Positions 1 through 32,000 of a stretch of DNA of 32,000 bases are shown here, piece by piece; within the stretch, counting starts at the first letter, position 1; each line of letters begins with the position of its first letter. Under the pieces are notes generated by a model. That model searched no databases and was not told where the DNA came from. It was given only the letters and a program-made list of their open reading frames with translations. The DNA lies in contig NZ_LT963434.1 in the NCBI RefSeq assembly GCF_900199515.1, forward strand, positions 993,272-1,025,271, read 5' to 3'. A program made the translations under genes and the position numbers. Source of the DNA: Massilicoli timonensis. Lineage in GTDB: Bacteria > Bacillota_I > Bacilli_A > Erysipelotrichales > Erysipelotrichaceae.

Positions 1-15
1 CGTGTTTCCTTATGC

Positions 16-1455
16 TTAATCACCCGTCAGTTCATGATACAGGCGCAAATAATCATTCGCACTCTTTTCCCAGCTGACATCAGTATTCATCGCATTGCGC
101 ACCAGCGTACGCCAGTCATTCGGATGATGGTAGAACACATCAACGGCATTGCCTAACACATGCATCATTTCACCGGAGTTATAGTTGGTAAAGCTGAAGC
201 CGTTTCCGCTCTTGTCATATTCATTGTACGGTGTAACCGTATCGCGCAACCCACCGGTTTCTCTTACCAGCGGCAATGTGCCATAACGCATCGAGATCAG
301 CTGTGAAATACCGCACGGTTCAAACAGCGAAGGCATCAAGAACAGATCACATGCCGCATAGATCTTATGCGCAAGATCTTCATTGTAACCGCGATAGAAA
401 ACGATCTTCCCTTTGTTGCCTTCTTCCAGCTGCGCCATTTTTTCTTCCAATGCGCCTTCTCCGCTTCCTAATACAACGAACTGAATCGGCATCGCACAAA
501 GCTGCGGCAGCTGCTCCATCAGCAGATAGAAGCCCTTTTGCCAAGTAAGACGTGATACACAGCCGACCAGCATCACATTTTCATCCTGCGCCAATCCCAT
601 TTCTTCCTGTAAAGCCAATTTGTTTTTCTTTTTATTCGCTTTTACATTCACTTTATTGAAGTGATAAGGAATTTTTGGATCGTTTGCCGGATTCCATGTT
701 TCCACATCAATGCCGTTTACGATGCCCCAAAGATCATATTGACGCATCTGTAAAACGCCTTCCAGATGTTCTCCGTACTGCGGTGTCAAAATTTCACTTG
801 CATAGCTCGGTGAAACCGTCGTTACCTTGTCCGCATAAAGAATAGCCGTTTTCATAAAGCTGATGCCGCCGTCATAGCGTACCGTACCGTTATCCAGCAG
901 ATAGTATGGCAATCCCAGACAGCTTTCCAGCATATCCGCTCCAAAATTGCCCTGATATGCCATATTATGGATCGTATAGACATGCTTGATCGAAGCATAG
1001 CGATAATCATCACGATGGTTTTCCTTGATCATAGCTGAGATCATGCCGGTATGCCAATCATGGCAGTGCAGCACTTCCGGGAAAAAATCAACCTGATTCA
1101 TCATTTCCACGACCGCCTGCTGGAAATAAGCAAAGCGTTCCCCGTCATCCATATAGCCATACAGATCTTCTCGTTCAAAATAGCCCTGATGCTCTATGAA
1201 ATAATACGTTACGTCATCATGGAAACAACTATATAAACGTACCGGAACCCAGTCATATTTCATATAGACCGCATATTCTTTTTCAAAAGTAAAATCCTGA
1301 TGATAGTTTTTGGCAATCTTCAGATACAGCGGCATGACGACGCGCACATCATTGCCTTTGCGCGCCAATTCCTTCGGCAAAGAACCGATGACATCCGCCA
1401 ATCCCCCGGTCTTGATAAAAGGCAACCCTTCCCCTGCAACATGTAAGATCCTCAT
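16..1455 (-). CDS. glgA: Glycogen synthase, ADP-glucose type (GT5)
   Basis: 479-aa ORF. N-terminus MRILHVAGEGLPFIKTGGLADV carries the KTGGL motif, and the C-terminal half has PSLFEPCG. TAATG stop/start overlap with glgD upstream. Last gene of glgC-glgD-glgA. Confidence 0.95.
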   Translation of the reverse strand: MRILHVAGEGLPFIKTGGLADVIGSLPKELARKGNDVRVVMPLYLKIAKNYHQDFTFEKEYAVYMKYDWVPVRLYSCFHDDVTYYFIEHQGYFEREDLYGYMDDGERFAYFQQAVVEMMNQVDFFPEVLHCHDWHTGMISAMIKENHRDDYRYASIKHVYTIHNMAYQGNFGADMLESCLGLPYYLLDNGTVRYDGGISFMKTAILYADKVTTVSPSYASEILTPQYGEHLEGVLQMRQYDLWGIVNGIDVETWNPANDPKIPYHFNKVNVKANKKKNKLALQEEMGLAQDENVMLVGCVSRLTWQKGFYLLMEQLPQLCAMPIQFVVLGSGEGALEEKMAQLEEGNKGKIVFYRGYNEDLAHKIYAACDLFLMPSLFEPCGISQLISMRYGTLPLVRETGGLRDTVTPYNEYDKSGNGFSFTNYNSGEMMHVLGNAVDVFYHHPNDWRTLVRNAMNTDVSWEKSANDYLRLYHELTGD

Positions 1456-2570
1456 TACAGAATATCTCCTCTGCCGACATAAGCAGGCTCTTCCACTTTG
1501 GCAACCACTTCTTTTACTCTCACGATCTTCGCCTGTTTATCCACAACGGCATTTTCCACATGCACATCTTCACCGATCGTTGCGCCCGGCAAGATCACAC
1601 AGTTTTTTACCACCGCGCCCTTTTTAATGATACAGCCTCTTCCGATCACCGAATTTTCAATCGTTCCTTCAATTTCACAGCCATTGGAAACAACTGATTT
1701 TTTCACATTGGAAGTTTCATAATACTGGGTCGGACTGGAATCATTGGTACGCGTATAGATCGGCCAATCCGGCGCAAACAGATCCTGTGCCGTTTCATAG
1801 TCGATCAAGCGCATATTCGCATCATAATAACTCTTGAAATCGGAAATCGCAGCCACATAGCCATGATGAGCGATTCCGCGAATATCCAGCTCGCTGCATT
1901 CATCGTCGATGATATCACGCAGCGTATACATAGATGAGAATTTAGCTGCTTTTTTTACCAGTTCCATAAACAGCTCTTTGCTCATGACATAAGTATCTAA
2001 TGAAATATTGCGGTTTTTCGCCGTACCGCGGTTTCTTTCGATCGACAGTACGCCCTTTTGCTTGTTCAGATTCAAAACATTGCAGTTCATAAATTCATCT
2101 TTTGCCGTATCAACATTCTGATACAAGATCGTAATATCCGCACCGCTCTCCAAATGCTTTTCCAGCAGCTTGCTGTAATCCATCGAATACACCATATAAC
2201 TCGGTGCGATGATCACATAAGGATATGGCACTTTCTCAATACATTCCATGTTATACATGAACGCAGATACATCATGGTTATACAAATCTGACTGAAGCTT
2301 GTCATCCGTATACAGGATATGCAGCTTCCCGCGTTTAGAATTGATATTGTAATGTCTACCGGTGCCCAAATGCTCCGTCAAAGAACGCGGATTTCTTTTT
2401 ACAAACACTTCGATATGATTGATTCCGCTGTTGCTCATATTAGAGATCGGAAAATCAATGGTGCGGTAACGCCCCAGAAAGGAGAAAGCGCCGATCGGCC
2501 GATGATCCTGCATGCCCTCCACATGAATATTTGATCCTGCGAAATTCACGATGCCGAATGCGTTGCACAT
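1455..2570 (-). CDS. glgD: Glucose-1-phosphate adenylyltransferase, GlgD (regulatory) subunit
   Basis: 371-aa ORF homologous in layout to GlgC (RYRTIDFPISNMSNSGI, C-terminal left-handed beta-helix repeats) but lacking the GGxGxRL nucleotide loop. Its position between glgC and glgA is typical of Bacillota. Confidence 0.85.
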   Translation of the reverse strand: MCNAFGIVNFAGSNIHVEGMQDHRPIGAFSFLGRYRTIDFPISNMSNSGINHIEVFVKRNPRSLTEHLGTGRHYNINSKRGKLHILYTDDKLQSDLYNHDVSAFMYNMECIEKVPYPYVIIAPSYMVYSMDYSKLLEKHLESGADITILYQNVDTAKDEFMNCNVLNLNKQKGVLSIERNRGTAKNRNISLDTYVMSKELFMELVKKAAKFSSMYTLRDIIDDECSELDIRGIAHHGYVAAISDFKSYYDANMRLIDYETAQDLFAPDWPIYTRTNDSSPTQYYETSNVKKSVVSNGCEIEGTIENSVIGRGCIIKKGAVVKNCVILPGATIGEDVHVENAVVDKQAKIVRVKEVVAKVEEPAYVGRGDIL

Positions 2571-2571
2571 A

Positions 2572-3711
2572 CTATTCGACCCCCTTTACACGTTTTGAAA
2601 TCAATTCGATATGTTCACTGTCAGCGCTGCCGACAACAGCTCCTTTGCCGATCTTTACACCGTCCGCAACGATTACTCGATGCAAAACAGCACCGTCGCC
2701 TACTTCGGCATCCGGCATCAGCACACTGTCATATACTTTTGCCCCTTTGCCGACCTTTGCATGCGTAAACAGCACAGAGTTCTTTACTTCCCCGTCGATC
2801 ACACATCCCTGGGTAATAAAAGCACGGTTTACCACACCGTTTTCACCGATATAGTGCGGTGTTGAAGTAACATCTTCCGTATAGATCTTCCAGCTTGGAT
2901 CGCTGAGATCCAGTTCATTGTTTTTATCCAGCAGATCCATATTGGCTTCCCATAAGGAATCGATCGTTCCGACATCCTTCCAATACCCTTTGAATTTCCA
3001 TGCATACAGGCGACGATCTTCTTTCAGCATCGCCGGAATGATGTCTTTTCCAAAGTCATGGTTGGAATCCGGATTCACCATATCCGCCAATAACATCTTG
3101 CGCAGCAGCTTCCAGTCGAAGATATAAATACCCATGGACGCTAAATTGCTCTTTGGATGCTCCGGTTTTTCCTCAAATTCAATGATGCGGTCGGTTTCAT
3201 CGGTATTCATGATACCGAAACGGCTCGCTTCCTTCATCGGTACTTCGATCACGGCAATCGTCGCATCCGCACCGCATGCTTTGTGATGGGAAAGCATCTT
3301 GGAATAATCCATTTTATAGATGTGATCACCTGACAAGATCAGGACATATTCCGGATCAAAGGTATCCACAAAGTCGATGTTCTGTGAAATCGCATCAGCT
3401 GTGCCGCGATATACGTCTAAATTCGCATCTTCCTTTTCTCGCGGCGGAAGTACATAAACACCACTGTTTTTCGCATCCAGGCCCCAGCGCTGTCCAGCTG
3501 CCACATAGCTGTTCAATAAAACCGATTCATACTGGGTCAAAACGCCTACCACTTCGATGCCGCTGTTGGCACAGTTGCTGAGTGGGAAATCGACGATACG
3601 ATATTTACCGCCATAAAAGACGGCAGGTTTCGCTACCTTTTTTGTCAGGGCATGCAGACGCGTGCCGCGACCTCCGGCCAATATCATGGCCAACATGTTG
3701 TTCTGTCTCAT
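2572..3711 (-). CDS. glgC: Glucose-1-phosphate adenylyltransferase (ADP-glucose pyrophosphorylase)
   Basis: 379-aa ORF with [10 protein letters not shown] nucleotide-binding loop, [17 protein letters not shown] and FEEKP motifs. SD-like GGGGG lies upstream of the ATG. Confidence 0.95.
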
Positions 3712-3743
3712 AATGATAACCCCCTATGGTTTCTTATACAAAG

Positions 3744-3749
3744 ATTATA
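3744..3749 (-). promoter_or_regulatory. Candidate -10 box (TATAAT) for glgCDA
   Basis: Minus strand reads gtaaaaaaagTATAATctttgta about 33 nt upstream of the glgC ATG. The -35 is weak (TAGAAT at 17 nt). A near-duplicate element gTATGATctttgta lies at 3852-3865. Confidence 0.35.
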
Positions 3750-3977
3750 CTTTTTTTACACAAAAAATTCTACTGTTTTAACGGAAATAGGCAAAAAAAT
3801 GTATGCGTTTACATAAAAAGTGCATATATCCGACTCATTTCTTTATTTTTTTACAAAGATCATACACTTTTTATTCTTCAGGAAGCGAAAACAACATTAT
3901 CAATAAATGAAGCTGCTTTCTGCTTCTACTATACACACATCCCAAAGCGAGGAAGGTCATATTTTGTCAGCAGAAAG

Positions 3978-4003
3978 TAAAAAGGCTGCTTATTTCGCAG
4001 CCT
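3978..4003 (-). terminator. Rho-independent terminator after the LRR protein gene
   Basis: Minus strand reads AGGCTGC-gaaataa-GCAGCCT followed by TTTTac, about 20 nt after the stop codon at 4025. Confidence 0.7.
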
Positions 4004-4024
4004 CCTCACAATTCATTCTGTTGC

Positions 4025-7000
4025 TTATTTCGTTTCTTCTTTCTCTTTCTTGCGGCGATAACCAAATACACCTAACAACATCGCTGATAAGAGCGTTCCT
4101 GCTCCCCATACGCCTGCCTGTGTCGTATCTCCTGTTACCACTCCGCCATTGTTTCCGTTCTTGTCCGGTGTGATCGCTTCTATGCTTCCACTGTTCTCTT
4201 CTTCACCATTGTTCAAGATCGTTCCATCCGCATTGACTGCTGCTTCCGGTGCAAGTGGTTTAACTACTCCATTTGCATCTGTCAGCTCTCCACCTTCCGG
4301 CAACGTAACCGTTCCACTTTCATCAATGTGTACTTCATTGCCATTCGGCTTGATCGTATCGCCATTCGCATTGGTGATCGTTCCATCCGGATTCACTACT
4401 GTTCCTCCGCTTGTCTCAATGCTCCCATCTTCCTTGATCGTCGTTCCTGTGCTTGGCACCTTGATCGTTGTGCCTTCATCGGTCGTGATCGTTCCATCAT
4501 TGTTGATCGTGATATCGCCTACGGTCGTATTACCATTCTCTGTTACAACTGATCCATTATCCGGAATCTTGATCGTTGTCCCGTTTTCCGTTGTAATGGT
4601 TCCATCGCTATTGATCGTCGTATTGCCTGATGTCGTTACATCTCCACTTTCCAATACTTCTGATCCTTTATCCGGAATGGTTACCGTTGTACCGCTTTCG
4701 GTGGTAATGGTACCATCCTGATTGACGGTCGTATTGCCTGGTGTAGTAAAGCTTCCATCTGATTCTGCTATTGATCCACCCGGCAAGGTGATCTCTACAT
4801 TTGTATCTCCTACCGGTACATCTTCTGCTTTGTCTACCAGTTTGATATCGACGAAGTGGATCTTTGGATTCATCTTATACATGTCATTTATTTTATAAGT
4901 ATAAGTTGCATAGTCATTTGGCTTGATACCATAAACACGAGTTCCTTCGATCCATGGCATATTATTGGCTCTAGCAGTTGCATCCAATGGTTTTAGATCA
5001 CTGATATGATCCATGATAATACCCGGGAAAGACTCATTAAGATCCGCCCAATAACCTTTCTCTTTATCATAGCCGCCGATCTCTACATCAATAGACTGCG
5101 TTACCAGGTTTGAGAAATTGTTACTGTAGTTTGTAGTAACACCATCCGGAAGATTCAGATATGCGAGATCCGTACCGCTTATATTAACTACTCTATATCC
5201 CTTATTCTTAAAGTTTGGAAGATCCAGATAATGCAGATTAGGCGTGTTGTTTATAACAATATGTCTTAATTCTAGATTCTTTATTCCTTCAAACTTAGTC
5301 AGTTTTGGACAATTACTTGCATAAATCGTATTTAATTTCCCACCATTGCTTACATCCAACACTTCTATATCTGTACGGTTAATTTCTATCTGGGTTCCAA
5401 AGTAGAAAGAATTACCATTAGGATCAGGTTCAAGTTCATCAGTATAACTCGATTCCAAATACGGCGATACAAAAGTTCCGCTTAATCCTGTTCCTCCTAA
5501 ACCGATAAAACCAAGTGTTTTATACCTATCAGCCAGTTTTAGTCCATCATTTGTTAAGTTTTTAGCATTATATAAAGAAAGAATCTGAATATTTTGATTA
5601 TCTTCTACATCAACAGAAGTCAGATTTTCACAATCTTCCGCAAATAATCCCTTGATTTTATTGCCATCAGTTCCACTAACCTTAATGCTTTCCAGCTCAC
5701 CGTTGTTATTCATGAGTACTCGATTGATGTTTTGTAAATTTTTCACTGATGAAGAATCGAAACTCTTGATCTTTGTATTCTCAATGAATAGATGTCGAAG
5801 ATTTGATAAGCTTCCTTCTATCGTATAGTTGTCTTTTGAGGATAAGTCTGTTCCATTTAGATTTAAGGTCGTAATTGTATTGTTAGTACCAAACTTCACC
5901 TTAAATCCTTTTGGCATATTCTGTAGGTTCAATGTCGTAATCGTAGTGTTAGAAGTAAGGTCTAAATCGGTATTGACATTGTTCAAGGTTAAGGTGTTTC
6001 CTGTAAAACCACTAGGAAGAGTGGTTAACTTGGTATCTAGATTTGCCAGTGATAATGATGTCAATGCAGTATAAGCATCTAAGTTTAAGTCGCTCTCTAA
6101 CTTCACATTATTAAGTGTCAGTGATGTTAAAGTAGTTCCACTTGTTGGTAGCTTCACTTCTGTTTCCGGTAAGTTCGCAAGACTTAATGTCGTCAATGTA
6201 CTATTACTAGACAGATCTAATGTAGGTGTCCCTGTCAGACTTGTCCCATCTATGTATAATGTCGTTAATGCTCCTAAGTGCTTGTCTAAGTTTGTAATGC
6301 TTGTAATTCCAGTTGCACCTGATAGGTTCAATGTTCCCATGCTCTTTCCACTCGATGGTAAACTTACGCTTGTTACCTTCGTAGAATTGCTTAAATTCAA
6401 AGTCTTGATTGCACTTACTCCATCGCCTATGCTTACATTGGTCAATGATCCTGCTCCTGTCATCTGGATCTGCTCAAAGTATCCTCCTGTTACTTCCAAA
6501 CTTGTTATCCCGGTGTTGTTTAAGCGCAAGTCTACTCCGTTATCATCTGTACATGTTAAGTTCTCTACTCCCTCTACCTTTGTCAAGGTTGGTATATCTG
6601 CCATTCTGATCAAATATAAATTGGTATTACCTGATCCAAACTTTAATCCGGTGATCTTGCTCTTGAACCCTGCTGCTTCTTTCAATGCAGGCAGGTTTGA
6701 TAGATCGATCTCTCCTTCTACTCCTGAATTGGTAAAGATCAGTTTCTGTAGGCTGCTCTTATTTAATACTGGATCTATGCTCGTTACTTTCGCTATATTG
6801 TTCAAATCTACTGTAACAAGACTATTCAGATTGCTTAATCCATCCAGTGAGGATAACTGTGCCGCTCCATTGATCGTTACACTGGTTACCCCTGTCATAG
6901 TGCTTAACCCTTCTAAACTAGTAAGGTTTGGTACACTGCTTAGATTCACTGTTGTGATCTTCTGAAACTTCTCTAATCCTTGTAGATCGGTCAATTTAGA

Positions 7001-7339
7001 TTTTACAGCATCAGCAGTTGGGTTGAATGTAGTAATATTATTCAACTCTGTCTGTGATAATTTACCATCACTATCTTTATCCCAACTACTTAAATTGTTT
7101 GCGATCCACTGTCTGATGCCTTCATCAGGAAAGTTTGTTTCATTGATCTCATACTTTGCTTCTTCCTGTGCATCTGCCAATACCTGGATACCACTACTTT
7201 CTACTTCATTTACTTCTCCTGTTTCAACAGGTTCTCCCTGTTCCATTGCATGCACCAGGTTCCCACTGATCGTGCTCATCCCTAATAATAAGGCTGTCCC
7301 TGCCGCTGCTTTTGCTTTCATCTTCTTTCTCTTGTCCAT
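4025..7339 (-). CDS. Large secreted leucine-rich-repeat (LRR) surface protein with C-terminal tandem repeats and membrane/cell-wall anchor
   Basis: 1104-aa ORF with AAGGAGG SD. N-terminal signal peptide (KKMKAKAAAGTALLLGMSTISGNLVHA). EF-hand/dockerin-like cap (DKDSDGKLSQTELNNITTF). Dozens of ~22-aa LxxLxLxxN-type repeats. Gly/Thr-rich ~36-aa tandem repeats. C-terminus is GVVTGD, then a hydrophobic helix, then RRKKEKEETK. Confidence 0.85.
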   Translation of the reverse strand: MDKRKKMKAKAAAGTALLLGMSTISGNLVHAMEQGEPVETGEVNEVESSGIQVLADAQEEAKYEINETNFPDEGIRQWIANNLSSWDKDSDGKLSQTELNNITTFNPTADAVKSKLTDLQGLEKFQKITTVNLSSVPNLTSLEGLSTMTGVTSVTINGAAQLSSLDGLSNLNSLVTVDLNNIAKVTSIDPVLNKSSLQKLIFTNSGVEGEIDLSNLPALKEAAGFKSKITGLKFGSGNTNLYLIRMADIPTLTKVEGVENLTCTDDNGVDLRLNNTGITSLEVTGGYFEQIQMTGAGSLTNVSIGDGVSAIKTLNLSNSTKVTSVSLPSSGKSMGTLNLSGATGITSITNLDKHLGALTTLYIDGTSLTGTPTLDLSSNSTLTTLSLANLPETEVKLPTSGTTLTSLTLNNVKLESDLNLDAYTALTSLSLANLDTKLTTLPSGFTGNTLTLNNVNTDLDLTSNTTITTLNLQNMPKGFKVKFGTNNTITTLNLNGTDLSSKDNYTIEGSLSNLRHLFIENTKIKSFDSSSVKNLQNINRVLMNNNGELESIKVSGTDGNKIKGLFAEDCENLTSVDVEDNQNIQILSLYNAKNLTNDGLKLADRYKTLGFIGLGGTGLSGTFVSPYLESSYTDELEPDPNGNSFYFGTQIEINRTDIEVLDVSNGGKLNTIYASNCPKLTKFEGIKNLELRHIVINNTPNLHYLDLPNFKNKGYRVVNISGTDLAYLNLPDGVTTNYSNNFSNLVTQSIDVEIGGYDKEKGYWADLNESFPGIIMDHISDLKPLDATARANNMPWIEGTRVYGIKPNDYATYTYKINDMYKMNPKIHFVDIKLVDKAEDVPVGDTNVEITLPGGSIAESDGSFTTPGNTTVNQDGTITTESGTTVTIPDKGSEVLESGDVTTSGNTTINSDGTITTENGTTIKIPDNGSVVTENGNTTVGDITINNDGTITTDEGTTIKVPSTGTTIKEDGSIETSGGTVVNPDGTITNANGDTIKPNGNEVHIDESGTVTLPEGGELTDANGVVKPLAPEAAVNADGTILNNGEEENSGSIEAITPDKNGNNGGVVTGDTTQAGVWGAGTLLSAMLLGVFGYRRKKEKEETK
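4200..4790 (-). repeat. In-frame tandem coding repeats (~105-110 bp period) in the LRR protein C-terminus
   Basis: gatcgttccatc / aatggttccatc recurs at about 4210, 4376, 4486, 4590 and 4700. The protein repeats are of the form GNTT(V/I)NxDGTITTExGTT(V/I)xIPDxGS. Confidence 0.6.
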
Positions 7340-7368
7340 TCTCTTGTTCCTCCTCCTTTGACTTCTCT

Positions 7369-7394
7369 TGCAACATAATAAACATTATGTTGCA
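7369..7394. repeat. Recombinase-site-like palindrome, copy 1 (core AAAC)
   Basis: tgCAACATAAT-AAAC-ATTATGTTGca, 30 nt upstream of the LRR ATG. Same core orientation as copy 2. Confidence 0.75.
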
Positions 7395-7432
7395 GGTACT
7401 GCTCTCTTTCTTTGTCCACTTAATAAGATTCG

Positions 7433-7458
7433 TACAACATAATAAACATTATGTTGTA
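7433..7458. repeat. Recombinase-site-like palindrome, copy 2 (core AAAC); left inverted repeat of the putative switch
   Basis: TACAACATAAT-AAAC-ATTATGTTGTA. Positions 7434-7458 are the exact reverse complement of 7634-7658. Confidence 0.8.
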
Positions 7459-7483
7459 ATAAAAAAGCACACTTGATGTGTGC
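7459..7483 (-). terminator. Terminator hairpin inside the invertible segment (acts on the minus strand in the sequenced orientation)
   Basis: Minus strand reads GCACAC-atcaa-GTGTGC followed by TTTTTTa. It sits between the recombinase gene and the LRR gene. Confidence 0.5.
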
Positions 7484-7563
7484 GAACTTCCTTTTTTCTT
7501 TATTTTCTCTAATTTCTATTACTTTTCTATCATTAAATCATAGCAAATCACTATGAAAAACGG

Positions 7564-7592
7564 TTTACAAATACTGTAAAATAGTGTATAAA
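7564..7592 (+). promoter_or_regulatory. Sigma-A-type promoter inside the invertible segment, currently pointing away from the LRR gene
   Basis: TTTACA-N17-TATAAA(T) on the plus strand (7564-7569 and 7587-7592). No comparable promoter was found in the fixed DNA between 7340 and 7433 on the minus strand. Confidence 0.45.
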
Positions 7593-7633
7593 TATCTTGT
7601 ATCATAGTTTTATAGATTATTTTTTCTATTTCG

Positions 7634-7658
7634 TACAACATAATGTTTATTATGTTGT
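7634..7658. repeat. Recombinase-site-like palindrome, copy 3 (core GTTT, inverted relative to copies 1 and 2); right inverted repeat
   Basis: TACAACATAAT-GTTT-ATTATGTTGT followed by T6. The arms match copy 2 and only the 4-bp core is flipped. Confidence 0.8.
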
Positions 7659-7662
7659 TTTT

Positions 7663-8481
7663 TTATATCAATCCCAGCCTTTCGATATCCCGCTGATAGC
7701 TCCCTATCCCCTCCTTCAAATAGATCCTTGTTGTATCCATACTGCTGTGTCCCAATAGGTCCGCTAATCTCGATACATCATTGCATACCTTATAATACGT
7801 CTTTGCATATAAATGCCTTAAATTGTGCGGATACACCTTCTCTTCCCTTACCATCGCTTTCTCCCCTAACTTCTTCATCTTCCTCCATATCGCTACCCGA
7901 TCCATGCTCTTCCCGCTCCTCGTCACAAAGATCTTCCCCCTCTCGATCTTCCTCCCTCTTACATACGCCTTGATCTTTCGGATCAGCTTCTTCGGCAACA
8001 AGATCATCCGCTCCTTCCCCTTATTATAGATCTTGATCCTTCCGCTTCGATAATTCTCTACCGTTACATACTGTAATTCACTTACCCGCATCCCTGTCGA
8101 TCCCAATGTCTCCAGCAGCAGCTTCATCCGCTCATCTCCCTGTGCTGCTTCGATCAGCCGATGATATTCTTTCTTCTTTAAGTTCTTTCGCTCTTCCGCA
8201 AATACTTCTTTCTGGATCTTGATGCTTTTCATCCGCAGTTCTTCTTTTCCGATGAAGCGAAAGTAACTGTTTAGTGATGCCAGCATGGAATTGATCGAGC
8301 GCAAGGCATACTCTTTCATCAGTTCGTTTTTATATTCCCTTACTGCTTTTTTCTCTAATGGTGCATCTTTCAGATACCGATAGAACTGCTTGACATCTCT
8401 TTCATACTTCTCGATCGTATGTTCACTTTTTTCATTCTCATACAGATATTCGATAAATGCTTGGATCTCTTTTCTTTCCAT
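7663..8481 (-). CDS. Tyrosine site-specific recombinase (XerC/D-FimB/RecV-like)
   Basis: Catalytic signature residues are present: GMRVSEL (Arg), HNLRH (His-x-x-Arg), LLGHSSMDTTRIY (His...Tyr nucleophile). The track ORF starts at 8523. I prefer the ATG at 8481 (MERKEIQ...), which has an AAGGAG SD and lies downstream of a TATAAT at 8512-8517. Confidence 0.9.
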   Translation of the reverse strand: MERKEIQAFIEYLYENEKSEHTIEKYERDVKQFYRYLKDAPLEKKAVREYKNELMKEYALRSINSMLASLNSYFRFIGKEELRMKSIKIQKEVFAEERKNLKKKEYHRLIEAAQGDERMKLLLETLGSTGMRVSELQYVTVENYRSGRIKIYNKGKERMILLPKKLIRKIKAYVRGRKIERGKIFVTRSGKSMDRVAIWRKMKKLGEKAMVREEKVYPHNLRHLYAKTYYKVCNDVSRLADLLGHSSMDTTRIYLKEGIGSYQRDIERLGLI

Positions 8482-8541
8482 TCTTTCTCTCTCCTTTGCT
8501 TTTTGTTTTTCATTATAGCGCATCCTGCTTCATTTAAGCAT

Positions 8542-8578
8542 AAAAAAAGATATGTCCACTGCTGTGTAACATATCTTT
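8542..8578 (-). terminator. Rho-independent terminator after pta
   Basis: Minus strand reads AAAGATATGT-13 nt loop-ACATATCTTT followed by TTTT, immediately after the pta stop at 8585. Confidence 0.7.
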
Positions 8579-8584
8579 ATTTAA

Positions 8585-9553
8585 TTATTGAATCAAAGTA
8601 GCCATTGCGGTAACGATTGCCATCTTATAGACTTCTTCACTCGTACAGCCGCGTGATAAATCGTTGATCGGTGCATTTAAGCCTTGCAGGATCGGTCCGA
8701 TCGCTTCATAACCGCCTAAACGAGAAGCGATCTTATAGCCGATGTTTGCGGCATCAATATTCGGGAAAATAAAGACATTGGCTCTTCCCGCAACCTTTGA
8801 CTGCGGCGCCTTTACTTTTGCCACGACCGGCGATACGGAAGCATCAAACTGCAATTCTCCATCTACCGGATACTCTAATGTAATGTTTTTCAAACGCTGT
8901 GTAGCAGAACGCACCTTATTGACACTTTCTCCCTTAGCGCTGCCCATAGAAGAATAAGACAGCAACGAAACAACCGGATCGATACCGAAGAATTTTGCGG
9001 TCTTCGCCGTTTCCATCGTAATTTCAACCAAGTCATCTTCCGTCGGTGCAATGTTGATCGAGCAATCGCCGAATACCAGACGTTCTTCACCTTTGCACAG
9101 GATAAAGCAGCTGGAAACGATGCTGTTGTTTGGTTTGGTCTTGATCAGCTGCAGAGCCGGACGCACGGTATCGGCTGTCGAGTAGGTCGCACCGCCTAAT
9201 AAGCCGTCCGCATATCCCATTTTCACATACATCGTACCGAAATAATTGGTTCCCTCCAGCATCGCTTTCGCACTTGCCTGATCTAATTTACCACGGCGCA
9301 GTTCTACCATCATACGCGCCATTTCTTCCATGCTTTCAAAATGCAGATGATCGACAATGTCGATGCCTTCAATATCTAATCCCAGATCCTGCGCCGCCTG
9401 TTTGATCTCATCGGGATCTCCCAATAATACCGGACATAAGATCTCATCATGATGCAAACGTGCTGCCGCCTGCAAGATACGCGGTTCACTGCCTTCCGGG
9501 AAAACGATTCGAATATTTTTTCCTTTGATCTCCTTAATCAGATTTTCAACCAT
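8585..9553 (-). CDS. pta: Phosphate acetyltransferase
   Basis: PTA_PTB-type sequence (IRIVFPEGSEPRILQAA, GPILQGLNAPINDLSRGC). Preferred start is MVENLIKE at 9553, with a GTGAGGA SD. The track ORF extends to 9607 without an SD. Confidence 0.9.
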   Translation of the reverse strand: MVENLIKEIKGKNIRIVFPEGSEPRILQAAARLHHDEILCPVLLGDPDEIKQAAQDLGLDIEGIDIVDHLHFESMEEMARMMVELRRGKLDQASAKAMLEGTNYFGTMYVKMGYADGLLGGATYSTADTVRPALQLIKTKPNNSIVSSCFILCKGEERLVFGDCSINIAPTEDDLVEITMETAKTAKFFGIDPVVSLLSYSSMGSAKGESVNKVRSATQRLKNITLEYPVDGELQFDASVSPVVAKVKAPQSKVAGRANVFIFPNIDAANIGYKIASRLGGYEAIGPILQGLNAPINDLSRGCTSEEVYKMAIVTAMATLIQ

Positions 9554-9675
9554 ACTAAAAGTCCTCACTTTCATCCTTCGTGTTTTATTATACCATCTGT
9601 TTATCAAAATAAAAGTATTTTGACGTACATAATTTGTTGAATTTATCAGACATTTTTACTATAATTGAACCGTTA

Positions 9676-9770
9676 GCAGAGTAAGGCGATATGCGTTAAG
9701 TGCTTTCTGGACGGGGAGTTGTCAGAAAGACGAAAAGAAATCTTGCGGTATATCGTCTGCATCCCGCTGC
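9676..9770 (+). ncRNA. THF (tetrahydrofolate, folT-motif) riboswitch aptamer
   Basis: GCAGAGUAAG..GCGUUAAGUG..CGGGGAGUUGUC..ACGAAA..GCGGU..GCAUCCCGCUGC matches, from memory, the conserved blocks of the THF-I aptamer (for example the Eubacterium siraeum folT leader). P1 pairs GCAG 9676-9679 with CUGC 9767-9770. It lies directly upstream of a folate ECF S-component gene. Confidence 0.8.
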
Positions 9771-9831
9771 TGCACTCGTTCAAAAGTGAACCTTCTTTTG
9801 CCTGTGCAGAAAGCGAAAGGAGGTTTTTTAT

Positions 9832-10377
9832 ATGAATGCGTATTTGCTAATATGCAAAGAGTCGTTAAAAGCGATGCGCTCCGTCCATGCGATGGTCTTG
9901 TGCGCAGTGTTTGTCGCGCTCAATGTGCTGCTTGGCTCTTTTACCATTGAGATCGGCAAGATCCTTGAAATCAGCTTTACCTCTTTGGCGGCTGCCGCAT
10001 GCAGTTATTGCTGCGGTCCTTTCCTCGGTGCGATCGGCGGTGTTGCCGCAGATCTGATCAAATTCATGATGCGCCCCAGTATCTTTTTTATCGGTTTCAC
10101 CTTCAATGAACTGTTACTGGGACTGATCTATGGCTTTGCGTTTTATCATAAGCCGATTACTTGGAAAAGAGTGATCATCACCAGAGCGATCGTTACGATC
10201 GTATTGAATCTGATCTTGACTTCCCTGTGGCTCAATATGCTTTATGGCAGCGCCTTGTTTGCGGCGATCCGCGTATGGAAAAACATCTTGTTGTTTCCGA
10301 TTGAGTGTTTTATGCTCTATACGATCTTAAAGACATGTGAACGGGTTGCTCCGGCACTGTTAAGAAAGAAGCAGTGA
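9832..10377 (+). CDS. folT: ECF transporter substrate-specific (S) component, folate family
   Basis: 181-aa protein with about six TM segments, GAAAGGAGG SD, preceded by a THF riboswitch and adjacent to folC. Confidence 0.8.
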   Translation: MNAYLLICKESLKAMRSVHAMVLCAVFVALNVLLGSFTIEIGKILEISFTSLAAAACSYCCGPFLGAIGGVAADLIKFMMRPSIFFIGFTFNELLLGLIYGFAFYHKPITWKRVIITRAIVTIVLNLILTSLWLNMLYGSALFAAIRVWKNILLFPIECFMLYTILKTCERVAPALLRKKQ

Positions 10378-10381
10378 TACA

Positions 10382-10444
10382 GAAAAACAGTCGATTACAA
10401 GTATCAAGCGTAAAAGCTGTGATCTTGTGTACGGCTGTTTTTTA
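10382..10444. terminator. Bidirectional terminator between convergent folT and folC
   Basis: aaaaACAGTCGatTACAAG...CTTGTgTACGGCTGTtttttt. This is a long imperfect hairpin flanked by an A-run and a T-run. Confidence 0.5.
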
Positions 10445-10463
10445 TACGAACAAGTATCAATGT

Positions 10464-11690
10464 TTATCGCATCTTCACGCCTAACGTCTTCAAATAGTTT
10501 CTGACATCGGCAATAAAGTACAAAGAACCGGTAACGATGGTGGGCGCATTACCAAACCATGCCTGTCGTATCACTTCCTGATAATCACCGCCCCAAACAA
10601 CACCGGGAAGCGATTGGATCTGTTCTTCATGAATCGCCCGCGGTGTATCAAAATGTACGACCACCACTTCTTCTCCCAGTGTTTTAAGCAGAGAAAGCAT
10701 CTGATCTGTTTCTTTATCCTGCAAAGGTGAACAGATGATATGCAAGTTCAGATGCTTGGGAAGACTGTGCAGCAGCGCCTGTATGCCATCGACATTATGC
10801 GCGCCGTCAAGCAAAAACAACGGCTCTTCCCGCAAGATCTCATAGCGGCCTAGCCAAAAGGCTTTCCGCAATCCCTTTTCCATCTGTTCTTCGCTGATCA
10901 AAAAGCCTTTTTCACGAAGGGTTAAGATCACATCAATGGCACATGCCGCGTTCTTGCACTGATACAGCGCCCTGCTTCCAAGCTGCCAGCGTTTCTGCCG
11001 ATATCGGAAAGAAACACCTTCTTTCGTGATACGCGGTTCGCTGATCGAGGCGATCTGTGTAAACGGCGCCTGCTTTTTTTGACATGCCTCGGCAAATACC
11101 GCAAGACACGCCGGCTTATCTTCTGCGGTGATCAGCGGTGTATCGCGTTTGATGATGCCCGCTTTCGCTGCTGCGATCTCCTCAAGCGTATCGCCCAGCA
11201 GTTCCATATGATCCTTGCCGATATTGGTAATCACGCAGACAAGCGGTGCAATGACATTGGTGGAATCTTTTTCACCGCCTAGTCCTACCTCATATACGGC
11301 TAAATCTACTTGTTTTTCATAAAAGTAGGCAGCCGCGATCAGAAAATCAATTTCAAACATCGTCATGCCCATCTGCTTCCATGTATCGAATTCCCGCATT
11401 GCCCGCAGGAAAAAGTCTTCTTCAAGCGGTTCATCATTGATGCGGATGCGATCGAAGTGATGTTCCATCGACGGCGAGGTAAAGGTACCTACCCGATAGC
11501 CTGCTTCCTGCATCATGCTGCGGATATAATTGGTCGTAGAACCTTTACCGTTTGTTCCCGCTACATGCACACAGGGAATCTGCCGATGCGGATCGCCTTT
11601 TTGATGAAGCACCTTTCGCAAGCGTTCCAAGTCAGCTCTGCCGCGCCTTCCCTCCAATTCTCTTATCAGTTTCCCTGTTTCCTGTTTCAT
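10464..11690 (-). CDS. folC: Folylpolyglutamate synthase / dihydrofolate synthase
   Basis: 408-aa Mur-ligase-family ORF with P-loop HVAGTNGKGST. ATGA start/stop overlap with ung. Confidence 0.9.
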   Translation of the reverse strand: MKQETGKLIRELEGRRGRADLERLRKVLHQKGDPHRQIPCVHVAGTNGKGSTTNYIRSMMQEAGYRVGTFTSPSMEHHFDRIRINDEPLEEDFFLRAMREFDTWKQMGMTMFEIDFLIAAAYFYEKQVDLAVYEVGLGGEKDSTNVIAPLVCVITNIGKDHMELLGDTLEEIAAAKAGIIKRDTPLITAEDKPACLAVFAEACQKKQAPFTQIASISEPRITKEGVSFRYRQKRWQLGSRALYQCKNAACAIDVILTLREKGFLISEEQMEKGLRKAFWLGRYEILREEPLFLLDGAHNVDGIQALLHSLPKHLNLHIICSPLQDKETDQMLSLLKTLGEEVVVVHFDTPRAIHEEQIQSLPGVVWGGDYQEVIRQAWFGNAPTIVTGSLYFIADVRNYLKTLGVKMR

Positions 11691-12343
11691 TCACTGATCC
11701 TCCAATCAATCGGGGACAAGCCATCTTTTTCTAAGAACGCATTGCACCTTGAAAACGGACGGCTGCCAAAAAAACCTCTTGATGCAGATAAAGGAGAAGG
11801 ATGAGCAGAAGTGATCAAATGATGGATCGGATTGGTAATCAGTTTTCCCTTTTCCATCGCCGCATTGCCCCACAATATAAATACGATCGGCGTTTCATGT
11901 GCATTTAACGCCGTCATCACATGATCGCTGAAGGTTTCCCATCCTAATTTGCGATGACTGTTTGCTTTGCCCTTCTCTACGCTCATCACCGTATTCATCA
12001 TCAAAACACCTTGTCTTGCCCATTCTTCCAAATAGCCATGACTCGGTATTGGAATGCCCAGATCCGCATGCAGTTCTTTATAAATGTTGCTTAAACTGCG
12101 TGGGATCGGATTCCCTTTTTTTACCGAAAAACAAAGTCCATGGGCCTGATTCGGTTCGTGATAGGGATCCTGTCCCAGTATCACAACTTTTACTGCTTCA
12201 TATGGGCAGCAGGCAAAGCAAAAAAACAGATCCTCTTTTTTAGGGTAAACCGTTGTATGCGCATATGCTTCATCTAGCTGCTTCATCAATGTTTGAAAAT
12301 ATGGCAGCGTCGCTTCCTGTTTCATCCATATATCCCAGTTCAT
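11687..12343 (-). CDS. ung: Uracil-DNA glycosylase (family 1)
   Basis: GQDPYH water-activating loop and HPSPLS leucine-loop motif. Preferred start is MNWDIW at 12343, with an AGAGGTGA SD. The track start at 12370 lacks an SD. Confidence 0.92.
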   Translation of the reverse strand: MNWDIWMKQEATLPYFQTLMKQLDEAYAHTTVYPKKEDLFFCFACCPYEAVKVVILGQDPYHEPNQAHGLCFSVKKGNPIPRSLSNIYKELHADLGIPIPSHGYLEEWARQGVLMMNTVMSVEKGKANSHRKLGWETFSDHVMTALNAHETPIVFILWGNAAMEKGKLITNPIHHLITSAHPSPLSASRGFFGSRPFSRCNAFLEKDGLSPIDWRISE

Positions 12344-12383
12344 GCCATCACCTCTGTATCTGTTTCCCATTTTACCATACTTT

Positions 12384-12392
12384 TGTTATGAT
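12384..12392 (+). promoter_or_regulatory. Extended -10 promoter (TGtTATGAT) for the 12457 membrane-protein gene
   Basis: TGnTATGAT on the plus strand, 65 nt upstream of the ATG. It overlaps the first copy of a 12-bp exact repeat. Confidence 0.35.
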
Positions 12393-12456
12393 CTATATGT
12401 ATCTCATACATTTCCGCATCAATTTCTTCATAAAATGATCTATATGGAGGAATACG

Positions 12457-13434
12457 ATGGTCAAGAAAATAAGTTATTTTATTTTTATAATGATCCTTTT
12501 TTATTTTCTGTCACGCATCATCACACAAATTCCGTTCCGCCAGTGCATTGCGCAGCTACAAACGATTTCTTTGCTCTGGTTTCCTTTTATCCTGATTTAT
12601 TTATTTGTTTTACTGCTCCTAGATGCTTCTTCCTGTTATCTTTATTTACGCTCCATCCAACCTCTTTCCTTTATCCGCTATCTCTATATTGATACGATGA
12701 ATCATTTATTAGAGCTTATTGTTTTTCCCCCGATTCCCGACAGTATCCTCCTTACCCAGCAGCATCGTTTGCACATCCCGCTATCCACTTCTTTATGTGT
12801 ACTGTTATGGGAACGCTATCTCAACGCCATTCCCCAAATAGGAATCAGTTTTCTGCCCTTGCTGTTACTATCGAAATGGATGCATGCAACGCATCCCACT
12901 CTTTATTTACCGATTTTATCCATCGTATTTGGGATGATCTTGTTATTTGTCCTCAATGCCGGTTTGATTTTGCTTCCTCAATATGCAAAGGGCAAATTTG
13001 CCTGGCTTATGCAAGCACAGGACGTACTGGCACATCTCTGGCAACAAAAAAAGATCATGCTTTATCAGTTCTGTATTCATCTCTGTTATCTGATCTTGAA
13101 GCACAGTGTCTTGATATGGTGTGCATGCATGCTGCAGCTGCCGCTGTCATTTGAACAGGCTATTTTCTATTTTCTATTATCAATTCTTTGCGATTTGCTT
13201 ATGATGGTGATCCCGATGGTTGGAAAACATGGAATCGCAGAGGCTGTTTTCTTATTCTTATTTGCTTCTGTTTTTCAAGATACGACATTGTTTTCCATGA
13301 TGCTGCTATGGCGAATATGCACTTTTTATGCACCGGTTTTCTTTTATCTTTGTCTAGTCGGGCTACTCCATGTGCGGATCAAACAAGAACACAGCGATCA
13401 CTTCGCCGCTTTCGTGAAACTGAAGCGTAAATAA
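12457..13434 (+). CDS. Polytopic integral membrane protein (about 8 TM); possibly flippase-like/LPG-synthase-TM (UPF0104) type
   Basis: 325-aa highly hydrophobic ORF with TGGAGG SD at 6-nt spacing. The family assignment is only an impression from composition and length. Confidence 0.7.
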   Translation: MVKKISYFIFIMILFYFLSRIITQIPFRQCIAQLQTISLLWFPFILIYLFVLLLLDASSCYLYLRSIQPLSFIRYLYIDTMNHLLELIVFPPIPDSILLTQQHRLHIPLSTSLCVLLWERYLNAIPQIGISFLPLLLLSKWMHATHPTLYLPILSIVFGMILLFVLNAGLILLPQYAKGKFAWLMQAQDVLAHLWQQKKIMLYQFCIHLCYLILKHSVLIWCACMLQLPLSFEQAIFYFLLSILCDLLMMVIPMVGKHGIAEAVFLFLFASVFQDTTLFSMMLLWRICTFYAPVFFYLCLVGLLHVRIKQEHSDHFAAFVKLKRK

Positions 13435-13541
13435 ACGCTAAAAATCATCTGTTTTGAGAGCAGCCGTTTCATGATCATACGATTTTTATTCTCGTTCACT
13501 ATTTTATATGTTAATATAATCATATACGATAAAACCGATGG

Positions 13542-13767
13542 AAGGAGCAATCATTTATGTCAGATGAACTATTATTCAGTATCCCATTGCTTGCTTTTGC
13601 GATCCGATTTCTTCCGATCATACTGCTTGGCTATGTCATCTACCGTCAAATCGGTATTGAGAAGAAATTAAATACGATCATGTATAAATTGGAACAAGAC
13701 AAGCATACACGATCTTGAAAAAACAGGCTGTAAGTATAGATTTTCATATCTACATGACAGCCTGTTT
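13542..13767 (+). repeat. Direct repeat A (226 bp): SD + 53-aa ORF + terminator
   Basis: Nearly identical to 14753-14977. There are 3 substitutions in the 162-nt ORF plus a small change in the hairpin loop. Confidence 0.9.
13557..13718 (+). CDS. Small single-pass membrane protein, copy A (53 aa)
   Basis: MSDELLFSIPLLAFAIRFLPIILLGYVIYRQIGIEKKLNTIMYKLEQDKHTRS. AAGGAG SD, TATAAT at 13515-13520, strong terminator downstream. The frame is conserved in copy B. It is below the 60-aa ORF-track cutoff. Confidence 0.6.
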   Translation: MSDELLFSIPLLAFAIRFLPIILLGYVIYRQIGIEKKLNTIMYKLEQDKHTRS

Positions 13768-13771
13768 TTTT
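13717..13771 (+). terminator. Rho-independent terminator after small ORF A
   Basis: aaaaaACAGGCTGT-25 nt-ACAGCCTGTtttttt. Confidence 0.8.
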
Positions 13772-14121
13772 CATTGACCATTTCGAATTTAATCTTATTT
13801 TGTGTATCTAGTATTCATGATATATGAGCCATGATTAAATAGAGATAGTATTAGACTATTTTCAGAACACAACTAAAAACAGATAGTGAAAAACAAAGAT
13901 TAAAAAAACAGCCTAGATTAAGTGTTTTTAGAGTCATGTTTTTCTAAAATCATCTTTTTCTTTCTATTTCATACAATCTATGCTAATGTGAGATTAACAA
14001 GGAGGTGAAATTATGCAAGAAATTAAAAAGGTTTATTTGTTGTAGATCATTATACAACATGTTTATGACTTCGCATTCATTAGTATTTACCTCAGTTGCA
14101 AAGCCGACACCATACCAGAAT

Positions 14122-14130
14122 TGATAAGAT
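14122..14130 (+). promoter_or_regulatory. Candidate extended -10 (TGaTAAGAT) for the secreted-protein gene
   Basis: TGnTAAGAT about 28 nt upstream of the ATG at 14158. No convincing -35. Confidence 0.3.
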
Positions 14131-14157
14131 AATAATATTCAAAATAGGAGATAATTT

Positions 14158-14754
14158 ATGAAAAAACGTTCATTTTTACTTGCATCAGGACTAATCGTTG
14201 CTTTTGTATTTTCTACCAACAGCATAAAAGCTGCTGAACCAGAACAAATAATAACTAAACAACCCCATAACACGGTACTTTCTCATTCTCAAGATGAGGA
14301 TTTGACTATTTCATTTGATTTGTCAAATCCAAGTGCACAAACAAATTCTTTTTATGATGAAGAAGGGAATTTAATAACAATTAGCATGAGCGAAGAATTG
14401 TCTGTTAAGAAAAACACACGTGAATTTGTCCCAGTAGGATCTTTTGATAGAATTTTTTCTCTTAATAACGGTCTAACCTATATGTCCGCTAGATTCAAAG
14501 GTACAGTAAATCCATATATATCGAAATTTACCAGCATATCTAACGGTACCTTTAGATCAAGTTTGGGTTCATGGATTAAAGAGCGATATGGAACTTCTAC
14601 TTTAATTGGTGATCCTAATGTAGCCGTTGGCTTATATCAAGTATTTTACAGCGATATATTGATCGGTGGAACACGCACGATGACGCTAGAAGTATACCTT
14701 TATCCTGGAACAGCATTTGGAGAAGCCGTTATTAAAATTACACCTGAATGGTAA
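14158..14754 (+). CDS. Secreted protein of unknown function (198 aa)
   Basis: AGGAG SD. Sec signal peptide MKKRSFLLASGLIVAFVFSTNSIKA/AEP. The mature part looks beta-rich with no recognisable catalytic motif. The gene sits in a visibly AT-rich segment. Confidence 0.8.
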   Translation: MKKRSFLLASGLIVAFVFSTNSIKAAEPEQIITKQPHNTVLSHSQDEDLTISFDLSNPSAQTNSFYDEEGNLITISMSEELSVKKNTREFVPVGSFDRIFSLNNGLTYMSARFKGTVNPYISKFTSISNGTFRSSLGSWIKERYGTSTLIGDPNVAVGLYQVFYSDILIGGTRTMTLEVYLYPGTAFGEAVIKITPEW

Positions 14755-14767
14755 GGAGCAATCATTT

Positions 14768-14929
14768 ATGTCAGATAAACTATTATTCAGTATCCCATTG
14801 CTTGCTTTTGCGATCCGATTTCTTCCGATCATACTGCTTGGCTATGTCATCTACCGTCAAATCGGCATTGAGAAGAAATTAAATACGATCATGTATAAAA
14901 TGGAACAAGACAAGCATACACGATCTTGA
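14768..14929 (+). CDS. Small single-pass membrane protein, copy B (53 aa)
   Basis: MSDKLLFSIPLLAFAIRFLPIILLGYVIYRQIGIEKKLNTIMYKMEQDKHTRS. The ATG lies 13 nt after the stop of the 14158 gene. The track ORF 14717-14929 is a spurious upstream extension into the preceding gene. Confidence 0.65.
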   Translation: MSDKLLFSIPLLAFAIRFLPIILLGYVIYRQIGIEKKLNTIMYKMEQDKHTRS

Positions 14930-14975
14930 AAAAACAGGCTGTAAGTATAGATTTCAAATCTACATGACAGCCTGT
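14928..14975. terminator. Bidirectional terminator shared by small ORF B and convergent pulA
   Basis: aaaaaACAGGCTGT-24 nt-ACAGCCTGTtt. The A-run supplies the T-tract for pulA, whose stop is at 14979, on the minus strand. Confidence 0.8.
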
Positions 14976-14978
14976 TTC

Positions 14979-17099
14979 TTATTTTTCTTTTACCAGTACG
15001 ATCGTCGCATACTTATCGATAATCAAATCATCTTGTTTATATTCATTTTCGATCTTGCAGTTATAAAACAGCAGACGATAGGCATATTCCAGTCGATACG
15101 TATAGATCGACGCAGTCGGATTGAAGATCACCACTGCCTCTTCATGATCATTTTGCAGACGATAGATCAATACCTGCCGGTCAATGTCTTCAAAGCGAAC
15201 GCCTTTGGCAATCGACGCCGCATCCGGGAAACGAAATACATCGTGTTTTTTGCGGATCGCAATGAGCGCTTTGGCAGCCTCTACGATTTCCAGATAACGA
15301 TCACGCCGGTCATAATCCATCTGATTGATCTGATCTTTTTCACAATAAGTATTATGCAGACCGTGTTTGGTGCGGGCAAACTCCTGTCCACTGTGAATAA
15401 AAGGAATCCCCTGTGCAAGCAAAGTAGCTCCCAATAACATGATCTGTCTGAGCATGCGCACTTCCCGCGTATCTTCTTTACAACATTCACGCATCTTATC
15501 CCATGCGGTCATATTGTCATGGCACTCTACATAGTTTACAACATTCTGCGGCGAAGAAAACAACGCCGTATCGCCATGTGGCATCGTTGATGCAAGCAGG
15601 CAGTTCTGCATGACATCGATCAGATAAGTCGCTCCGGTACAATAGCCTTTTGTCGCCACTTCATTTTGTGAGGTCATCCCCTTTGCCACATCTCGAAAGC
15701 GGTCGGAAAAATGGGCGATATGCGGAATCAGATGCTGATTGCGGATACAGGCGCGCTGATCAAAATCCAGCATGCTCGGCATATCCCAGCCTTCTCCATA
15801 GATCATAATATTCGGATTGATCGCATGGCATACTTCATAGACCAGATTCATTGTCTGGGTATCTAATATTCCCATTAAATCAAAGCGCAAGCCATCGATC
15901 CGATAGGTTTCGCATAAAAACCGGCAAGCCTGCACGATCAGCATTCTGCCCATCGTTCGCGTGGAATCAAAATCATTGCCGCAGAAAGTACCGTTTGATA
16001 ATTCCCCTTCTTCATTCATCTGAAAATAGTAATACGGCACACAAGCCTGCAGGGCATTGCTGTTCACTTCAAACACATGATTGAACACCACGTCCAGATT
16101 GACGCGAATGCCTGCTTTATGACAGGATTCCACCAAATGTGCAAACTCCATCATACGACTGTAAGCATTGGTCGGATCTAAGCCATAACTGCCTTCTAAA
16201 GCAAAATACTGCACCGGATCATAACCCCAGTTATAAAACAGCTGCTGGTACTGCTCATCAACTGAGCCGAAATCCATGACCGGCATCAGCTGCACATGCG
16301 TAATACCCAGCGATTTCAAATAGCTGAAACCAGACATTTTTGCTTTGGTCTGCTCATTTTCCTCCACAAAACCTAAGAAAGAGCCGGGATAAGTAACCCC
16401 ACATCCCCTCTGCATCGTAAAATCACGCACGCTTGTTTCATAAATGATCGCATCACAGTAATTGCGCAATGGCGGAAGTGGATAGTCCTTGATACGGATC
16501 CGCTTTTTATCTACGACGACCGAGCGTTTGGAATTATAGGTAGAAGCGATGCCGTATGGATCGATCGTCTCTTTCCATGCCCCATTGACTTTTACCAGAT
16601 AAACATAGGACGCATTCTCCATATCTCCGCTTACGACACAGCGAAATATGCCGTTATGCTCCCGTTTCATCTCAAAGGTACGATACTGTCCCTCTTTTAA
16701 CAGTTCCAGCTTGACCCGATAAGCCGTCGGCGCCCATAAGGTAAACTTGCTTTCCTGCTTCTGATAAACACATCCTAAATCATTGCCATAATAGGCAAAC
16801 TCCTCATCAAAGCGATCTCTTTTCACGATATAGCCATAGCGTAGGATCGCCGCTCTTGCATGCTGGTGCAGCACCTCATATTCTTCACCGATCACCAGCG
16901 GTTTTTTCACTCTTAAAATATAGCGGTTGTACTGCTGCGGCGTCTGCTGTATCGACGTAATGGTCAAATCCTGAATATTGCCCAGCGTATCCCGCAAATA
17001 AAAGCAGTTGCTTTCTCCGTTATAACTGTTCTTGGATAAATATACGACGATCTTATCATAATCATCTAAGTATGCTTCAAAATACTCCTGCTGCCTCAT
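14979..17099 (-). CDS. pulA: Type I pullulanase / glycogen debranching enzyme (GH13)
   Basis: GH13 catalytic regions are present: NHVF, IDGLRFDLMG, IYGEGWD, YVECHDN. Preferred start is MRQQEYF at 17099, with an AGGTGA SD. The track start at 17126 is an alternative codon overlapping the predicted promoter. Confidence 0.9.
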   Translation of the reverse strand: MRQQEYFEAYLDDYDKIVVYLSKNSYNGESNCFYLRDTLGNIQDLTITSIQQTPQQYNRYILRVKKPLVIGEEYEVLHQHARAAILRYGYIVKRDRFDEEFAYYGNDLGCVYQKQESKFTLWAPTAYRVKLELLKEGQYRTFEMKREHNGIFRCVVSGDMENASYVYLVKVNGAWKETIDPYGIASTYNSKRSVVVDKKRIRIKDYPLPPLRNYCDAIIYETSVRDFTMQRGCGVTYPGSFLGFVEENEQTKAKMSGFSYLKSLGITHVQLMPVMDFGSVDEQYQQLFYNWGYDPVQYFALEGSYGLDPTNAYSRMMEFAHLVESCHKAGIRVNLDVVFNHVFEVNSNALQACVPYYYFQMNEEGELSNGTFCGNDFDSTRTMGRMLIVQACRFLCETYRIDGLRFDLMGILDTQTMNLVYEVCHAINPNIMIYGEGWDMPSMLDFDQRACIRNQHLIPHIAHFSDRFRDVAKGMTSQNEVATKGYCTGATYLIDVMQNCLLASTMPHGDTALFSSPQNVVNYVECHDNMTAWDKMRECCKEDTREVRMLRQIMLLGATLLAQGIPFIHSGQEFARTKHGLHNTYCEKDQINQMDYDRRDRYLEIVEAAKALIAIRKKHDVFRFPDAASIAKGVRFEDIDRQVLIYRLQNDHEEAVVIFNPTASIYTYRLEYAYRLLFYNCKIENEYKQDDLIIDKYATIVLVKEK

Positions 17100-17116
17100 T
17101 TTGATCACCTGCTTAT

Positions 17117-17125
17117 AGTATAACA
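17117..17125 (-). promoter_or_regulatory. Extended -10 promoter (TGtTATACT) for pulA
   Basis: Minus strand reads ttTGtTATACTataagcAGGTGAtcaaaATG. Confidence 0.4.
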
Positions 17126-17217
17126 AATTATCGCTTTCTTAGCGATGTTTTCTTCCCTTTATTCCCGTAAACCATACACCTTTTTTGAAAACGAAGCGAA
17201 GTTTCCCGATTCCTGTC

Positions 17218-18105
17218 CTATCGCCACTTCTCCTCCATGCAAGCAAGCCATGATGCTGCTATGTCTTCCATGATTTCCATATTTCCGTTATCGCCACATC
17301 CCATGTCATGCTTTGGCAAATGATAATCACTGCCTCCGCTTTGGTAAAGATCATGCGCTTTGCAATACGCGCTCAGCCATTCACTTTGCGCACGACTGTG
17401 GCGGCGATGGATACATTCGATACCATCCCATCCTCCTGTCAAAAACAGATCATGCAGCAGTTTTTCATGATCTTCGACATCATAGACAAAAGGATGTGCC
17501 AAAAAGCAAAGACCGCCTGCTGCTTTGACTGCCCGCATGCACACTGCCAAAGGCGGTGCGTCAAATTCTTCTTTGATATAGAAAGGAGAGCATGGATTCA
17601 AATAGTGATTACGATAAAATGTCGTGCGGTTTTCAATGCCCAGTTTTTCCAGGATCGCTTTGTTTCTTTCATCTGAAAGCAGCGCGTCACAGATCACATC
17701 GTTGGCTCTTTCATATCCCGCTTTGATGCTAACCGATGGATAATGCAGATGCAAAGCATCACAAACAGCGCACATCTGTCGCAACCGCTTTGTTTCTCTT
17801 GCAATGACTTCATCCTGTAAACGATGCTTCAGCAGCCCCGCATCCTCCAGCACCTGTTCATCAACGCCATAGGCAAGCATATCCATACACATGCCCTGAT
17901 AAGAAAAAGTCAGTTCACAGGCAGGCAAGATCTTGCCGGAAAATAAGCTTCTGATCTTAGGATCGGCCAGATCACGCCACGCATCCATCGTATCATGATC
18001 GCAGATCGCAAGATAGGCCAAGTTCTTGCGCTGTGCTTCCCGCAATACTTCTTCCACACTGCACGCACCATCTGAATGAAGCGTATGCACATGCAAATCC
18101 ATCAT
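17218..18105 (-). CDS. PHP-domain phosphoesterase, TrpH/YciV (RNase AM / pAp phosphatase)-like
   Basis: 295 aa. The N-terminus DLHVHTLHSDG...AICDHDT carries PHP metal ligands, and GGSDYH lies near the C-terminus. AAGGAGG SD. Confidence 0.8.
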   Translation of the reverse strand: MMDLHVHTLHSDGACSVEEVLREAQRKNLAYLAICDHDTMDAWRDLADPKIRSLFSGKILPACELTFSYQGMCMDMLAYGVDEQVLEDAGLLKHRLQDEVIARETKRLRQMCAVCDALHLHYPSVSIKAGYERANDVICDALLSDERNKAILEKLGIENRTTFYRNHYLNPCSPFYIKEEFDAPPLAVCMRAVKAAGGLCFLAHPFVYDVEDHEKLLHDLFLTGGWDGIECIHRRHSRAQSEWLSAYCKAHDLYQSGGSDYHLPKHDMGCGDNGNMEIMEDIAASWLACMEEKWR

Positions 18106-18306
18106 AGCGATTTCCTCCTTTACATTCTCTCTATGCTTTCAAATGAAGCATTTTTTATGACAAGGTAATCCTGCCATCTTTTTTATTTCCTGGGTAATAT
18201 TAAAGCAGATACTGCAATGCTTTCCAAAATCAGTAAATGCAGCGGATAAAACAAATAGAACACCCATTTGGCAAAGAACGAATGGCCTTCGCCTTTTTAT
18301 GTCTTT

Positions 18307-18315
18307 AGTATAGCA
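18307..18315 (-). promoter_or_regulatory. Extended -10 promoter (TGcTATACT), would give a ~195-nt leader for the PHP gene
   Basis: Minus strand reads gattgTGcTATACTaaag, directly downstream of the 18325-18361 hairpin. Confidence 0.35.
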
Positions 18316-18324
18316 CAATCATCG

Positions 18325-18361
18325 CATAGAAAGGCATGTGTTTCATCAGCGACACATACCT
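18325..18361 (-). terminator. Terminator after the BceB-like permease gene
   Basis: Minus strand reads AGGTATGTGT-10 nt-ACACATGCCT (one G-U pair) followed by TTTCT. Confidence 0.5.
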
Positions 18362-18408
18362 TTTACCATATTACAAATCCCTGTCAATTGATATGAGAAC
18401 ATCACTGC

Positions 18409-20313
18409 TTAATCGTACATGCTGTTTACAGCTTTTTTTACATTACCGATATAAAGGAATCTGGACAAAAGATAAAACAGGAAAAAGCAAACATAAATGA
18501 CCGCCAGACTGATGACATTCACAAACGGCAAGGTTGTCTGCATCAGTTCCCCAATCGCCTTGATCGAAAAATAGGAAATGCACGACATTGCCAATAATGG
18601 CATAACAAATGTAAGCAGCAATTCATAAGTAATAGAACGCTTTATCACATCATCATCTATTCCTAATTTGCTTAATATATGATAACGCGCTTGTTCTTCA
18701 AACGAATCATTGTATATCTTCATAAACAAGATACTGCCGCTAGCCAATATAAATACCATGAACATAAATACAGATACACTAAATAAGATTTTGATCCAAC
18801 TAATCTCAGCTCTTTCAGGATCCACTTTAACAAGTCCTAAACAATGAGAACTGGAGCGAATATCCGCTTCTGATCGTTCAAATCGAGATGGATCACTTAT
18901 TTTATAGTTATACATATAAACAGATGTACCAAGAAGCTTCAACTGCTGGTAAGTGCTGTCATTTACGATCATATAGTCCATATCTTCCTGCATATATCCC
19001 AAATAGGGTGCAGTCGTTTGATCGACCGAGGTGTAGGATATACCATTGATCTCCTGTGTGCTGCCGATGCTTTCATTTGTCAATGACATAAGATACAGCC
19101 GATTCAGCTCAACATATTCCCCATCCTTCGGTTCTTTTATGTTAAATGGCAAACCAGTTGTCTGCGCAATATTTTTCACATCTGTATATGCGATAATGGC
19201 GATCGGCACCGTAAACTTCTCACTGATATACTGCTCATGCAGCATCGTAATTTCCGCTTCTGATTGATAAGATACCTCATTTTGCTTTTCAATTAAGTTA
19301 TGAAATTCACGATGATATCCTGCCTGATCGCTCATGATCTGGTACGTATAAGTATTTTCAAAATGCACGATATTATCATAGCGATTTTTCATTGCGATTC
19401 CAAAAGCCAGTGCAGTGATCGCACATAACATCAAGATGCAGACGATCGCATAAGTGCGATAGTTTTTCTTCATCCTAAAAATAATACTGTTGATCCAAAG
19501 ATTTCTTTCCTTTTTATACAAGAACTTTTTATTATGCGCCAGCGACTGGAAAAGAAGAGGGATAAGACCGCCAAAAATAAAGTAGATTCCCGTCACTACA
19601 AGCACCACCGCCAACAAAAGATTTCCGACCACTTCCATGCCTGCATCTTTGATTGCAAAATAGCATCCTGTACTAATCAGGATCACACCCGACAACGCCT
19701 TGCCCGCAAGCAGCCATCTATTTTGTTTAACAGCCTCATTTTGTCTGTTTGCCGCTATCATTTCAAGCACACTGCTGTGGACGATATCGAGATACCCTTT
19801 TATCACGAAGATGCCGTAAATAAAAACAAAAATGAGAACAGTCATGAGCAAAGAGCGTACTGAAACATCAAAATAAATTTCCACGCTGATTGTAGATAAA
19901 CGCATCAAAATCATCGTAAACAACTGGGATGTCAAAATACCAAACAACAATCCATTTATCAGTGCCGCTGATCCGATAAAAAGTATTTCCGTCGCATAGA
20001 GCTTTCCGATCTCTTGGTTGGACAACCCCATGAATACATATATTCCTATTTCCTTTTTACACTTTGTTAAAAACACATTTGTTGCATACCAAATAAAGAA
20101 AAACATAAAACAGCCGATGACAAAAGACAGTATCTGCAAGATCACTTCAATATTGCGTGCATTGCTCTCACCTAACTGATCCAGTATGCCAGAATCTACA
20201 AGATTGATAAAATTACATAAAATCAAAATGGTAAAAGCAAGAGAAATGATCAATGAAAGATAATTTCTCATGCCGGAACGGGCATTTTGAATTGCCAGCT
20301 TCAACATGCTCAT
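18409..20313 (-). CDS. ABC transporter permease, FtsX-domain, BceB type (10 TM with large extracellular domain)
   Basis: 634 aa. Four N-terminal TMs, a further cluster, a soluble loop of about 200 aa (NRYDNIVHFEN...ISWIK), then C-terminal TMs. ATGA overlap with the ATPase gene. Confidence 0.85.
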   Translation of the reverse strand: MSMLKLAIQNARSGMRNYLSLIISLAFTILILCNFINLVDSGILDQLGESNARNIEVILQILSFVIGCFMFFFIWYATNVFLTKCKKEIGIYVFMGLSNQEIGKLYATEILFIGSAALINGLLFGILTSQLFTMILMRLSTISVEIYFDVSVRSLLMTVLIFVFIYGIFVIKGYLDIVHSSVLEMIAANRQNEAVKQNRWLLAGKALSGVILISTGCYFAIKDAGMEVVGNLLLAVVLVVTGIYFIFGGLIPLLFQSLAHNKKFLYKKERNLWINSIIFRMKKNYRTYAIVCILMLCAITALAFGIAMKNRYDNIVHFENTYTYQIMSDQAGYHREFHNLIEKQNEVSYQSEAEITMLHEQYISEKFTVPIAIIAYTDVKNIAQTTGLPFNIKEPKDGEYVELNRLYLMSLTNESIGSTQEINGISYTSVDQTTAPYLGYMQEDMDYMIVNDSTYQQLKLLGTSVYMYNYKISDPSRFERSEADIRSSSHCLGLVKVDPERAEISWIKILFSVSVFMFMVFILASGSILFMKIYNDSFEEQARYHILSKLGIDDDVIKRSITYELLLTFVMPLLAMSCISYFSIKAIGELMQTTLPFVNVISLAVIYVCFFLFYLLSRFLYIGNVKKAVNSMYD

Positions 20314-21071
20314 ACAAAATCACTTCCTATCGATGCCTGTACATCAATGATCCGATCATAAAACTCTTTCCTGTCCTTTCCTTTCGTCAGCTTACATTTG
20401 ATCATCCCATCATTTAATAAGTACACCTCTTTCGCAAAAGAAGCGCTGAACGCATCATGCGTGACCATCATGATCGTTGCTTTGCCCTCTTCGTTCGCAT
20501 GCTTTAGACATTCCAGCAGATCCCGGCTTGATTTAGAATCCAAAGCGCCGGTCGGTTCATCGGCAAAAATAATTTCAGGTGCAGTAATCAAAGCACGGCA
20601 AGCAGCGCCCCGCTGTTTTTGACCACCGGATAACTGATAGGGATACTTTTTTAAGTGTGTGGATAACCCAAACAACGCAGCCATTTCTTTTGTTTTTGCT
20701 ATACAGTTTGTATTAGCTGTACCATGCAGTGATAACGGCAAAGCGATGTTATCCTGAAGCGTCATCGTATCTAATAAGTTATAATCCTGAAAAATAAAAC
20801 CGATCTTATCTTTTCTGATCTTAGACAGCTCCTTATTTTTCAAATGCGTAATATCCTTGCCATTCAGTCTGATCGTGCCGCTTGTCGCATGATCGATCGT
20901 TGACAAGATATTCAATAAAGTCGTTTTCCCTGATCCGCTCGGCCCCATGATGGCAATAAAATCATTTTCATAAATATCCAGACTAACACCTCTTAACACC
21001 TTAGTACGAAAGCCTTTTGTACCATAGTCTTTTACTAGATTTTTAATTTCAAGTATTTTTTTATTTTCCAT
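20310..21071 (-). CDS. ABC transporter ATP-binding protein, BceA/MacB type
   Basis: Walker A GPSGSGKTT, signature LSGGQKQR, Walker B IIFADEPT. Preferred start is MENKKILEI at 21071, with a GGAGGA SD. The track start at 21116 overlaps the predicted promoter. Confidence 0.9.
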   Translation of the reverse strand: MENKKILEIKNLVKDYGTKGFRTKVLRGVSLDIYENDFIAIMGPSGSGKTTLLNILSTIDHATSGTIRLNGKDITHLKNKELSKIRKDKIGFIFQDYNLLDTMTLQDNIALPLSLHGTANTNCIAKTKEMAALFGLSTHLKKYPYQLSGGQKQRGAACRALITAPEIIFADEPTGALDSKSSRDLLECLKHANEEGKATIMMVTHDAFSASFAKEVYLLNDGMIKCKLTKGKDRKEFYDRIIDVQASIGSDFV

Positions 21072-21095
21072 AGCTGTTTCCTCCATTTCATTTTC

Positions 21096-21160
21096 ATTAT
21101 AGAGAAATACCGCCATTTAATCCTTGCATACATGTTACATATCATAGATCAGCGTTACAT
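21096..21160 (-). promoter_or_regulatory. Candidate response-regulator-dependent promoter of the ABC genes
   Basis: Minus strand has ATGTAAC-N13-ATGTAAC (plus-strand 21134-21140 and 21154-21160) upstream of a TATAAT (21096-21101). The -35 is poor. Confidence 0.35.
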
Positions 21161-21170
21161 TTCAGTAAGA

Positions 21171-22145
21171 TTAGAAACGAAAGTAAGATTCATTATTAGA
21201 AAAGTGAATACAGAAGCAAGTATATTCATCAACTCTGCTCTTTACGGAAATAAAATGCCCTAATCTGTCAACGATCTGCTTCACCATATACAATCCCATT
21301 CCCGTAGATTTATATTCCCCGTTATGATAATTACTGCCTGTATAGCCCCTTTCAAAAATCCGCGGCAGATCTGCATCGCCGATTCCCTCTCCGAAGTCTT
21401 TGATATACAAATGAACACTCTGATCGGCTGTTTCTGTCCAGATCTTCAGCGACGGTTTTTCTTTTGCATATTTGATTGCATTGGCAATCATTTGGTCCAA
21501 CACATATACCATCCACTCTTTATCTGAATATACATCACTGTCATGTATGTCGATTGTGATAGAAAAATGATTCTTTATCAAAAAATAACGATTATTCTTG
21601 ATCGCTGTTTTGACACATTCAGAAAGATCAACTTTTTTAATTTGAATATCATAGATCTGACTTTGCACCTTACAGCCCAGCAACGCTGTATTTAATTGAT
21701 TGTTCATTTTCTCTAGCTGTTCCTGTAATCCTTCATTTCTTATATCTTCATTCATTAGCATTGCTGCCGACAAAGGCAGTTTGATTTCGTGACACCATCG
21801 CGCAATATAATCCTGCAAGTCTTGATTCCTGTCATATTCCTGCTGCAAATATGCCTGATAGAGCGCATGGTCGTGCAGTGCGATATCAATGTTTTCAAAC
21901 TCTGTCAAATCCGGTGCAATGATTTCACTGCTCTTTAAGTATTCTTGTTTATTCTTTTCTTTTTTTCTATATTTACAAAATGTAAAAAGAAATAGACCGC
22001 TCATGATCGTCAATATCAGGATATCTAAATAGATCAGATACCCAAAATTGATCTCTGGCAGCAGGAAAACGAAGTAAAAATGATAGAAAAGAAAAATGAT
22101 GACTATCGTAAACCAGTAAACAAAACTTTGCTTAAAATATTTCAT
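21171..22145 (-). CDS. Intramembrane-sensing histidine kinase, BceS type
   Basis: Two N-terminal TMs are joined by a loop of about 6 residues (PEINFG), so there is no sensory ectodomain. H-box is WCHEIKLPL. HATPase motifs are NAIKY, DFGEGI and GMGLY. Preferred start is MKYFKQ at 22145 (ATGA overlap with the response regulator stop). Confidence 0.85.
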   Translation of the reverse strand: MKYFKQSFVYWFTIVIIFLFYHFYFVFLLPEINFGYLIYLDILILTIMSGLFLFTFCKYRKKEKNKQEYLKSSEIIAPDLTEFENIDIALHDHALYQAYLQQEYDRNQDLQDYIARWCHEIKLPLSAAMLMNEDIRNEGLQEQLEKMNNQLNTALLGCKVQSQIYDIQIKKVDLSECVKTAIKNNRYFLIKNHFSITIDIHDSDVYSDKEWMVYVLDQMIANAIKYAKEKPSLKIWTETADQSVHLYIKDFGEGIGDADLPRIFERGYTGSNYHNGEYKSTGMGLYMVKQIVDRLGHFISVKSRVDEYTCFCIHFSNNESYFRF

Positions 22146-22819
22146 TCTATGTAATACCCTTGTCCTTTCTTCGTCTGGATCAGTTCCGCTTGACAACATT
22201 CTTTTATTTTGGCTCTTAACCTGGATATGAGCACCGTCAACGTATTGTCAGATATAAATTCATCAGTGCTCCATAATGCATCCATTAACTGGCTTCTGGA
22301 AACAATGTGTGGACGGCTCTGCGACAAAACTCTTAAGATTATATTTTCAGATTTAGTCAATTCTATTTTTTTATCGCTGCAGTACAGACTGCTTGTGCTG
22401 TTGTCATAGATGACATGCGGCATAAGAAACACTTTTTGTTCGCTCTTATATTGATAGGTCCTTCTTAACAATGCTTCGATCTTAGCCTTTAGGAATATTA
22501 GCTGGAACGGCTTTTCAATATAATCATCCCCTCCCTGCGTGATCGCCATGACCTTATCTTGATCATCACTTCTGCTGCTGATAAAAATAATCGGTACTTT
22601 TGATATCTCACGAATCTGATTGCACCAATAAAATCCATCATAGAGCGGCAGATTGATATCCATGAGAATCAGCCAAGGTCTGATTTTTTCAAAGTCATTT
22701 ACGATATTTTCAAAATGACGCGATGTTTCGACATCGTATCCCCACCTAGATAAATATAACTGTAGCTGTTCCGATAGTATTTTATCATCCTCTACCAGCA
22801 TGATTTTGATAGCCTCCAT
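22142..22819 (-). CDS. OmpR-family response regulator, BceR type
   Basis: Receiver domain (MLVEDD, LILMDINLP) plus a winged-helix C-terminus (LTVLISRLRAKI...TKKGQGYYIE). AAGGAGG SD. Confidence 0.9.
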   Translation of the reverse strand: MEAIKIMLVEDDKILSEQLQLYLSRWGYDVETSRHFENIVNDFEKIRPWLILMDINLPLYDGFYWCNQIREISKVPIIFISSRSDDQDKVMAITQGGDDYIEKPFQLIFLKAKIEALLRRTYQYKSEQKVFLMPHVIYDNSTSSLYCSDKKIELTKSENIILRVLSQSRPHIVSRSQLMDALWSTDEFISDNTLTVLISRLRAKIKECCQAELIQTKKGQGYYIE

Positions 22820-22872
22820 AACGCAAACCTCCTTAATCGTTGATCCAGATAATAGCTGTTTATCATAAACAT

Positions 22873-22914
22873 ATTATATCTTTTCCTGTGAGCCATGCAA
22901 TCATACCATGCAAT
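22873..22914 (-). promoter_or_regulatory. Promoter of the two-component operon with overlapping direct repeats
   Basis: Minus strand has TTGCAT-N16-TATAAT (-10 at 22873-22878). ATTGCATGG occurs twice 13 bp apart (plus-strand CCATGCAAT at 22893-22901 and 22906-22914), and the proximal copy contains the -35. Confidence 0.4.
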
Positions 22915-23003
22915 GTTGCAAAAGTGTTAGATATGATGCAAACTGAGAATCAAAAGAAAGCAGAGCTATTAGAAAGAAAAACTTCACTTACATAAAAGGA
23001 TAG

Positions 23004-23034
23004 CGATTACAATATAAAAAAAGAAACTGCACAT
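23004..23034 (-). terminator. Terminator after glgP
   Basis: Minus strand reads GGAACTG-tcaatgtg-CAGTTTC followed by TTTTTTTat. Confidence 0.5.
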
Positions 23035-23044
23035 TGACAGTTCC

Positions 23045-25456
23045 TTATTTCACTTCGATCGGCTGGATATTCCAAATCTCATCCGCATACTGTTTGATCG
23101 TACGATCACTTGAGAAGAAGCCGGACTTAGCAATATTGATCAGACACATCTTCGCCCATCCCGCTTTATCCTGATAACGTTCCTGTACGCGAGTCTGTGC
23201 ATGCTTGTATGCGTCAAAATCCGCCAATAACAGATATTCATCATTTTTGAACATCAATTCATTGTAAACCAAACGGAAATCCTCTTTTTCCGGTGAGAAA
23301 GTGCCGTCTACCAACGCCTCTACCACAGCTTTGATTTCCGGATCACGGTTATAGACATTCCATACGCTATAAACATTTTCCCGTTTCAAAAGCGCTACAT
23401 CATCAGCACGCAGGCCGAAGATTTCGGCGTTTTCATAACCGACGCGTTCCACGATTTCCACATTGGCGCCATCTAATGTTCCCAGTGTGATCGCTCCGTT
23501 CATCATGAATTTCATATTGCCGGTTCCGCTCGCCTCTTTCCCCGCAGTGGAGATCTGTTCCGATACATCAGCCGCGTTCATTAAGATTTCCGCAATGCTG
23601 ACACCGTAATTCGGAATAAATACGACCTTCATGTACGGTGCGATCTGCGGATCATTGTTTACCACATCCGCAATACAGTTGATCAGCTTGATGACCTGTT
23701 TCGCAAACGTATAGGCAGGCGCCGCTTTTGCCGCAAAGATAAAGGTACGCGGGTAAATACGGAAATTCGGATCCTTTTTCATCTTCTGATATAAATAGAT
23801 GATATGCAGTACATTCAATAGCTGCCGTTTATAAGCATGCAGACGCTTTGCCTGCACATCGAAGATCGAATTGACATCTACTTCGATCTGTAAAGTTTCT
23901 TTGATATAATCCGCTAAGATCTGCTTGCGCTGCCGTTTCACATCCATAAACTTCGCCTGCAGCATCGGATCGTCCACATGCGCCATCAGTTTTTCCAGCT
24001 GTTCCGGATGTGTCTGATAGTCCTTTCCGATCGTTTCATCTAATAGGTGCGTAAGCTGTGGATTAGAATACAGGAGCCAGCGACGATGGGTAATGCCATT
24101 CGTCTTATTGCTGAATTTCTCCGGCATGATCTCATAGAAAGACTTGAATACATCATTTTTCAAAATTTCCGTATGCAAGCCCGCAACTCCATTTACGTGA
24201 TGGCTGCCGACGATTGCCAGATTCGCCATGTGTACCTGTCCTTCTTTTAAGATCGCTACACTGTATTTGATATCAGGACGGTTGTACTGATGATCCAAGG
24301 CAAACTCAAAACGACGATGAATTTCCTCAATGATCATGTAAACACGTGGAAGCAGCTGCTGGATATAGCTGATCGGCCATTTTTCCAACGCTTCTGCCAG
24401 TACCGTGTGATTCGTATAAGAAATTACATTGGTTACAATATTCCAAGCATCATCCCATTCATATGCATAATCATCCATCAGAATACGCATTAACTCCGGA
24501 ATTGCCAAGACCGGATGCGTATCATTTAACTGAATACAAACCTTTTCTGCCAAGTTGTCTAAAGAAGGATAAACACGCAGATGCGCTTTGATGATCTGCG
24601 CCAAGCCTGCCGCCACAAAAAAGTATTCCTGTTTGATGCGCAGCAACTTTCCTTTTTCCGTAGAATCATCCGGATAGACATTCATGCAGATGGCCTTTAC
24701 ATCATCCATATAGGAAGCAAAATCATTATTGATCACACTGTCTGCCGCCTCTGCACTCCACAAACGCAGTGTATTGGTTACTTTCGTATCACGTCCGATG
24801 ACCGGCACATCATAAGGTACGGCACGAATGACCTGTTCCGGCATGTGATTGACCTTTGTTTTGCCATATTCATCCATATACATTTCGATATGTCCGCCGA
24901 ATTTGACTTCGATGGCATGTTTCGGCTTGCGCACTTCCCAAACATTCCCCAGCTTCAACCACATATCCGGATATTCCGTCTGTTCATGATTTTCAATGCG
25001 CTGGCGGAATAAACCGTATTCATAGCGGATGCAGTTTCCATGCCCCACCAGATTCAAAGAAGCGAGTGAATCTAAAAAGCACGCTGCCAGTCTGCCCAGA
25101 CCGCCGTTTCCAAGCCCCGCATCACTTTCCAGATCTTCGATCTCATTGATATCGATATGGAAATCCTGCAAGCCTTCCTTCACGATGTCATAGATCCCCA
25201 AGTTCATCAGATTGCTCGTTAGCAATCGTCCGATCAAAAATTCCATAGAGAAATAATACATCTGCTTTTCTCCGTTGCCGGCAACCGTTTCTTTTGTTTC
25301 TTTCCAGTTTACCCCAACATAGTCGCGGATCATTTCCCCTAATACCATATACTTTTCGGTTTTATGTGCCTGTTCGATCGAACGGCCGTATTTTTCGATG
25401 ATGCGCCGCTCAAATTCTGTCTTAAATTCTTCCTTTGTTTGAAACTTCTTTTTCAT
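23045..25456 (-). CDS. glgP: Glycogen/maltodextrin phosphorylase (GT35)
   Basis: PLP-lysine motif EASGTGNMKFMMNGA and overall GT35 length. Preferred start is MKKKFQTKEEF at 25456, with a TAGGAG SD. The track start at 25492 lies upstream of the predicted -10. Confidence 0.95.
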   Translation of the reverse strand: MKKKFQTKEEFKTEFERRIIEKYGRSIEQAHKTEKYMVLGEMIRDYVGVNWKETKETVAGNGEKQMYYFSMEFLIGRLLTSNLMNLGIYDIVKEGLQDFHIDINEIEDLESDAGLGNGGLGRLAACFLDSLASLNLVGHGNCIRYEYGLFRQRIENHEQTEYPDMWLKLGNVWEVRKPKHAIEVKFGGHIEMYMDEYGKTKVNHMPEQVIRAVPYDVPVIGRDTKVTNTLRLWSAEAADSVINNDFASYMDDVKAICMNVYPDDSTEKGKLLRIKQEYFFVAAGLAQIIKAHLRVYPSLDNLAEKVCIQLNDTHPVLAIPELMRILMDDYAYEWDDAWNIVTNVISYTNHTVLAEALEKWPISYIQQLLPRVYMIIEEIHRRFEFALDHQYNRPDIKYSVAILKEGQVHMANLAIVGSHHVNGVAGLHTEILKNDVFKSFYEIMPEKFSNKTNGITHRRWLLYSNPQLTHLLDETIGKDYQTHPEQLEKLMAHVDDPMLQAKFMDVKRQRKQILADYIKETLQIEVDVNSIFDVQAKRLHAYKRQLLNVLHIIYLYQKMKKDPNFRIYPRTFIFAAKAAPAYTFAKQVIKLINCIADVVNNDPQIAPYMKVVFIPNYGVSIAEILMNAADVSEQISTAGKEASGTGNMKFMMNGAITLGTLDGANVEIVERVGYENAEIFGLRADDVALLKRENVYSVWNVYNRDPEIKAVVEALVDGTFSPEKEDFRLVYNELMFKNDEYLLLADFDAYKHAQTRVQERYQDKAGWAKMCLINIAKSGFFSSDRTIKQYADEIWNIQPIEVK

Positions 25457-25482
25457 CTTTTCACTCCTAACACGACATTGTG

Positions 25483-25491
25483 ATTTTATCA
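25483..25491 (-). promoter_or_regulatory. Extended -10 promoter (TGaTAAAAT) for glgP
   Basis: Minus strand reads aaattTGaTAAAATcacaatg. It lies downstream of the glgB terminator, so glgP appears to have its own promoter. Confidence 0.35.
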
Positions 25492-25633
25492 AATTTCTTG
25501 CTGTTTGTTAAGCAAAATTTTTCATACAAGCCGTAATATCCCCTCATTTTATAAAAATATGCGCACCCGAAAAATAATCTTTTCACTTTTTACCAAAACT
25601 TTTATATTTTTAATGACTGCCTGCTGTTGCAAA

Positions 25634-25661
25634 GAAAAAACGGCACCTTCTCAGATGCCGT
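25634..25661 (-). terminator. Rho-independent terminator after glgB
   Basis: Minus strand reads AAAACGGCA-tctgagaagg-TGCCGTTTT followed by TTc. Confidence 0.75.
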
Positions 25662-25671
25662 TTTCCCGTTG

Positions 25672-27516
25672 TTATTTCTTCTTGCTGCGCTTGCGTGTTT
25701 CTAAGATCACTGCCCCAAACGGCGGTACGGTTACTTCAATGGTATAAGGCAGGAAATTGCATTCTTCCTTTACTGCTTTGATCTTATCCGGATTGGTAAT
25801 ATTACATCCACCGTAAATATCCTGTTCACTATTTAAGATTTCTTTGTAAGTGCCGTTTTGCTCCACTCCAAACTTATGCTTTTCGTAAAGATTCGGCGAC
25901 ATATTCAGGATCACGACAAGATCGCTTGTATCGGATTTGCGGATATAGGAGAAAAGATTTTGATCCGCATTATCCGCATCGATCCATTTGAAAGAATCCC
26001 AAGAATAGTCATTTTCATAAAGCGGCTTTTTGCTCGTGTAAAGCTTTGTCAATTCCTTAAAATAGCGGTTAAAAGAGTCATGAGCCGGATATGTCAGCAT
26101 GAACCAGTCGTTTTCTTTTGCCTCATCCCATTCACGAAACATCGCCAATTCATTGCCCATGAAATTTAATTTCTTGCCCGGATGGGTAAACATGTAGGTA
26201 TAAAGTGTGCGCAGCTGCTGGAATTTCTGTTCATAACTGCCCCACAGCTTGTCGATGATGGTCTTTTTGCCATGTACGACTTCATCATGTGAGAACGGTA
26301 AAATAAAGCGTTCGGAATAGAAGTAAGCCATGGAGAAGGTGATCTGATTATGATGCCATTTGCGATACACCGGATCTTTTTCAAAGTATTTCAGGGTATC
26401 GTTCATCCAGCCCAGATCCCATTTATAATCAAAACCCAATCCGCCGTCAAGCGTTGATTTTGTTACATTCGGATAGTCGCTGGAATCCTCGGCAATCAGC
26501 ATAACGCCCGGATAAGCTTCATGCAAGTGATAGTTCAGGCGTTTGATGAAATCCAATGCGCCCTGATTCTCGCCGCGGTCTTTATTGCCATGCCAGAAGA
26601 TCAGATTGCTGATGGCGTCCATCCGCAGACCGTCAAAATGATAGCGATCGATCCAGAAAGCCGCTGCCGACATCAAGAAACTGCGCACGGTTTCTTTCCA
26701 TAGATCAAAATTGGAAGTGCCCCACTGAGAATAAGAATCTTCATCTTTTTCATATTCATACACACAACTGCCATCATAACGCGCCAATGAAAAATCATCA
26801 CGCACAAAATGGACCGGCACATAATCCATAATGACGCCGATACCGGCTTTATGGCAGGCATTTACCAGATACATGAGATCCTGCGCGCTGCCATAGCGGC
26901 TGGTAACCGAAAAATAGCCGCTGCACTGATAACCCCATGATCCGTCAAATGGATGCTCATTCAACGGCATGAGTTCGATATGCGTAAAATGATGGTCCTT
27001 GACATAAGCGATCAGTTCTTTGGCGATGCTGCGATAAGTCGGCCAACCGCCTTCCTCATTATGCTTCCATGATCCCATATGTACTTCATAGATATTGACC
27101 GGCTGATCTAGGTGAATGCTGCGGGAAGCCATCCATTTTTCATCGCTCCACTTCATCGAGAGATCGGCAACAACAGATGCCGTATTCGGTCTTAATTCAC
27201 TGTAAAACGCATACGGATCCATTTTATCGACAATGCGGCCGCTGCACTGATCAATACGGTATTTGTATACATCCCCCACTTTCGCACCTTCGACAAAGCA
27301 GGACCAGATACCGTTTTGATCAGCCTTTTTCATATAATGTCCTTCACAGCTCCAGTCATTGAATGAACCGATCACCTGTATTTTATTGGCTTTTGGCGCA
27401 AAGGTCGTAAAACGAACCCCTTTGATTCCCTTTTCCACACACGGATGTGCACCGAACAGTTCATAAGCACGCAAACTGTGTCCCTGATAAAACGCCTCCA
27501 CACTCTTCTTTTTCAT
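25672..27516 (-). CDS. glgB: 1,4-alpha-glucan branching enzyme (GH13_9)
   Basis: DYVPVHF, FDGLRMDAISN, IAEDSS and SHDEVVHGK catalytic regions. The ATG at 27516 (MKKKSVEAF) is preceded by a TAAGGAG SD. The track start at 27522 is GTG. Confidence 0.95.
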   Translation of the reverse strand: MKKKSVEAFYQGHSLRAYELFGAHPCVEKGIKGVRFTTFAPKANKIQVIGSFNDWSCEGHYMKKADQNGIWSCFVEGAKVGDVYKYRIDQCSGRIVDKMDPYAFYSELRPNTASVVADLSMKWSDEKWMASRSIHLDQPVNIYEVHMGSWKHNEEGGWPTYRSIAKELIAYVKDHHFTHIELMPLNEHPFDGSWGYQCSGYFSVTSRYGSAQDLMYLVNACHKAGIGVIMDYVPVHFVRDDFSLARYDGSCVYEYEKDEDSYSQWGTSNFDLWKETVRSFLMSAAAFWIDRYHFDGLRMDAISNLIFWHGNKDRGENQGALDFIKRLNYHLHEAYPGVMLIAEDSSDYPNVTKSTLDGGLGFDYKWDLGWMNDTLKYFEKDPVYRKWHHNQITFSMAYFYSERFILPFSHDEVVHGKKTIIDKLWGSYEQKFQQLRTLYTYMFTHPGKKLNFMGNELAMFREWDEAKENDWFMLTYPAHDSFNRYFKELTKLYTSKKPLYENDYSWDSFKWIDADNADQNLFSYIRKSDTSDLVVILNMSPNLYEKHKFGVEQNGTYKEILNSEQDIYGGCNITNPDKIKAVKEECNFLPYTIEVTVPPFGAVILETRKRSKKK

Positions 27517-27541
27517 AATCACAACTCCTTACTTTGCTTCT

Positions 27542-27578
27542 ATTATACCTTATTTTCCTTTCTTTGAACACGCTTTCA
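27542..27578 (-). promoter_or_regulatory. glgB promoter (-10 TATAAT) with overlapping cre-like palindrome
   Basis: Minus strand reads TGAAAGCGTGTTCA (27565-27578, one mismatch to the CcpA cre consensus TGWAANCGNTNWCA), then 17 nt, then TATAAT (27542-27547). Confidence 0.4.
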
Positions 27579-27624
27579 TACAATTAAATAAGAGAATCGC
27601 TTTCATACAATTAAATAAGAGAAT
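27571..27624. repeat. Perfect 27-bp tandem duplication in the glgB upstream region
   Basis: cgctttcatacaattaaataagagaat occurs twice in tandem (27571-27597 and 27598-27624). Confidence 0.9.
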
Positions 27625-27715
27625 CGTGCCTTTTGCTTTCAGCAGATCTGTAAAGCGCAAAAGCAGATGATCCCCATAAAGTTTCACCTGCTTCTATTGC
27701 TTCTCATTTTATCGC

Positions 27716-28837
27716 TCATGCCCGCCTGACTAAATAGAAATCACCGTTTTGTCCTTCTACAAGCAAGTATGTGCCGTTCCCATGATAGGTCTTGATCTGA
27801 TCGGTAAAATCCGTCTCTATTTTGCTTAGGTCTTGCTCCTGCAGCTCATAGAATTGTGTACCCTGCGCTAACCCCACCGCCAGCAGACCGTCCTTTAGCG
27901 CTGTCAGTTCTTTACCACAGTAACCATCCAGCTCTGCAAAATGGTATTCTTCCATCTCATCCATTTTCGCATTGAGCATGATGCTCAGATTTTCGGAAGA
28001 ACCGTCCTGTAAAAGCAGCATCTCATCGGTTGCATCTAATTCTTCCCGCACATATGGCTGCAAGCGAAAGAGCGAACTTTGTGTACTGTCATGCTTCACA
28101 TAGCCGATCGTCCCGCCGCCGCCCTGCTGCTCATCAATGAGCATGCGGTAATACACACCATCTGCATTTACTGCAATCGTCTCTGCCGCATTTTGTTCTA
28201 ACTGCAAACTGCTTTCTGCGGCAACACTATCCTTTGCAAGCACGATTTCCTTTTCATATAGCAGTTGTAAATGATCGTTTTGGCAGCGATACAATAGTCT
28301 TTTTTCACTCGCTTCGCCATTTTCCCGCAAAGGCTGGGTAATGGCCGCAAGCCATAAATAGCAGTGTTCCTTTTCACCGACTAAAATCGGAGAACGATAT
28401 CGTTCCCATGTGGTAAAGCGCTGTAATTTTTGTTCTTTTCCATCACTCATCGCATGTACCGTAATCGTGATCGGATAAGTCGTTTCATTATATTCCTGTT
28501 TGTTTTTCACATAATAGAGTCGGTCGCCATATTCATAAACACTGCTGATCTGACTTTGTCCATCGCCAATCGTCAATTCCTCAAGCTGATCTTTTTCCAC
28601 ATCATAGCGCCAAACTTGTTCTGTTTTTTTCAAAAGGCTTCCCTGATCGCTCTCTTTTACAAAATAGAAATCATCACCGGTACTCTCCAGCATGCGCAGA
28701 TCTTCATTTTCTTTTACAAATGCGCTCAGCTTCTCTAATTTTTCAAAAGTCAGCGGCTCTTCCTTTTTTGATGCACATGCACTGAGCAACAGCATCACAA
28801 GCGATAAGCCGAGCATACATAATCTTCTTTTTTTCAT
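27716..28837 (-). CDS. Lipoprotein of unknown function (373 aa)
   Basis: Signal peptide with lipobox MKKRRLCMLGLSLVMLLLSAC/ASKK. The mature part has recurring aromatic-rich strands (YYVKN, VYYRM, FYLVRR) suggesting a beta-repeat fold. GAGG SD. Confidence 0.8.
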   Translation of the reverse strand: MKKRRLCMLGLSLVMLLLSACASKKEEPLTFEKLEKLSAFVKENEDLRMLESTGDDFYFVKESDQGSLLKKTEQVWRYDVEKDQLEELTIGDGQSQISSVYEYGDRLYYVKNKQEYNETTYPITITVHAMSDGKEQKLQRFTTWERYRSPILVGEKEHCYLWLAAITQPLRENGEASEKRLLYRCQNDHLQLLYEKEIVLAKDSVAAESSLQLEQNAAETIAVNADGVYYRMLIDEQQGGGGTIGYVKHDSTQSSLFRLQPYVREELDATDEMLLLQDGSSENLSIMLNAKMDEMEEYHFAELDGYCGKELTALKDGLLAVGLAQGTQFYELQEQDLSKIETDFTDQIKTYHGNGTYLLVEGQNGDFYLVRRA

Positions 28838-28968
28838 GATATTTTCCTCACATTAGTCTGATCTAAATAATTATTTCATTCATTATCGTTACAAATCAAT
28901 TTATCTATTAAATCTTGTCCTAAATAACAATCTAAATGATCATTCCATTTTTATTTCACAAGATACAT

Positions 28969-29088
28969 TTACATTTTTACAGCCCAATCTCGATATGGCT
29001 GTGGCTCTGATGCGGATACCGGTGCACACAGAGCCGCACAAGCGCTGAATAACAAAATGAAACAGATCAGTTTTCTCAATAACTTCAT
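28969..29088 (-). CDS. Unannotated 39-aa secreted pro-peptide (candidate signalling peptide)
   Basis: MKLLRKLICFILLFSACAALCAPVSASEPQPYRDWAVKM. AAGGAGGAAG SD 5 nt from the ATG. Has an n-h-c signal peptide ending VSA/SE. It lies 92 nt downstream of, and co-oriented with, the HTH regulator. It is below the ORF-track cutoff. Confidence 0.6.
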   Translation of the reverse strand: MKLLRKLICFILLFSACAALCAPVSASEPQPYRDWAVKM

Positions 29089-29180
29089 ACAATCTTCCTC
29101 CTTGTTAAATCCACATTACCATAGACTATATGAAATAGAAAGGAAAAGATGACTCTAGGAAAACACAACTCTCAAAACTC

Positions 29181-30422
29181 TTAATTTAGGCTGACTTTTT
29201 TATCTTCGTTTTCCTGTTTCAGCCTTTTTAATATGCTTAGTTTTTTACTCGTATTCTGAAAATGCTCCAACTCTACGTCTATTTGATAACGGGTAACATT
29301 ATCATAAAATGTCAGATGAGGAAGCACTTTTCTTTCCAAATACGCTAATCTCTCATGATTCTTTAAGTTTTGTTTTTCGCAGTAATAACAATACAATCCA
29401 TAATCTGATTTTGATTCAAAATACTGTCGGTTCATTTTCCTGAATTTACGAAAATCGCTCGCCACATCCAACTGGCTTTCACAAAATAAGATATTTAGTA
29501 CAACACAAGAATAAACATACATATTGCTCTCGGGAAGTTTTAATGTCTGATAAAATAAATCCAATGCGGTTTGATAATCTTGTTCTTTCATGCAATACCG
29601 CCCATAGTTTCCATAAAACTGCTTCTTTTTGATAAGCGGAAAATCTTTTGTCTGTGCTAAGCGATACATCTCTTTTAACGCCTGTTTTATTTTATTCGGT
29701 TCGATCTGCACATAATAACCGACTATACAATCCCAATATTCATAAAGCATGATTTGATTATTTGTTTGGATTGCCCGCTCTTTTATTGTTTCGCCTAATA
29801 GGATCATCTTTTCAAAATTATGATCATGCTGATATTTTGTCATTAAATGCACTTGTATCGGAAGATAGTCTATCATTTCCAGTTCCGGATGCTGTTCATA
29901 TAATTGCTTTTCAAAAGGAAAACTTACCATCGTAGAAGAATATACACAGTAAAAACAAATGAGTTCTGACATTTCTTTACCGAAAATATCGTGGTATTGC
30001 ATAAAAATGCGAATGCTGTTTTCACTTAAATAGTATAGTTGGCTAAAATAGCGACTGAGATTTTGAAAGAATACGGTTAGATTGACGCAGCTGATCTCGC
30101 TTTGATATGCCTCTAACTGCTTCCGTATGCGATCGATGATCTGTTTACAGTTTTCTTGATCAAAATAGTTGAGTGCCTTGTGCAGTTCCATTATTTCCGT
30201 TTTGATGCAGGCAGGGATCTCTTTATGATAGGTTAGGCATAGATTGCTTAATATTTTATCATATGTGCATGTCGAAACATCACTTGCCTTTTTTTGTATT
30301 TTCGCAAAGGTGGCGCTGCTCATGTGGATGGCCTCCGCAAACCTGCGCACGCTCATCCCACTCAGCATGCGATACAACTGTATTTGTTTTGATAATTGTT
30401 CTTTTTCCGCGTTTGTAAGCAT
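29181..30422 (-). CDS. XRE-family HTH transcriptional regulator with long helical (TPR-like) C-terminal domain; RNPP-like
   Basis: 413 aa. The N-terminus LSKQIQLYRMLSGMSVRRFAEAIHMSSATFAKIQKK is a Cro/C1 HTH. The remainder is helical-repeat-like (for example DYQTALDLFYQTLKL). The gene is visibly AT-rich relative to its flanks. Confidence 0.8.
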   Translation of the reverse strand: MLTNAEKEQLSKQIQLYRMLSGMSVRRFAEAIHMSSATFAKIQKKASDVSTCTYDKILSNLCLTYHKEIPACIKTEIMELHKALNYFDQENCKQIIDRIRKQLEAYQSEISCVNLTVFFQNLSRYFSQLYYLSENSIRIFMQYHDIFGKEMSELICFYCVYSSTMVSFPFEKQLYEQHPELEMIDYLPIQVHLMTKYQHDHNFEKMILLGETIKERAIQTNNQIMLYEYWDCIVGYYVQIEPNKIKQALKEMYRLAQTKDFPLIKKKQFYGNYGRYCMKEQDYQTALDLFYQTLKLPESNMYVYSCVVLNILFCESQLDVASDFRKFRKMNRQYFESKSDYGLYCYYCEKQNLKNHERLAYLERKVLPHLTFYDNVTRYQIDVELEHFQNTSKKLSILKRLKQENEDKKVSLN

Positions 30423-30454
30423 CGTATCCCCCTCTGTTTCTATTTCCTATTTTA

Positions 30455-30483
30455 ATTTTACCATCATATGCGAAACCTGTAAA
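30455..30483 (-). promoter_or_regulatory. Sigma-A promoter of the regulator gene
   Basis: Minus strand has TTTACA-N17-TAAAAT (-35 at 30478-30483, -10 at 30455-30460), about 33 nt upstream of the ATG, with a GAGGGGGA SD between. Confidence 0.5.
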
Positions 30484-30489
30484 CCAAAG

Positions 30490-30521
30490 AAACAGCAGAA
30501 CCACTGCTGATCCTGCTGTTT
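30490..30521 (-). terminator. Rho-independent terminator after pgm
   Basis: Minus strand reads AAACAGCAG-14 nt-CTGCTGTTT followed by CTTTGGTTT. Confidence 0.7.
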
Positions 30522-30525
30522 GTCT

Positions 30526-32000
30526 CTACTGCGTCAGTTCCTGCATCGCTTTCTGATAGTGTACGGTTTTCTCATGCGCATCGGCTAATGAATCGCCCTT
30601 GATGCAGTAATAAAACTTGCACTTTGGTTCCGTACCGCTTGGTCGAATCGCAATCCAACTGCCATCCTCCAAATAGTATTTCAATACGTCTGAAGAAGTG
30701 AAGCCGCATAATGCTTTGACTGCACCGTTTTCTTTTATTACGGCTTCTTTATAGTCCTCCATCTTCACGACCTTTGTACCGTTGATTTGTGATAGATCGC
30801 TGTTTCTTAAATCAGTCAAGATTGCTTTGATACGTTCTGCGCCTTCCTGTCCTTTCAATGTCAATGATGTCTGACTTTCCTCATAGTAGCCTAATTCTTC
30901 ATATAAGCCATATAACACATCGACCAAGGTTTTCCCTTGTGCTTTGTAGTAACAAGCCGCCTCAGCCAGCATTAAGCACGCCTGTGGTGCGTCTTTATCA
31001 CGAACGAACGGACTGATCAAAGAACCGTAGCTTTCTTCATAGCCGAATACATATTGTTTTTCATTGTTGATCTCATATTGAGCGACTTTCTCACCGATGA
31101 ATTTGAAGCCGGTCAAGGTCTTTTCCGTTTCCACACCGTATTTCGCTGCGATCTTTTCACCGAGATCACTTGTTACGACCGTATTGAACATGACCGGATG
31201 CGGCGGCATTTCCCCTTTGGCTTTCATCTGTGAGAAAATATATTCGATCAGCACCGATCCGCTCTGATTGCCGGTAAGCAGCACATACTCGCCCTGATGC
31301 TTGACACCGACGCCCATACGATCCGCATCAGGATCACATACCAGAATAATATCGGCATCTGCTTTCTTTGCATATTGCAGCGCCAGTTCATAGGCGCCTT
31401 TTTCTTCCGGGTTCGGGGTTGGCGTATTGGAAAAGTTCGGGTCCGGCGTACATTGCTCTTCCACTGCCACAAAATGATACCCGCATCTTGTATATAACTC
31501 TTTTACCGGAATATTCGCCGTTCCATGCTCCGGTGTAAAGACGATCAGTACATCACTCTTGTTGATCTGCGGATTTAACTGAATTCCCATTACTTTTTCA
31601 TAATAGGCTTCATCTACTTCTTCACCGATCACATGGATCAACGCTTCCTGCTCTTTACTAAGATCAACCGTAATGGCAAGAGGATCTTCTACCGCATTCA
31701 CGCGATCAATGACCTGCTTTGCCAAATGCGGCACTAACTGGCATCCTTTCTCATCATACAGCTTATAACCGTTGTATTCTTTCGGATTATGACTGGCGGT
31801 TACCATGATCCCGCCAAAACAGTGCAGATAACGCACCGCAAATGATAATTCCGGAGTCGGGCGCAGAGAAGCAAATACATAAGAAGGAATGCCATGCTTC
31901 GCTAATACCTTGGCAGAATCCATCGCAAATTCATAGGACATATGACGGTTATCATAGCCGATCGCCACACCGCGTTTTTTCGCTTCTTCCCCATTGCTTT
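30526..32000 (-). CDS. pgm: Phosphoglucomutase (alpha-D-phosphohexomutase family), 5'-truncated by the window edge
   Basis: Catalytic Ser loop TASHNPKEYNGYK, Mg loop CDPDADR, sugar loop GYEESYG. The reading frame stays open from 31968 to the window end (..SNGEEAKKRGVAIGYDNR). The track start at 31968 is an internal GTG. Confidence 0.9.
   Translation of the reverse strand, partial: SNGEEAKKRGVAIGYDNRHMSYEFAMDSAKVLAKHGIPSYVFASLRPTPELSFAVRYLHCFGGIMVTASHNPKEYNGYKLYDEKGCQLVPHLAKQVIDRVNAVEDPLAITVDLSKEQEALIHVIGEEVDEAYYEKVMGIQLNPQINKSDVLIVFTPEHGTANIPVKELYTRCGYHFVAVEEQCTPDPNFSNTPTPNPEEKGAYELALQYAKKADADIILVCDPDADRMGVGVKHQGEYVLLTGNQSGSVLIEYIFSQMKAKGEMPPHPVMFNTVVTSDLGEKIAAKYGVETEKTLTGFKFIGEKVAQYEINNEKQYVFGYEESYGSLISPFVRDKDAPQACLMLAEAACYYKAQGKTLVDVLYGLYEELGYYEESQTSLTLKGQEGAERIKAILTDLRNSDLSQINGTKVVKMEDYKEAVIKENGAVKALCGFTSSDVLKYYLEDGSWIAIRPSGTEPKCKFYYCIKGDSLADAHEKTVHYQKAMQELTQ

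Follow-up and report, generated by a model that had tools for sequence, protein, structure and literature searches.

The locus studied here poses the question of whether the palindromic repeats lying between a tyrosine recombinase gene and the gene of a large LRR surface protein compose a genuine phase-variation switch, and, if they do, how many arrangements such a switch can adopt. For Bacteroides, Escherichia coli, and Clostridioides difficile, the phase variation of surface structures has been worked out well; for the commensal Clostridia that predominate in the human gut, it has hardly been characterized. The locus lies in a 32,000-nt stretch of the Massilicoli timonensis genome, which as a whole is referred to as the window. 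A preliminary description of the sequence had proposed that the recombinase inverts a 175-bp promoter-bearing segment held between two lox-like inverted sites and thereby switches the LRR protein on and off. Our analysis suggests, with a probability of roughly 78%, that the locus is a genuine tyrosine-recombinase invertible-promoter switch for the LRR protein, in a three-site, four-state variant, and turning this protein on and off is most likely its function. The features concerned are listed from the recombinase gene to the cargo gene.

7663..8523, minus strand: tyrosine recombinase gene, 286-aa ORF (Pfam Phage_integrase, Phage_int_SAM_1)
7634..7659, no strand assigned: site C, recombinase-proximal, TACAACATAAT-GTTT-ATTATGTTGTT on the plus strand (22-mer 7636-7657, centre 7645-7648)
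7457..7635, no strand assigned: segment S1, 179 nt between the 22-mers (the 175-bp segment of the preliminary description is 7459-7633)
7564..7592, plus strand: promoter-like TTTACA (7564-7569), 17 nt, TATAAA (7587-7592), the best -35/-10 pair in the S1 scan
7457..7483, minus strand: predicted intrinsic terminator, GCACACATCAAGTGTGC then TTTTTTATTA, at the LRR-proximal end of S1, from the terminator scan
7433..7458, no strand assigned: site B, middle, TACAACATAAT-AAAC-ATTATGTTGTA (exact 22-mer 7435-7456, centre 7444-7447)
7393..7434, no strand assigned: segment S2, 42 nt, relocated and inverted in other contigs
7371..7392, no strand assigned: site A, cargo-proximal, third copy of the 22-mer (centre 7380-7383)
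7349..7356, minus strand: ribosome-binding site GGAGGAGG of the LRR gene, read from the sequence
4025..7339, minus strand: cargo gene, 1104-aa LRR protein (Pfam LRR_EndoS, LRR_4)

Three identical recombination sites

The 22-nt palindrome CAACATAATAAACATTATGTTG occurs in three exact copies in the window (7371-7392, 7435-7456, and 7636-7657), where 0.00 are expected from 100 shuffles, and a search of the window that included a degenerate pattern returned no fourth copy. What had been read of sites B and C holds on the window sequence. The stretch 7434-7458 matches 7634-7658 exactly as its reverse complement, and each site is palindromic, with arms of 10-11 bp and an asymmetric 4-nt centre that reads AAAC in the left site and GTTT in the right one. 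The right site stops 4 nt short of the stop codon of the recombinase gene (7663-7665), and the ATG of the LRR gene (7339) is 95 nt downstream of the left site. It is the two-site layout that has to be replaced, since the extra copy at 7371-7392, 31 nt from the ATG, makes three exact sites. Site A has the same polarity as site B, and both are inverted relative to site C. The site has the architecture of lox and FRT sites, with two inverted 11-bp arms and an asymmetric centre that is identical in the partner sites, and the inverted copies flank short intergenic segments (179 and 42 nt) near the LRR gene, as in an inverton. Across the family of related loci described below, the half-site TACAACATAAT is nearly invariant among 68 half-sites, and the 4-nt centres, which are AAAC, ATAA, TGAA, and GTCA, are always asymmetric and identical within each locus.

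The adjacent tyrosine recombinase

The gene next to site C encodes a tyrosine site-specific recombinase. The protein scores 81 bits against PF00589 (cut-off 27.1), with Pfam E-values of 1.1e-22 for Phage_integrase and 1.8e-11 for Phage_int_SAM_1, and its catalytic residues R146, K168/K170, H233, R236, H259, and Y268 align with those of XerA/XerD structures, which bears out the full signature noticed earlier in the ORF and places it at R146, H233-x-x-R236, H259, and Y268. The nearest solved structures are XerA/XerC-like 4a8e (1e-27), 5hxy, and XerD 1a0p. The true start is likely Met15 at 8481, which would give the 272-aa database form; members of the protein cluster, one of which is WP_180963089.1 from M. 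timonensis, are mostly of that length. The best profile matches are XerA, XerD, and XerC, but the scores miss the curated ones for XerA (152 versus 220), XerD (126.6 versus 329.6), XerC (123.4 versus 335.15), and XerS (54.8 versus 267). The window protein showed no match at E ≤ 1e-5 to PRK09870 and PRK09871, the NCBIfam models of tyrosine-type DNA invertases, which only the homologue P0089 matches, weakly (29.6 and 27.4 bits versus cut-offs of 221 and 222).

Several paralogous modules share an intact, identical recombinase ORF, and identical recombinases were found in pta, trmB, and clpB contexts; the whole module is missing from some strains (L038). An accessory module with three sites per locus differs from a core Xer gene that serves a single dif site. 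The site co-occurs with homologous recombinases across about 16 lineages, and judging from this sequence evidence, the sites of the switch are probably the recombination sites of the adjacent tyrosine recombinase, which would itself catalyze the exchange.

Segment S1 and the LRR gene

The promoter and terminator of S1 are consensus-level predictions. The TTTACA-17-TATAAA pair, which in the window faces the recombinase and points away from the LRR gene, is omitted by one promoter scan because that scan demands T at the last -10 position. The motif is conserved in the paralogous modules and in clades P0007 and P0011, and the -35/-10 pair is the most conserved part of S1 among the window, P0007, and P0011. 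The predicted terminator folds with -9.2 kcal/mol (z = -3.0) and is kept in the paralogous modules, with changes in the loop only. Because the putative promoter faces the recombinase and the putative terminator faces the LRR gene, the window copy looks OFF.

The LRR protein begins with a signal-peptide-like segment and ends with a hydrophobic stretch followed by RRKKEKEETK. There is no space for a fixed promoter of its gene because site A and the ATG are only 31 nt apart, and inspection by eye of S2 and of the stretch from site A to the ATG found no plausible one. An Rfam scan of 7250-7750 (E ≤ 1) detected no known riboswitch or leader RNA; the sole match, SNORA1, scores 22.5 bits where the gathering score is 70 and is meaningless.

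Rearrangements in natural DNA

Arrangements were compared in contigs whose recombinase is identical or at least 90% identical to that of the window. The lineage is present, for example, in samples SRR30479792, SRR24800289, and SRR30938669 and in the assemblies ERZ28618604, ERZ26183770, and ERZ27283173. The arrangement of the window, W (recombinase, C, S1, B, S2, A, gene), was found in 14 contigs, and a second one, b (recombinase, site, inverted S2, site, S1, site, gene), in six contigs from independent samples and assemblers. The swaps of flanking DNA fall exactly at the 22-mer in all rearranged contigs; exchange within the sites occurs in natural DNA, and both arrangements that we predict to be OFF exist. 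At site C, the left flank is constant and the right flank variable across contigs. S2 was seen in both positions and both orientations in the lineage and lies between direct repeats in every state, and it is missing from two-site versions of the locus (L054 and L083-L086). Every strain has perfect 22-mers at all three sites. Because both positions of S2 occur among strains with 100% identical recombinase, the recombination is recent.

S1 can be regarded as the invertible unit because each of its ends joins a site from the same side. Junctions with S1 inverted would read recombinase end-site-AATAAAAAAGCACAC and ...TTCTATTTCGTA-site-CAAGAGAAG or -site-TACGAATC, and 12 exact-protein look-ups (recombinase variants, pta, and the LRR protein) returned none among the 32 readable contigs of the lineage. 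W and b are linked only via S1-inverted intermediates in a model where only inversions are allowed; alternatively, S2 could be excised through the direct repeats B and A and reintegrated at C, which would turn W into b without inversion of S1. We infer S1 inversion in this species from the logic of the states and from the homologues. The promoter-bearing segment that the preliminary description placed between the sites is therefore upheld in part: an outward-facing promoter is predicted and a homologous segment exists in both orientations, but the 175/179-bp segment itself was inverted in 0 of the 32 contigs. Contig breaks were considered as a sign of mixed orientations and discarded, as the ends of contigs L003 and L004 coincide with a C/T strain SNP (TTTGTAAAC[C/T]G) rather than with a site.

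Homologous switches in gut Clostridia

Other gut Clostridia encode recombinases with 40-60% identity, and just past the stop codons of these genes lies the same half-site, arranged around an asymmetric 4-nt core. The site, which had not been recognized from any described switch, is therefore not unique to this locus and is conserved across many gut Clostridia. The cargo of the homologous switches includes capsule operons, surface or adhesin-like proteins, a GGDEF/EAL protein, and regulators, and at all family loci the recombinase and cargo genes point in the same direction. This switch family is widespread in gut Clostridia and barely described, and the present locus has three sites versus the usual two. 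A scan of viral contigs for the site gave four single-site matches.

Inversion was observed in the family. The homologue P0088, whose recombinase is 46% identical, has three sites with the centre TTCA, and three of its four predicted states were seen: a in four contigs, b in five, and c in one (L074), where a 240-nt segment is reverse-complemented and TTGCAA-17-TATAAT faces the cargo. The promoter motif of the window is found in opposite orientations relative to recombinase and cargo in the sister clades P0007 (7/7 contigs) and P0011 (5/5 contigs); the segments of the two clades align with a score of 75 in opposite orientation versus 23 in the same orientation, where the shuffle maximum is 42. 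Over 14 family loci, the best predicted promoter starts 63-84 nt from the site that it faces, and it faces the recombinase in nine and the cargo in four.

Proposed mechanism

These observations can be arranged into the following scheme. The Xer-like recombinase (7663-8523) would bind the 11-bp arms of the three identical lox-like sites and exchange strands in or around the 4-nt asymmetric centre. Given the opposite polarity of C to B and A, any inversion that the sites permit, whether by C x B or by C x A, would flip S1, whose two ends are predicted to bear a promoter and a terminator, respectively. In the OFF state represented by the window, the promoter would be directed toward the recombinase and the terminator would stop read-through into the LRR gene, and in the ON state, after S1 has flipped, 40-110 nt would separate the promoter from the ribosome-binding site downstream of it. 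Transcription from the predicted promoter would start about 7 nt past TATAAA, near 7599 on the plus strand in the OFF state. With the third site, S2 would shuttle between the two sides of S1, so that four states, two OFF and two ON, are expected, and the two ON states would differ in the presence of S2 in the leader. The original idea that the recombinase inverts the segment and so switches the LRR protein thus survives in modified form: the sites rearrange in nature and the homologous segment inverts, but S1 inversion was seen in none of the 32 contigs, and four predicted states replace the simple pair.

A further, tentative idea, which we regard as rather unlikely, is that the third site is functional and no accident of duplication. 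The locus would then be a non-coding “promoter shufflon” with four states and of repeated origin in the conserved Clostridial family, in which S2 sets two ON levels by its presence in or absence from the mRNA leader, the OFF states differ in antisense transcription toward the recombinase, and the sites also exchange with distant partners or capture foreign DNA, at which contigs L039, L056, and L077 hint.

Alternative explanations

One alternative is that the LRR gene is expressed by read-through from the recombinase/pta transcript and that the orientation of S1 only decides whether the terminator faces this transcript, similar in spirit to C. difficile cwpV. The co-orientation of recombinase and cargo in every family locus agrees with this explanation, as does the good predicted terminator at the cargo-proximal end of S1, whose hairpin would have no U run directly after it when inverted. 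The -35/-10 pair, conserved at a conserved distance from the site in the 14 family loci, would however be superfluous for a pure terminator switch, and we consider this explanation unlikely, though it is compatible with the promoter model.

Another possibility, for which the chances seem small, is that the switch has decayed or become locked, with S1 fixed in the species and only S2 moving, by excision and reintegration or in rare historical events, and the LRR gene constitutively silent or weakly expressed by read-through. The single orientation of S1 in 32/32 contigs points this way, and so do the two-site versions without S2, from which it is clear that deletion between direct repeats occurs. 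A locked switch is difficult to reconcile with the perfect 22-mers in every strain, with a recombinase ORF that is intact and identical across paralogous modules, and with the two S2 positions beside 100% identical recombinases; moreover, the inverted state of P0088 is likewise rare (1/10) and yet present.

It also seems improbable that the locus is a platform for cassette capture, in which the sites, like those of an integron, also excise and integrate circular segments, namely S2 and a segment of foreign DNA. S2 is flanked by direct repeats in every state, and in three contigs, namely L077 and the pair L056 and L039 from a single sample, DNA other than S1 and S2 adjoins site C (assemblies ERZ26183770 and ERZ27283173). 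The foreign DNA reads TCAGACTGTTGACAAAGTG..., and L056 and L039 both end exactly 55 nt past the 22-nt site, as would be expected if the assembly graph branched at the site for k=77. A search for this flank in the window, all loci, and the viral contigs found nothing beyond L039, L056, and L077. Against the capture of cassettes, the contigs cover the foreign DNA over just 55-141 nt beside the site, one foreign end appears on both sides of the site (L039 versus L077), which is unexpected under simple integration, and part of the data is accounted for just as well by a large inversion that involves a distant fourth site.

The reading that the palindromes are transcription factor operators, hairpin terminators, or REP-like repeats beside a housekeeping Xer that acts on dif could draw on the 10-11 bp hairpin into which each site folds, the U7 after site C on the plus strand, the Xer proteins as best profile matches, and the XerS and XerH systems, where the dif site adjoins the recombinase gene, but it was rejected as having almost no chance of being right, because DNA is swapped exactly at the sites in independent assemblies, loci have three sites and species several modules versus one dif per chromosome, the scores are far under every curated Xer cut-off, and the module is missing in L038.

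Comparison with known systems

The invertible-promoter switch that we favor has counterparts among well-studied systems. As in E. coli fimS (FimB/FimE), the recombinase gene(s) lie directly upstream of and co-oriented with the surface-structure gene and there is a strong orientation bias, and the locus would share with fimS a promoter-bearing invertible segment and ON/OFF phase variation. The Fim recombinases are, in contrast, short (about 200 aa) and without the N-terminal SAM-like domain, and fimS has two 9-bp repeats where the window has three self-palindromic sites of 22-26 bp. The C. difficile RecV switches (cwpV, flgB, and cmrRST) are similar in that they pair a tyrosine recombinase with inverted repeats that precede surface or motility genes in a gut-dwelling member of the Bacillota, but a single RecV encoded elsewhere serves many switches, whereas each module of the present family has its own recombinase copy abutting a site. 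The RecV repeats probably differ in sequence from the window sites, and cwpV acts through a leader terminator.

Cre/loxP and FLP/FRT have the same site design of two palindromic binding arms and an asymmetric, polarity-setting centre, with inversion between inverted sites and deletion between direct ones. A loxP site has 13-bp arms and an 8-bp spacer, whereas the window site has 11-bp arms and only four central asymmetric nucleotides, and the window protein is Xer-like, not Cre-like. The closest systems by sequence are XerA/dif, XerS/difSL, and XerH/difH, whose sites also lie beside the recombinase gene and have palindromic 11-bp arms; these work with one site per chromosome in dimer resolution, unlike the accessory, multi-copy, multi-site module described here. 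More than two sites per tyrosine recombinase, changes in segment order and orientation, and more than two states are known from the R64 shufflon (Rci/sfx) and the three-repeat hsdS loci (pneumococcal ivr/SpnIII). Multi-site, multi-state behavior is common to both types, but those systems reshuffle coding exons (pilV C-termini and hsdS target-recognition domains), whereas the window shuffles a non-coding unit of predicted promoter and terminator together with a 42-nt leader piece, and with its three-site layout the locus exemplifies a natural multi-state switch made of non-coding DNA. The locus defines a compact recombinase/site pair, with 11-bp arms and a 4-nt polarity centre, that is conserved down to 40% recombinase identity. 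Its site consensus permits direct genome-wide prediction of such switches, and the recombinase with its 26-bp site is a candidate orthogonal lox-like tool for Bacillota.

A literature search for the site sequence as text returned only unrelated primer and barcode matches. The hCom2 gut-community survey (Microbiome 2025, PMC11892184), in which flipping was demonstrated at read level, reports a Clostridia-dominated inverton group 139 (32/33 invertons, 17 strains) that is statistically linked to an adjacent tyrosine recombinase group, invertase group 35, and gives an example from Clostridium sp. D5 with 26-bp repeats and 205 bp between them (PMC11892184). The survey's account of this group describes no three-site layout, site anatomy, or mechanism (PMC11892184). 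Taxon, size, and recombinase type agree with those of the window family, whose consensus is likewise 26 bp, and, on this agreement of taxon, size, and recombinase type, the site family TACAACATAAT-N4-ATTATGTTGTA probably corresponds to inverton group 139 and invertase group 35 as presented there (PMC11892184).

Locus layout and recombination sites

The intergenic region of about 320 nt between a tyrosine recombinase gene and an LRR protein gene carries three copies of the exact 22-mer CAACATAATAAACATTATGTTG. Zero copies are expected in the window by chance, and the 32 kb contain no fourth match even to a degenerate pattern (ACATAAT-N4-ATTATGT, two or fewer mismatches). The preliminary description had two inverted sites and the recombinase bracketing a promoter segment upstream of the LRR gene. 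The window sequence bears this out for the middle site B and the recombinase-proximal site C, which are exact reverse complements with palindromic arms of 10-11 bp around an asymmetric 4-nt centre, but the cargo-proximal copy A had been left out. In gene order, the locus reads as follows:

8585-9607, minus strand, pta
7663-8523, minus strand, tyrosine recombinase gene, 3' of pta
7636-7657, site C, exact 22-mer, polarity opposite to A and B
7457-7635, segment S1, 179 nt, delimited by sites B and C
7435-7456, site B, exact 22-mer, same polarity as A
7393-7434, segment S2, 42 nt, delimited by sites A and B
7371-7392, site A, exact 22-mer, same polarity as B
4025-7339, minus strand, LRR protein gene, 1104 aa
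beyond the LRR gene, minus strand, glgC/glgD/glgA

Only 31 nt, ribosome-binding site GGAGGAGG included, separate site A from the ATG of the LRR gene.

Natural rearrangement in the lineage of the window

Look-ups by exact protein (the recombinase, near-identical variants of its 90% cluster, pta, and the LRR protein) retrieved about 40 contigs from independent samples, built with different assemblers. Two arrangements are found in strains that share one recombinase: W, that of the window, is recombinase-C-S1-B-S2-A-gene (14 contigs), and b is recombinase-site-inverted S2-site-S1-site-gene (6 contigs). The flanks of W and b contigs are exchanged exactly at the 22-mer and, because the sites are shorter than the k-mers of the assemblers, the exchange is not an artefact of repeat collapse. 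The locus is a genuine, recently active recombination switch with three sites and four predicted states; the preliminary description had the right kind of system but not all of its details.

Every DNA end keeps its side of a site across the arrangements, and therefore every permitted inversion (C with B, C with A, or the middle site of state b with A) flips S1, so that W and b are linked only via S1-inverted states. The orientation of S1 is, however, that of the window in 32/32 readable contigs of the lineage. Of the proposal that the segment inverts, recombination of the sites in nature is thus upheld by W versus b, while inversion of S1 itself is not observed here; the main gap is that no contig of this species shows the ON orientation. 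An alternative route between W and b is that S2 was excised as a circle and then reintegrated at C. Two-site versions lacking S2 (L054, 3325-3547, and L083-L086) could have come from a deletion between B and A, which are direct repeats, or could represent an ancestral form with two sites.

Inverted states in homologous loci

The decisive case for the switch among relatives is the locus of recombinase P0088, named from uncultured Allofournierella, which is 46% identical to that of the window; its three sites are arranged in the same way. Among the ten contigs of this locus, three of the four predicted states occur: a W-like state a (4 contigs), state b with the short segment moved and inverted (5 contigs), and state c, in which the short segment is moved and the 240-nt segment is reverse-complemented (1 contig, L074, at 99.6% identity). 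The P0088 promoter, TTGCAA-17-TATAAT, points toward the cargo in state c and toward the recombinase in a and b. The two sister clades nearest the recombinase of the window, moreover, share an S1 homologue bearing the promoter motif of the window, oriented oppositely in the two clades: the promoter is directed toward the recombinase in 7/7 contigs of P0007 (57% identical) and toward the cargo in 5/5 contigs of P0011 (54% identical), and their segments align with a score of 75 in opposite orientation versus 23 in the same orientation (shuffle maximum, 42).

Proposed mechanism of switching

S1 contains two predicted signals at opposite ends:

7564-7592, plus strand, promoter-like TTTACA (7564-7569), 17 nt, TATAAA (7587-7592)
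7483-7467 plus U run, gene strand, intrinsic terminator

In the state of the window, the predicted promoter would be aimed at the recombinase and the predicted terminator would separate the LRR gene from the recombinase transcript, which would correspond to OFF. Inversion of S1 would turn the promoter toward the LRR gene, giving two putative ON states whose leaders would contain only site A, or else sites B and A with S2 between them. Site C on the plus strand (7634-7665) can form a terminator-like 10-bp hairpin of -8.6 kcal/mol with TTTTTTT immediately after it. A transcript leaving S1 toward the recombinase in the OFF state would run into this structure, which may keep antisense transcription out of the recombinase gene. 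The A-run behind this U7 is not conserved elsewhere in the family.

Recombinase and distribution of the site family

The recombinase has Phage_integrase and N-terminal SAM-like domains, and its catalytic R146, H233-x-x-R236, H259, and Y268 align with its nearest solved structures, archaeal XerA/XerC-like proteins and XerD. The enzyme is thus Xer-like by sequence, yet it falls outside the curated Xer families, scoring far under the cut-offs of XerA, XerC, XerD, and XerS, and models of Fim-type invertases gave no match. The true start of the 286-aa ORF is probably Met15 (8481), preceded by AAAGGAGAGAG: database copies (one is WP_180963089.1, Massilicoli timonensis) are mostly 272 aa and start there, with GGAG just before it. 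A TATAAT within the first 14 codons (8481-8523) could be the recombinase's own -10 box.

Scanning of genome and metagenome collections showed that the site adjoins recombinases 40-47% identical to that of the window in organisms that include Clostridium sp. AM58-1XD, Dorea, Lachnoclostridium, Oscillospiraceae, and other Lachnospiraceae, always about 0-100 nt from the recombinase stop codon and with an inverted partner 165-280 nt off. Cargoes across the family are diverse:

L006, L014: CpsB/Wzz/tyrosine-kinase-like capsule operons
L010, L015: proteins with signal-peptide-like N-termini
P0088: GGDEF/EAL protein
P0089: histidine kinase and response regulators
P0007, P0011: Rrf2 regulator, then a protein of >1100 aa

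The half-site TACAACATAAT hardly varies across 34 sites (68 half-sites), and the 4-nt centre, which differs by lineage (AAAC, ATAA, TGAA, or GTCA), is always asymmetric and identical within each locus, as would be expected if it were the strand-exchange region that sets polarity. In the 14 family loci scanned, the -35/-10 pair that scored best starts 63-84 nt from the site that it faces, on either side. Three-site layouts occur in 3 of about 16 lineages and can arise by local duplication, since the short segment of L006 duplicates the start of its large one.

By function, the switch resembles fimS and Bacteroides systems, with an invertible promoter and a cis-encoded tyrosine recombinase, and its sites are lox-like in structure. 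Shufflons and three-repeat hsdS loci are likewise multi-site and multi-state, but the pieces shuffled here are non-coding. A survey published in 2025 on a defined gut community describes a Clostridia-dominated inverton group (33 invertons, 17 strains) that is tightly linked to a neighbouring tyrosine recombinase group; one example has repeats of 26 bp spaced 205 bp apart, and flipping was shown at read level (PMC11892184). Likened by description rather than by motif, that group is probably the family of the present switch. Our literature search found no paper on the site sequence or on a three-site promoter switch, and the three-site layout with four predicted states is new within this widespread, mechanistically undescribed Clostridial switch family.

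Perfect single 22-mers also occur intergenically in other metagenomic or genomic contigs (L019/L025/L030/L032, one locus; L020/L034, another; L007, L016, L017, L031). The flanking DNA retrieved with them contains no recombinase homologue, and these copies may represent either solo partner sites or palindromes that arose by chance. Two P0089 contigs (L062, L064; Logan; Bittarella massiliensis / Clostridium sp. ATCC 29733) terminate inside the site, which could reflect a mixture of orientations in the samples concerned.

Module variants and foreign DNA

In one strain, pta lies directly beside glgC (L038, 2609-2923, versus window 3700-4030 and 8523-8600), which marks the recombinase-switch-LRR module (about 4.6 kb, window ~3975-8560) as an accessory island whose borders carry no copy of the site. 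Identical recombinases (P0121, P0123, P0124) occur in at least three chromosomal contexts, PNPase/M20/trmB (L041-L047, L054), ClpB (L076, L085, L086), and pta (L052, L053, L075), so the species appears to carry several paralogous modules. The same switch follows, and then an LRR paralogue of 794-1151 aa wherever the contig reaches the cargo. Other strains (L018, 5331-6330; also L022, L040-L045, L075) have two extra small genes between switch and LRR gene, one for a protein of 105-110 aa with a single hydrophobic segment and one for a PepSY-domain protein; the strain of the window lacks both (equivalent 7339-7370), and its LRR gene therefore directly follows site A.

In L039 (1-55), L056 (3347-3401), and L077 (2347-2487), the equivalent of site C is joined to DNA of neither S1 nor S2, which may reflect either a fourth site elsewhere or the insertion of a segment. 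The junctions read recombinase-site-TCAGACTGTTGACAAAGTGgtactt in L056 and cactttgtcaacagtctga-site-S1 in L039, both from sample ERZ26183770 and both ending exactly 55 nt past the 22-nt site; L077 continues from recombinase and site into the L039 flank in reverse complement, a stretch with two terminator-like hairpins. In P0088 (L065-L074, 3852-3871), the recombinase stop TAA sits inside the first site, CACATAATTTC, so that gene end and recombination site overlap. The module of L076 (ClpB context, one sample) is interrupted within S1 by GC-rich foreign DNA (~2405-3819) that cuts the promoter region and encodes an adenylyltransferase domain (PF04439) of a type known from aminoglycoside resistance genes.

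Follow-up and report, generated by a model that had tools for sequence, protein, structure and literature searches.

The question raised by this locus is whether the short interval between a tyrosine recombinase gene and an LRR surface-protein gene is an invertible switch, and whether the copy sequenced here holds the LRR gene OFF. The window, meaning the whole stretch of 32,000 nucleotides that was analyzed, is from Massilicoli timonensis, and the features of the locus are listed in Table 1. Comparison with related sequences indicates that an invertible promoter/terminator switch probably controls the LRR gene, with the sequenced copy in its OFF state.

Table 1. Features of the switch and its neighboring genes, in window coordinates.
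Feature	Position	Strand	Description
LRR surface-protein gene	4025..7339	-	1104 aa; Pfam LRR_EndoS, LRR_4
LRR-gene ribosome-binding site AGGAGGAG	7350..7357	-	10 nt ahead of ATG
Site S1	7371..7392		gene-proximal site, CAACATAAT-AAAC-ATTATGTTG
Segment B, 42 bp	7393..7434		second, small invertible segment; inverted or absent in other contigs
Site S2	7435..7456		middle site, CAACATAAT-AAAC-ATTATGTTG
Segment A, 179 bp	7457..7635		invertible promoter/terminator cassette, flanked by sites with reverse-complement cores
Intrinsic-terminator-like hairpin GCACAC-ATCAA-GTGTGC, then T6	7461..7483	-	between recombinase and LRR genes
Candidate promoter TTTACA-N17-TATAAA	7564..7592	+	as sequenced, directed at the recombinase-gene 3' end
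Site S3	7636..7657		recombinase-proximal site, CAACATAAT-GTTT-ATTATGTTG; 10-bp hairpin arms span 7635-7658
T6 tract	7659..7664	+	adjoins the S3 hairpin beyond the invertible DNA; putative terminator tail toward the recombinase gene
Tyrosine recombinase gene	7663..8523	-	ORF of 286 aa; 272 aa with start at 8481 in most sources

The recombinase carries a Phage_integrase domain (Pfam, E 1e-22) and a SAM-like N-terminal domain, and its catalytic residues R146, K170, H233, R236, H259, and Y268 are invariant in the family alignment. In one source the entry is labelled Massilicoli timonensis recombinase. The gene adjoins the switch, its stop codon lying 5 nt from S3. At the opposite end, the LRR ORF begins 31 nt past S1, and its translation has a signal peptide at the N-terminus and, at the C-terminus, a hydrophobic stretch that precedes a basic tail. 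The 22-bp site occurs three times in the window, compared with 0.01 expected by chance. Each is a palindrome with its asymmetry confined to the 4-bp centre, which on the + strand reads AAAC in copies 1 and 2 and GTTT in copy 3. S3 is complementary to S2 and S1 at 22 of 22 bases, as is appropriate for inverted sites at the boundaries of a segment. Both cassettes are non-coding. A 17-codon ORF inside A, without a ribosome-binding site, was dismissed as a coding sequence, and the search of Rfam returned only a sub-threshold match to a snoRNA, which is meaningless.

An earlier sequence-only reading of the locus had placed a sigma-A promoter, TTTACA-N17-TATAAAT, on the + strand of the interval and directed away from the LRR gene. 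This is confirmed by the sequence, with TTTACA at 7564-7569, a 17-nt spacer, TATAAA at 7587-7592, and a T at 7593. The same reading considered it the only good promoter in the interval, for which motif statistics alone give no support. The motif is a degenerate copy with a position-weight score of 4.1, below the mean of 7.7 for the best match in shuffled copies of the segment, and promoter-like matches are not enriched in the region (3, compared with 5.2 expected in shuffles). It is omitted from the consensus scan because the -10 has no T at position 6, while three other 9/12 matches are listed, one of them on the minus strand (7628-7601). No promoter-like site was found by the consensus scan on the gene strand between the GCACAC terminator and the LRR start codon. 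The -10-like CATAAT contained in every site was dismissed as a promoter, since neither the scan nor reading of the sequence provided a -35 partner. As the window statistics failed to single out a promoter, comparison with related loci was used.

The family set consists of 80 loci with related recombinases, drawn from the matches listed in a genome scan. The best of these listed loci have recombinases 45-52% identical, and the M. timonensis genome is not among them. In 56 of the 80 listed loci, paired palindromic sites with reverse-complement cores lie just past the recombinase stop codon, enclosing segments of 150-400 bp, and the site consensus is [AC]ACATAAT-N4-ATTATGT[GT]. Among these matches, 41 of the 56 segments contain one near-consensus promoter (score of at least 13), compared with 0.5% of shuffles; the hexamer TTGACA is present 34 times and TATAAT 26 times in the 56 listed segments. 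The extended TG accompanies the promoter in 43 of the 47 listed segments that score at least 11. From the -10 to the site through which the promoter fires, the median distance is 36 nt (range 16-48, among the matches listed). Regarding orientation, 12 of the listed family promoters face the downstream gene and 33 the recombinase. The outer flank on the recombinase side has at least 6 T in 8 positions at 75% of the 56 listed loci, whereas by the same measure the gene side reaches 9% and the inner flanks 4-9%.

At the locus itself the -10 reads TATAAA (TATAAC in three variants), without the highly conserved final T and without a correctly spaced TG; it ends 44 nt ahead of S3, a distance near the top of the family range. 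Across 11 distinct variants of segment A in M. timonensis-type contigs, the promoter block varies only at base six of the -10. L109 encodes a recombinase that is 57% identical; there, 25 of the 29 bases of the block are alike and both hexamers are identical, while the segment outside the block has diverged from the window. At the aligned place L105 reads TTTACA-N17-TATTAA. The window motif is the positional equivalent of the near-consensus promoter of the family, conserved in L109.

The sequence-only reading had further proposed two terminators, both of which are present as described. On the minus strand, the hairpin GCACAC-ATCAA-GTGTGC (7483-7467) is followed by TTTTTT (7466-7461, read from the sequence) and is called terminator-like by the terminator scan, which returned 3 sites compared with 0.4 expected in shuffles, this hairpin accounting for two overlapping calls. 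Its stem is invariant and its loop variable in the 11 segment-A variants. At S3 the hairpin is followed by T6, which overlaps the recombinase stop codon (7663-7665), and copies 1 and 2 are without a T-tract after the hairpin on either strand. The GCACAC hairpin (-9.2 kcal/mol by folding) is called by the scan, whereas the A/U-rich S3 hairpin (-8.6 kcal/mol by folding, with a range of -8.1 to -8.6) fails its criteria, as the stem holds 2 G-C pairs and the cut-off is at least 3.

Orientation-specific terminators also occur elsewhere in the family. When 45 family loci among the matches listed were flipped in silico, a terminator on the path from recombinase to gene was found in the OFF orientation in 16. 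Eight of these 16 listed cases are 15-20-bp hairpins of the extended site with a T-run (-17 to -32 kcal/mol), formed in the OFF orientation only. A hairpin analogous to GCACAC is located at the promoter-distal end of the segment in L109, L017, L023, L056, L069, and L081; in L109 the OFF terminator occupies the same place as in the window with another sequence. In states 1 and 4 of the model below, the strand read from recombinase to gene carries the intrinsic-terminator-shaped GCACAC hairpin with its T6, which is on the opposite strand in states 2 and 3. Judged by shape only, the sense transcript would carry a terminator in one orientation only, the pattern of a cwpV-type switch.

In the proposed mechanism, the region 7371-7664 would be a DNA-inversion switch worked by the adjacent tyrosine recombinase and controlling the LRR gene. 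Cassette A would carry a promoter near one end, firing outward through the adjoining site, and a terminator for the opposite strand at its other end. As sequenced, the switch would be OFF: the promoter would face the 3' end of the recombinase gene, its transcript of ~60 nt would stop at the S3 hairpin and T6, and the GCACAC terminator would halt read-through from the recombinase gene ahead of S2, B, S1, and the LRR gene. Promoter activity, termination at either hairpin, and the identity of the acting recombinase are what we infer from this arrangement. The earlier expectation that inversion would turn the promoter toward the LRR gene holds, but the two-state flip it assumed gives way to a system of three sites and four predicted states, the junctions of which were built in silico (state 2, AAAAAAA-site-TAATAAAAAAGCACAC; state 3, CTATTTCGTA-site-CAAGAGAAGTC). 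Recombination between S3 and S2 (state 2) would invert A alone and direct the promoter toward the gene. This flip would also create a 15-bp hairpin (-17.3 kcal/mol) with the U-rich UCUUAUUAAG after it, a shape that passes the same terminator-shape criteria and may attenuate transcription. Recombination between S3 and S1 (state 3) would invert the whole module, placing the promoter ~95 nt ahead of the LRR start codon and just one 9-bp site hairpin between the two. With the promoter toward the gene and the terminator on the non-functional strand, the LRR gene would thus be ON. In the four-state modelling, this is the sole flip whose path has no terminator-shaped hairpin. The earlier claim that the inverted transcript would cross only sites without a T-tract needs correction for the S2 x S3 flip. 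In relatives, the equivalent of the state-2 hairpin and its U-rich stretch is a site followed by a T-run.

Natural rearrangements were sought in variant contigs, i.e. metagenome contigs encoding the same or a nearly identical recombinase, and map exactly to the 22-bp sites. The rearranged contigs L001, L002, L096, L097, L111, and L116 have their junction at S3; L002 is from metagenome ERZ28618604 and L097 from ERZ15809274. B is inverted and moved in L001, L002, L012/L111, L096, L097, and L116, and missing from L095, L112, and L113. State 4, in the order recombinase-S-B' (inverted)-S-A-S-gene, is represented by L001, L002, L012/L111, and L096, from at least 4 samples. In L097 the order is recombinase-S-B'-S followed by TAATAAAAAAGCACACTTGATGTGTGCGAACTT, which is A in flipped form, seen there for its start. 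Three arrangements and a deletion of B are observed with three sites, exceeding the two arrangements of a simple inversion in a shufflon-like manner, and the three-site family loci among the matches listed together display all four predicted states. Both orientations appear to be represented, by L097, by the state-4 contigs, and by the 12 and 33 family promoters of opposite direction among the matches listed. The OFF-like orientation predominates, being found in 33 of 34 informative contigs of the species group, with A flipped in 1 of 34 (L097). The centre of A was also run as an exact pattern against JGI metagenome contigs and matched 2 contigs only, both OFF-like. Among the 34 informative contigs, none spans a complete ON state through to the gene.

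State 3, with A flipped, is probably real, as observed in the single contig L097, which ends 33 nt into A, or 55 nt after the start of the site. With a final k of 55, these 55 nt would be exactly one SPAdes k-mer. As the 86-bp S-B-S module is repeated between states and in paralogous loci, L097 could also be an assembly artefact. The junction of recombinase, S, and B' is seen independently in at least 5 contigs. The B'-S-A' junction, by contrast, also lies on the other strand of state-1 genomes, and state 3 therefore rests on L097 crossing the 86-bp module unbroken. Taking these observations together, the OFF call of the sequence-only reading is supported by the promoter position in the family, the recombinase-side T-tract, the OFF-specific terminators, and the natural rearrangements at the sites.

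Other explanations of the same features should be weighed. It is rather unlikely, though a serious alternative, that the S3 hairpin and its T-tract form no terminator at all. The palindrome would then be the recombinase binding site, and the A/T tract either an aid to recombination, for instance by bending DNA or engaging an accessory protein, or simply where the recombinase transcript unit ends; the transcript of the OFF promoter would run antisense into the recombinase gene, which it could regulate. The failure of the S3 stem in the scan, with its 2 G-C pairs and -8.1 to -8.6 kcal/mol, is in keeping with such a role, as are the palindromic form of every site whatever its flank and the overlap of the tract with the stop codon. 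However, the site sequences are equivalent on both sides, and the T-tract nonetheless marks 75% of recombinase sides against 9% of gene sides among the matches listed. Many relatives, moreover, have site arms richer in G-C (CCACATAAT...), which together with the T-run pass the terminator criteria, and beyond S3 in the same direction L100 and L005 have a strong hairpin with T7, although another flank adjoins the site in these two.

A further possibility, clearly less probable, is a switch driven by the terminator as in C. difficile cwpV, in which the internal promoter is inactive and the LRR gene is expressed by read-through of the recombinase transcript. GCACAC would block this read-through as sequenced and let the transcript pass once flipped, and the sequenced state would still be OFF. 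The terminator is indeed the sole statistically supported signal within the window, orientation-dependent terminators are common in the family, and state 3 leaves the path from the recombinase gene unblocked; the promoter, scoring below shuffles, is without the -7 T (A or C by variant). An inactive promoter is difficult to reconcile with a 29-nt block that is invariant in 11 variants (bar the sixth -10 base), is kept in L109 amid divergence, and occupies the position of the near-consensus promoter of the family, while the conserved recombinase-side T-tract is hard to account for without outward transcription from the segment. It is highly improbable that the sequenced orientation is ON or leaky, by means of a minus-strand promoter in A (TAGAAA-N16-TATGAT, 7628-7601) or one in or near the sites, with GCACAC as an attenuator. 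This minus-strand motif is the 9/12 match of the consensus scan and has the top minus-strand position-weight score, 5.5, which is nevertheless under the shuffle average; a canonical terminator separates it from the gene, and it has no counterpart in the family, whose single strong promoter fires outward near a site. That 33 of 34 contigs share the sequenced orientation would be surprising if the gene were never expressed, but the recombinase-facing orientation is also the family majority (33 vs 12, among the matches listed), which fits default-OFF phase variation.

For the preferred reading, an invertible promoter/terminator switch now OFF, the significance lies in a sequence rule for telling ON from OFF in an inverton family that is very widespread among gut Clostridia and Erysipelotrichia. 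Such a rule would combine a strong promoter lying ~36 nt in from one site, a T-tract on the outer side of the site next to the recombinase, and, in many cases, an OFF-specific terminator. It could turn the orientation of metagenomic reads into expression states for many adhesin-like surface proteins. For M. timonensis it predicts phase variation of LRR surface proteins, with OFF prevailing in gut populations. Control may be graded rather than binary, as the three-site modules suggest. Near-identical switches occur at at least 5 loci, upstream of different large surface-protein operons. We suggest, very tentatively, that B is a movable attenuator producing a four-state device, and that shared sites let these at least 5 loci swap operons, giving genome-wide variation of surface proteins by one recombinase family. 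If this were true, B between A and the gene would mean partial ON (state 2) and B on the recombinase side full ON (state 3), and downstream operons would be exchanged through large chromosomal rearrangements at the shared sites.

On its sequence features, the locus is probably a further case of an already known type of switch, the fimS-like inverton with an adjacent tyrosine recombinase. As in E. coli fimS, which is acted on by FimB/FimE, a short invertible element (~300 bp for fimS) contains the promoter for a surface structure (a candidate promoter here), and the recombinase gene or genes lie directly upstream and are transcribed toward the switch; here too, OFF would be the default, and the 3' end of the recombinase transcript would vary with the orientation of the switch. 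Orientational control of fimE is Rho-dependent. The present locus differs in having an intrinsic-shaped terminator, one adjoining recombinase rather than two, and, instead of simple 9-bp inverted repeats, 22-bp palindromes with a 4-bp asymmetric centre, which form three sites around two cassettes. Nothing indicates that the sites of fimS are homologous to those of the window.

In C. difficile cwpV, inverted by RecV, an intrinsic terminator works in one orientation of an invertible element of ~195 bp, the element has no promoter, and recV is far from the switch (PMC2784873). Common to both are a Gram-positive gut bacterium, a large cell-surface protein that is phase-variable, and a terminator in one orientation, the latter two being predictions here (PMC2784873), and several relatives of the window locus form a cwpV-like terminator from the site and its flanks. 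Here, in contrast, the element contains a promoter-like block and has the recombinase gene as its neighbor, and a separate hairpin within the cassette would provide the terminator. Owing to the conserved promoter-like block inside A, the locus is not assigned to the cwpV type despite the shared terminator logic.

The inverton family of the window has probably already been catalogued. Inverton group 139 of gut Clostridia, linked to tyrosine invertase group 35, is intergenic, ~230-256 bp in size, and found almost only in Clostridia; nearly all members have an adjacent tyrosine recombinase, and flipping in culture was detected by read mapping (PMC11892184). The site spacings of 231 and 241 bp in group 139 match common spacings of the present family (PMC11892184). 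The comparison covered size, taxonomy, and recombinase adjacency, all of which agree; the repeat motif of group 139 is given in figures (PMC11892184). M. timonensis, of the Erysipelotrichaceae, was apparently outside the community of that study, and the three-site modules, recombinase-side T-tract, and orientation-specific terminators reported here are not described for group 139 (PMC11892184).

Finally, the locus resembles the R64 shufflon with Rci, Mycoplasma vpma/vsa, and the multi-promoter inversions of Bacteroides in possessing more than two sites, several arrangements generated by successive inversions, deletions between direct-repeat sites, and one recombinase type for several loci. Those systems shuffle coding sequences or switch one promoter between alternative genes. 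At the present locus neither cassette is coding, no coding segments are re-assorted as in a shufflon, and the predicted output is the transcription level of one gene.

It is quite likely that the sequenced orientation is OFF, as the sequence-only reading had called it from promoter and terminator geometry. Comparative evidence from the family promoter, the T-tract, the OFF terminators and natural rearrangements agrees with this call, whereas the switch interpretation around it required correction in three respects: the quality of the promoter, the number of states, and a hairpin in one of those states. Three recombination sites, S1 (proximal to the LRR gene), S2 and S3 (proximal to the recombinase gene), bound two invertible segments, cassettes A and B, denoted A' and B' when inverted. 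The pattern CAACATAAT-NNNN-ATTATGTTG is present in 3 copies, against 0.01 expected by chance. Each site is a palindrome with its asymmetry confined to the centre, and comparison of the cores places S3 in inverted orientation relative to S1 and S2.

Features of the switch locus (window positions)
Feature	Position	Strand	Details
LRR protein gene	4025-7339	minus	1104 aa; signal peptide and C-terminal hydrophobic anchor
Site S1	7371-7392		core AAAC
Cassette B	7393-7434		42 bp
Site S2	7435-7456		core AAAC
Cassette A	7457-7635		179 bp
GCACAC hairpin	7483-7467	minus	GCACAC-ATCAA-GTGTGC, then T6
Candidate promoter	7564-7569 and 7587-7592	plus	TTTACA, 17-nt spacer, TATAAA
Site S3 (right site)	7636-7657		core GTTT; 10-bp arms 7635-7658
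T6 after S3	7659-7664	plus	read from sequence
Tyrosine recombinase gene	7663-8523	minus	Pfam Phage_integrase

Regarding the two genes, most sources annotate the recombinase as 272 aa from 8481, as compared with the 286-aa open reading frame. Between pta and the recombinase gene (8524-8584, minus strand), GATATGT...ACATATC followed by T7 forms a terminator shape after pta, past which a TATAAT box lies about 35 nt ahead of the recombinase start region; the recombinase gene therefore probably has its own promoter. The LRR protein ends in ...GGVVTGDTTQAGVWGAGTLLSAMLLGVFGYRRKKEKEETK (4025-4140, minus strand), a hydrophobic stretch with a basic tail that resembles a sortase sorting signal but is without a canonical LPXTG, and a long run of degenerate 'DGTITT' repeats precedes this tail.

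The promoter motif, the right-site hairpin with T6 and the GCACAC hairpin with T6, from which the switch had been proposed, are all present at the positions claimed for them. A terminator scan of the region returned 3 terminator-like sites, against 0.4 in shuffles; the GCACAC hairpin (-9.2 kcal/mol) was called, whereas the S3 hairpin, with 2 G-C pairs and -8.1 to -8.6 kcal/mol, was not. Promoter-like matches in the region were no more frequent than in shuffles. The scan listed other 9/12 matches, one on the minus strand at 7628-7601, and the TTTACA/TATAAA motif was absent from its list because the final T of the -10 is missing. By position-weight score the motif reached 4.1, while shuffled A averaged 7.7. 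With the promoter unlisted and below shuffles and S3 uncalled, the window alone is therefore insufficient to accept the interpretation.

A wider view was obtained from a scan of one genome per species, in which 80 loci among the matches listed encode recombinases 45-52% identical to that of the window. Paired sites [AC]ACATAAT-N4-ATTATGT[GT] with reverse-complement cores bound a 150-400-bp segment in 56 of these 80, beginning 10-30 bp past the recombinase stop codon. Inside the segment, 41 of the 56 listed loci carry a promoter scoring at least 13 (0.5% of shuffles do), typically TTGACA-N17-TATAAT with extended TG, the -10 of which ends at a median of 36 nt (IQR 30-37, range 16-48) from the site fired through. 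The TTTACA-N17-TATAAA of the window is directed outward, its -10 ending 44 nt before S3. Among the listed loci, the promoter faces the downstream gene in 12 and the recombinase in 33, so that the window's orientation is the common one in reference assemblies. In the relative L109 (recombinase 57% identical), the aligned block TTTACAAATTTTGGAAAATAGTGTATAAA matches at 25/29 bases with identical hexamers, and the segment outside it has diverged; the aligned stretch of L105 (60% identical) reads TTTACA-N17-TATTAA. The block GTTTACAAATACTGTAAAATAGTGTATAA does not vary across the 11 distinct versions of cassette A in M. timonensis-type contigs, apart from the sixth -10 base (window 7592). Most variants have A there, three (L098, L102, L120) have C, and the consensus T does not occur; no change is seen in the 28 bases upstream of it. 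The element had been described as a good sigma-A promoter. In position and conservation it is the right one, but its motif score is low, and as a copy of the family promoter it is degenerate and probably weak.

The terminators can be compared in the same manner. At least 6 T in the 8 bases outward of the recombinase-side site were found in 75% of the 56 listed loci, against 9% for the gene-side counterpart and 4-9% for the inner flanks, an asymmetry that marks the window's T6 as a conserved, side-specific feature. It fits termination of the OFF-state transcript before antisense entry into the recombinase gene. Two contigs, L005 and L100, carry another flank at S3, and beyond the site, in the same direction, comes a strong hairpin with T7. 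When 45 listed family loci were flipped in silico and the recombinase-to-gene path was checked, the OFF configuration placed a terminator on this path in 16. Eight of these are 15-20-bp hairpins (-17 to -32 kcal/mol) with a T-run after them, composed of the site with complementary inner and outer flanks and present in the OFF orientation only; several others are separate hairpins at the segment end away from the promoter, as in the window. The hairpin built on the gene-side site is present in the current state of L037, L044, L063, L077 and L092, and its equivalent appears after the flip in L018, L060 and L067; in all of them it forms only with the promoter facing away from the gene. L109 has a different hairpin with T-run in place of GCACAC, and within the window species the GCACAC stem is invariant and its loop variable.

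By cluster name the organism is Massilicoli timonensis, of the Erysipelotrichaceae. Contigs encoding the same or a nearly identical recombinase (rec) were compared, and their rearrangement breakpoints fall exactly on the three sites. State 1, rec-S-A-S-B-S-gene, is found in the window and 14 other contigs. State 4, rec-S-B'-S-A-S-gene (L001, L002, L012/L111, L096), leaves the orientation of A unchanged, with B inverted and relocated beside the recombinase. Contigs lacking B, rec-S-A-S-gene (L095, L112, L113), are the expected product of S2 x S1 recombination between direct repeats. State 4 can be reached from state 1 by two inversions, with an A-flipped intermediate on either route; alternatively, B may have been excised and then re-inserted. 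The orientation of A, readable in 34 contigs, is that of the window in 33 and flipped in one, L097 (state 3, rec-S-B'-S-A'...), in which rec-S-B'-S leads into A at its terminator end (TAATAAAAAAGCACACTTGATGTGTGCGAACTT). Since L097 ends 33 nt into A, or 55 nt past the site start (the length of a single SPAdes k-mer, should the final k have been 55), and the 86-bp S-B-S module is common to several states, it is probable rather than proven evidence for a flipped A.

Assemblies often break 20-150 bp past the recombinase stop codon, at or inside the switch (L035, L043, L049, L057, L064, L079, L087, L091), as also in L001, L003, L004, L010 and L011; mixed orientations or repeated switch modules would be expected to have this effect. 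In L099 (2000-2720), A is interrupted within the promoter spacer, with unrelated G+C-rich DNA past the break and an adenylyltransferase (resistance-like) gene nearby, and at the end of contig L010 (2440-2508) the match to A is lost past ...GATTTAATGAT. Insertions that lock or kill the switch could account for both cases, and so could assembly chimeras.

In the proposed mechanism, the GCACAC terminator would stand on the path from the recombinase gene in state 1, and the promoter's transcript would run into the S3 hairpin and T6; state 4 would follow the same logic with B on the opposite side. In state 3, by S1 x S3 inversion, the promoter would face the gene with just a 9-bp site hairpin before the ribosome-binding site, and in the model neither the transcript from the promoter nor read-through from the recombinase gene meets a terminator-like shape. 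State 2, by S2 x S3 inversion, is the flip imagined in the sequence-only reading. Here, base pairing across the site between A's inner flank and the beginning of B produces a hairpin of 15 bp (-17.3 kcal/mol), after which comes UCUUAUUAAG; the criteria of shape used for the other hairpins class this as terminator-like. For state 3, the claim that the ON transcript would cross only T-tract-less sites thus holds; for state 2 it is not strictly true. In 12 listed family loci (L015, L016, L021, L025, L030, L034, L050, L068, L075, L077, L080, L086) a third site lies 30-55 bp from one end, and together these loci occupy all four predicted states. Six of them carry B on the side of the gene, and in 5 of the 6 the A-adjoining site has a T-run after it, which suggests, as speculation, that B is a movable attenuator.

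Near-identical recombinase and switch modules (99% protein identity) occur in at least five genomic contexts (L006-L013, L094-L104, L111-L122; compare window 7340-8600). Their upstream neighbours are pta, M20 peptidase with methyltransferase, ClpB, NAPRTase with DUF2238, or flank 'X', and downstream lie different large surface-protein genes (LRR 1104 aa, LRR 1151 aa, a 105-aa/PepSY/LRR operon). The pairing of upstream with downstream partners changes from sample to sample, apparently through recombination between switch sites at separate loci. In L098, for instance, pta-rec is joined to the PepSY operon, and in L100 rec-S continues into the reverse complement of the flank that in L005 precedes S-A-S-B-S-LRR. 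L012/L111, set against L006 and the window, combines locus-2 flanks and a locus-2-type B with an A identical to the window's locus-1 type, which suggests exchange or homogenisation of cassettes among paralogous switches.

Among known systems, fimS has the logic proposed for this locus, with a promoter inside a short invertible element adjoining tyrosine recombinase genes transcribed toward it. The locus would add to this an orientation-dependent intrinsic terminator, as proposed for C. difficile cwpV (PMC2784873), and the site-built hairpin of the eight relatives is a cwpV-like terminator made from the recombination site itself. The candidate promoter of the window locus lies inside the element, which argues against classing the locus as a cwpV-type switch. 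A 2025 survey described 'inverton group 139', the members of which span about 230-256 bp, are almost confined to Clostridia, adjoin a tyrosine recombinase with few exceptions and flip in culture (PMC11892184); by size, taxonomy and recombinase adjacency, this group is probably the window's family. Promoter-inversion logic is thus known already and the family probably catalogued, while a layout of three sites and four states, a T-tract conserved on the recombinase side and an organisation over several loci are less familiar.
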